Assembly (NCBI GenBank): GCA_964016885.1
Contig: OZ024742.1
Span: 40,052,001 to 40,116,000 of the forward strand
Direction of reading: 5' to 3'
Length of the DNA stretch: 64,000 bases
Source of the DNA: Eledone cirrhosa
Taxonomy: Eukaryota
The first letter of the stretch is position 1, and each line of letters starts with the position of its first letter. This document shows, in pieces, positions 1-64,000 of the stretch. A program made the translations under genes and the position numbers. Under the pieces are notes generated by a model. It saw nothing but the letters and a program-made list of their open reading frames with translations. It had not been told where the DNA came from and did not search any database.

Positions 1-374
1 AACCTATTTCAGCTTGTTGACGCAGTATAAGCAAGTGTTATTAACCATAACCTCGGACGTCTCATGCTTTGTGAGTGAAATTGGGTTAATGGAAACTGTT
101 TGGAAGTCAGCCGGATTGACTGCACCTGTAATTCAAAGCGCCAGCCTTATCACACACTATGTCACGCTGAATCTCCCTGACAACTAGGGTACACATGTCT
201 GTGGAATGCTCTACATTTTGCATGTTAATTTCAGAAGCAGGCTGTTCTGCTGCTCGATTTGTTTTTAATGGTTTGAACTAAATATGTTGAGGCAAGGGCC
301 TTGTTTCAGGGGGGTACCAGGGGACAAGTCCCCCACTTTTTCAAAAGTCTATATTTTATTTCTTGTTTATTTGA

Positions 375-560
375 TATAATTGTTTCTACTTTTGGCACAA
401 GGCCAGCAATTATTCCAGTGTATTACTGGTACTTTATTTTATCGACCCCGTAAGGATGAAAGGCAAAGTTAACCTCGGCGGGATTTGAACTCAGACCATA
501 AAGGGCCGTAACTCTTTGCTGCAAAGCATGGGGTCCGACCCTCTACCGATACTGCCATAT
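375..560 (-). mobile_element. tRNA-derived SINE (family A), inserted into a probable MITE
   Basis: Reverse complement of the repeated unit GGCAGTATCGGTAGAG...GAGTTCAAATCCCGCCGAGG (B-box)...GGGGTCGATAAAATAAAGTACCAG; flanked by the near-duplicated ATTTGATATAA. Confidence 0.8.
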
Positions 561-984
561 ATTTGATATAAATTCTTTTTAGGCTTATTTTTTTTTTATC
601 TGAACTTCATTTGAATATATAAAATTTGATTAGCATAAAATGTTATTTATGTGATAGGGTCCTGGAAAGGCACCGTGAGCAATTTTTGCTCCTTTAAGAA
701 TTAACAAATGTTGGTTCCCCCCTCTCATTTTAAAGGCAAACGAGGCCCCTCTGTTCAGGGATTTAGCAGGTTTTGTCAAAAAATGAATAACGTAGACTAA
801 AATAACAATGGAGCCAGTTGTTTTTGTATCACCCAGTATATAGTTTAAACTTAGCTATCGATGTTTATCTTTTACTGTTATATTTTTACTATATGTCCGG
901 GCTAAGTGAATATTTTGTATGGTATGATATGGTTTTTGTCCTGGGGATATTTGGCTGTATCCCAGACTTTATTAGTAATGCACA

Positions 985-1225
985 GGGATAATTGCTGACC
1001 TTGTGCCAAAAGTAGAAACAGTTATTATGTGCCAGAGTAGATTAGCAGTATCGGTAGAGGGTCGGGCCCCATGCTTTGCAGCATAGAGTTACGGCCCTTT
1101 ATGATCTGAGTTCAAATCCCGCCGAGGCTAAATTTGTCTTTCATATTTATGGGGTCGATAAAATAAAGTACCAGTAATACACTGGGATAATTGGTGGCCT
1201 TGCGCCAAAAGTAGAAACAATTATA
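985..1225 (+). mobile_element. tRNA-derived SINE (family A), preceded by an extra 3' tail copy
   Basis: GAGTTCAAATCCCGCCGAGG B-box, the same body as other copies, and tail TTGCGCCAAAAGTAGAAACAATT. Confidence 0.8.
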
Positions 1226-1453
1226 TATCAGGAGAAAATATTTAGCTTGTACGTCTTTGTTGCTGCCTCTTTTTTCCATATAAAACAAGTAACACTCAAA
1301 GACCAACCAGATGTGAGAAAAACCACAGACCCTCCATCTTAACTCTACTTTTGAAAAGCAGAAAAACTGCGAAACCGGTAAAAGAACCAAATAAATATAT
1401 ATATTTAAAAAAAAAAAGAGTCCAGTTGCATTTTCGATTTCATCTTTTTTCCT

Positions 1454-1454
<1 letters not shown>

Positions 1455-1491
<37 letters not shown>

Positions 1492-1523
1492 ATATATATT
1501 TATATTATATATATATATATATT

Positions 1524-1571
<48 letters not shown>

Positions 1572-1606
1572 TATATATATATATATATAATATATATATA
1601 TATAAT

Positions 1607-1661
<55 letters not shown>

Positions 1662-1880
1662 ATATATATATATATATATAATATATATATTATATATATA
1701 TATATATACATATATATTATATATTATATATATATATATATTATATATATATACATATATAATATATATATATATATAAAGGTTTACATATATATAATAT
1801 ATATATATATATATATACATACATATATATAATATATATATATATATATACATATATATAATATATATATATATATAAAG

Positions 1881-1917
<37 letters not shown>

Positions 1918-1961
1918 TTGTAACGGGTCACTTTATCTGGTGATTCTATAGACATGTTTTA

Positions 1962-2026
<65 letters not shown>

Positions 2027-2103
2027 ATTATATATTATATATATATATTATATATATACATATATATTATATATATATTATATATATATATTATATATAT
2101 ACA

Positions 2104-2174
<71 letters not shown>

Positions 2175-2275
2175 TATATACATATATATATATTGAGACG
2201 AAGAGAAACCGAGAAAGAGAGATACATAGATATGTATTCACAAATAAAACTACAAAAATGATTAAAAATTGCACT

Positions 2276-2368
<93 letters not shown>

Positions 2369-2370
2369 GA
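1455..2370. repeat. Compound (TA)n/(GA)n microsatellite block
   Basis: Directly visible; explains the YIYI and ERER pseudo-ORFs. Confidence 0.95.
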
Positions 2371-3097
2371 GAGAGAAAGAGCGATAGAGAAAGAGAGAGA
2401 CACATAGATATGTGTTCACAAATAAATCTACAAAAACCTATAAAAATTGCTCTTCAAAAAAAAAATATATATATATATATATATAAGGGAAGCCGTAATC
2501 TTTTAAGATCTGAAGCGCTTTTGTTACTTTTCTCTCTGAAGTTCGATGGCAATGTAACTTATGTATTTCTAGTGAATAGATCAAAAGCTCTCTTTTTGTT
2601 GTTCTTGTGCCGTGCTTGACAAGAAAGGCAGTCATATTCTATATTTATATATTTATTTATCTTTACTTGATCTTTTCTTCGTTCTTATAAATATATCTTT
2701 TAGCGAAGCAAATAATTTTTTTCCAACATCTAAATTGTGAAGTTATCTCAAGTGTTTCTTCGTCAGACAACAACAAAGTAATATAAAGACACTAAATGGT
2801 CTCCCTTGCGGATTCAACCTCTTACATCTAGAATATAATTTACATATTTATTATATTTTCTTTTTATTTGTTTATTATTTTAATCTTGGCTGGATTTTTC
2901 TCTCATCTATTTCTTCACTAAATTTATAAATTTCTTATATATTTATTGTATATTAGTTATGTTCTATATATTCAGTTTCTTTATCTAGTCTGTTCCTAAC
3001 GATATACTGTCCATAGGTTTAAGACGGTAAAATATTGATGTGTCCAATATCCATGTGTATGTATGATATATATATATATATACTCTATATATATATA

Positions 3098-3302
3098 GGA
3101 GAAAGTATGAACCCGACGGCAGAGCTCAAACCGTTTCGACGGCTATTTCTGGACTAAACCCTTTAGTCCAGAAATAGGTCGAAACGGCTTGAGCTCTGCC
3201 GTCGGGGTCATACTTTCTCCTATTACCCACTCTACTACCCTAAGTATTGAGTACTCTGGTGCGTTATGGTCCATCTAGTTCCTTACCACAACTCCTTCGT
3301 TA
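3098..3302 (+). mobile_element. Fold-back short element carrying the 3' half of a hammerhead (CCGTCGAAACGGC family, copy 1)
   Basis: Inverted repeat about 3098-3222 centred on GGACTAAA-CCC-TTTAGTCC, then a unique tail; homologous to 6803-7010, 25062-25257 and 53268-53463. Confidence 0.75.
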
Positions 3303-3456
3303 TATGTATATATTAAAGAGTTAAACAAGATTCAATGAGTATATCAAAGAATGAGTTTTACAGTAGATTGGAAGCACTCTATGGTAAAATAATTTTCCAG
3401 AGTTATTAATATTAAAATACAAATATCAATAAAATAGATGTTCTTTTGATCAATTA

Positions 3457-3511
3457 CATTTTATTATACATATTTCGGATGTACAACAGTACGTCCTCAT
3501 CAGACAAAATA
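3457..3511 (-). ncRNA. Minimal type I hammerhead ribozyme
   Basis: Minus strand reads UAUUUUGU CUGAUGA GGAcGUAC uguu GUACaUCC GAAA UAUGUA UA^AUAAAAUG; stems I and II pair and the core is canonical. Confidence 0.85.
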
Positions 3512-4996
3512 TAATGATACATGACATACCCTGAGATGTTAAATGGTTAAGATTTAATCAAGGTAGTGATTAACCTAAGAGAAAGTTTAACATTCATACC
3601 CTAATAATGAGAAAATGCGAAAACGTAATAAATTCAATAGAGAATGTGTGAGTAAGAAAAACGTTGCTTAATGTAATAGTTATAGAGATTTTAAAATGTA
3701 TGAAACTACAATTTATCAGGGAAAGCGGTCAATGAGAACCGCTGAGATAGTATATATATAGAGAGGGAAGATAAGTGGTAATATATGTAGGAGATTTTCC
3801 GAAAGATAAACGGTTAAGTTTGAAAATATTTAATTTATGCTATTTTAGGGTGAAGAATCAAGATTTTAGGGTTTTTTTTTTAAATTGCAGGTTATTTATT
3901 AGTTTTGTAAATTCAATAAGTGTTTTAACATTTCTAAACTTCGGAATTTTATGAGGATAACTTTTAAAGGTGAATTATAACTTAAAAAGTGAATTATTCT
4001 CTAGTTGCCTCCACAAAGCTACGTCCACATTCTTAGCCTCCCACAAAAAGAGAGAAAAAAGAAAGAAAAAAAAAGAGAAAGAAACACTTAACCATTAAAA
4101 AGTTGGTTGTGAGACGTATATAATCAACAGGGGAAAACATTAATGGCCTTTAATATTGCATTATCTTATAATCTATCTATAGAAGAAATAACGCTTGAAT
4201 GAAAAACACTTGTTCAATAACATGCCGGAACATTGATATACATAACATAATATTATAATTATTAATTTTGATCCATACCATTATTTCTTTATTTCTCTAT
4301 CTTTATCTTCCTACCTAAGGTTTAAATTTTAGTTTAATATCCAACCCATGCATTTTTATGGAACTTATTTCTAACTGTGAATTTTTCATGTGTTTTTGAT
4401 TATTATTTATTTCGAACTATGAATAATTAATGCATTTACACCCTGTTATATTGGTATATATTTAACTTTGCATGCCTCAATCTATTATATTTTTTTCGTT
4501 ATCATTTACCTAAAATATACTGCCTCATTAATAAATATCTATATCATAATCGTTAATTAAATATTTCTAACAATAAGTACTTCATAAGATTTACATACCA
4601 TATGTTGACAATGATTATCTTCGGTAAAGTTTACATTTAGGAAAATATTCAACAGTGTAAACTTTCCTTGCTTTTCTTATATATATGTATTTAACTATAA
4701 CAAGTTTCGAACTTTATTATATAAAATTATAACCGTTATCATTTACCTAAAGTATGCTGTATCAATAATACCTAATTTATATCAATAATACCTAATTTAT
4801 ATCCATATAAACCTCCATGTATCATTTTATACATAATTTTTAGTTAAATTTATTGATTATCATTTATTTTGAACTATGAATAATCAATGCATTTACACCC
4901 TTTTATATATACGTATATATTTAACTTTAGCATGCCTCAATCTATTATTTTATTTTTATTTTCGTTATCATTTACCTAAAATATACAGGCTCATTA

Positions 4997-5057
<61 letters not shown>

Positions 5058-5658
5058 ATAGTTATTTAAATATTTCTAACAATAAGTACTTCATAAGATT
5101 TACATACTATATATGTTGACAATGAATATCTCCGGTAAAGTTTACATTTAGAAAAATATTGGACAGTGTAAACTTTCCTTTCCGCTGGCCAGCTAAATCC
5201 TTTCAAAGTTATCCTCATAAAATTCCGAAGTTTAGAAATGTTAAAACACTTATTGAATTTACAAAACTAATAAATAACCTGCAATTTAAAAAAAAAAACC
5301 CTAAAATCTTGATTCTTCACCCTAAAATAGCATAAATTAAATATTTTCAAACTTAACCGTTTATCTTTCGGAAAATCTCCTACATATATTACCACTTATC
5401 TTCCCTCTCTATATATATACTATCTCAGCGGCTCTCATTGACCGCTTTCCCTGATAAATTGTAGTTTCATACATTTTAAAATCTCTATAACTGTTACATT
5501 AAGCAACGTTTTTCCTACTCACACATTCTCTATTGAATTTATTACGTTTTCGCATTTTCTCATTATTAGGGTATAAATGTTAAACTTTCTCTTAGGTTAA
5601 TCACTACCTTGATTAAATCTTAACCATTTAACATCTCAGGGTATGTCATGTATCATTA

Positions 5659-5713
5659 TATTTTGTCTAATGAGGACGTACTGTTGTACATCTGAAATAT
5701 GTATAATAAAATG
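5659..5713 (+). ncRNA. Hammerhead, inverted copy with core mutation (CUAAUGA)
   Basis: Same sequence as 3457-3511 but with G5A, so likely inactive. Confidence 0.7.
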
Positions 5714-5760
5714 GAATTGATCAAAAGAACATCTATTTTATTAATATTTGTATTTTAATA

Positions 5761-5798
<38 letters not shown>

Positions 5799-5884
5799 TG
5801 AGTGTGTGTGTGTATATACGTATATACTTGGGATAGTGTGCTGTCGAAACGGCAAGAGCTCAGCCGTCCGGCCCTGACTACTAC

Positions 5885-5972
<88 letters not shown>

Positions 5973-6059
5973 TATATATATATATATATGCTTGGTGGTC
6001 ATCGATCGATCCAGTTCGTTTGTAAACCAGCATAACATGAAAAAATTATATATTTTCTA

Positions 6060-6141
6060 TATTTGTTGTCTGAGGAGGACATGTTTTGCTTCATGTTATA
6101 CATAAAACTTTGCATCTTCGAAATATATATATAATGAAATA
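6060..6141 (+). ncRNA. Minimal hammerhead with long stem II loop
   Basis: UUGU CUGAGGA GGAcAUG...CAUcUUC GAAA UAUAUAUA UA^AUGAAAUA; same family as 3457 and 31436. Confidence 0.65.
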
Positions 6142-6179
6142 AATAGGAATAATATAAAGTGTATATCTTTCATTTATTA

Positions 6180-6245
<66 letters not shown>

Positions 6246-6283
6246 TTCCGTAGGAAGGGTAAAGGAAAGGAGAGTGGTCTATG

Positions 6284-6322
<39 letters not shown>

Positions 6323-6448
6323 ATAATGAAATAAATAGAGATGATATTTATTTCAATATATATATACGTATATTACAATTTATATATATATTGTAATATG
6401 TCCAATAAATTTTATTCGTCGCAACACTGATTCTCCGTTTCTTATGTG

Positions 6449-6504
<56 letters not shown>

Positions 6505-6615
6505 ATTTCTAATTTTTACTGGACCGGCAATTGCTCTGTATAATCAGTTCCTGATTATTACTGGAATTCTATAAGAATTCAGCTTCGATAAGTCTCGGAA
6601 GAAGCGGAGGGATAA

Positions 6616-6660
6616 GCAATCTTGATAACCGTTAACAAACGAGAAACAGCTGTCGGTTGC
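6616..6660 (+). ncRNA. Hammerhead with U3-A8 variant core
   Basis: GCAAUC UUGAUAA cCGUU aaca AACGa GAAA CAGCUG UC^GGUUGC; 6-bp stem I and palindromic ACAGCUGU stem III. Confidence 0.7.
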
Positions 6661-6802
6661 TTCTCTTTGATTTTGCCGAGACAAAGTAAGTGACTACGTC
6701 ACTTCTTTAAAACTCATAGCGAATGGTCTTCAAAATGTTTTTAAATAAACATACAGTATATTATCAAATATACTATACATACATTCATATATATATATAT
6801 AT

Positions 6803-7005
6803 AACGAAGGAAATGTGGTAAGGAACCAGGTGGACCATAACGCACCAAAGTACTCAATACTTAGGGTAGTAGAGTGGGTAATAGGAACGAGTAGGACCCC
6901 GACGGTTGAGCTCAAGCCGTTTCGACGGCTAATTCTGGACTAAAATCAGTCCAGAATTTTAGTCCAGAATTAGCCGTCGAAACAGCCGTCGGGGTCCTAC
7001 TCGTT

Positions 7006-7010
<5 letters not shown>
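6803..7010 (-). mobile_element. Fold-back half-hammerhead element (CCGTCGAAACGGC family, copy 2)
   Basis: Reverse-complement copy of the 25062-25257 element; inversion centre lies in the GGACTAAAA/TTTTAGTCC hairpin. Confidence 0.75.
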
Positions 7011-7050
<40 letters not shown>

Positions 7051-7060
7051 ATAATGCCAG

Positions 7061-7137
7061 GTCGCTCTCGAGTGCTACTGGTAACATGTAACCCAGTACA
7101 ACCTCCCTCGTGGTCAGGTCGTCGGTGACTAAACCGG
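7061..7137 (+). ncRNA. Candidate HDV-like ribozyme (degenerate) at the 5' end of an RTE-type repeat
   Basis: P2 CCAGU, P3 ACC/GGU around L3 UCCCUCGU, P1' GGUCGUC, GG, J4/2 CUAA, P2' ACCGG; the 5' strand of P1 (GUCGCUC) pairs only 5 of 7. Confidence 0.5.
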
Positions 7138-7805
7138 AACCCCACCAAGCTTGCTTGGTGGTGAGGAGGGTGATATTTGGACACCCTGCGGGATGAAATA
7201 CAAGACCCAGCAAAGGGCTGAGTAACTCAGCAGAGTCAACGGCCAACCAAATAACACTATTTTTTTTTTCAAGGAGAAGGAAATTCTGAAAAAGACCCAA
7301 AAAACAAACAAACAAACACTGGGGCTTTGGAAGCATCCGATGATGTTGACCTGTTCTCCTTTTCGGGTGGTGTTTGCGATTCAGAGAGTGGGTTTGGCCT
7401 TTTCCCCACTAAAAAAAACCCCTTCAAATCACAAGCATTGCTTGTTCAGGATATGTTACAGATTCATGTGGTTGGCCGTAGCCTAAAAGTGCACCATTTT
7501 CTGTAATCTGACAAGCAATTGCAATACTTACAGACTTTGCAGTGTATGGTGTCCGCCTTAACCTGTTTTGCTCGATAACCAAAAGAGCTTAAATAATCAA
7601 AATAATTGAAATAACTCGATAAGCAGAGCTATTTATCAAATTACAAAATATGATTTCGCTTCAAGTATAGCTTTATACAAATATGTATAGAAATTTCGTA
7701 TTTCTAAAGAAACAGTATGTTTACAAATAACATTTAGGAAGCCGTAGCAATGCAAATACCGGGACTAACGCCCTCCGATGGTGTCCAGTAGAAGCAAGGG
7801 GGACA

Positions 7806-7849
7806 ACCGTCCATGTATTTCAGGCTTGACTGGCCTTCATCAGGACGGT
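7806..7849 (-). ncRNA. Hammerhead with G at the cleavage position
   Basis: ACCGUC CUGAUGA AGGC cagucaa GCCU GAAA UACA UG^GACGGU; perfect 6-bp stem I; N17=G is normally not cleaved. Confidence 0.7.
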
Positions 7850-7899
7850 CCCTCCCACAGCTTGCAACTCATACCCTGTTTCTTTAGAAATACGAAATT

Positions 7900-8039
<140 letters not shown>

Positions 8040-8214
8040 TAGGTAGGTAGGTAAATAGATTGATAGGCACGGATAGATAAATAGTTATATATAGATGTAT
8101 AAAATCTGTGATAGATAGATGGTTATAGATAATTGCGACACAAACAGTGAACATCTTGACTAAACTCTGTGAGAGAGACAGGGAGGAAGATATCAAATTA
8201 CCATTTCCCTGTTA

Positions 8215-8690
8215 GAGTTAGCAGAAAGTAGTTGTCACAAAACGAGTTTCCTATCATTTGAAGGCTAAGATCTTTGATACTTACATCCTACCAGTTGTGT
8301 TATATGGTCTTGACTGTGTTAATTGGACGACAAGGTCACTTCAGAAGCTCTCTATATTCCAGAACTACATCATAAGACTTATGACTGGCAAGCAGCTCAG
8401 CGACCGTATCTGTATCAGTGAGCTGCTCAACATTACCAAACTTAGACCAATTACATCAATTGTCAAGTCAAGAGTACACAAAATATGTGGTCATATAAAA
8501 AGATCAACTTGTGGTGTGAATAGGTTATGCTTGGATGAAGGTCGGCTGGTAAGAGAAGCAGAGGCTGGCAGCCAAAACGATGGCTTGACAATGTCAACTT
8601 ATGAACTGGACTTGATCTTTGCTCTTTGAACTCTGTTGCTGGTGATCGAACTTTTTGGAGAGAGATATCTCATGTTAATGCGGAGTCTGA
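8215..8690 (+). pseudogene. RTE-like LINE 3' ORF fragment
   Basis: ORF 8258-8629 KAKIFDTYILPVVLYGLDCVNW...GHIKR resembles the RTE C-terminal region (LPVLLYG.E.W, WFGHI.R). Confidence 0.7.
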
Positions 8691-9379
8691 AACTGGCAGA
8701 GTTTAGCGTCACAAGAGTTGTCAGATGACCGTGCATTTTCTTATTACAGATATATACATACCTAAATGCATAAATTTCCATCGCTTTCGACGATCAGAAT
8801 TCAACTGATAGTCCAACTCGTGATTTTCCTGTAAGTGGTTGAATATTCTTACAGACACCTGTGCCCGTCAGGTAATTAAGAATCTACAGGGGCGATGGAA
8901 CTGGGGGGAACCAGGTGGGCCATGCCCCCACCCCCATAATTATATTTTTCTCCCCAAACTACCAAAACACACATCTATTTGTATATGCGCTACAATTTAT
9001 GTAGATGTTATGTTTATCGCATATCGAAGTTTTCTGATCATTTAAGATTACAAACAGCTAAACTAATCACTACAACGAAATGCTTCCATCGCCACTGATT
9101 TAGACCTTTGAATTACAAGTACCACGGGCTTCTAAACTATTTCCGTTTACCTCAATTTCATTGTCAAGGCTTGGTTCTACTGGCATCTATGGAAAATATA
9201 CTTGCAGGAAATACGAAAAAGTAAGGTAGAACCCGAAACTTCACGACTCAGAAGAAAATTTCTTAAACACTCAACCATACATGCAATCGATAAAATACGT
9301 ACCAGACACGAAAAGAAGAAAAAAAAAGGCTGGTGTAGATTAAGTTTACAACGTTAAAGTTATTCCCAAGTCAGGAAAC

Positions 9380-9560
9380 TCTGACCCGAGCTTATCCTGG
9401 TTTCGTTGCTATTAAAGGATTGGAAATACGCCCCCTGGATAGGACACCAGTCCGTCGCAGGGTTAACTTTCAGCTGCCGCTGGTACTCATTTTCAGTTGA
9501 TTTGACTGGAGCAAAATGAAATGAAGTGTTTTGTCAACAATAGAAAGCGCAACTGGGTTG
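9380..9560 (-). mobile_element. SINE family B fragment
   Basis: Shares GACTGGAGCAA..TGAAAT.AAGTGT with the copies at 27730, 48315, 52440 and 52825. Confidence 0.55.
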
Positions 9561-9668
9561 AATTGATAGACTAAATTCTATCAAGGTAGTGACCCAGCAT
9601 GGCCGCAGTTAAATGACTAAAAGCAGTAACATAAAAAAAGAAATATCTCATCATCTCCTTATAATATA

Positions 9669-10328
9669 CTAGCAGTAAAGCCCGGCGTTGCTCGGGGTCG
9701 CTCAGTAGCTGTGTTAAAGTTACAATGTTAAGTTTCTTTTTTGGCTTAAAGTCTGTCTGCATGACTGTCTGTCTGCACGCCTAACGAAATTTACAGATAC
9801 ATATATTTTAAATAAACTTATATAATTTTTGCTTTTTTTTTACGAAATATTTGCTTGTTTTACGTAGTCTTTAAATAGACTCGTTTTCAAGTAAAAATAT
9901 TGTTTTAAAAGGCTTTTAAATGGAAATGAAGCAAAACGGAAGCTTAGTGTTCGAACTGATGAATTTTGCAGGTCAAAATTTTGCTGGCTCGACAACTGTT
10001 CGTGTATTGTGTTAATGTCATTTTAAACGGTGAGAAAGCCAGCGTAATTTTTTTAATTTTTGCACGCAGAAAATGTAAACAGAACGTAAGACGCTCAATG
10101 TAAACAGAACAAAGGGAAATAACTCGTCACTTACGCTCAAAAATCGATACATTAGATTCGATTTCGTCACATAGGGTGGGTCAATTTGAAATATTTTTTT
10201 CCGATGTCTTCGCTAGGGCTCAATGTACAAGTATAGCAATTTCGGTGCAATTCCGTCAGAGATTCTAAGAGGAGATGTGTGCCAAAAATCGATAGACAGA
10301 CAGACAACCACAGCTTTATATATATAGA
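9669..10328 (-). mobile_element. Non-autonomous Helitron
   Basis: Minus strand starts TCTATATATATAAAGCTG and ends with hairpin CCCGAGCAACGCCGGG plus CTAG; inserted between A and T. Confidence 0.8.
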
Positions 10329-10596
10329 TAACCAGCAATTTCTGTCTGTCTGTCCGACAGTGGAAACACGTGCGCGCGTGGTTGCTATCTCTTTCTCTCT
10401 CCAGCTATCCCTCTCTTTTAGTCTGTCTGTTTCTCTCACTCTCACTCTTTCTCTTTGTAACACACTAACATTCCTCCCCTCTATCGCTGTGACGAATGGG
10501 GAGATGGAGGAGGAGGAGGAGGAGAGAGTCACTTCGTCACTTCACCTCTGCCTTTCTTTCTCTCCCCGCTCACTCCCTCATTACGTACAGACATTA

Positions 10597-10790
10597 GGGC
10601 GGTGGATTGGCAGAATCTGTAGAGAGTCGGACACCATGCTTCATAGCATGGAGTTACGTCCCTTTACGGCCTGAATTCAAATACCGCCGAGGTTAACTTT
10701 GCCTTTCATCCTCACGGGGTCGATAAAATAAAGTACCAGTAATGTACTGGATAATTGCTGGCCATGTGCCAAAAGTAGAAACAATTATTA
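10597..10790 (+). mobile_element. tRNA-derived SINE (family A), full length
   Basis: GGCGGTGGATTGGCAG head, B-box-like GAATTCAAATACC and conserved tail. Confidence 0.8.
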
Positions 10791-10985
10791 GAAACATTGC
10801 TTCATTTTTACATATCTAAGCATTAGTAAAATAACTAATAATTTCAAAAGTAATTTTTCAATTCCAATTGTTATGAACAGCAAAAGATTAATAATAATTT
10901 TGTTCTAAGAAATATATATACATTTATGTGTGTGTAATATATATATATATATACACACAGAAATATATATACATTTCTGTGTGTG

Positions 10986-11032
<47 letters not shown>

Positions 11033-11058
11033 GAAATATATATACATTTCTGTGTGTG

Positions 11059-11107
<49 letters not shown>

Positions 11108-11632
11108 GAAATATATGGGCATTTCTCTGTTTGTCTGTCTGTCCTTCCCTAAAACTCAAATGTAGGTGCTACAGAAATATTACCTTCCCCTTACTTTCTC
11201 CACTTTGGTACTACCAAGAGAAACACTGTCGCTATAGAAACATTACCTTCCCCTCTCCACTGATTTTGGTCACTGAGGCCGAGGGAATCGCTGGTTGCTA
11301 TAGAGACACCTTGCACAAGCCAGAAGTAACCAGTTCGAGGCGGTTCTGACTTGACACCATGCCAAGGACCATTTGAAGATATATTTCCATCGTTATATCA
11401 TAACGTTTATATTTTCGTCACTAATCTCTTTTTCTCCTTTTTCGTTTTAACATATATTTATTTCAAAGATTTCACCGTATAGATAACATATATATTTATA
11501 CATGCATAAAAGACACACCGAGAGACGGTGAAAATGTGGTGCCGAAAACATTTCTCATCAAAATCTCAACAATATCAGTATATACACTAGATATGCTAGC
11601 AGAAAACCGCCCACCGGGTGGTTTTCTGCTAG

Positions 11633-12553
11633 TCTATATATATAAAACTGAGGATGTCTGTCTGTGTGTGTGTGTGTGAGTTTGAATCCCTAAAACTCGA
11701 GAACCACCCAACCGACTATTTTCAAACTTTACACATGTAATACTTATGTTTCAGGGAGTGTTCTGAGCAAAAGAGCAAAAGAAATTTCAAATGTTCAATG
11801 CCCTAGGGACCGCATTAGGCGATTTAGTAATCTCTCTCTATAATTCTTAGTCTGTCTCTTTTTAGATAGATACATACATATAACGTCGCGCCCTTATAAT
11901 ATCTGTCTGTATGTCTGGCTGTCTGCATTACGTCACTTCCCTGAGGATGTCTGTCTGTGAGTTTGAATCCCTAAAACTCGAGAAGTACCCAACCGATTTC
12001 TTTGAAACTTTACATATGTATTACTTGTTTCAGGGAGTGTTATGCACATAAAAAAATTTAACTTTTTGATCTCCTAGGGCCCGCATTAGGTGAAAAACTG
12101 CGTTTTTTAAGGATTTTAAGGGTTTTTTGAGGCGCTACGTCAGACCGATTTCTGAAATTGTAAATATGTATTAGTCAGTCTCTTCTTCGTACCATGAGCA
12201 AAGAAAATCCACTTTTTTATGGCCTAGGGCCCGCATTAGGTGAAAAATTTCATTTTTTTCAGCTTTTTAGGGCTTTTTTGAGGCGTTACGTCTAGCCGAT
12301 TTCCCCGAAATTTCAAGGCATATTATGCACATAAAAAAAATTCATTTTCTTGATCCCCTAGGGCCCGCATTAGGTTAAAACCTGCATTTTTCCTGCTTCA
12401 TCGAGGAAAATCTTAAAGATTATCCAGCCATCAGAGTATTCGATTTATTTTCTTTACATATTGTCCAGGCATGCAGTTTTTCCACGATTAGGTCTGTTGG
12501 TGGCCCACCTTCCAAAATACCTTAACCCGTGCAACGCCGGGTACCACTGTTAG
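11633..12553 (+). mobile_element. Non-autonomous Helitron with internal repeats of about 120 bp
   Basis: Starts TCTATATATATAAAACTG and ends with hairpin CCCGTGCAACGCCGGG plus TTAG; CCTAGGG(A/C)CCGCATTAGG occurs four times. Confidence 0.75.
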
Positions 12554-12594
12554 TAAATGATAAAGAGTACCATGAATGATTTTCAGTATGAATA

Positions 12595-12785
12595 GGGTGT
12601 CGGACAGCATGCTTTTCAGCATAGAGTTGCGGCCCTTTACGTTCTGAGTTAAAATCCCACTGAGGTTAGCTTTGCCTTTCATCCCTACGAGGTCGATGAA
12701 ATAAAGTACCAGTCAAATACTGGGTCTTAGATCGAGTTTCCCCTCCCCCCAAATTGTTGGCCTTGTGCCTAGATCAGAAACGAAT
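12595..12785 (+). mobile_element. tRNA-derived SINE (family A variant)
   Basis: Homologous body TTTGCCTTTCATCC..GAGGTCGAT.AAATAAAGTACCAG. Confidence 0.7.
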
Positions 12786-13779
12786 ATTTTCCTTGTCTTT
12801 AGTAAAATAAATAAATAGATAAACCTATCCCTAGCCTCAATGATTTTTGATGTAAGGGAAACTACTGCGTGCCTTTGTATATATATTTTTTAGTTATTTC
12901 TAAGGGAGACAACTAACTAAGCCCTATTGAAATGAAAACAAAACCAACACTTTTTGTTTTTTGTTACATCATAATACACATATTCTTTGTTCAGTTAAAA
13001 TCATATAAATTTTATGTATGTATATATGTATGTATGTATGCATGTATGTATGTAACTATGTATGTGTGTGTGTGTGTGTGTGTATGTATGCATGTATGTA
13101 TAAATGTAATATATGTACGTGTGTGCGTTTGTGTGTATGTATGTATGTAATATATGTATGTGTGTGTGTTTGTATGAATGTATGTATGTAATATATGTAT
13201 GTGTGTGTGTTTGTGTGTATGTATGCATGTATGTAATATATGTGTGTGTATGTATGTATGTATGTATGTATGTATGTATGTATGTATGTATGTATGTATG
13301 TATGTATGTAGTGGCCAACTGTACTAGCCGGAACTAGCTAATGAACGATAATCACGTTCTTTTATTCACTCGTTCTCCCTCTCTGACGTACGAGACGTCA
13401 GGTAGATTGTTGCCTCATGATCCCAGCAGGCGTAACTGAAAAGGCTTTATCACGGAGCAGAGCAATAGAGATTCATTTAAAGGACAATTACAAGTGGCAG
13501 GCCTACATACGGCAAATGTATAGAAGGGAATGGACAGTCGATCAAATCAATTAGAGTATATAAATGGCGGTGATTTAATAATCTCCGTTTAGAAAATCGG
13601 TAATTGTATCCTGTACGTTCGTAAATATAGGATTTCTTGTAATGTTTTTTTTTTTTTATCATATATAATGTTTTTTTTAATGTAAAATAAAATTAATATT
13701 AGATTCTCCAGCTGCTGTACCAATATGAATCACTTACAATAAAATTTTGCCCGAGATAGATGAGCAAAATTTAATAAGC

Positions 13780-13847
<68 letters not shown>

Positions 13848-13853
13848 CGTGTG

Positions 13854-13953
<100 letters not shown>

Positions 13954-14093
13954 TGTCTGTGTGTTTGGAATAAAACTTGGGTGGGGGTGTTGGAAAAAAA
14001 TCTGAAAAATTAATAAGCGTGGGGTGGGTAACGATTATTCAAGCCCTGAGAGAACGTTACAAGCAATGATTTTACTGATTGTATGCTATAAAC

Positions 14094-14245
14094 ATCATCA
14101 TCATCGTTTAACGTCTATCTTCCACGCTAGCATGGGTTAGACGGGAGTTGTCCCACTTGAGGCAAGATTTGTCGGGTGACCGTGTCTCGCTCGTATAGGA
14201 CTATCTGGCAGGTTTTATACGGCTGGATGCCCTTCCTAACACCAA
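14094..14245 (-). mobile_element. RTE LINE 3' UTR fragment
   Basis: (CAT)n tail plus CTTCCACGCTAGCATGGGTTAGACGG, matching the 3' UTR at 61195-61505. Confidence 0.65.
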
Positions 14246-14482
14246 AACCTGTTTTAAATCCTACTCAGATTTGGCCTCAAAATATTTAGCACCCTAGGTT
14301 AGCTCTACAATGTGCGTGTCTCTTTCTTTCCCAATTATGCACCTCACCCTCCCAAATGTTTTCAATTTACAGTTTGTTAAGTTGACGAACCTATTTTTGA
14401 CACTTCTTGCTCTGACCACACCGAGAAGATTACTAAGCCTACATATTCTACTACACAGTTATACCACACTATATCATGTGAC

Positions 14483-14767
14483 CAGTACCGGATTTAGGAC
14501 GAATGAGGCCCTGTGCTAGTTAAGTTACGAGGTCCCTTACTTGGCACGAACATACCCTCCCCCCGACAACGGGGCCCTGTGTTTAAGCACACTTAAATAT
14601 CCCCCACCACCACCCGGCCAACGGGACCCTGTGTTTAAGCACTCCTAAATATCCACCCCACTACCCCAACGGGGCCCTGTGTCTAAGCACGCCTAAATAC
14701 CCCCCATCCCCAGCCAACGGGGCCCTGTGTCTAAGTACACCTAAGAACAATAGTAAATCCGGCACTG
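14483..14767. mobile_element. hAT-type MITE
   Basis: TIRs CAGTACCGGATTTA / TAAATCCGGCACTG, 8-bp TSD CATGTGAC (14475-14482 and 14768-14775), four internal AACGGG(G/A)CCCTGTGT repeats. Confidence 0.85.
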
Positions 14768-15259
14768 CATGTGACAGGACCATCTCCATGGCTTTGGGTA
14801 TTTCCACAGCGGCGCATAGATGGATTTATTGATCACAGAAGGTTCAAGTATATTTAATATAATCGTACAAATTTGTATAAAACTTCAAGCTTCTCTCAAT
14901 CTACAATCTAACACATATATATGTATGCATGTATATTTATATAAATGATTGCTTATTCATCCCTCTCTCCCTTTCTCTTCCCCCCCCTCTCTCTCTATAT
15001 ATATATATACACAGTCACAGATACATACACACGTATATATACATACATTCATACGTATACATACACATATATATATATACATATATGTATGTATATGTGT
15101 ATGTGATGGTATATATATATATATATATGTGTGTGTGTATATATATATATACACCCTATACACACATATATATATATATACATACTTTCATACATATGCA
15201 TACATATATATATATATATATACATACATATACATATGTGTGTGTGTATGTGTATGTGA

Positions 15260-15302
<43 letters not shown>

Positions 15303-15315
15303 GATATATATATAT

Positions 15316-15360
<45 letters not shown>

Positions 15361-15714
15361 GATATATATATATATATGCACATATATATATATATATATA
15401 TAATATGATATATATATATACACACATATATATATATACATTTAGAAACACGCATATCCATTTTTGATGAGGAAGATAATTAAGGAAATGACAAATACAG
15501 ACCGAGGTATTGGTAGAGAGAGAGGGAGAGAGAGGGGAGAGAGGGAGAGAGAGGGGGAGAGAGAGAGAGGGAGAGAGAGTGAGAGGGTGAGAAAGAACGT
15601 GTACGCACGAGTGAAGCACAGACTTACAGACGCACAGACTTACAGTCAAACGTATACATACACACCCAGACTGATACACATACAGATAGAGACACACACA
15701 CACACACATATATA

Positions 15715-15747
<33 letters not shown>

Positions 15748-15899
15748 TATGTCTCTCTCTCTCTCTATATATATATATATGTCTCTCTCTCTATATATAC
15801 AGATATACAGACACACACTCGTATGTCTTAGATTTCTTTGAATTAAACTGAAAAATATTTTTATAGATTTTCTTGTGACAATTCATCAATAATAAAATT

Positions 15900-16072
15900 G
15901 TTACTACTTTTGGCACAAGGCCAGCAACTACTGGTACTTTATTTTATCGATCCCGTAAGGATGAAAGGCAAAGTTAACCTCGGCGGGATTTGAACTCAGA
16001 TCATAAAGGGACGTAACTCTATGCTTCAAAACATGGTGTCCGATCCTCTACCGATACTGCCAATCCACCGCC
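15900..16072 (-). mobile_element. tRNA-derived SINE (family A)
   Basis: Reverse complement of the 10597 unit. Confidence 0.8.
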
Positions 16073-16832
16073 ATTCAATTCATCAATAATATAATGTGTA
16101 ACAATTTCATTAATAACTTGTGTTTGAATGAATTCTCTACGTTAAACTTGTAAGCCTCCGCACACATGCGCAGTAAGGTCATGACGCTCCGAGTCATTGA
16201 ACAAGACACTTTATTTCGCGCTTCTCCAATCTACTCAGCAGACAAAAATGAGTTGCACCTGTAATTTAAAGGACCAGCTTAGTCGTACACTATGTGTCAC
16301 TGAATCTTCCTGAGGATTTCACACACCATAGCTTCGGATCGACTCAAGCTTTGAGAGTGTAATTTGGCAGACGGAGACTGTTTGTGAGCCTGTCGACTGG
16401 ATTGTACCTGTAATTCAACTGGCCAGTCATGTTACACACTGTGTCACGTTGAATCTCCGTGTGAACTATGTTGAGGGTACACGTGTCTGGAAGATTTAGC
16501 GTGACACAGTGTGTGATTTCAAGATCAGGCTGTTTCGCTGATCAAATAACCGGAACACTCGTTGTAGCAACCGACGGAGGTCCAATAACATATACAAACA
16601 CCTATGTCTGTGTTTAATGGAATGAAACCATATAGGTTTCGACAATGAGTGTTCCAGCTGTTTGATCTACGACACAACCTGCTCATGAAATTAATGTTTA
16701 AATGTTGGGTCCTACAATCAGTCTTACAAAAACCAAACTTCAAGGTTCTCTCAATCTAACACAAACATATATATATGTATGCATGTATATATTTGTATAA
16801 ATGATTGCTTATTCCCCCCCCCCCTCTCTCTC

Positions 16833-16909
<77 letters not shown>

Positions 16910-16910
<1 letters not shown>

Positions 16911-17490
16911 CCGTAGAACCATATACCCAACCTTCTATCACTGTTCTTGGGTTCATGGATCAAGGTTGGTGGTAGTTGATATATTTGTCTACCTGGGCAG
17001 CACACTATCAAGAGATGGCTACTTAGATGCTGAAATACATCTGTGTACCCGGAAAGCCTCCTTTGCTTTCGATAAATTGGCTGATCACGATATTACCATG
17101 AACACCGAGGTGTGTGTGTATAGAACGTATGTTTGAACTATTATTTTATACTTCTTCGAAACCTGAACTTTATAGCGCAAACATATCAAATTGCTTGAGC
17201 GTTTTCAGCAGAAATGTCTAAGACATATTCAACATCAGGTGGCAATACAGAACTCCTGACATTGATGTCCTTGTCAGAAAGGAATGTCAAAGTATTGAGT
17301 CTCTAGTAACATTTTCTCAAATTGTTTGGACAGGACACATCATCCGCATGGAAGCAAATAGAACTCCAAAGCAACTATTCGGTGAGCTGCAACTCGGGAC
17401 CGTCCTCAACATCAACCGAAAAAAAAAAGTACAAAGAACAAGATCAGGAACAATATCAAAGAACTTGCCTTTGATATAGAAAATTACGAG
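16910..17490 (+). pseudogene. Degenerate RTE-like LINE ORF fragment
   Basis: FVYLGSTLSRDGYLDAEI...KASFAF, followed by frameshifted WTGHIIRM, typical of the RTE post-RT region. Confidence 0.7.
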
Positions 17491-18652
17491 GAGATATATA
17501 TGTATATATATATTTGCTTATCAGTATTTATGTTACCGGTGTAAATTGTTCTGTTCTGCTCTACTGTTTTCACCCTCTCTCCAAGTTAAACTTTAGCCAG
17601 TCGATAAATAGAGATCGATAAGATTATTACCAGCGTCTGTATCATGAACTTAAACATTTAGTAGATGGTGCTCTTGGGTGGGCGCACTTGAATAACTAAA
17701 TACTATAAAAGGACAAAAAAAAAGAACCCTTTTGATACATAAACTATCTGAAACCTCCGCTGGTTCTATGATACAAAACTGTTTTAAAGTGTTTATATTC
17801 ATTCAAAACCTTCCGCCATAATTTATGTAAGAATCTTTGTCAAGTTATGTTCGAAACGTTAGATTGACTATTTAATACTAAACCATACGAAGTCACTCCT
17901 AGATCTACGATACAAAGTGATAATTATATGAAAAGAATTTCCATCATAATTTTATGTAAGAACATTTCTTAAGCTATATTCCCAACACCAGCTTAATAAT
18001 GAAAGAATTACTTATATTAATTACTTTCTTCTAATTCCTGATTAATTTAAAATCGATTTGAACATTATAGGCGCAATATATTTCATGAGATATATGGCAA
18101 TGAAAGGGTTAAATCATTTATTTTCATGAGCAGCTCAACGCAATATGATTGGCAATTCTTTTCGAACAAATTCCTTATCTTTGTAAAAAAAAAAAAAAAA
18201 AGAAAAAAAAAAAGAGACGATATTGTTCCGAACGAGAGAACAGGCCGGAAAAGAGTACTCTAGTCACAACTATGCTTATGATGGAACAATTGGTCCATTA
18301 GTGAACGTAGTGCTATAACAATTTGTCACTTTGGTGCCGAAATCTACTTGAGCTAATTCAACTAGATTTCGCTGAATATGTGATTGGAATAGGTTTTGAA
18401 TTGCTACGATGAGGTGAGGGAGATGGCATTTGATTAAGTGATCGTTCCCAAAATCGATACTACACACACACACACACAGAGGTAAATACTCACACTCATT
18501 TCTTTGCCTGTCTCTCTGTCTCTCTACCACTCTCTCTTTACTGGTACTTGATTGATTGACTATGAAGAACGATGAATAGAAAAGTTGACCTCGGTGGAAT
18601 TTTAATTCAGAGTACAAAGTATGCTTTAGCGAATACTACAAGGCATTCTTCC

Positions 18653-18780
<128 letters not shown>

Positions 18781-18796
18781 CTGCATATATATATAT

Positions 18797-18907
<111 letters not shown>

Positions 18908-19332
18908 TATATATATGCATATATACATATATGTATATTATAAATAAGAGAGACGGTTTTATTCGTACATTTATTTACATTTTATTACATAATTCTATTA
19001 AGATGTCAGAATTGTTACATAATAAGCCTCTGGAATGTTCTCATCAGATAGCGTAAGATGTATTGTTCTATTTTTTTATATGTTACTGGTTTCTTGTGGT
19101 ATTTACATCGTTGACCAGTACACTTATAAATAGTATTGGTATTCTAGTAGTTATATATGTTGTGGGAGACTATATTGTTGCTGGCATCCTGTGACTGAAA
19201 GTAGGTTACGGTATGAAATTACTAGAAGGATCATTCTCCAGCTCCTATATTTTGTGGATTTGGCTTAAATGAACTACTAATTTGTTTTTTAATTTTTTAA
19301 CTTAATTCTACGTATTTATATTTTGATCCTAG

Positions 19333-19597
19333 GCATTAATCTCAAATCTGGTGGGACGGGCAAACGTCAATCTGGCAAAATGGGGATATTTAAAGGATGG
19401 GGACTTCGTGTGAGACTGCGGCATCGAACCACAGACTACGCAGCACCTCATGATATATTCTCCCTTCTGGAACACCCCTACACAGAATTGGACATGGCAG
19501 AGTTTAATGAGAAAGGACAGCTGTGTTCAGCTGTGGTGGAACCAAATCTAGCCAAGCTTTGCAGCTGACACTCTTGTGGGCACGATAAGAAAAAAGA
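19333..19597 (+). pseudogene. Vingi/Ingi-like LINE 3' end fragment
   Basis: An alternative frame reads VGRANVNLAKWGYLKDGDFV*DCGIEPQTTQHL (CxCG..QT..HL zinc-knuckle type); ends CACGATAAGAAAAAAG. Confidence 0.55.
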
Positions 19598-19603
19598 ATC
19601 TCA

Positions 19604-19889
<286 letters not shown>

Positions 19890-19991
19890 CTGTTTCTCGA
19901 CCGTTATATCGCGTGACTATCTCCCCCTCCGCCTTTTGGGATTCTTTCTCACGTCGTGTAGACGCGTTCTTGAGACTAGTAAAATGAGGTA

Positions 19992-20079
19992 TCCTCTTGA
20001 TAAGTCGGCAGACCTCGCAAGGACTCTATATCTTTGATATATTGTTTTTGTTTATGCCACGAAACTACGTAGTCGAGGA
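19992..20079 (+). ncRNA. Hammerhead with U3-A8 variant core and long stem II
   Basis: UCCUC UUGAUAA GUcGGCA...UGCCAC GAAA CUACGUAG UC^GAGGA; perfect 5-bp stem I and 10-nt palindrome ACUACGUAGU. Confidence 0.75.
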
Positions 20080-20316
20080 ATTTAGGAACAGTTTAGGTAT
20101 GATACATTTTATTACTAATTATATCTAAATGTTTCTTCTCTTTTCATAATGTATTTTTAACTCTGATACTGGTTCAGTCTGGTTCAAACTGAATTGGTCT
20201 GTCCCAGTCATTCATTGAGCAACATCGGTGAAGTTGGCACCCTTAACTCACAGTTGGGTGCGGATGCATTCATGTATATATGTGTGTGTCCGCATGTATC
20301 TGTGTGTTTCTAAATG

Positions 20317-20350
<34 letters not shown>

Positions 20351-20569
20351 AACATGGGAAGAAAGAGGAATACTGCGTGGTTGCACATGGGTTACATATT
20401 ATAAGATTAGTCCCTCATCAGTGATTTGCCAACCATCATTGGTATTTCATCGCATTAAAAATCAGATACCTCAGGTTGGTGCGAGCAATAACTAAAATAA
20501 GCTATTGGGACAAGTGAATCGCGTAAAGCGAGTGAGACAAGTAAACAACATAGAAGGAAATAGATAGAT

Positions 20570-21032
20570 TTCTTTATTTACCATAAAGGCATAAAAAGAA
20601 GGGACAAATACAAAGGGGGAGTTTACATATAATCGAGTAAAAAGGGTGTAACATGAAAATAATCGAAAATAACCTCAAAAGGGAGGGGACGTGATGGGGG
20701 TTGCACACACCCCCGAAAAAGTGTGCAATCCTTTGCCCGGGGAGCACATGGAGAAGGTGCTCCCCTCTCCTTTACTTCTTTACCTACAGGATGGTATACA
20801 GAGAAGGCCCATTTACACGAGCCATTCTCGCCACTATCACCCACCTTTCATAAAACTGCCTGTGGCCAAGCACCTCTCTCTCCATTCTTATCCTTCTTCC
20901 GAAGTGATATCGGAAGAAGTAGACCAGACTATGGCCAGAGAGGAAGTTGCCTGACCTCAGACCTTTCAATCGTGTCCACCAAACAACCTCTTTCAACATG
21001 GCTATTACGCACAGAAAAACCGCCTTTGCTTT
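20570..21032 (-). mobile_element. 5'-truncated L1/Tx1-like LINE (ORF2 C-terminus plus 3' UTR)
   Basis: KAVFLCVIAMLKEVVWWTRLKG...FYERW, then AATAAA; 22-bp flanking direct repeat ACATAGAAGGAAATAGATAGAT at 20548 and 21033. Confidence 0.7.
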
Positions 21033-21096
21033 ACATAGAAGGAAATAGATAGATAGATAAATATACACGGGTATGTATGATTGTGTATAGAAGATT

Positions 21097-21232
21097 ATAT
21101 TAATAAGAGGAATTCCAACTTTGTCTGATTTACTCGTTTTATTTACAATCCTTTAAAATTTACAATGGTATTATAAATTTTAAAGGATTGTAAATAAAAC
21201 GAGTAAATCAGACAAAGTTGGAATTCCTCTTA

Positions 21233-21240
<8 letters not shown>
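21097..21240. repeat. Near-perfect palindrome with arms of about 65 bp
   Basis: TAATAAGAGGAATTCCAACTTTGTCTG... is mirrored by ...CAGACAAAGTTGGAATTCCTCTTATTA. Confidence 0.9.
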
Positions 21241-21291
<51 letters not shown>

Positions 21292-21437
21292 ATACTTTAG
21301 GAGGGTCATGTTGCCAATAAGAAACACACGCACCAGTTACTTTCACTTCAATTTATTATAATAAATTTATAAATTTAGGAATTTATAAATTTCCGGTTGG
21401 TTGGTTGGTTCCACAACCAGATGGTTGTTTATATATT

Positions 21438-21480
21438 GTCAAAGTTCTTTCGTCACACATTCTGTGACCTCTTCAGTGAC
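21438..21480 (-). ncRNA. Minimal hammerhead in direct repeat copy 1 (21285-21670)
   Basis: GUCA CUGAAGA gGUCACA gaaug UGUGAC GAAA GAAC UU^UGAC. Confidence 0.75.
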
Positions 21481-22104
21481 TGGGGATTCTTTTCTTTGTT
21501 TTGTGCCTCTCCTTTGTTCTGTCCTACGCCATCTTGTTTCTGTGTGTGTGTTGTGTGCTCAGTCTGCGTATGTGCCACATCCGGGTGTCTGTGTGTGTTT
21601 ATATTCGTTTATTTATTTGTTTATTTACATGTTACTGGTTGGTTGTTTGTTCTATGTGCGTGTGTGTTTTCATTTTGTCCTTAATTGTAAGTTGTGATGT
21701 TGCTGTTCCACTCATGACTGGAAAATTTCTTTTTTAATTTTTTACTTTTTTAACTTTTTACCTTTTTACTTTTTATCTCTTTATATTATCTTCCTTTTAT
21801 TTTTTTTTTTTTTTTATTATTTTATTATTTTATTATTTTATTATTTTATTATTTTATTATTTTATTATCATTTTTTATTATGTTTTAACCATTGCCTTTA
21901 TATTTTGCTTTTGCTTTTGTGTGCCATCAATTATATCTGCATCTTGTGGAATCCGCTTGTGCCCTAGCATTTAGCTGTGGTGTTTAACAACCCCAACATG
22001 AATCCCCTCCTTGTTCGCCATCTCCGATCTCCCTATCTTTACCCTCTTTTGCATTCCGATTGTTCGCGTGACTAGGCTCTGTAGAGCTTATACTCAGCAC
22101 TGTG

Positions 22105-22164
22105 TTTATTAAGCTCTGAGGATTCATACCAAACGGTATGGATGAAACATTGTAAGCAAATAAA
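22105..22164 (+). ncRNA. Minimal hammerhead
   Basis: GCU CUGAGGA UUCAUACC aaac GGUAUGGA u GAAA CAUUG UA^AGC, with further UUUAUU/AAUAAA pairing. Confidence 0.75.
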
Positions 22165-22227
22165 AACTGTTTGAGTATGTAAGCGTTCTTTGGTTTCTTC
22201 TAAATATATATATATATATATATATAT

Positions 22228-22304
<77 letters not shown>

Positions 22305-22693
22305 ACATATTGACATGTAACTACTCATACATCATCCTCATCATTATACTTTAACATCCTTTTCCCTAGCGAATAAGGGTTTGATGGGTCGTCACATACC
22401 AAATCAGTACTTGATACTTACCTCTCAGATGAGTCCGGAGCTGCATCTCGCTTAAATAATTCTGCGAACTCTACAGAGATAAATGGGTGCATATTATTGT
22501 GTCAACAAAACAAGGGATGTCTTTGTCCCAAGTGAGGAGTCATCTTGAACCTTCATTTGACATGTGTCTGTACAGATATGCTCAAAGAGAAATAGAAAAT
22601 AGTCAGAGCGAGTGATACATCGATCAATAGAATTTTAGATGGAAAGGCAATTAAGGATGATGTAGGCGTGTGTGCGAATGAGTGTGTGCGAAT

Positions 22694-22729
<36 letters not shown>

Positions 22730-22885
22730 CTGTGTGCGCGCGCGCGTGTGTGTGTGTGTGTGTAAAGAAGGGTTAGAGAAATGTATCTGTGTATATGTAA
22801 ACAGGCATGAATATATGTGTGTATATATATGTACACATATACACATATATATGTGTAAATGTATATAAGTATATATATATATACG

Positions 22886-22941
<56 letters not shown>

Positions 22942-23089
22942 ATACTTTGGGAGGGTCATGTTGCCAATAAGAAACACACGCACCAGTTGCTTTCACTTCA
23001 ATTTATTATAAATTAAATTTATAAATTTAGGAATTTATAAATTTCCGGTTGGTTGGTTGGTTCCACAACCAGATGATTGTTCATATATT

Positions 23090-23132
23090 GTCAAAGTTCT
23101 TTCGTCACACATTCGGTGACCTCTTCAGTGAC
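23090..23132 (-). ncRNA. Minimal hammerhead in direct repeat copy 2 (22935-23320)
   Basis: Same as 21438-21480 with one stem II change; this copy carries an inverted tail duplication at about 23320-23395. Confidence 0.75.
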
Positions 23133-23529
23133 TGGGGATTCTTTTCTTTGTTTTTGTGTCTCTCCTTTGTTCTGTCCTTCGCCATCTTGTTTTTGTGTGT
23201 GTTGTGTGCTTAGTTTGCGCATGTGTTACATCCGGGTGTCTGTGTGTGTTTATATTTGTTTATTTATTTGTTTATTTACATGTTACTGGTTGGTTGTTTG
23301 TTCTATGTGTGTGTGTGTTTATAATAAATTGAAGTGAAAGCAACTGGTGCGTGTGTTTCTTATTGGCAACATGACCCTCCCAAAGTATAACAATATTCGT
23401 TTCAACACACGTTTTCAGATAAAGAATCTAAACAAATTCAGAAACGAAATATATATATATATATTTACATATATATATATATATATGTATACATATATAT
23501 TTACATATATATGTGTATATGTATTTAAG

Positions 23530-23561
<32 letters not shown>

Positions 23562-23566
23562 TGTGC

Positions 23567-23634
<68 letters not shown>

Positions 23635-23824
23635 GTGTGTGTCTGTGAGAGAGATTGGTTTCTGTGTGGGAGTATGATAGCGTAATCTATAATTAAAGAA
23701 ATGTTTATACACAAATAGATCCAATTATTTCATGGCGAAATCTCAAAGAGAAGAATTCAGTAGAGCCTTCATCCATTTCCAGTTAACAACCATATTATTG
23801 ACCCAAACGATACACTCAAATAGG

Positions 23825-23919
<95 letters not shown>

Positions 23920-23957
23920 ACATACACACACGCACACTTACACACACGCACACTTAC

Positions 23958-23997
<40 letters not shown>

Positions 23998-24041
23998 ACA
24001 CTTACACGCGCACGCACACACACACACACACACACCCACCC

Positions 24042-24074
<33 letters not shown>

Positions 24075-24309
24075 TGCTGACGCAATTGCACACATTTTCT
24101 GACGCACTCACACACCTACTGAGGCACTCGCACAATCACATATACATACAGTCATACATACATATTTACACATTTGTAAGCATATATTTACAATAGTATA
24201 TTTAGATATAAATGTGCATGTATACGCGTAAATGCGCTCCGTATGCATACACCGATATGTAGATGGATAAATACGCACTTCTCTATGAATATATCTTATA
24301 TACATATAT

Positions 24310-24413
<104 letters not shown>

Positions 24414-24432
24414 TATATATATATATATACAC

Positions 24433-24665
<233 letters not shown>

Positions 24666-24680
24666 TAAATAACCCTTCTA

Positions 24681-24719
<39 letters not shown>

Positions 24720-24722
<3 letters not shown>

Positions 24723-25010
24723 TAGAAGGGATATTTAATTTGTTGGAAATCCAACAAATATAAATGTTTATAACTGATTCAGAGCACTCGACAGTTTTCT
24801 GGAGTAAATATTCAATGATATTAAATAAATGAAAACTACCCAGGGAATATTCAACTGATAAGGTATGATTATCCTTGGGTATGTCAAAATTTATGAAACA
24901 CTCTTTGTATTTTACCTTATGAAAGCGTACCAAAGTTTTTTGGTACCCTTGAAATATATATAATGGAATAAATATGGTTTTATAAATATAGTTTCTATTT
25001 ATTTAATATC

Positions 25011-25015
<5 letters not shown>
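24720..25015 (+). mobile_element. Penelope pLTR-derived fragment with mutated hammerhead (24908-24970) and inverted tail
   Basis: CUUAUGA AAGcGUACCAAA...UUUGGUACcCUU GAAA UAUAUA UA^AUGGAAUA; homologous to the 3' end at 31395-31530. Confidence 0.65.
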
Positions 25016-25061
<46 letters not shown>

Positions 25062-25066
<5 letters not shown>

Positions 25067-25257
25067 AACGAGTAGGACCCCGACGGCTGAGCTCAAGCCG
25101 TTTCGACGGCTAATTCTGGACTAGGATTAGCCGTCGAAACGGCTTGAGCTCAGCCGTCGGGGTCCTACTCGTTCCTATTACCCACTCTACTACTCTAAGT
25201 ATTGAGTACGTTGGTGCGTTATGGTCCACCTGGTTCCTTACCACATTTTCTTCGTTA
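25062..25257 (+). mobile_element. Fold-back half-hammerhead element (CCGTCGAAACGGC family, copy 3)
   Basis: ATAGGAACGAGTAGGACCCCGACGGC... mirrored as ...GCCGTCGGGGTCCTACTCGTTCCTAT; TA tracts on both sides. Confidence 0.75.
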
Positions 25258-25259
25258 TA

Positions 25260-25327
<68 letters not shown>

Positions 25328-25328
25328 C

Positions 25329-25361
<33 letters not shown>

Positions 25362-25375
25362 TGCACACACACACA

Positions 25376-25477
<102 letters not shown>

Positions 25478-25512
25478 TATATATATATATATGTACATAT
25501 ATATACACAATA

Positions 25513-25650
25513 GGCGGCGAATTGGAGTCGTTAGAACGTCTGATAGAATGCTCTGTAGTATTCATTTCGGCTCTCATGCCGCCGAGGTCAACTTTGCCTT
25601 TTATCTTTTCGAGGTCGATAAAAAACTACCAGTCAATTACTGGGTTCGAT
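25513..25650 (+). mobile_element. Degenerate family A-like SINE
   Basis: GGCGGCGAATTGG head and GCCGAGGTCAACTTTGCCTTT body. Confidence 0.6.
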
Positions 25651-25913
25651 TCTTCCTCTATATCTCTTTCTCACTTCCATTTTCTCCCTCTCTCTATTCT
25701 TCTCTGGAAGAAATCGCCTGTATTCAGATCTGGAGGGGAGATGGACTCCGCCATGTTTAAAAAATGCCTTTGAAACGGCGTATGTCAATATGGCGCCGCC
25801 ACGATTCCTGAGGAGTTACGGGTCCATACCATACCATATGTATATACACAAACATACACACACATATATATATATATATACATACACACATATATATATA
25901 TATATATATACAC

Positions 25914-25980
<67 letters not shown>

Positions 25981-25993
25981 TATATATATACAT

Positions 25994-26070
<77 letters not shown>

Positions 26071-26095
26071 TACATATATATATACACATATATAC

Positions 26096-26176
<81 letters not shown>

Positions 26177-26287
26177 TATATATATTTATATATACATATA
26201 TATATACATACACATATATATATATATATATATACACATATATATATATACATATATATACATATATACATATATATATATACATAT

Positions 26288-26335
<48 letters not shown>

Positions 26336-26374
26336 GATATTAATAAATGGAAGCTAACTTTATAAAACCATATT

Positions 26375-26439
26375 TATTTCATTATACATATTTCAGGGAT
26401 ACCAAATTAAATTATGGTATGCCTTCATCAGACAAAATA
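26375..26439 (-). ncRNA. Minimal hammerhead (left arm)
   Basis: Reverse complement of 26596-26660. Confidence 0.85.
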
Positions 26440-26595
26440 CAATATATAACAGTTTTACAAATAAGCTTTGACGTACCCTTTTAAAATGCAACCATTATTT
26501 TTGGAGGCCATCTGGATAGCCAGATGGCCTCCAAAAATAATGGTTGCATTTTAAAAGGGTACGTCAAAGCTTATTTGTAAAACTGTTATATATTG

Positions 26596-26660
26596 TATTT
26601 TGTCTGATGAAGGCATACCATAATTTAATTTGGTATCCCTGAAATATGTATAATGAAATA
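26596..26660 (+). ncRNA. Minimal hammerhead (right arm)
   Basis: UAUUUUGU CUGAUGA AGGcAUACCA...UGGUAUcCCU GAAA UAUGUA UA^AUGAAAUA. Confidence 0.85.
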
Positions 26661-26819
26661 AATATGGTTTTATAAAGTTAGCTTCCATTTATTAATATCG
26701 TATATCTACTCCAAATACTTGTTGAGTGCTTTATTTCAGTTATAAAAATATTTACTTGTTGTATCCTAACAATTTTAAATAGAACTTTTGCATATATATA
26801 TATATATATACTTATATAC

Positions 26820-26870
<51 letters not shown>

Positions 26871-27086
26871 TATATTTATAAGTCGTTTGGAAGCCTCGAC
26901 AATGCAAATGGGTAAATCTCCGGGTAACAAGGTCCGGTGGTGGAGAGAGAGATATGTAAGTGGGTGTACGTTGAGATGCGTGGTGTGTATAAGATGTGTG
27001 AGATGTGTAGAATGAAGGGAAGAGTAAAAGGGTAAAAATAATAATAACAACACAAGAGAGAGAGTTACCTTGGGAGAGATTTAGTA

Positions 27087-27126
27087 GTCCCTATATATTT
27101 CGGATTAACATCCATCAACTGGGGTT
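27087..27126 (-). ncRNA. Degenerate hammerhead relic
   Basis: CCC CAGUUGA uGGAU guua AUCC GAAA UAUA UA^GGG; two core mismatches. Confidence 0.45.
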
Positions 27127-27344
27127 TTTTCCGGGGTGGGGGAAAAGGTTGTCTGTCGGACAACTCGGAACGCGTCTTTCGCTGTTTGTTGATTTGAATA
27201 TACATATATATATATATATAATATATATGTATGTATGTATATATATATAGTAGAACACTGGAGGGTTAAGTCCGTAGTAGTGGAGCACTCAGTCCATGGG
27301 ACGAGTTTGGTAGAAGTAGTTCCACAACAGTTAGTTCACCATAT

Positions 27345-27383
27345 CGAGAAAAAATGTTTCACCTTATGCGGATCTTTAGCGCG
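27345..27383 (-). ncRNA. Degenerate hammerhead relic
   Basis: CUAAAGA uCC gcauaa GGu GAAAC..., with a downstream GAGTGCTC motif. Confidence 0.35.
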
Positions 27384-27454
27384 GTCTGTTGTGGGACTAC
27401 TTCTATATATAATATATATATGTATGTGTGTGTGTATATATATATCATCATATC

Positions 27455-27725
27455 ATCATCATCATAACCGTTTTACATCAGTTCTTCCACGCTAGCATGG
27501 GTTAGACGGGTTGTCCTGTTGTGGGCAGTGTCCGGTCGTCTGACCTTGTCTTGCTCATATGGGAACTGATTCTGGCTTGATTTCTACAGCTGGATGCCCT
27601 TCCTAACACCAACCTCATTTACAGTGAGTGCTGGGTGCTTTTTTTCCGTGGTGCCTACACGACCACTTTACAGTGTGGGCTGGGTGCTTTTTTTTTTGCC
27701 GTGGCTCCTCTACGACCACTTTGCA
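27455..27725 (-). mobile_element. RTE LINE 3' UTR copy
   Basis: Reverse complement of about 61235-61505, with (CAT)n tail. Confidence 0.75.
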
Positions 27726-27817
27726 GTGGAATGATAGGGACCCCAGCCCTATCATCTCATTTCTACAGCTGAGTAAACTGGAGCAATGTGAAATAAAGTG
27801 TCTTGCTCAAGGAAACA

Positions 27818-27919
<102 letters not shown>

Positions 27920-28574
27920 TTGTCTGTAAAATGAATGCATATGTATATATGTACACGCTGTGCTTGAGAGGTTAACTCTGCTTTTCATCCTTTCAAGATC
28001 AACGAAATAGAAAAAAAGTTCCTGTTCAGTACTAGTATCAATTCTTTCTCTTTGTCTCCTTCTCTCTCCTTCCCTCTCTTCTCACTTAGAGAGGTGTTGA
28101 GTGCCTCCAAGCTTTAAGTGCCTGCAACACTCCTGATGTCACGACGGCGTTTCTACGACTCCATATTTATGCATATATGTATGCATATTATATGTATTAG
28201 GATGTGTGGATGCAGCATTGATGAATGGTGAAGATGTTCGCTTTGCAATCATGAAGACCCAGGTCGATTCCGCTGCGTTGCATCATGGGCAAGTGTCATT
28301 TACTATACATAGGGTCAACCCTTGCCTTGTAAATGAAATTATGTGGACAGAAACTGTTTAGAAACCCGTCAAATGTAGTGTACCTTTAATTCACAGAGAG
28401 CTTTATCACACTGCTGTCTTGCTGAATTTATCTTATGGATATATATTTCTCTGGAATACTCAGTCACCGTGAATCTGCCCATGCTGGGGCATCCTCATTG
28501 ATGTTGTTGTTGTTTACCATATATCTATCTACCTCTCCCGCCCCCCTCCCCATCTCTCACTATTGCGAACAAAT

Positions 28575-28742
28575 GAAGGCCCACGTGCTAGCTGCCCTGC
28601 GGCCCCGGCCCACAGAATAGGAAGACGCCCTGGAAGAGCCATTCTAGCTCGTGAGGCTAACACCTGCGGGGAGCCAACTCTGTGCCGATGGTGGCGAGTA
28701 TGGAGGTGGCCCTAGGTCCAAGTACACCAGAAGTCTCAACTG
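28575..28742 (-). pseudogene. CRE-like non-LTR retrotransposon 3' fragment inside a SINE
   Basis: Homologous to 57530-57715; SINE sequence resumes at 28741 (CACGTTAATTT). Confidence 0.55.
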
Positions 28743-29015
28743 CTCACGTTAATTTAATGAGGTGTTCGTTGATCGAAAAAGGAAATTGGTTCTGGGTTTC
28801 TGCATTCTATGTTCACTGTGCCTCCTATATGTTTGAGATCGATAAAGAAAGTATCAATTTAGTGCTGCTACACTTTTCCCTCCTACCATCTGTCATATCT
28901 ACTGGATCAGGAGGAATACATACTACCAAGTCTGTGTGTATGTGAAGAAACATAAGTTTAAATACTTCAAACTGCCGACCAGCTTGCCTAGCGTCGCATT
29001 AAAACACCCCCACAG

Positions 29016-29151
29016 CATGTGTTCACATGTAGATACACGTATCTATATACATGTGTTCACATGTAGATACACGTATCTATATACATGTGTTCACATGTAG
29101 ATACACGTATCTATATACATGTGTTCACATGTAGATACACGTAGCTATATA
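29016..29151. repeat. 34-bp minisatellite, four copies
   Basis: CATGTGTTCACATGTAGATACACGTATCTATATA repeated four times. Confidence 0.9.
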
Positions 29152-29732
29152 CATGTGCACACAAACTACCTATAAACATATTCACGTACGTACACGCATA
29201 CACAAACATATTCATGCATACACATATTCATGCATACTTATGTATACTTACATATATGCATACGTACATTTATGCACACACACACCCAGACACACGCACA
29301 CACACGCACACACACACTACACACACACACATATATACATATGCATGCATACATATACACATACATCCATCCATATACTCAATCATTCACTGCCACCATC
29401 AGTAAACAGCTTATACGTGTGTGGTTTTCCATGCATTCAAGCGTATCAATAATATATTGCTAATCGAATGATACTATAGATATCAATAAATATTACAAAG
29501 GAACATCGAACTGTATATAATCGAAACCGTAATGGAGATTAAACGAATCCACTTTGGGATCAGAGAATATGTTAACATGGCTGACTGAGTTTGCAGGCTA
29601 TTTATATTTATATGTGTATGTGCTTCTATACTTGCCGTAAAGGCGCCTGGTTTAGTGGTTAGGCTAATTGACTCGGGATTATAATATCATAGGTTGGATT
29701 CCTGTCATTGTGTTCTTTGTCACAACTGATCA

Positions 29733-29880
29733 GTTCACTCACCACCATAGGCGCTGAGCTGGCCAGCCGCAAGTGTGAACCTCGCAAGATGGAATGGCTC
29801 TTCCAGCGCATCTCCCTTACCACCCCCCGGGGAAACACTTTCTCCATTCTGTCCGCCGGGGCTGTGGGGCGGCAAGAACG
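29733..29880 (+). pseudogene. CRE-like retrotransposon REL C-terminal fragment
   Basis: LTTIGAELASRKCEPRKMEWLFQRISLTTPRGN matches the ORF at 57526-57720. Confidence 0.6.
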
Positions 29881-30322
29881 TGGAACTCCATTTGCTCACT
29901 ATACAGAGAGATGGAGAGGGCGAGAGAGATGGGGGCGATGATGGTGGGAGTTCGGTCCTTCGGTGTTCGGACACATTGCACCTGTCAAGAGTGTATTTTC
30001 ATACTGATGACCACGGACTGTGAATAGTGGTTCCAGCTGGAACTATTGTTGACAGACTGCTTACCAGTCAGGGTTTATATATTGTAGGCGTTTATCCTAC
30101 TGATCAACGTATGTGTAAACGCTGTGTTACTGGTTTGTATTTCTAACATACAAATCTTATATCAGTGAGACGTAGTTTGAGCTGTAAATTTCATGCTTGT
30201 ATGTGGCTTATATGTTGGCGTGTGTCTGTATAAGTAAAAAGATGGGAGGGATACATGTGTGCTGTGTGTGTTTGCTTGACTGAGAAAGCATGCGAATTTT
30301 TATATGTATGAGTAAGTGCGTG

Positions 30323-30354
<32 letters not shown>

Positions 30355-30518
30355 CACACACATATACAGTGGCGGACTGGGTTTTAAAATATTGGTTGCC
30401 AGGAGATGAAGGGGGCCCTCCTACATATAGAATACTATCATTTAATTTTTATAATGAATATCTTACCTTCTCCGATAAAAAATATTATGTATTTTGCGAA
30501 ATCCAGAGACTTTCAATA

Positions 30519-30990
30519 ATGACCAGAAGTCGACCCTAAATATTACTAATAGCTCTAGGAAAGCCATGAACGACTCCACATCTTTTAAACTTTGATTTTG
30601 AAAGTAGGTTTATAATTATCAATTTTCATTATACTTTCGTAGCTGTCTCAGTGTCCTACTTGGAGGAATCATAGACAGTGGTGATCCTGGTCTGAAGTTC
30701 GATCCTGGTCTAGAATAGGGTTCCCGGTAATCCTTTTCAGTTTTTTTTCTATTGGTTGTAAAATAAAAACTGATAAAGGTTACATGTACCTCTTGACCAG
30801 GATTGAACCCAATGCCAGTATCTCCATCGTCTTTAGTACCTACTGCTAAGCCACAGAGACAACTACGAAAAATCTAATGAAAATTTATATTTATAAACCT
30901 ACTTTCAAAATTTTCAACACAAAGTGTTGTGGTGCCGTTCATGTCTTTCTTAATCTTATTGCTCCTACTTAAGGTCGACTTGTAAATCAT
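30519..30990. mobile_element. Old fold-back/MITE-like element with tRNA-like inner ends
   Basis: Imperfect inverted arms (TTTTGAAAGTAGGTTTATAA / TTATAAACCTACTTTCAAAA) with inner B-box-like GTTCGATCCTGGTC and its reverse complement. Confidence 0.5.
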
Positions 30991-31329
30991 TTGGGTGCTC
31001 CATAAACTACATCCTCGTTTTGTTTCTCATCTATCTAGACTACATTTTAACCTGTAATCCATGTTTCATTTCTGTTTCACCTCATTCCCCCCTCTCTCTT
31101 TCTCTCTGTAATATTTGAATCTACTATGATTTGGGTTTACTTTATTTCATATATATATATATGTTTTGCATGTCAGATTCAAACTTACAATGATTGGCAT
31201 TATATATATATATATATATAGTGATAATAATAAATTTGAAGACTAAAATCCAAAGAGGGCTCGATAAGGATAAATATATATCAAATATATAAGAACCGTA
31301 GAGCAAATATTTATTAAAATAACAGATTA

Positions 31330-31382
31330 AAGTTTAAGCAAAGAATCGCTGCTTTCACCCTTAACGGGATCTTCTGAAACTC
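31330..31382 (-). ncRNA. Hammerhead with one core mutation (CAGAAGA)
   Basis: GAGUUU CAGAAGA uCCC guuaa GGGu GAAA GCA gcgauucuu UGC UU^AAACUU; all three stems pair. Confidence 0.65.
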
Positions 31383-31435
31383 ATATATATATATCAATGA
31401 TATTAATAAATGGAAACTATCTTTATAAAACCATA

Positions 31436-31500
31436 TTTATTTTATTATATATATTTCAAGGGTACTAAAATTTTGGTACGCTCTCATCAGATAAAATAAA
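31436..31500 (-). ncRNA. Minimal hammerhead at the 3' end (pLTR) of the Penelope element
   Basis: UUUAUUUUAU CUGAUGA GAGcGUAC...GUACcCUU GAAA UAUAUA UA^AUAAAAUAAA; perfect 10-bp stem I. Confidence 0.9.
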
Positions 31501-32818
31501 AAAGTTATTTTATAAATAGTGACATATCCAAAAAACAAGAACTTATCGTTTTAAGTTCTGTTTGACTATTCTATTAATATTTTACTACAACTTTAAAAGA
31601 CTTAATTTTTAAAGCCTAATTAAATAATTATTAAATATGTATTAAAATATAATACCATGCATATATCCCCATCAATACATATAATATATTTTGTTCATTT
31701 ATTATCCAAATTAATTTAGAAATTCGCTTTATGAAAACTTTGTTATTATTTAATTTTCATTTATTTCTTAGAATCCAACTGTGGTTATATTTACTCTCTA
31801 TAATTTTATTTTATTTAATGAATGGTTATATTCACTTCTGTATTAAGTTATTCTGATATATATAGTTTCCTTTTAATGATAGACTATGTATTATTAAACT
31901 ATTAATCATTATTTATTAATCTATATATCATATTTTATGTGTTTTTTCAAGCTAGTCAAAAAGAAATTTTTACGGATAATGTAAACAAAAGGAAGATAAC
32001 TCATTCACAATGTACAAGCATATTTAACTTATAGGGAATCTCTTCTCTCACATCCAGCGATATTTTAAAAGCCTTAAATTATCTATTGCATATATCCTAA
32101 TTGATGCCTAATTAAATATTGACCTATCCTAATCAAAGCATAGGATAAACAGACTCCTAATGAAATTATTCCATTACATAAGAATATCAATAAATTATTA
32201 CTTCAATTAAGCAAAATTTATATATATTTAAATTATTAATTGCCCTTATTTTTTTTTGGAACTGGTACATTGCCTGGAAAGTTTTACCAATTTTATGATG
32301 ACAAAAACTACTAAACAATTCATTTTTTTTTTGTTGATTAAATTGTCATAATTTGTGATTATCTGCAGAATCTCTTCGTTGCAAAGATAGCAAATTTCTG
32401 AGATTTTTGAATTCTGGTAGGACGTAGCATACCTTAATTTCCTCCAAGAGATGGAGTATTTAATATTATTGTCCTTTAAAGACCATACTAATTGTGAAAG
32501 TGAAGTTGAAAATTTCTTATCTGGTCTATTAAAAGTATGCCTATGATTATACCAACGTTCCTTAAATTTAGATAAGGTGGCACCTATGTAGTTATATATA
32601 TTATTATTTGCCTTAATGGTTCATTTATATACTAGATTTTTGTCAAGGCAATTATTTTGTAAAGGACATTCAGACCTCTTTCTACAATTACATTTCTTCT
32701 CAGTGTTATTTACAGACGTTATACTATTCACATTGCTATTTAAAGGCGTTCTACTATTATTCGTGTTTAAACTATTATTATTGTTATTCCTATTAACTAA
32801 TATATTATTATTATTATT

Positions 32819-33778
32819 GTTCTTTGAGTCTCAGTCATTGATGTTAGTTAGCTGGAAAGTTTGTTGAAATGAATATCAAGCCACTACCTGCAGCCTCAGA
32901 TATTCAGGACGTATCGGAGGGTTCTTGCTGTTCCCAGCAAGCATGCCTTTTGAAGCGTTCCAAAAAGCGTGAAGGGGCCAATTTTCTTTAACCATCCCTG
33001 GAAACCTTTTGAGATAGTACCTAGTGCGCCTATGACAATCGGGACCACTTTGACTTCATGGCAGTGCCAAATCCTTTTTACCTCCCAATTTAAGTCCTGG
33101 TATCGGTTACTTTTCTCCCTCTCCTTCTCTTGCACTCTCGTGTCGAATGGGCAGCCCACATCCACAATCAGGCACGATCTTTTTACTTTGTCCAAAAGCA
33201 CCAGGTCAGGTCTATTGTGTTCCAGTTTCTTGTCCATCTGTATCCTAAAATCCCACAGCACCTTCACCTGATCGTTTTCTATCACCGACTCTGACTTATG
33301 CTCATACCACTTCTCAGAATGTGGTAAATTGTTTACTTTGCACAGGTGCCAGTGGATCACCCTGCCCATCACATCATGTCTCCAGCCCTTATAGTGAGTC
33401 TGGGCTAGGTGTTTACACTCGGATACAATGTGAGCCACAGTCTCCTCTCTCTCTCCACAGATCCTGCACAGTGGGCTAGCCTCCTCCTTGTAAATATGGT
33501 GTTTCAACCACTTCGTTTTGAGGGCCTGCTCTTGCGCAGCCATTAGCATTCCTTCTGTAGCCTTTTTAAGGTCTCCTCTTTTCAACCAGTTCCATGTCTG
33601 TGGATCTCTGAATTCAGTTTTCTCAAAGAAGGTACTATGAAGGGATTTTTCCTGAAGGCTGCTCTTTCTCCTTATTTCCTCCCTGGACATCCCCTGGTCT
33701 ATTGTCCTCTCCTTCAGTACAATTCTGTGCATTGGTTCCTTACTATCAGTCACGTATTTCTGTAGGTTGTTTTTCTCC
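32819..33778 (-). mobile_element. R4/Dong-like non-LTR retrotransposon, 5'-truncated copy 1 (REL endonuclease region)
   Basis: ORF 33753-32896 contains CCHC CRICGEREETVAHIVSEC, RHD, PDLV..IVDVGCP and K..RY; bounded by (AAT)n. Confidence 0.85.
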
Positions 33779-33836
<58 letters not shown>

Positions 33837-36060
33837 GTTCTTTGAGTCTCAATCATTGATGTTAGTTAACTGGAAAGTTTGTTGAAATGAATATCAAGCC
33901 ACTACCTGCAGCCTCAGATATTCAGGACGTATCGGAGGGTTCTTGCTGTTCCCAGCAAGCATTGCCTTTTGAAGCGTTCCAAAAAGCGTGAAGGGGCCAA
34001 TTTTCTTTAACCATCCCTGGAAACTTTTTAAGATAGTCCCTAGTGCGCCTATGACAATCGGGACCACTTTGACTTCATGGCAGTGCCAAATCCTTTTTAC
34101 CTCCCAATTTAAGTCCTGGTATCGGTTACTTTTCTCCCTCTCCTTCTCTTGCACTCTCGTGTCGAATGGGCAGCCCACATCCACAATCAGGCACGATCTT
34201 TTTTCTTTGTCCCAAAGCACCAGGTCAGGTCTATTGTGTTCCAGTTTCTTGTCCGTCTGTATCCTAAAATCCCACAGCACCTTCACCTGATCGTTTTCTA
34301 TCACCGACTCTGGCTTATGCTCATACCACTTCTCAGAATGTGGTAAATTGTTTACTTTGCACAGGTGCCAGTGGATCACCCTGCCCATCACATCATGTCT
34401 CCAGCCCTTATAGTGAGTCTGGGCTAGGTGTTTACACTCGGATACAATGTGAGCCACAGTCTCCTCTCTCTCTCCACAGATCCTGCACAGTGGGCTAGCC
34501 TCCTCCTTGTAAATATGGTGTTTCAACCACTTCGTTTTGAGGGCCTGCTCTTGCGCAGCCATTAACATTCCTTCTGTAGCCATTTTAAGGTCTCCTCTTT
34601 TCAACCAGTTCCATGTCTGTGGATCTCTGAATTCAGTTTTCTCAAAGAAGGTACTATGAAGGGATTTTTCCTGAAGGCTGCTCTTTCTCCTTATTATTTC
34701 CTCCCTGGACATCCCCTGGTCTATTGTCCTCTCCTTCAGTACAATTCTGTGCATTGGTTCCTTACTATCAGTCACGTATTTGTGTAGGTTGTTTTTCTCC
34801 ATCTGAACACAGTCCTCTATGCTGATAAGACCTCTTCCACCTTCAGATCTCTTTAAGTAGAGTCTATCGACATCACTTCTCCTGTGGAACATGTTGTAGA
34901 TAGTCAATAATTTCCTAGTCTTCCTATCCATTTCTTTTTGTTCAGCAAAATTCCATCTCAGAATTCCCGCACTGTACCTAATAATAGACACAGCTCGGGA
35001 ATTGACTGCACTTATGGCATTCCTACTGTTCAGATGTGACTTTAATACGCTCCTTACTCTCCGAATGTATTATTTTCTTATCAATTCCTTTATTTTTTTT
35101 GTTCTTGATGTCATCAGCCTCCAGAACACCCAAATACTTGTATCCTTCTTCAGTGTCAATTTCCTTTATCATCTCACCTGTTGGCACCTGGATTCCGTTA
35201 CTTCTGCTCAATTTACCCCTCTTCATCACAAGGACTCCACACTTACTAATACCAAATTGCATACATATATCATTGCTGAAAATACGGACAGTGTCAACAA
35301 GCACATCCAACTCCTTCTCGCTCTTCCCGAAGAGCTTAAGATCGTCCATGAAGAGGAGGTGATTGATGGTAAGCTCTCCCTTTCCCAACTTGTATCCTGC
35401 TGTCACTTTTCGCAGTATAATGGTCAGGGGCATCAGGGCAAGGACAAACAACAGAGGGGACAGACTATCTCCCTGGAAGATACCTCTCTTGATCTTCACG
35501 CCTCCCAAGGATTCTTCAGCTCATGTTAACTCTGTTTCCCAGGACTTCATACTTTTGCCCAACAACTGTCTGATGTTTTCTGCCACCTTGAAGATCTTCA
35601 GGCTTTTGGTGATCCAAGAATGAGGCACCATGTCAAATGCCTTTTTGTAGTCTATCCATCCCATGGCAAGACCAGTGTGTCTCCTCTTGCAATTCCTCAT
35701 TACCATCTTATCAATAAGTAACTGGTTCTTTGTACCACGGGACTTCTTTCGGCATCCTTTCTGTTCGTCCGGTAACAAGTTGTTTGTGTGGAGGTGATGG
35801 TAGATTTCCTCAGACATAATGCTTGTCAAGAGTTTCCACATTACGGACAGACATGTGATAGGTCTATAGTTGGTAACATCATTACCCTTGATTCGGTCCT
35901 TCATTACCAGAACTGTGGTACCTTTTGTCTACCACCCTGGTACCTCACCTGACATCAAGCAGTCATTGAACATGGTTGTCAGTTTCGGGTGGAGGGATGT
36001 TATATTTTTAATCCAATACCCCTGCACACCATCTGGGCCTGGTGATTTCCAGTTGGTTAG

Positions 36061-36062
<2 letters not shown>
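33837..36062 (-). mobile_element. R4/Dong-like non-LTR retrotransposon, 5'-truncated copy 2 (RT plus REL), frameshifted
   Basis: [42 protein letters not shown] and the REL motifs; bounded by (AAT)n on both sides. Confidence 0.9.
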
Positions 36063-36118
<56 letters not shown>

Positions 36119-37477
36119 GCTAATTATAGGTTGGTTCAATTTAAAAAATGTATTATTTGTTTTTGCTATATTTTGAGCAATATTCATAGTTGTTGAGTAA
36201 GATAGTTTAACTGTGTGTCTATTGAAGATAGGGTAGTATTTATGTGATCTAGGGAAGCATTTATGCAAAGCTTTAAAAAATAAATGTGCTACAGGTGTTT
36301 TAATAGCTAAAGATGCTGGCGGAGCATACCAAATTATAGATCTAGTTTTTATTTTTTTCTTCGATTTATTCATCCAGTTGTTGTTTTTATATTCATTTTT
36401 ATTATGGTTATAATTGATTCTATTTTGGTGGATTTCTGTATTTTTATCTATATACACAATGTTATTGCTATATCCAGCTTTATGTAACGCTTCATTATAA
36501 TATATAGCTTTACTATTAAATATGGATCTATTAGCAGATAGCTTGGATATTCGTTGTTGTACACTGTTGACTATTGCATTCTTAACACTTTTAGGATGAT
36601 TAAAATAAAAATTGACATAATTTAAGTTCTCATTGACTTTATGGAAAGGATAATAAAGGCCTGAGTTCAGATTTAGAGTCACATCTAATACATTTACTAT
36701 TTTATTATTATTTTCTATTTCTAATTTCAAGTCATAATTTTAAAAAGATTCTATAATTGCTTTCTTTACTCTATTTAATTCACTATTGTTATGTTTTACT
36801 ACAATAAATAGTATGTCGTCCCTATATAAACCTCCGGTAATCTCCGTCAATTTTCTATTTATCATGTTAAGGATAAAAATTCCCACAAGATCTGTAACTT
36901 GCGCCGAATCTGACGAACCCATCGTAATGTGAAAATTCTTCGGTCTATCTGCCCTAGTCCAAAGATCATTATTAAAATCAATCAAGGTTCACCTTGCTGT
37001 TAATATAATATTTATTTCCTCACTAGATAGGTATGTGTGTTTATATGCATATGATAGCGCCTTATTTAATAGATTAGGAGTTATCGAGGAATAATAACTG
37101 GCTATATCCATTTGAATGAACTTATAATTATTTTAGTTTTAATATTTTTGAACCAATCTATAACTTCACTTGTGCCTTTCCATAGATTTAGCTGTGATTT
37201 CAATTTAGGTGTTGATAAAATCCTATCTATTATATTTTTACTAATTATTCCAAGATCGGATTTAGAAGGTGCTATGAGTCTAACTGGTAAATCCCTCTCA
37301 AAGTTTCTTTTATGGTCTTTAAAATTAATCCGCGGCTGTTTTGGTATGAAAGGTTCCGTTTTCCGCTCTATTCCAAGATTGGTGGTAATTTTGAATGCCT
37401 CATTATTAATGTCCAATAAATCCTCGTTTGAGGCCTTTTTATAATTTTTCCTCAGTTCTTTTAAAATTAAATCATTA

Positions 37478-40400
37478 TGTGCCAGGCGCCCACTTTTCCC
37501 GGTCTTTGTTTGACCCAGGATTGCAGCTCAGTGAGCGAGACGAGTCGTGGAAAAGCTCGCCTCACAAACGGGGCCCACACCGGTTTATAGGTGAGGAATA
37601 CCTGGAGGTGCCGTAGCCTTAGTGCGTGTTTACGCATCGTCAGCCACGGCATCCCCAGCCCTCCGTTAGAGGGTGTTGACAGCAGATGGATCTTCTCACC
37701 AAAGGGGCCCGCTTCTTCCAGAGGAATTGGAAGAGCGCGCGCTCCACTTTGGTGAGCGTTTTCGCTGCACAAGGCACGACGGTCAAGCGGTAGTAGATGA
37801 CGGACGCTATATAAGCGTTCGCCACCTCCGCTCGACCTTTCAAGGATAGTTTGCACTCGGCCCACTTCTGGGCGAGTGCAAACACCTTGGCCGTTACCTC
37901 GTTCCAGTTTTTCTCCACCTGGAGGTCTGGTCCGAACCAGACCCCAAGCAGCTTCACCGGTCCCTCCGTCCAGCGTCCGACGACGCCATCGGAGGGCATC
38001 GGTTTGCCTCTCCACGTTCCGAGTTGCAAACCGACCGACTTGTCCTGGTTCAGCTTGGCTCCTGTAAACCTTTCGTATTCCTCCATTAAGGTGCCGATCT
38101 TCTCGACTAGCGAGGCGTTCGACGCCATTACTGTCACGTGATCGGCGTAGGCCGACACCGCTTTCCGCAATCCTGGTTCCAAAGGGATGCCCTAGAACAG
38201 CTCCAACTTCCGCAGTAATGGCTCGAGAGTCAGTACATACAGAAGAGAGGAGAGAGGGCATCCCTGTCGGATGGATCGCGTGATTTGGAACGGCTCCGAT
38301 AGGTAGCCGTTCATCTTGACCCTTGAGCAGATGTTGCTGCTGTGCATAGCATCAATCCAGCCTCTGAAAACGGGTCCGAAGCCTGCTGCTGCGAGCACCG
38401 CATCCAGGTAACGATGGTCGACCCTATCGAACGCCTTAGATTGATCCAAGTTGATCAGGGCCCCACCGAGGCCGGGTTCACTCCCTACCCTCTCTACGGT
38501 GTATCGCATGAGGTGGAGGTTGTCGTGTATGGACCTGGACGGCATTGCGCATGTCTGCGCTTCTCCCACCAAGTTCCCGACGACAAGCGCCAACCTCTTC
38601 GCTAACACCTTGGCCAAAATCTTTAACTCTGCATTTAGCAGAGTTATGGGCCTGAAGTTACCTATATGGCCCCCCCTGTTTTCGTCCTTCCTCACTAGCG
38701 TGACTACGCCCTTGGTCACAGAACTAGGAATTCTCCCGTTCGGTTGCCAGTTGCAGTAGACCGCATCAAGAAGATCGGAGAACAAGTCCGGCATAGTTAC
38801 GTAAAGTTCGTATGGTAGACCATCAAGACCCGGAGAATTGCGTTTGCCGCATTCGCTCAGCGCGTCCCCTATTTCAGCGGCTGAAATCGGCCCTTCGCAG
38901 GACTTCGCCTCTCCGTCCGAGAGCCGCGGCAGACCATCGAGGTATGGAGTGAAATCCAGAGTCTCTCCTGCCGCGCCGTCCCTCCCGAACAGTCCTGCAA
39001 AGTGCTGCTGAAAGGCCGCGCATATCCGCTCCGGTTTAAGGATCACACGTCCATCCTGGTCCTTCAAAGACCGAATCGTGGACTTCTTTCCACTTTTTGC
39101 CTCTGTCACTTGGGCCCAGCTAACAGCTTTGGCTCCCTCGTTTCCTAGAGCACGTGTTTTACTCCTGACAACGCAACCTTAGTGCTTCGCGTCAAAGAAC
39201 TGGTCTAAGGCCGTTCTTGAAGCCAACACACTGATCACGTTGCCACTCCTAAGCGCCTCTTCTACTCCATCTACTAGTTCTTTTTCCGTTTTAACTCTAT
39301 CTAGCGCTAGTTCCTTGCTAAATCCTATTGATTCTAATCTAATTGCTCTCTTGAGAGAGCCCCACCACCTGTTGTTGATTATTGCCCCCGTCAACTGTTG
39401 CTTAACTAATGTGCTAATTCGACTACTGTACGCTTTGCTTGTTGGTAACGACAAGTTCAGCTTCCAGTAGCGGGGTCCTTGTCTATGGATTCTTTCAAGG
39501 TTGATTATGCAGGTCACTAATTTGTGATCTGAATAGTCAACCATGAACATTTGTGGACAGCTTAACATGTCCCTATCCTTATTTCTAACTAGAAACCTAT
39601 CTAGGTACGATCTAGATGTTCCGCTACGGTTTGTCCACGTCCACAGTGGCACAGTCGGAAAATCTAGTCGGTATCTATCGGCCAATTAAAATCGGCCGAT
39701 TAACTGTTTAAGGCTGTTTCACCCCCTCTATCGGGACATGCCCGTACATAGTCCCAACGTGTATCTAGGATTCCATTCCAGTCCCCCACTAAAAGCAAGG
39801 AGCGGCACGTTCCCAGAAAAGTTTCCAGACGTTTGAAGAAGTCTGGCTGCGATGTCCTGGACGGCCCCCAGTATGAAGGCTCCACCTTCACTATTGTTGA
39901 CGTCTAGGACGACCAGTCAACCCTCCAGGTCCAGATGTACCGTCTGTGTTACGAGGTCCAGGTGTTTCCGCAGCAAAACGGCAACCCCGCCCCCACCTCC
40001 CGGCTGACAGAGAGATGCGTAGCTCTCAAAGTCGTCGAAGATGGGGGCCAGCTGCCGCTCGCTGTGGATCCTGGACTCGCAAATGGCTACTACATCCATA
40101 CTGTGCGACCTGAGGTCGTTTAAGAGTTTGGCCTGTTCCCAGGGCATCCCCAGGCCGCGTACATTCACACATCCAACTCTTATATTGGCCATGTTGGTGC
40201 TGAAAAGTTAAAAGAAGAGAAAAAGAGATTACTTACCTCTTCGTCTCCTGGGGACCAGGCTGCAAAATTTCCATGGGGGTGTTGGAGGGGTTGTTTGGTG
40301 GGGTGGTGATTTATGGCGGGGTGGGGACGGAGATGTTTTGTGGAGAGGGGGTGTCTGGTGGGGTGGGGGTGTCTGGGGTGGGGTAGGGAAACATTTTAAT

Positions 40401-42200
40401 AGGACTCGGTTGTAAGGTTTGACGCAGGGGTTGCCTACGTCGTTTGGAAAGTTTTCTTTTAAATGTTTATATATGTCTATCGGGATCCTAATCATCTTAA
40501 GATTAAGTTTTTCCCACGAGTAGGTAAAAGTTTTCCCTTCGGTTTCTACCAAAGGGTCTTTGGTTATAACCTGCATTAAAGTTTTATTGTCTGTGTTTAT
40601 TGTATGTGTACTGTTTTTGTTGTGTAGTCTTAGTTTTTGTTTGTTGTTCTTGTGTGTGTTTTCTCTTTGTTGTTGGTGTTTTGTTTTCAGGCAGGCGCGG
40701 GGGGGGGGGTGATGTTTGTGTTGTTTGTGTTGGTGGTTGTGTGTTTGTTGTCTTTTTGTTCGTGTTATGTCTCTTTTTTTTTCTTTTTGCGCGGAGGGGT
40801 TCTCCCTCATTATCACTGAGTGATGATGAGGGGGCCTCGTCCGTTGTGGTGTCTGTGTGATTGGGGAAGGGTACGTTTTGGGGAGGTGTTGTGCTTGTGG
40901 GTGTTTTGGGAGTTGTTTTAGATGGGGATGGGTTGGGTGGGACTGTGTTTGCGGTTTGGTTTGTTTTGGTTAATTTTGTGTGTTGTTGTTGTTGTGGTGG
41001 TGGTGATGATGGTGGTGGTTGCGTTGTTGTGTTGGGCGTCGGCAGTAGTGCCTTTTTTTTTCAGCACAGTTAACTGAGGACAGGAAGCCCTCAAGTGACC
41101 ACTGCTTAAACAGTGGTAACATGAAGGCCTCCTACCCTCAACAGAAATGTTTATATAGGAAATTCCGTCCAGAGGCACACGTTGTGGTATTCTAGCTATT
41201 CGTTCTGGCCTCATTTAAACCAGAACTTCTAGGCTAGTACCACCAAATACGTCCCTGGAGGACTTTCGCATTGAAATTAATGTGTCTTCATCAAAGTTGA
41301 TGAAGCCACATAATATCCACCAAATATTTACATTTGGTTTAATGCTTGACACTCTTACTTATTGTGTCCTTTTGCCCATATATGTGGGGGAAAAGGTGTA
41401 GAGGGGGACACAATTGGCGACACAGAATATTTCTGTGCTTTCAATTGGTCTTTCATTATCACTGATAAACTCCCGAAGAGTTTTCCCTTCTGTATGAAGG
41501 TAATATCTTTCATGTAGTTTCTTAGAACCAGCTCAATTTCATTTTGCGTTAATTGAGCTGGTTTTCTGGTGGTATTTGAAATTGTCCTGAAAATTATAAT
41601 TTTCAGGACAGTTTCTCTACGCAATTCTTGGGGAGAAGTGATGCTATAAGCGCCATTCTCCCCAAAAGTCACGTATTGCCTTGCGTCTTTTAACATTTCC
41701 TTGGCATTTGAAATGTCAATCGGTGTATACATTTCTGTCTTTTGGACAGTTTGTGCAAAAGAAATTTTGGTCGTGGGGGTGTTCATTTTGGTGTTGGTGT
41801 CTTCCTTGTTGCTGTTGTTGGTGTTGTTTTCATCATTGTTGTTGATGTTGTCCTTGTTATTGATATTGTTCTGGTTGGTGTCGTTTGCATTTTTCATGGT
41901 GTTGGTGCTGTCATTGTTGCTGTTGTTGGTTGTGGTGTTGTTGTCATTGTTGTTCTGGTTGGTGTTGTTATTACTGTTCGGGTTTGATCCCGTGTTTATA
42001 TGCTTCTCAAACATGTCGACGTTCACAACGTCTTTCAAAAAGGTGAGGGCGGAAGGCTGCGAGCTTTCTACTCTTACTTCCTCTCCACCACTTTTCTCTG
42101 TATCTCTCACTTCCCTTTACCCCCTCTAACAGTCACTCTCTCTGTTAGCCTCTTCCTCACTTTTCACTCACTCACTCTCTGCTACTCCCTCTCCTACTTC
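37478..42200 (-). mobile_element. L1/Tx1-like LINE with broken ORF1 and ORF2; 3' end missing
   Basis: ORF1 pieces 42110-40229 include zinc knuckle CYHCLSSGHLRASC; ORF2 APE (NVRGL, GDWN, LDRF, SDHK) and RT (PGLDG, FRPITLLN, KAFD, QGCPLS, YADH). Confidence 0.9.
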
Positions 42201-42801
42201 TTCCCGTTTGACCTGTGCGAAATTCTTTCCTCGCGCATACTTTCACCAGGTCGGTTGTTCTTTATTCTCTCTCGTCCACGATTTTCACAGAACTTATGTT
42301 CATCGATTTCAGGGACTTGACTCCTTCTTCCTCACTTTTCGTTGCATTACCATCTTTGATTGTTTACAGTCTCGCTCGTTCCCCTTATTTACGTGTCCCA
42401 ACGACTTTCTTTAGCCGTTGTTCGCACCAACCGGAGGTATATGGTCTTTAAAGCGATGAAATACCAATGAAGGTTGGCAGATCACTGATGAAGGATTAAA
42501 TTTATTCATATATATATGTATATATATACATACATATATCAAAGGTATATATTGAGTTAGAAACTCAAAATATTCTCTTACAATAAAATAGCTCTAGGAA
42601 AGTGATTTTTCCAAGCCGTATATTATAATTGAATATAAAAGAAAGATAAACACAGATATATACATATATGTCTTCAAATCGTAAGGGACCAGATTTGCTA
42701 AGGTGAAAAAAATACTAACTATAGACAATAGGGTTTGCCAGACTCAATTTAAGAATAAATCAAGAAAATAAATACAAACCGGTATTGTGGTAACTACCAA
42801 T

Positions 42802-42879
42802 CGCCCAGCCAGCGTTTGGCTATGCTGTTTCGCAAATTAATTGTGAAGAGGAATACCGATTCTTGCTCATCAGTGGGTG
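42802..42879 (-). ncRNA. Full-stem type I hammerhead with mutated cleavage triplet
   Basis: CACCCA CUGAUGA GCAAG...UUUGC GAAA CAGC auagccaaac GCUG GC^UGGGCG (GUC changed to GGC). Confidence 0.65.
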
Positions 42880-43041
42880 AAGAATTAGTATGCTCGTCAC
42901 TTCTAAGTATATCAGAAAACTGAATAGTGTGCGATTATATAATAACGCACATGGTATCGGAACTTAGCGTGTCTCACAAACTCACACCACTAAAAATAAC
43001 AGCCAAGTTTACTCGAATTTGGTCCCTTATGATTTGAACAC

Positions 43042-43092
<51 letters not shown>

Positions 43093-43175
43093 GAGAGAGA
43101 GAGAGAAATAGATAGATAGTTTAAGGAATTGTCAGGATACTCTGACACCTCATTCCTACTTATTATACACACACA

Positions 43176-43286
<111 letters not shown>

Positions 43287-44229
43287 GTGTGTGTGTGTAG
43301 CATTGAGAAACATAACCAATTTTCACACACTCACGCAAGTACACACACACACACATACACACGTGTGTAAGCAGAATCATCAAAGACGCCCTTGAATCGA
43401 ATCTTTTTTATTTTAGTTATCGATATCATAAGACATTTAATAGCAATTCGATGAAGCTAAGCTATTCTTATCAAGATTTTGCAAGCAAGATTAGCCCTTT
43501 TAATACCAGAAACTTTCCTATTTGATACCCATCTCTTACTTGTAAATATATTGCCTAAATAATTGTTCCCATAATAGTAATTGTCTTTCAAAAGCTATAA
43601 TATATTGATCTAAAGTTAGACCACATAACAGTGTATCCAGAAATTATATGTTAACCGAGAATTATTTTAAAGTCCACTTTTATCAACATACTAGCAGAAA
43701 TATCAGCCCGGGCAGTTTTCTGCTGGTGTAAATATATATATGTATGTGCGAGTGTTTCGTAATATATTTTTATATGCATGCCAATATATAAAAAGGGAAA
43801 ATTACATATTTAATATGCAAATGATACGAACTCACACCGATATAGTTCGTATTGCAATTGATTAATTTAATACGAACAACGTTTATTCTCTACAAAATAG
43901 TGATTCCACCCTAACTTAAGTAAACAAAGATGAGATATGAATTACTAATAAGCAGGGGCATGATTAAAGCAGCCCGACAAAGCATATTTGATTAGATTTG
44001 AACCTTTACCAATTTTCGAATAAACAGTTTTTTCTTGACTTCCAGACATTACTATTCTTGGAGCGTGTGGTGTAGCGAATCGCTTATAGTTACAAGACAA
44101 AATGTATTTGGTGACGGGGGAATAATACGAACTTACAACATACTTGATTTTGCAGTTTATTTACTTAAATATTTAAATACAATGCTTAACGTAATAAGAA
44201 TGTGTACAAACATTTGCATTTATATAGAT

Positions 44230-44700
44230 TAACACGTTAATAAACCGGGAAAATGATTTTCAACAGCTCATAACTAATTTCTTCTACTCGAATCGTTAAT
44301 TTCCCCAAGCAGTATCTCACCAATTAACAAATATGATATCACACAAGAAAGTGTATTTTACTTTCAATAATTCATTTTGTGTAAAATCGAATGTTTCAAT
44401 GGGATCTCACAGTGAAATGGAATTATGCGAAATTATTGAAATCGGTAATTCGAATCTTTTGCATTAAATATTTATCACTTTTCTGGGAGGATTATACAGA
44501 TGTTAAAATCTCGCGTGATACAAACGGCCATGAGCTTGTTAGATTTCGAAAAGACGTCATCAAATTATTTAGTGAAATAGATTTAGGAATTACAGTTGAC
44601 ACTAACTGCAGGATACTTAGTTTTATGGATAATCCTTCAGATAATATAAATTTATATAAAATAAATTATACCTTAGCTGATAAGTTGATGGATAAATTGT
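44230..44700 (+). pseudogene. Ancient Penelope RT fragment
   Basis: NGHELVRFRKDVIKLFSEIDLGITVDTNCRILSFMD parallels NSELNRVKKAIIESF...IENNNKIVNVLD of the element at 36.7 kb. Confidence 0.55.
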
Positions 44701-44859
44701 TATAGACAAAGGATTCGGGTAGCTTGTTCGATGAAAATAATTGCAGAGGCATGGATGTAGATGTGAATGTGTGTATTCAACATCTTTGTATGTATGTTGA
44801 GTAGGTGACAAGTAGCAGCTGTCAGTATGTTGTAATGGTTTTAAGATGGCTTCGAGAAA

Positions 44860-45780
44860 GATCTTATATTTCTCTTCCTGTTTGCACGTTCTTAATATAT
44901 TCGACTTTGAATTAAAATATATACACACCTAGTTGATTTGGTAGCTTCAGCATTAGCCTTTTCTCAATAGTGCATAAATTAAAAATTTTGCTGCCGTTCC
45001 TCTGGTCTTGTTGTTTTCCAGTATATTCCATTCTAAGCTGTTATTAAAGGCTGTTTTAATGACTAGATGTAGTTAGAGAACTGAGTCATGTATCGTCCTT
45101 GAGAGTGTCAGTAGTTAGACAGGTGGTTATTATAGTGGATCATAAATTTCTCTTCGGTCATTACTGAACACCACTTGATGTTTCTAGTCTGATTGATGCT
45201 TAAATTCTTCTAGGAAGACAACAGCCTTGGTAGTGCAGGATCCATTCAGACGGCAGGCGTTTGCGTTATCCAAGAACAACTTTCATCAGGTTTGGTTGTG
45301 GGTCTGTTGTGTTATATTTTTCATGTTAAAAAAGTTCCTATAGCTGTGATTGGAGGGAGGGGATGACTATTTATCTACTAAGTTACATTGATTTAGAAGT
45401 GGAGAGCAAATAAGATAACGTCACTCCTTCATGTCTATTGTGGTAGGCGAGGGACAATTCTAGGACTTCTAGCCATATTGTTAGAAGTGTAAACTATTCT
45501 TCCCTTAAAACTACTGGTCTTTAGCGCTGCGTTATCAAAAATATTTTATTAATCTAATAAGAGTCTTAACTAGATTCTAAAAATGCTATGGATGGACGAT
45601 ATGTTCTTGTATTTATGTAGATGTGCATCTCATTTGGATTCTTATAATCATTACGTGATATATTTTTCTATAACATCGGGTTCCTTCCGTGATAGCTGAA
45701 GAATATTTTACGTGGTGTAGGAGGTTTGACGTGTGCTTTATGCAATTATGGTATAATCACCCAAAACAATTTCTAGCCAT
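44860..45780 (-). pseudogene. Ancient Penelope thumb/GIY-YIG fragment, inverted relative to 44230-44700
   Basis: Minus strand reads CRLNGSCTTKAVVF...EEKFMIHYNNH...LEWNILE...NLCTIEK, with stops and frameshifts. Confidence 0.55.
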
Positions 45781-45821
45781 CTTTCTTCCTAGCTATTGAC
45801 TGTATTATTAAATTACACACA

Positions 45822-45865
<44 letters not shown>

Positions 45866-46024
45866 TGCGCGCGCGCGGCCTGTGGTTCAATGGAAGTATT
45901 ATTTATTATGAACTTAGAGGAAATAAACAGATCCTATATAACAATTCTCAGAACAACAGAAACGCACACATATAAGCATTTACACATACGCTCTTGTACA
46001 TTTACACACACATACGCGCACGCG

Positions 46025-46064
<40 letters not shown>

Positions 46065-46084
46065 TATATATAGAGAGATTAATA

Positions 46085-46260
46085 AAGTTCTTCAACACCA
46101 CAATGCCAGACCTCACACGAGCATCAGGACAAAGGAGGGAATCATCTTATTTGGGTGGACAACTCTGCTGCACCCTCCATATTCACCTGATTTGGAACCA
46201 TCAGACTAACACCTCGTAGTCAGCCTTTTATTCATAACTAAGCTTTCACAATGTTTATTT
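46085..46260 (+). pseudogene. Tc1/mariner transposase remnant
   Basis: HHNARPH and HPPYSPDLEPSD motifs. Confidence 0.75.
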
Positions 46261-46296
46261 ATTAAACATACCGTATATCTTGATATATGAAATTCC

Positions 46297-46334
<38 letters not shown>

Positions 46335-46357
46335 CTCTCCCCTTCTCTCTCTTTTCC

Positions 46358-46388
<31 letters not shown>

Positions 46389-46624
46389 TCTCTCTCTCAT
46401 TCTCTCTCTCTCTCACTCTCTCACACACGCTCACACATACACCCCCCTCTCTCTCTCTCTCTCACACACACACAGACACATATACACACATATTTGATGC
46501 GTGTGAAGTCTCCGTAGTTTTACCCTAGTGCAGGGCTTGTAACTTTTTTCAATTATTTTTAAACACTGCAAAGCATATCGCTGGAAACCAATTTGCCCCT
46601 GTAATAGAAAGGTTACGCTAGGTT

Positions 46625-47010
46625 TGCGGTGAATTGGCAGTATCGGTGAGGGTTGGACGCCATGCTTTCTAGCAAAGTTACGGTCTGAGTTCAAATCCCG
46701 TCGCGGTTAACTTTGCCTTTCATCCATACGGGGTCGATAAAATAAAGTACCAGTAATGCACTGGGTTATTGCTGGCCTTATGCCAAAAGTAGAAACAATT
46801 ATTAAATATATAAACGGCGGTGGATTGGCAGTATCGGTAGAGAATCGGACACCATGCTTTTCAGCATAGAGTTACAGCCCTTTACGGTCTGAGTTCAAAT
46901 CCCGCCGAGGTTAACTTTACCTTTCATCCTTACGGGGTCGATAAAATAAAGTACCAGTGTTGCACTGGGTAATTTGCTGGCCTTGTGCCAAAAGTAGAAA
47001 CAATTATTAA
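46625..47010 (+). mobile_element. Two tandem family A SINEs
   Basis: Units about 46625-46805 and 46815-47010, each with GAGTTCAAATCCCG B-box and the same tail. Confidence 0.85.
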
Positions 47011-47711
47011 ATATATAAAATGGCTGAATATTCTGAGGTTATTTGCTCCTTTAACACAATCCTTTGTCAGAACCAGCATGGTACTACATGTGGCAAGGTA
47101 CATTCCATTCTATAGCCTTCCAAAGTCTCTCTCTCTTTATTCAGTTCCCCCATAAATCTTCGATCGAATCCAGGCTTTGATAAAAGGTACTTGCCCTGGT
47201 TGCCATGCAGTCAGATGAAACCTAGGGTTTTATGATTGAAATTTACTAGATTTTGGAGCATTCTAGTAGATCCATATTTGAACGTGTATTCTTGATATTT
47301 TGAGAAATATTCATGTTAATCCCCTTGAGTACAGTTAAAACTGTATCTGTTGACACACCCTGCTGTAGTTATTCAATGAATAAATTGACATTTATAAAGG
47401 CAGTTTTAACTGTGTGAAGTATAAACAGGAGATTTAATCTGTGTGAAGTAAATATAGGAGATTTGAACTGAATGAAGTTTCAAACGAATTCTTACAGCTC
47501 GTAGATTGTTGTTGCAAGTGTTCTTAATGTGAGAATATTCGAGTTTCTTTAATTCATTTTACAGCTAACATCAGTTCAGGGCTAGTCTCTACGAATTTAA
47601 CCGATTTGCAGAAACAAGCGTGCCACGGTGAAAATACATATACCGCCAATGTACATAAAATATTTGAGCCTTTCACTTATTCATTTTACGGCTGAGGATG
47701 TGACTCCATAA

Positions 47712-47772
<61 letters not shown>

Positions 47773-48039
47773 TTATATGAAAAAAAGGAAAAGAATGACT
47801 TCACTTGTAGTTCTAAAATTGATTTAATTTTATATATAATATTATAAAATTAAATCAATTTGTTTAGAACTACAAGTGAAACCATTCTTTTCCTTTTCGT
47901 CAAATATACCTAACTGTACCAAGGATCTCACACATTTTCCAATATATTTATATATATATATACCTTATTCTCTCTCTCTCTATATATATATACCTTATTC
48001 TATATATATATATATATATACCTTATTCTATATATATGA

Positions 48040-48240
48040 GGCTGTGTCCCCATTCGTGCTTTGGAAACCACAAACAGTCACTAATAACAGGGGGCGCAAT
48101 CTCTCCTATCTCAATGTCATCTCCAGAGATTCTGGTATTGAAATCCAGGATTTGGCGGCGGCAGTGAACGACAGACCCAAGTGGAGATCAATTGTTGAGT
48201 TGATTTCGGCTGAGGCCGCCGGATGATGGTGATGATGATA
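48040..48240 (+). pseudogene. RTE-like LINE extreme 3' end
   Basis: DLAAAVNDRPKWRSIV followed by a (TGA)n tail. Confidence 0.55.
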
Positions 48241-48314
48241 TATTAGATACCTTAAAATTGTTTAGGGATTCGGTTAATTCACATATTATATTTACATCGC
48301 TGTTTACCTAGTTT

Positions 48315-48648
48315 TTTCCAATTGCTAATAACCTCTGTCGGTTGCAACTCCAGGTAGAAGGAGCAACGTGAAATAGTGTCTTGCCCAAGGACATAACGCA
48401 TCGCCCGGTCCGGGAATCGAATTCACAACCTCAAGATTGTGAATCCAATTCTCTAACCACTTGGCCACGTGCCTTCACTTTTAGGCGCGTGGCTGAGTGG
48501 TAAGAGAATTGGATTCGCAATCGTGAGGTTGAGAGTTCGATTCCTGGACCGGGCGATGCGTTATGTCTTTGAACAAAACACTTTATTTCACGTTGCTTCT
48601 TCTACCTGCAGTTGCGACCGATAGAGAGTATTAGCAATTGGAAAGACC
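48315..48648. mobile_element. Head-to-head pair of tRNA-derived SINEs (family B)
   Basis: Plus copy from 48484 has A-box GGCTGAGTGG and B-box GAGTTCGATTCC; minus copy at 48315-48476 is its reverse complement. Confidence 0.8.
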
Positions 48649-49315
48649 AACGGAAACATAGTTTCCTCGGTCTGATTTGACGAAAGTCGACCGACTCCCT
48701 TTTTACCTAGTTTATGTAGTACTTTAATGGACATTTGTTTTAAGATGCATTTCTGACGTGTATATTACATCTTTTGCAACTCTGTCTTTGCTCTTTACAC
48801 GAGTAGTCTGAGTACTTTGCTTTATATTCACTTTTTGACTTTTCGGTCGAGGTGTTTCTTAACAATGGTCAGTTTTCACCGACCTTCTTTTTTGGAGCGG
48901 TCACGTATCGCTGCAGGTCTGAAACTGCTACACTTGTGTTGGCAGCGACTGGACTTGTACGAGTTGCTTAAACAAACTTTTCCATTCTTAGGAGGTGATT
49001 ACTCACTGAAGAAGTGCATCCAGTGCCAAATTACGTTATGTCTGTTGACATTACCTAACTAGAGTGAATAGTAGTTTCAGCTGGAACTTTTGTTGACGTA
49101 CTAGATTAGGGAAACTGCTTACCAGCCCGGGTATATATGATATACAAATATCATTATCTACACATTGGCGTTTATCTTAACGTATGTGTAAACGCTGAGT
49201 GTTTGTATTTCTAACATACAAAGCTTTATCATTGAGTAAGAGACGGCCGGGACTGCAACGATTTTCTTCGACTAGCTTGTAAATATATATATATAACAGT
49301 TCATTCATGTTGACA

Positions 49316-49455
<140 letters not shown>

Positions 49456-49548
49456 TCAACATGAATGGACTGTTATTTTTATCTAAAGACTTTTTTTTTT
49501 GCAATTCTACCCCGCCCGTCCCTTCAATCTATCTAATTTCTCATTCTT

Positions 49549-49584
49549 TTTTCTGATGAAGGACTAGCTTCCGAAACGTTAAGA
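49549..49584 (+). ncRNA. Ultra-minimal hammerhead in short element 49549-49665
   Basis: UUUU CUGAUGA aGGAc uagc uUCC GAAAC GUU^AAGA. Confidence 0.7.
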
Positions 49585-49688
49585 CCTACTTCCTGCTATT
49601 TCAAGCGTTAACCTAATATATCCATATACTGTACCGATTGAGTTGTTATTTCTGTTTACCTTTTACACACACACACACGCACATATAT

Positions 49689-49841
<153 letters not shown>

Positions 49842-49849
49842 ATAAACGT

Positions 49850-50222
49850 TAAAACAGAAGTTTCATAATCATATTTATTATACGTATTTCTGTGACACCA
49901 GCATGGAGCTGTTGTGCAATCGTTAAAATATCAACCCACTTACTTAATTCTGTTAACATCTGATAACGTCACACCGATGCATGTCGCTGTTGTAACGATT
50001 GCACAACAGCTCCATGCTGTTATCACAGAAATACGTATAATAAATATGATTATGTAACCTCTGTCTTATCTATTTCATACATGGTAACCCCGTTACGTTT
50101 GATCGCCACTTGTAAACTGAATATATACAATTGACGTGGAGTTCTTTTATCTGTTTACACACCTATTTAACAACGAGAATTCATAACTCAACTCTTACGG
50201 ATAAACAACACACCAACTAGCA
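49850..50222 (+). mobile_element. Fold-back element with 3' half-hammerhead
   Basis: Inverted arms about 49864-49925 and 49993-50053; right arm CACA GAAA UACGUA UA^AUAAAUAUG; no upstream CUGANGA. Confidence 0.6.
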
Positions 50223-50224
50223 AC

Positions 50225-50315
<91 letters not shown>

Positions 50316-50403
50316 TCTCTTTCATTATCTCACTCTCCGCTTTCTCTCACCACTTTTTTCCATTTCTTTGGAACACACACGCACACACGCACGCACGCAC
50401 GCA

Positions 50404-50496
<93 letters not shown>

Positions 50497-50801
50497 GCAT
50501 CTAAATAAATAAAGTATTTGAAAATATAAAATATTTGTAGCACGATATGAAAAAATTAACTAAAAATGTACATCAGAAAATGTACACCAGCCATTGAATA
50601 AGATTACAACAGAATAGCGTACTAAGCAAAAGAATATAACAATTATGTAGAGAAATTGAATATAGAACTGTGAGGCTTGTTGGTTTGGTTCGTTGTTTTT
50701 TTATCTGCATGATACTTTAAATACTTGGTATTTCTACCAAGGGAGATAATTAATGCACGCTTGGAGTGATTTCTATTCTGTTGAATATTAAATGTGGTGG
50801 A

Positions 50802-50900
<99 letters not shown>

Positions 50901-51174
50901 GTACAAGGGCGTATGTGTAAATGCTTATATGTGTGCGTTTCTGTTGTTCTGAGAATTGTTATATAGGATCTGTTTATTTCCTCTAAGTTCATAATAAATA
51001 ATACTTCCATTGAACCACAGGCCGCGCGCACGCAGACAGAGAGAGAGAGAGAGAGGGAGAGAGACACACACACGCACACACACATATATATATATTTAAA
51101 TACAGTATTTTTTATCTTTTTAAGACATACACAGAGCTTAAAATAGGTGAACATGGACAACTACTCTGTGAAGC

Positions 51175-51215
<41 letters not shown>

Positions 51216-51340
51216 TTAAGAATGGCCGTGTGGTAAAGAATTTTGTCAAGTAACTATCTCCACGGTTTGGTTTAACTCCATACCGTATGAGTGGAATTTG
51301 CCAGACGGACATGTACTGAAGCTAGTTGTATATATATATA

Positions 51341-51407
51341 CAGGGTGTCCCCACAGCATTCTAATAAATATTGCCTGTACAATGTGTGTATACCTTTTTG
51401 GGGGACA

Positions 51408-51412
<5 letters not shown>
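51341..51412. mobile_element. Tiny Tc1/mariner-type MITE
   Basis: TIRs CAGGGTGTCCCC / GGGGACACTCTG in a TA context. Confidence 0.55.
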
Positions 51413-51450
<38 letters not shown>

Positions 51451-51534
51451 AAAGGTAAACAGAAATAACAACACAATCGGTACAGTATATGGAAGGTATA
51501 TATTAGGTTAACGCTTGATATAGCAGGAAGAGGG

Positions 51535-51570
51535 TCTTAACGTTTCGGACGCTAGTCCTTCATCAGAAGA
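51535..51570 (-). ncRNA. Ultra-minimal hammerhead in short element 51448-51575
   Basis: UCUU CUGAUGA aGGAC uagc GUCC GAAAC GUU^AAGA; stems I and II perfect; ACGU palindrome with no stem III loop. Confidence 0.8.
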
Positions 51571-52824
51571 AAAAGTATATATATATATATATACTGGTTA
51601 TCACTTATTTTTTATCATTTATTTTGTTTTGACCTGTTTAGATTGATTTGGTATTTGGCTTGGGTGGTTAATTCTTTCTTGGCCACCTTTTCTGTTTTGT
51701 ATGTCTTAACACATTGTTTAGCTCTGGTTTTAAACTATTGAGCACTTTGCCAGTATCATTTCTGATTTTTACGTTTCGCTTTGCTTTTCCTGCCCGCCGA
51801 AAATGCGATTCTCGTTGAATCTTTATTTATATATTTATATATATGTATATATATATAACAAGAGAGAGGTGGGAGGACCCAGTGGTCTTGAACTGTTTTG
51901 AGGGCATATGGAAAACGCTGACTTTTTCAGGAGGTAGAGGTATGTCATATGTCACTTTGCTTGCTTTTGGATAAATTTCTTGGCCAAGGAGACGAAATCC
52001 TTTGTGACATATTGTTGCTGGACTTCTTTTTGCATTAGACCTTGTTCATTTTCAAAATGTTCTTATTGAAAGTAATGTCTGTCAATCTGCAAAACTGTGT
52101 TTTTGTAAATATTATTACCTTGGAGTCACATGCCGATGGGTTGGCAGAATTGATAAACCGCCAGATAAAATGTCTTGCGACATTTGTTCTAGCGTCTTTA
52201 CGTTCAAACCTAGCCGAGGTCAACTTTGCCTTTCATCTTTCTGAGGGCGATAAAATAAACTAGACAAATACTGCGTGTCTTGAAACTAAATTAGAAACCA
52301 TTTTTGTCTTTTATTTTGTAATATTTTATTAGATGATTTCGTTTAAAAATAGTTTAAAGTCGTCCGAATCTTAGGGGTTCATCAGGCATGAGCTTATTCG
52401 TGGTTCATTGATTTCAACAACAGAGAGCAGATATCACCTCGTTGGACAGAGAGCCAATTCGTTGCAGGGCTAACACTCAGCTGAGTTGACTGGAACAACG
52501 TAAAATGAACTGTTTTCCTCAAGAACACAGCATGCCGCTTGGTCCAGGAACCGAACCTACAACATTAAGATAACAAACGAAACTTCAGATTTTTCGTTTA
52601 GCTTTGATTATTTCATCATGGAATTTCATGTCATGCTAAAAAAATGTCAGCCGGGCTTTTGCTTTCGTTTGTTTAAACTTCATAAAGGTTTCCTTCTATT
52701 ACAGTTTATTCGTATTAGAACCAGTTATTGTGTCTGCGTGTGTGTGTGTGACAGCTCACACCTATGCAGGTTTAGCTGGCCTCATCCTAGGTATATCTCG
52801 CTGGAGGTGTCTTGGGTAATTTAA

Positions 52825-52992
52825 TGATAGGGACCCCAGTTCTATCACCTCATTTCTACAGCTGAGTAAACTGGAGCAACGTGAGATAAAGTGTCTTGCT
52901 CAAGGAAAAAACACATCACCTGGTCCGAGAATTGAACTCACAACCTTTCGATTGCAAGCCCAATGCTCTAACCACTAAGCCATGCGCCTTCA
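52825..52992 (-). mobile_element. tRNA-derived SINE (family B)
   Basis: Minus strand GGCGCATGGCTTAGTGGTTAGAGC...GAGTTCAATTCTC...CTTGAGCAAGACACTT. Confidence 0.8.
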
Positions 52993-53267
52993 CAGAACCA
53001 GTTATTATCACTGAGTCACAAAAGCTTTCACTTCTATCAACAGAAAAGTCATTTATTTCCCATTTTAATTGCTTTTCTTTCGCTTGTTCTCGATGTAAGT
53101 ATTACAACTTTTCTTTGAGTGGCAGTTGCCACTACTTCTCATCGATATTTTGTATCAAATGCAAGCCAAATAAAAAAATGTCTTCTTCTTCTTCTTCTTC
53201 TTCTTCTTCTTTCTCTCTCTCTCTCTCTATATATATATATTTATATGTAATATATATATATGTATAT

Positions 53268-53460
53268 GGAAAAGGTTCAGGACCCCGACGGCAGAGCTCA
53301 AGCCGTTTCGACGGTTATTTCAGGACAGAAATAGCCGTCGAAACGGCTTGAGCTCTGCCGTCAGGGTCCTGAACCTTTTCCTATCACCCACTCTACTACC
53401 CAAAGTATCGAGTACTCTGGTGCGTTATGGTCCACCTGGTTCCTTGCCACACTTCCTTCG

Positions 53461-53463
<3 letters not shown>
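53268..53463 (+). mobile_element. Fold-back half-hammerhead element (CCGTCGAAACGGC family, copy 4)
   Basis: Same architecture as 3098, 6803 and 25062. Confidence 0.75.
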
Positions 53464-53497
<34 letters not shown>

Positions 53498-53511
53498 TTT
53501 TAATATAGATG

Positions 53512-53562
53512 AGATTCTACAGGACTAGAACTGTTTCATTCTTTAGAAATCATCAGGAATCT
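53512..53562 (-). ncRNA. Type I hammerhead with U-U closed stem II
   Basis: AGAUUC CUGAUGA uUUC uaaa GAAu GAAA CAG uucuaguc CUG UA^GAAUCU. Confidence 0.8.
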
Positions 53563-54250
53563 GGGTATCAAAAATTAAGCATAGTATTTATAGGTCTCTT
53601 CAAGTGGTAGGAGAGGGTAGGGAGTGGGATGGGTGTAGGTCATTGGTTGATAGAAAAGGGAATTCATTAAAAGCTAATTCTTCAAAGCTATAGTTTATTT
53701 TTAGAGTAACAAAGGCAGAAAGAATTCTATAAACAAGTTCAGGATGGGGTGCCACTCCTTATTTTAAAGTTTCTCTTAAGCTAACAGGTGTCTATAAGAT
53801 CAGTGGGGGTCAGTCATGGTTGATGGATTTAAAGGAAAGGGAGATTCTTTAAAAGCTAAATTCTTTAAGGTTCTACTAAGTGACAAAGGCCTAGAGAATT
53901 CTGTAGACAGATTCAAAATATTGAGTGCATATCATATGATTATCTTCAAATTTCTCTTAAACTATTCAACTATATGCCAACAATCAACAGACACATTCAC
54001 AAACACACTCACTCACACACTCGCGCGCACCCACAAACACCCACACATACATATATACATATATATATACATACACACACACATATACATATATATACAT
54101 ATATTTTGAGTATATGTTGGTTGTATACCAATACCTCAGTATGCAAGCTGGAGCACTCGACGAAGTGCGCAGGTTGGTTTGGTTACTCCGGAGTAATGTA
54201 AAATAAAGTTAAATAAAAAGTCAAATGTTTAAAATTTAGCTTCGTTTATT

Positions 54251-54305
54251 GCTGCTATATATATTTCAGTGACAGCCATCTTTGGCTGTGACCTCTTCAG
54301 GCAGT
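54251..54305 (-). ncRNA. Minimal hammerhead (left arm)
   Basis: CUGC CUGAAGA GGUcACAGCCA aaga UGGCUGUcACU GAAA UAUAUA UA^GCAG. Confidence 0.85.
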
Positions 54306-54614
54306 CCGAATTAGTATGGTATAGACAAGTACATATGTTGTTGAGGTGTATAATATTGTCAATACTCTGATATGCCCAGTTCCTGGTTGGGTTGTTATTT
54401 CACTGAGGAACTGGAATCATATACTTATATGATTCCAGTTCCTCAGTGAAATAACAACCCAACCAGGAACTGGGCATATCAGAGTATTGACAATATTATA
54501 CACCTCCAGTTCCTCAGTGAAATAACAACCCAACCAGGAACTGGGCATATCAGAGTATTGACAATATTATACACCTCAACAACATATGTACTTGTCTATA
54601 CCATACTAATTCAA

Positions 54615-54669
54615 ACTGCCTGAAGAGGTCACAGTCAAAGATGGCTGTCACTGAAATATATATAGCAGT
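54615..54669 (+). ncRNA. Minimal hammerhead (right arm)
   Basis: ACUGC CUGAAGA GGUcACAGUCA aaga UGGCUGUcACU GAAA UAUAUA UA^GCAGU. Confidence 0.85.
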
Positions 54670-54931
54670 AATAAACGAAGCTAAATTTTAAACATTTGAC
54701 TTTTTATTTAACTTTATTTTATATATAGATATATACATACATATATACACATATACATATATACATATATATACACACATACATATACACATATATATAT
54801 ATATACACACATACACACACATATACATACACACATACACCATACATACATATATACACATATATATACACACATACATACACACATACACACATACATA
54901 TATATATATATATACATATACACACATATAC

Positions 54932-54962
<31 letters not shown>

Positions 54963-55757
54963 TATATATATACACACATATACACATATATATATATATA
55001 CATATAATACATATACACATACATACACACACATATATATATATATATATACATACACACAAATATACACACACATACGTACATACGTACACACATACAC
55101 ACATATATATATATATACACACATGCGTACACATACATATACATACATATACACATACACATACATATACATACATATAGACACATACACACAAATATAT
55201 ACACATACAAATAAATAAGTACTCAATAAATACACGCATATACACAGGCACATAAAAACAGCTCTACAGGCAGAAAATGCAGATAGGTAAGAGGTACACA
55301 CATTTTCCAATATATATATAGGAAAATGTGTGAGATACTTGATACAGTTAGGTATATTTGAAAAAAAGGAAAAGAATTACTTCACTTGTAGTGTTTAAAA
55401 ATTTTGATTTAATTTTATATTATAATATTATAAAATTAAATCAAAATTTGTTAACACTACAAGTGAAATCATTCTTTTCTTTTTTTTTTAAATGTATATA
55501 TATCGATCGACCCTCCAGCTGGTCGCCCGAGAAACATTTGTAATATGTCCAATATATTCCTTTCGTCGCAACACTGATTCTCTTTTTCTCTGATATATAT
55601 ATATATCGCCAGCGAGAGATAAGACTAAATGTTACATAACACCTATAACAATAAACTCACTAAAGTTTACACCTCGTGCGTTGAAAGTCATATGCGGTGC
55701 GAGTGGTTATGCTAGAAATAATAGCCTATTTACACTCATTTTTATATATATATATAT

Positions 55758-56542
55758 ATATTAGAATGATCGAGTATCGAAAAATCGGCGCACGAGTTCA
55801 CGATAAACAAAATTCGAAATGAGCGGCAGAGGGCTCAATAATTCAGATGAATCAGAGCTATAACTATCGTTAAAATACCGTCACACATAGAACAAGTCTA
55901 AAATCAACCATACGATAAAAAATCGATAATAGAAGATTCGGGACAATCAGATAAAAAATATCAATAAATCAATACATCAATAATTTAAATGAATGTAAAA
56001 TCATACCCGGACCCACTAGAAAGGTGTTAAATCTAGCTTCTTGGGTTTCTGTAAATCCTTAGACTGTACTCTATCAGCTCACATATAAATATATAAGACT
56101 TCTAGAGCAAGCGGACTGGAAGTTTACTTCTTCAACGAGCTTCGTCCTAGCGGATAAGAGGCCAACTACAAGCAAAATACGCACATGGAATCCGGCAAGG
56201 GAGATAACCTCTACATCCGCGAAAACTATTCGAGGAAATGTGGAAATACACATATCGAATAAAAGTGCTCAATAGACATGTTAAAATAAAACAGGAGCTA
56301 TTCATCACTCAATAGAATCGACAAAAAATGAGCAATAAAATTAACTGGTGGATAGCTATGTCCAGAGCTAAAAATATTAGAATGATCGAGTATCGAAAAA
56401 TCGGCGCACGAGTTCACGATAAACAAAATTCGAAATGAGCGGCAGAGGGCTCAATAATTCAGATGAATCAGAGCTATAACTATCGTTAAAATACCGTCAC
56501 ACATAGAACAAGTCTAAAATCAACCATACGATAAAAAATCGA
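55758..56542. repeat. Unclassified element with 169-bp terminal direct repeats (period 616 bp)
   Basis: 55758-55926 appears identical to 56374-56542; flanked by (TA)n and (CA)n. Confidence 0.8.
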
Positions 56543-56543
56543 A

Positions 56544-56600
<57 letters not shown>

Positions 56601-56754
56601 GAGTGTATATGCGCGTGTGTGTGTTTATGTTTGTGTCTGACAAAGAGATCGATAAAATAGGTTCCAGATTTGAAAAAAAAAGCAGTGAAGTCGATATGGT
56701 CGATTAAATCAAGGGGGTACTCTAACATTGCGACAGACTAATGACGGAAACCAG

Positions 56755-56756
56755 TG

Positions 56757-56797
<41 letters not shown>

Positions 56798-56825
56798 GGT
56801 GGTGGTGGTGGTAGTAGTAATGGTG

Positions 56826-56859
<34 letters not shown>

Positions 56860-56904
56860 CAGTATTAGTAGTAGTGGTGGTTGTGGTAGGGGGGTGGTAG
56901 AAGC

Positions 56905-56937
<33 letters not shown>

Positions 56938-57023
56938 TGTAGTGGTGGTGGTAGTAGTAGTAGTGGTGGTGGTAGTAGCAGTATTAGTAGTAGTAGTGGT
57001 TGTGGTAGGGGGGTGGTAGAAGC

Positions 57024-57059
<36 letters not shown>

Positions 57060-57072
57060 TGTAGTGGTGGTG

Positions 57073-57110
<38 letters not shown>

Positions 57111-57142
57111 GGTGGTGGTGGTGGAGGTGGTAGTAGTAGTAA

Positions 57143-57208
<66 letters not shown>

Positions 57209-57246
57209 CAGTAGTAGTAGTATTGCTTGTAGTAGTAATAGTAGTA
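56755..57246. repeat. (GTA)n/(GTG)n trinucleotide compound repeat
   Basis: Directly visible; explains the poly-V and poly-T pseudo-ORFs. Confidence 0.95.
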
Positions 57247-57526
57247 ATTCTTTTTAACAATAGCACAAGGCTAGCAATTTAAAGGAAGGGAGAAATCAAG
57301 TATAACAATCCCAGTACTTAACCATTACTTTATTTTGTTGATCGCGACAGAAGGTAAAGAGCTATAACTGACCATGGTTAGGCATTCTGTCGGAAGCTCT
57401 AACAAACACTCACTAGAAATACATATATGTGTGAGTAGAATGACAATAGTTATAAAGAGGTAATAAAAGGGCCGCAACTCATGGTGTCTAAAAACATCTG
57501 ACTGATAAGATGACAAGTCAGTCAAT

Positions 57527-58045
57527 CATATTGGTGGCCTCCCCACAGCCCTGGCGGACAGAATGAAGAAGCTGTTTCCCCGGAGGACGGCAAGGGAGAC
57601 GCGCTGGAAAAGCCATTCCAGCTCGCGAGGCTCACACCTGCGGCCGGCCAGCTCAGTGCCTATGGTGGTGAGTAGGGAGGTAGCCCTAGGGCCGAGGACA
57701 CCAGAAGTCTCCACTGCCAAGGGTATAACCGCAAACCTGTCGGAGAGTGACCGGTATTTGAAGAGTTTGGCCTCCTCAGCCCGACGTGCAGCAGAACCTG
57801 GGTTAGTCGCAGACTGCGCCAGGTTGCAGCTAGAGAAAGTGTCGGTGCAAGTGGCATCTCAGACGAGGGGTTTGCCACAGCGGAACGGGGCGATGGTCAT
57901 GCCATCTAGCCTTTTGCCGTCCCCTCGGTCTAGCTCCACCGGCTCGAGCTGGGAAGGGAAGCCTGCAGCGTCCAAGCCATGCTTTATGACCTCGTTGAGG
58001 GCAGCATGGCGTGGAAGGCGGCCGGTACTGTGGCGACAGGTCACT
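57527..58045 (-). pseudogene. CRE-like non-LTR retrotransposon REL endonuclease fragment
   Basis: RHAALNEVI...LEP..L.RGDGKRLDG.T..PFR.GKPLV*DAT...AVETSG...WLFQRVSLAVLRGN. Confidence 0.7.
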
Positions 58046-58333
58046 TATGGGGCGTTGTGTGGAGAGGTGATGGGAATTATGTTGATATCTAATACAGAAA
58101 TATTTATTTTATCGACTCCAGAAAAACCAACTATTTTAGTGTTGGGACTCAGAAAGTATTGCAAAGTTGTTTCTTTCTGACAATTTCCTGTGTCCACCTT
58201 TCATCAATTTTGACAAACAAATTCTTAAATCATAAAAATAACAATGAAAGAATTGATAATGATGATGATATATATATATATATGTATGTAAGTATGTTTT
58301 GAAACAGTGAGCAGGTTTGAAATTAGAAAATAG

Positions 58334-58628
58334 AATAGCTTTCACCGTATTTTTGACTAAAGAAATTTTAGCCTGATAATGGAGTTTAGAACCCTCAGAT
58401 AAATGGAAAAAATGAGTATTGACGTACATGGGAGTCGAACCCACATCTTTGGTTATCCAGACCACTGTGCTACCATTACACCAACACATCACCCATCTCC
58501 TTCCATTCAAATTAGATGTGGGTTCGACTCCCATGTACGTCAATACTCATCTTTTTCCATTTATCTGAGGGTTCTAAACTCCATTATCAGGCAAAAATTT
58601 CTTTAGTAAAAAATACGGTGAAAGCTAT

Positions 58629-58629
<1 letters not shown>
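58334..58629. mobile_element. Fold-back element enclosing a tRNA-like Pol III promoter
   Basis: Inverted arms of about 115 bp; minus strand has TGGTGTAATGGT (A-box) and GGTTCGACTCCC (B-box). Confidence 0.65.
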
Positions 58630-58660
<31 letters not shown>

Positions 58661-58663
58661 TAT

Positions 58664-59840
58664 ATGGCGGCTGCCAACTCGTTTTCGAGTACGGCCACTA
58701 CTTTATATCCATGTAGGAGAACCCCTACCGATGCGCTGAACGAGTGTGACTTTTTAGTTCAGCCAGCGACTTGAAAACTCTGGTACAAACACTACACTTG
58801 TGACAATTATTGACACATAGTGCTGGGCCCATGGTACCATGTGACGACAAGTGCAGAGAGATCGCCAGATATAAAGCAATGCCTGTGCCGTGAAGCTTTT
58901 ATAGTGAGCAAAGGCACTGCACAAAGCCAGTCCCACTCTCTTAACCAAGATGATATTTACCAAAAAGAAGAACAAGTCAACATCATTGGATACCATCAGG
59001 GTTGCAGGTGTTATATCAGAGTTTTCCTTCTCCTAGAATTCTGCCTTGACAAAGGCTAAGGGGTCATCTCACCTGGTGATTTTGGATGGCCATTGACTCT
59101 TAAGAGCTCCTTTGCCCTTTGACAGGTTTTGTTTTTAGTCCTGCAGGATGTCCAAAGTCACCCTCCTCATCAAGAAACCTTGGTGGGGTTGCCAGTTTAG
59201 TCGCCAACGACCCGACCATGAGACAGGTTGTACTGGGATACATATACATATATATATACATATATATGGTGGCTGCCAACTCGTTTTCGAGTACGGCCAC
59301 TACTTTATATCCATGTAGGAGAACTCCTACCAATGCGCTGAACGAGTGACATTTTAGTCCAGCCAGCAACTTGAAAACTCTGGTACAAACACTACACTTG
59401 TGACAATTATTGACACATAGTGCTGGGCCCATGGTACCATGTGACGACAAGCGCAGAGAGATCTCCAGATATAAAACAATGCCTGTGCCATGAAGCTTTT
59501 ATAGTGAGCAAAGGCACTGCACAAAGCCAGTCCCACTCTCTTAACCAAGATGATATTTACCAAAAAGAAGAACAAGTCAACATCATTGGATACCATCAGG
59601 GTTGCAGGTGTTATATCAGAGTTTTCCTTCTCCTAGAATTCTGCCTTGACAAAGGCTAAGGGGTCATCTCACCTGGTGATTTTGGATGGCCATTGACTCT
59701 TAAAAGCTCCTTTGCCCTTTGACAGGTTTTGTTTTTAGTCCTGCAGGATGTCCAAAGTCACCCTCCTCACCAAGAAACCTTGGTGGGGTTGCCAGTTTAG
59801 TCGCCAACGACCCGACCATGAGACAGGTTGTACTGGGATA
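58664..59840 (-). mobile_element. Two tandem units of about 600 bp, internally deleted RTE-type elements
   Basis: 58664-59240 and 59266-59840 are near identical; 5' part matches 7090-7220 and 3' part carries a C2H2-like CSRVFKSLAGLKSH. Confidence 0.65.
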
Positions 59841-59857
59841 CATATATATATATATAT

Positions 59858-60158
59858 GCATATAAACAATATGCCCCCCCCCCCCACCGCAAGGTGGTCG
59901 TGGAGGTGCCACGGCAAAAAAGCACCCAGCCCACACTGTAAAGTGGACGTGTAGGCGCCACGAAAAAGCACCCAGCACTCACTGTAAATGAGGTTGGTGT
60001 TAGGAAGGGCATCCAGCTGTAGAAATCAAGCCAGATCAGTTCCTGTATGAGCAAGGCATGGTCAGCCGACCAGGCACTGCCCACAACAGGACAACCCGTC
60101 TAACCCATGATAGCGTGGAAGAACGGACGTAAAACGGTGATGATGATGATGATGATGA
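59858..60158 (+). mobile_element. RTE 3' UTR-only copy
   Basis: Near identical to 61198-61505, with (TGA)n tail. Confidence 0.8.
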
Positions 60159-60187
60159 CATATATATATATACATACATACATAAAT

Positions 60188-60255
<68 letters not shown>

Positions 60256-60257
<2 letters not shown>

Positions 60258-61505
60258 CTGAATCTATGGCAGAACTAGAGAATAAATTCCAAACCTGGAA
60301 GCAGGGACTAGAGAGAAAGGGCCTCAAAGTCAACATGACAAAGACTAAGGTCCTTATAAGTAGACGAGAAAACAGAACCCAGATCCCCTCAGGGAAATGG
60401 CCTTGCTCAGTATGTAGGAAAGGTGTAGGTAGGAACTCCATTCTCTGCCCCAAATGCAAACAATGGGTACACAAGAGATGTAGCGGGATCTCAGGAAGCT
60501 TAATTAAGAATGTAGGATTCACATGCAGCAGCTGTGCTGAAACAGCAAGCAAACAGCCACAGGAAACAAGTACCACCAATCTCTGGGAGGGCCCTGTAGA
60601 AACAGTAGACAGCTTCTGCTACCTAGGTGACCGAATTAGCAACGGAGGTGGGTGCTCAGAAAGTACAATAACTAGGGTAAGAACGGGATGGAAGAAGTTT
60701 AGGGAACTACTACCACTGCTAGCTGCAAAAGGCTTCTCCCTCAGAATGAAAGGCAGACTGTATGATGCGTGTATCCGAACAGCGATGTTGCATGGTAGTG
60801 AGACCTGGGCGCTGAAGGTGGAAGACTTACGTAGATTAGAGAGAAACGAAGCCTGCATGCTCCGATGGATGTGTAACAGTAATATACGTGAACGACAAAG
60901 CATAAAGGAATTAAGAGAGAGACTGAGCATAAGAGGAATCAAATGCTGCGTGCAGGAGAGGCGGTTACGCTGGTATGGACATGTGATGCGTATGAAGGAT
61001 GACAGCTGCATAAAAAGGTGCAGAGCACTAGAAGTTGATGGAGACCGTGGAGTGGGGAGACCCAAGATGACTTGGGATGAGGTGATAAAAGCCGACCTTA
61101 CCCAACTACACCTCTCAAAGTCAATGACACACGACCGTGACTTCTGGCGTCACGCAGTAATACAGGGTACCCGACCTCCCATGGGTACATGCTGAAGCAT
61201 ATAAACAATATGCCCCCCCCCCCCCCCCCCCGCAAGGTGGTCGTGGAGGTGCCACGGCAAAAAAGCACCCAGCCCACACTGTAAAGTGGACGTGTAGGCG
61301 CCACGAAAAAGCACCCAGCACTCACTGTAAATGAGGTTGGTGTTAGGAAGGGCATCCAGCTGTAGAAATCAAGCCAGATCAGTTCCTGTATGAGCAAGGC
61401 ATGGTCAGCCGACCAGACACTGCCCACAACAGGACAACCCGTCTAACCCATGCTAGCGTGGAAGAACGGACGTAAAATGGTGATGATGATGATGATGATG
61501 ATGAT
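60256..61505 (+). mobile_element. 5'-truncated RTE LINE (post-RT ORF with Cys-rich insert plus 3' UTR)
   Basis: GLKVNMTKTK, WPCSVCRKGVG..C..C..WVHKRC, FCYLGD, MLHGSETW, RLRWYGHV, GRPKMTW; (TGA)n tail. Confidence 0.85.
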
Positions 61506-61639
61506 ATATATACACATACATATATATACATACATACACACACACACATATATATATATATATACATACATACATACATACACACACACATATATATATA
61601 TATATAAATAAATAAATAAAAAATATATATATATATATT

Positions 61640-62540
61640 CATAAATATACTGAAGTCGAACGGATACCCCAAATCCACAATGAATCGTCTTAAGAATCGA
61701 AGGCGCCGCCGACATAAGACCTCCTCTAACACCTGCTTATGAAATAGTCACATTTCAGCGAAAGCATAACAACAGTTATCCGCAAAGAAGGACTGGACAT
61801 ACAATTAGCACTCCCCGACCCTTTACTGCGTGGATATCTGTCTCAAAAGCAATCCAGAGACAACAATAATCAATTCACGTTGACTAACTGCCCTATCCGC
61901 GATACAGGAATGTGTCAGCGGACACATGTGGTATACCGGATTAAATGCAACATATGTAAGGAGTTCTACATTGATAGCACGATTCAAGCACTCCACATTC
62001 GCATTAAAGAACACCTCAACACACGCATCCTCATTAAAAAAACACATTGACAAATGTAGAAACATCAACCAACATATTACCGTTACCCTTAAAGCCAGTG
62101 ATAGAAATGTGGGCAACTTAAGAATTAAGGAAGTCTTGCTTATACGTCGACTTAACCAACAAATAAATAATAGATTAGAACTCAACACACAGTACTTGAC
62201 ATAAAAAGACACACCCACAGGCACACAAACTAAACATCTCATACAAAGAAGAAAATTGATTTTGCGAAATACTATATTAGCAACTGACGTCATTAACATG
62301 GAAAGCTAAGTAACCATCGAAAACGCTTGAAAACGACTTAGAAAATTTTTTAATCAAAATCAAAATTTTATCCCAAAGAGAGGAAATTGGAACGATATAC
62401 ACTGAAGGTTCCTTAAACCCTGATGAAGGGACTTTTAGGTCCCGAAATATTGGATAGATAAACAACAGATAACAGCAACAAAACAAAACAAAGATTACCA
62501 GGTAACCTTTACTTTTCATTACCACATCGTACAGTCCATA
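61640..62540 (+). mobile_element. 5'-truncated Penelope-like element (GIY-YIG remnant plus 3' pLTR)
   Basis: CPIRDTGMCQRTHVVYRIKCNICKEFYIDST, then frameshifted LKKHIDKC...LRIKEVLLI...IN; TA tracts at both ends. Confidence 0.75.
62416..62455 (+). ncRNA. Ultra-minimal hammerhead in the 3' pLTR
   Basis: CC CUGAUGA aGGGAC uuuuag GUCCC GAAAU AUU^GG. Confidence 0.7.
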
Positions 62541-64000
62541 TATATATATATATATATAACCAGGGACTACATTCTCCAATGTAACCTTATTTATTTGAGG
62601 CAGTAGTGTATAATTTGGCGAGAGATCTGGCTGCTTTTTCTAGCACATCTTGAGATCATACAGACTTCCGTGTTGGCTTGTTGAGTGAATGACAAGCTTA
62701 TTATAATGCTGGCGAATGATGGCGCTAAGAGACCCGTTTGTGTCTTCAGCTGAATTATTATCTGTCAATGATTGATTGTATTATGTATGCTCTGCAAAAG
62801 AGAAAATATGATTATATTCACATCAGCACAGAGAAATGAACACCTCCACGTGTCTTTAATACTAAACCAGGTTCAATGCCCAGAGTTACAATAAACAAAA
62901 CAAAAATGAATAAAACAACAGATATAGACAATTAGCACCCACATTTGGAGAATAGAATACACACATGCACACACAAACACACACACATTCAAACACAAAC
63001 ACACACAAAAATACACGCACACACAAAACCCTTTTGATAGCAACACGCCTGAAATCTCCCTTGTTTTATGAAACAAAACTGTTCATTTTAAAATGGCCAT
63101 ACTTATATTAAAACCTTCCATCACAATTTAATTAAGAAATTTTTGTTAAGTAATGTTTCAAGCATCACCTTACCGATGAAAAAATTAGATATTTTACTAA
63201 ATACCTCAATTTTCTTTTATTATTTTCAAAATTAATTGAAACTTATTGTCAGCATATTTCATTACAAATATGCTAACAAAAGAGATAATATAGTAATTAT
63301 AATGTGAAAGAGTCAATTTATAATATAGTAATTATATGGTGGAAGAGTTATTTTAGATAACGGAACTCTCACAGCTTACATCAAACTAAAGAAACAAAAT
63401 TGGAAACAAAACCAACACCAAAATTCTTCCCTTACAGTATTTGTAATGAAACACACTGCCTATGATTATCAAATAATTTTCAAGATAATCAAGAATTTGA
63501 AAAAAATTTAGTAATATAGCAGGCTATTTCAATATTAAGTTGTTTGGATTATAGTTAACAAAGGTTCATACATAGAATTATAATGGACGTTTTTGTTTAG
63601 ATAAACATAAACACTTTAAAATAAACAAATTTGCATCGTAGAACCAGGAGCGTTTTCAGCTGGTTTGCTATCAAAAGGGGGTAACATCCTTTAAATTATA
63701 GTATATTAACACTTAAAACATGCATAGAAACAATCGTTTAGCTGGTCACCAATAATTCTGCATTTCAGAAGGAAATTCGGCTGCTATTTCTAGCAGAGTG
63801 AACAACGATATAGAAGCTGCTTTGTTGGGTTATCATGTATATATAGATATAGGTAGTCCAAGCCTTCAACTCTATGCACTGAAACCTTAGCTAAACATTC
63901 GTTCGTTACGCAGTGTTACTGATATATTCTGTTTATACTTACAGTGATCGTTAAGGACGTTCAGTCATAGGAAACGAGCGAATTATGCATTGATCATGGA

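What the first reader, a model, noticed from the sequence alone, without database searches (positions are those of the whole stretch)
19992..20079. Second, unrelated U3-A8 hammerhead
Seen: UUGAUAA core again, with entirely different stems (UCCUC/GAGGA, 10-nt palindrome ACUACGUAGU, extended stem II). Two unrelated families showing the same double change argues for true covariation and a U3-A8 lineage of elements in this genome.
Basis: partly seen in the sequence, partly recalled or inferred. Interest (0 to 1): 0.75.

Follow-up and report, generated by a model that had tools for sequence, protein, structure and literature searches.

The report
Swapped-core hammerhead in a Penelope-type repeat
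This is a predicted self-cutting RNA motif with a rare but already published base-pair swap in its core, inside one truncated copy of a non-coding repeat that has thousands of copies in this animal genome and was likely pasted in by Penelope-type retrotransposon enzymes.

Summary
The motif is real: a type I hammerhead with a U3-A8 core at 19992-20079, inside a truncated copy (19889-20321) of a 591-bp non-coding tandem unit. The genome holds 6,296 exact core matches against 28 single-site variants and no C3-G8 copy. In 800 kb sampled at even steps, 33 folded hits were C3-G8, 12 U3-A8 and none mismatched, so the covariation holds. U3-A8 is already published, including about 1,300 hits of a Penelope-derived descriptor in Schistosoma (PMC4209133, PMC3088659). 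One 'U3-A8 lineage' is not shown: the core sits in four sequence-unrelated groups, one with a C3-G8 relative. Copies lie in (TA)n, with two fixed 3' ends at +80 and about +246; 59 of 72 inverted insertions use one of each. This matches Penelope internal initiation at two sites (PMC11167929). No coding partner was found and cleavage is untested; a cut-site footprint was inconclusive. The scan reported this family before on other DNA. Verdict: new member of a known kind.

The parts
19889..20321 (+). 5'-truncated single-arm copy of the 591-bp non-coding unit (unit positions 406-591 then 1-247), about 98-99% identical to a full unit
   Evidence: blastn of a full unit from L016 against the window
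19992..20079 (+). Type I hammerhead motif, U3-A8 core
   Evidence: sequence, structural scan, fold evaluation, family alignment
19997..20003 (+). Core U3 U4 G5 A6 U7 A8 A9
   Evidence: 6,296 exact genome matches; 14 with another base at 3 and 14 at 8; 0 C3-G8
20004..20060 (+). Long stem II: G-C, U-A, bulged C, GGCA/UGCC, internal loop, distal hairpin of about 14 pairs kept mostly through G-U/A-U one-side changes
20064..20073 (+). Palindromic stem III (3 bp as monomer, 10-bp duplex as dimer)
   Evidence: no hairpin alone, homodimer -12.9 kcal/mol
20074..20075 (+). Predicted cleavage site after GUC (C17)
   Evidence: hammerhead numbering (established knowledge); cleavage not tested
19985..19990 (+). 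Leader UGAGGU, complementary to ACCUCG at 20012-20017: candidate stem I/II pseudoknot, or a rival fold
   Evidence: RNAalifold pairs them; first pair U-A 50, U-G 62, C-G 5, other 2 of 119 distinct copies
20150..20154 (+). Short fixed 3' end of the family (+80 from the cut site), read through in this copy
20315..20321 (+). Long fixed 3' end (+245 to +247), where this copy joins (TA)n
19606..19888 (.). (TA)n target microsatellite on the left (a shorter one lies at about 20320-20347)
20097..20253 (+). GT..AG stretch with donor-like, branch-like and acceptor-like motifs; possible retained intron, untested
   Evidence: motifs printed; spliced junction in 0 of 362 loci
6614..6662 (+). The window's first U3-A8 hammerhead (other family; 72 exact matches of its 3' 18-mer)
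1347..1385 (+). Third U3-A8 motif (UUGAAAA family, 15,002 exact matches of an 18-mer); stem I weakened in this copy

Best explanation
The motif is a type I hammerhead with the U3-A8 core pair inside a 591-bp non-coding repeat with thousands of copies, which is likely a non-autonomous Penelope-like element (non-LTR retrozyme) copied by a borrowed PLE reverse transcriptase-endonuclease. Shown: copy number, fixed U3-A8 core, head-to-tail units, inverted arms, (TA)n targets and two fixed 3' ends. Inferred: tandem loci are transcribed; the PLE protein nicks (TA)n and starts reverse transcription at two internal sites (+80 and +246), one per target strand; it copies backwards through the hammerhead junction on an uncleaved multimer or a re-ligated circle; the two 5'-truncated arms are then joined. 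The ribozyme would cut after C17, most likely as a dimer through the 10-nt palindrome and possibly braced by a leader/stem II pseudoknot. U3-A8 is a tolerated Watson-Crick swap of C3-G8 that probably arose more than once in this AT-rich genome. The window copy is a sub-unit-length, single-ribozyme remnant.
For: Copy number and core. The unselected 5' core positions carry 2 non-majority bases in about 608, against 0.8-7% per 30-nt bin outside the hammerhead. U3 is kept in 39 and A8 in 40 of 40 older-subfamily motifs (the locating pattern allowed 2 mismatches). Stem I shows a U-A (99), U-G (9), C-G (9) path among 119 distinct copies. Unit 591 bp, 41.5% GC, no frame over about 50 codons. Of 142 complete insertions, 72 are inverted two-armed: 59 pair +80 with +246, 1 has two long ends, 0 two short, 12 have an end elsewhere. 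186 of 189 fixed ends abut TA-rich DNA. Units within a locus differ by 1.6 sites on average (30 pairs); between loci the median is 14 and 0 of 790 pairs differ by 1 or less. An autonomous PLE of this genome (784-aa RVT_1 + GIY-YIG) has the same two-end, TA-targeted form and a UUGAAAA core in 28 of 30 loci. Literature: two internal initiation sites and the 'tail' (PMC11167929); tandem/inverted/tail structure (PMC8557442); retrozymes as non-autonomous PLEs (bioRxiv 10.64898/2026.07.22.740005).
Against: No coding PLE sharing sequence with this unit was found in the fetched loci. No cleavage or expression data exist here. The whole-structure covariation score does not beat column shuffles (94.2% cells paired, 2 pairs with changes on both sides, 230 of 500 shuffles as high). 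The DNA footprint of cleavage is inconclusive. The related autonomous PLE carries GCAA in place of GAAA and a 4-bp A-U stem I yet has at least 150 near-identical copies, so an intact ribozyme may be dispensable. In vitro a PLE used unprocessed RNA and did not need its hammerhead.
Confidence: 0.85

Rival explanations
1. The hammerhead fold is kept as a recognition or folding signal for the PLE protein and cleaves little or not at all; uncleaved multimers are the template.
For: Only 64 copies lack C before the cut site among roughly 7,000-8,000, so copying runs through the junction almost always. No clear pile-up of 5' breaks at +1. The related PLE has a C13 core. Hammerhead mutants did not impair insertion in vitro.
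Against: Core positions are more conserved than the rest of the unit, and 3-8 pairing is kept across families. 18 of 30 inspected hits were breaks at +1 against 4 of 20 at one control site.
Confidence: 0.3
2. All U3-A8 hammerheads in this genome descend from one swap in an ancestral PLE.
For: Two related PLE 3' ends share UUGAAAA (70% over 122 nt; GIY-YIG 51% identical over 76 aa). Three further repeat families with U3-A8 share flanks.
Against: Four U3-A8 groups share no detectable sequence. One of them shares 82-83% flank identity with a C3-G8 repeat. The swap also exists in Schistosoma and in the examples of PMC3088659.
Confidence: 0.2
3. The unit is a satellite spread by DNA-level mechanisms, and the hammerhead is a relic.
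For: Head-to-tail units are nearly identical within an array.
Against: Arrays are short and dispersed, have variable 5' and fixed 3' ends, inverted arms and TA targets.
Confidence: 0.04

Closest known systems
U3-A8 minimal hammerheads of Schistosoma mansoni PLEs (Cervera and De la Pena 2014, PMC4209133; read parts 1-2 of 4 of the main text, no supplements)
   Same: Type I, U3-A8 instead of C3-G8 (about 1,300 hits there), palindromic helix III, short helix I, G10.1-C11.1, inverted pairs of motifs 100-700 bp apart.
   Different: Here stem II is 57 nt with an internal loop, there is no unpaired base before stem II, copies are young and uniform, and the unit is non-coding and tandem.
Natural U3-A8 core variants and stem I/II pseudoknots (Perreault et al. 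2011, PMC3088659; passages read)
   Same: C3-G8 covaries to U3-A8 in several natural examples, described as already proven active in vitro; about 40% of hammerheads predicted to use a pseudoknot.
   Different: This sequence was not assayed; its pseudoknot would join the 5' leader to an internal loop of stem II and rests on weak covariation.
Animal non-LTR retrozymes (Cervera and de la Pena 2020, PMC7229834, passages; Li et al. 2026, bioRxiv 10.64898/2026.07.22.740005, part 1 of 5 and passages)
   Same: Non-coding tandem units with a type I hammerhead, GC under 45%, proposed to be non-autonomous PLE derivatives.
   Different: The unit is 591 bp against about 300 bp; non-canonical core; circular RNA not shown here; no homologous pLTR found.
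PLE insertion signature and internal initiation (Frangieh et al. 2024, PMC11167929, parts 1-2 of 4; Craig et al. 2021, PMC8557442, passages)
   Same: Partial tandems, inverted 5'-truncated copy, AT-rich targets, two fixed ends downstream of the hammerhead.
   Different: The distance between the two ends is about 166 nt instead of 30-40, and the two arms of an insertion almost always use different ends (59 of 60 with both ends at fixed sites).

Membership tests
Type I hammerhead ribozyme | Core N3 UGA N N8 A / GAA / UH around three helices, 3-8 Watson-Crick pair | tested here: met
   U3-A8 pairs; not the canonical C3-G8
Type I hammerhead ribozyme | Helices supported by variation among copies | tested here: inconclusive
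   one stem I pair shows U-A/U-G/C-G; overall score not above shuffles, far above slid controls
Type I hammerhead ribozyme | Match to an Rfam hammerhead model | tested here: not met
   no hammerhead family at E<=10 over 19940-20130; long stem II and variant core may explain it
Type I hammerhead ribozyme | Site-specific self-cleavage after H17 | not testable with these tools
   only an indirect DNA footprint was tried, inconclusive
Non-LTR retrozyme | Tandem non-coding units each with a type I hammerhead | tested here: met
   591-bp period, up to 4 complete units in one arm, longest frame about 50 codons with no Pfam hit
Non-LTR retrozyme | Low GC (<45%) and short monomer (about 300 bp) | tested here: inconclusive
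   GC 41.5% fits; 591 bp is about twice the typical size in PMC7229834
Non-LTR retrozyme | Expressed as linear and circular monomer RNA | not testable with these tools
Non-autonomous Penelope-like element | Partial tandems, inverted 5'-truncated arm, tail at one end, AT-rich target | tested here: met
Non-autonomous Penelope-like element | Sequence shared with the pLTR of a coding PLE | tested here: inconclusive
   none in the loci fetched up, nor among 25 representatives; that is under 0.1% of the genome

The most novel reading that the evidence does not exclude
This young family is a natural record of PLE integration chemistry: one RNA molecule, possibly a self-ligated 591-nt circle, is primed at two different internal sites 166 nt apart, one for each target strand. 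Its U3-A8 hammerhead is an active, pseudoknot-braced dimeric ribozyme, and the 3-8 pair has flipped independently in several PLE lineages of one genome.
Probability: 0.3. Interest if true: 0.55.

Novelty: new member of a known kind. Interest (0 to 1): 0.3.

Why it matters
The U3-A8 swap is known, so the headline claim adds one more large natural example. About a quarter of folded hammerheads in the sample carry it, so descriptors that demand CUGANGA miss many copies in such genomes. The more useful part is the insertion anatomy. A strict one-short-end, one-long-end rule with a 166-nt tail gives a sharp prediction for the in vitro PLE system of PMC11167929, where no strand difference in start site was seen. 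It also offers a substrate for asking whether retrozymes are copied from circles or from uncleaved multimers.

Tried and rejected
DNA similarity search of the genome with the 221-bp region returned nothing, not even the window itself, and is uninformative. Rfam found no hammerhead. No RNA holder was listed; four coded runs of unknown kind held only contigs, which showed the sequence with no core variant at 10% share and cannot show expression or ends; one 621-nt contig wraps once round the unit, which tandem DNA explains equally. Cut-site footprint: 64 hits lacked C17, 18 of the first 30 were true breaks, against 33 hits and 4 of 20 at one control position, suggesting about five-fold excess. 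A finer look did not confirm it: by my hand tally of the first 100 of 395 rows (43 distinct loci), 3 begin at +1 and 5 at +2, but 6 begin at -19 and about 10 at +10, where TA microhomology or the pattern edge favours a join. A shared-polymorphism test for a single-monomer template was blurred by alignment gaps and old copies (319 variants fixed within insertions, 210 polymorphic). Search for a coding partner: GIY-YIG frames next to this family were separate insertions. Spliced copies: 0 of 362 loci. Pfam on five PLE fragments of the window and on a 50-codon antisense frame: no hits. A single U3-A8 lineage and a DNA satellite were considered and ranked low. No RT tree was built.

Full report
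Observation. The hammerhead fold lies 1.1 kcal/mol above the MFE. The fold alone is unremarkable (z -1.85) and Rfam does not find it. Stem III has no stable hairpin alone but forms a -12.9 kcal/mol homodimer, the arrangement described for dimeric PLE hammerheads in PMC4209133.

The family. A 15-mer from the 3' half has 8,071 exact matches in the 3.0-Gb genome, often 591 bp apart. The unit is 591 bp, 41.5% GC, with no frame over about 50 codons. The window holds a truncated copy, 19889-20321, between (TA)n tracts. The 20-mer over the core matches 6,296 times; 14 copies differ at position 3 (8 C, 4 G, 2 A), 14 at position 8 (8 G, 4 T, 2 C), and none is C3-G8. An older subfamily, 75-85% identical, with 378 matches of a diagnostic 26-mer, keeps U3 in 39 and A8 in 40 of 40 motifs from 40 fetched stretches. 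The unselected 5' core positions vary less (2 of about 608 bases) than bins outside the hammerhead (0.8-7%). One stem I pair moves U-A, U-G, C-G across subfamilies (99, 9, 9 of 119). The structure as a whole does not beat column shuffles on 18 sequences.

Covariation across the genome. In 80 evenly spaced 10-kb stretches my descriptor (palindromic stem III of 6 nt or more, so minimal motifs are missed) found 45 hits: 33 C3-G8, 12 U3-A8 (2 probably spurious), and none of the other 14 combinations; controls gave 1, 0, 0, 0. Grouped by eye that is 13 against 3 families (p = 0.002). So the pair covaries. The window holds two more U3-A8 motifs, at 6614-6662 (72 matches) and about 1347-1385 (15,002 matches). 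Comparison of 500-nt flanks of 25 representatives gives four unconnected U3-A8 groups: this family; the 6614 family with two relatives; the 1347 family with a coding PLE; and a single further motif. The second group shares 82-83% identity over 72-97 nt with a C3-G8 repeat of 311-bp period. This argues for repeated swaps or reversion, plausibly through U3-G8 under AT-biased mutation (inference), and against one lineage. No tree was built.

Link to Penelope-like elements. One copy of the 1347 family lies 1,025 nt behind a GIY-YIG frame. A related two-frame element encodes a 784-aa RVT_1 + GIY-YIG protein with a C-x4-C-x2-C linker, which fits the Neptune description in PMC8557442 (clade not tested by a tree). 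It has at least 150 near-identical copies, a UUGAAAA core in 28 of 30 loci, GCAA in place of GAAA, and two fixed ends in (TA)n. The 591-bp unit shares no sequence with it or any other element fetched, so its partner is unidentified.

Insertion anatomy. Among 142 complete, de-duplicated insertions, 72 are inverted two-armed and 70 one-armed. 5' ends vary; 3' ends fall at +80 or +245-247 from the cut site. 59 of the 72 pair one short with one long end, 1 has two long ends, none two short, and 12 have an end elsewhere. One-armed copies end at +80 (37), +246 (22) or elsewhere (11). 186 of 189 fixed ends abut TA-rich DNA (the loci were picked by several patterns and are not a random sample). Near-full units within a locus, opposite arms included, differ at 1.6 sites on average; between loci no pair of 790 differs by 1 or less. 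This fits one template molecule per insertion, circle or young homogeneous multimer. PMC11167929 showed that a PLE protein starts reverse transcription at two internal sites that delimit the genomic 'tail', uses unprocessed RNA and does not need hammerhead cleavage. The two ends here are best read the same way, with a 166-nt tail.

Is the ribozyme active? Not shown. Copying runs through the junction in over 99% of copies. A first test suggested excess 5' breaks at the cut site (18 of 30 inspected of 64 hits, against 4 of 20 of 33), but a histogram of 43 loci from the first 100 of 395 rows showed equal or larger peaks at microhomology positions. RNAalifold pairs the leader UGAGGU with ACCUCR in the stem II internal loop. 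This is compatible with the hammerhead as a pseudoknot of the kind in PMC3088659, or could be a competing fold. Support is weak: C appears at the first pair only opposite G (5 of 119).

Comparison and novelty. U3-A8 was reported as natural covariation in PMC3088659 (passage) and in about 1,300 Schistosoma motifs found with a PLE-derived descriptor in PMC4209133. Tandem hammerhead repeats as retrozymes and as non-autonomous PLEs are in PMC7229834 and bioRxiv 10.64898/2026.07.22.740005. Six paper searches listed no description of this family or of a strict short/long arm rule; only listings were seen for most hits and subscription papers are missing. A 2017 paper on dimer-cleaving PLE hammerhead variants is recalled, not retrieved. 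Earlier scan notes describe the same 591-595-bp family and its two ends on other DNA; I had the reading before that call and tested it here. Verdict: real, ordinary in kind, with a useful mechanistic footprint. Interest 0.3.

Noticed in passing
window 3453-3515(-), 6066-6137(+), 26375-26439(-), 26596-26660(+), 31436-31500(-), 54252-54304(-), 54615-54669(+): Seven canonical C3-G8 type I hammerheads with palindromic stem III, two as inverted pairs; the one at 31436-31500 lies about 760 nt behind a GIY-YIG frame.
   Followed up: partly
L263:3170-6500, L264: Young two-frame PLE (455-aa ORF1 without Pfam hit, overlapping 784-aa RT-EN) whose hammerhead-like motif has U3-A8 plus C13 and a 4-bp A-U stem I; may be a dead or unusual ribozyme in a recently active element.
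   Followed up: partly
window 6614-6662; L036:1480-1520: The first U3-A8 family has C10.1 opposite A11.1 instead of G-C, in two diverged relatives, and a long bulged stem I extension.
   Followed up: no
window 20097-20253 and about 6685-6692: A donor-like GT motif follows the hammerhead by 20-35 nt in this family and in the 6614 family; a possible retained intron as in other PLEs.
   Followed up: partly
L066:5520: The 5' junction of one copy runs directly into sequence resembling the UUGAAAA family's 3' region, a possible template switch between families.
   Followed up: no
window 32246-41969: Nested fragments of several retroelements (PLE RT and GIY-YIG pieces and at least two non-LTR types), all on the minus strand.
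   Followed up: no
window 58420-58490(-): tRNA-like Rfam hit, 49.7 bits; possibly a SINE head.
   Followed up: no
L099 (G000:C1:19617000-19626999): A whole two-armed insertion with flank is duplicated at 2.55-kb distance.
   Followed up: no
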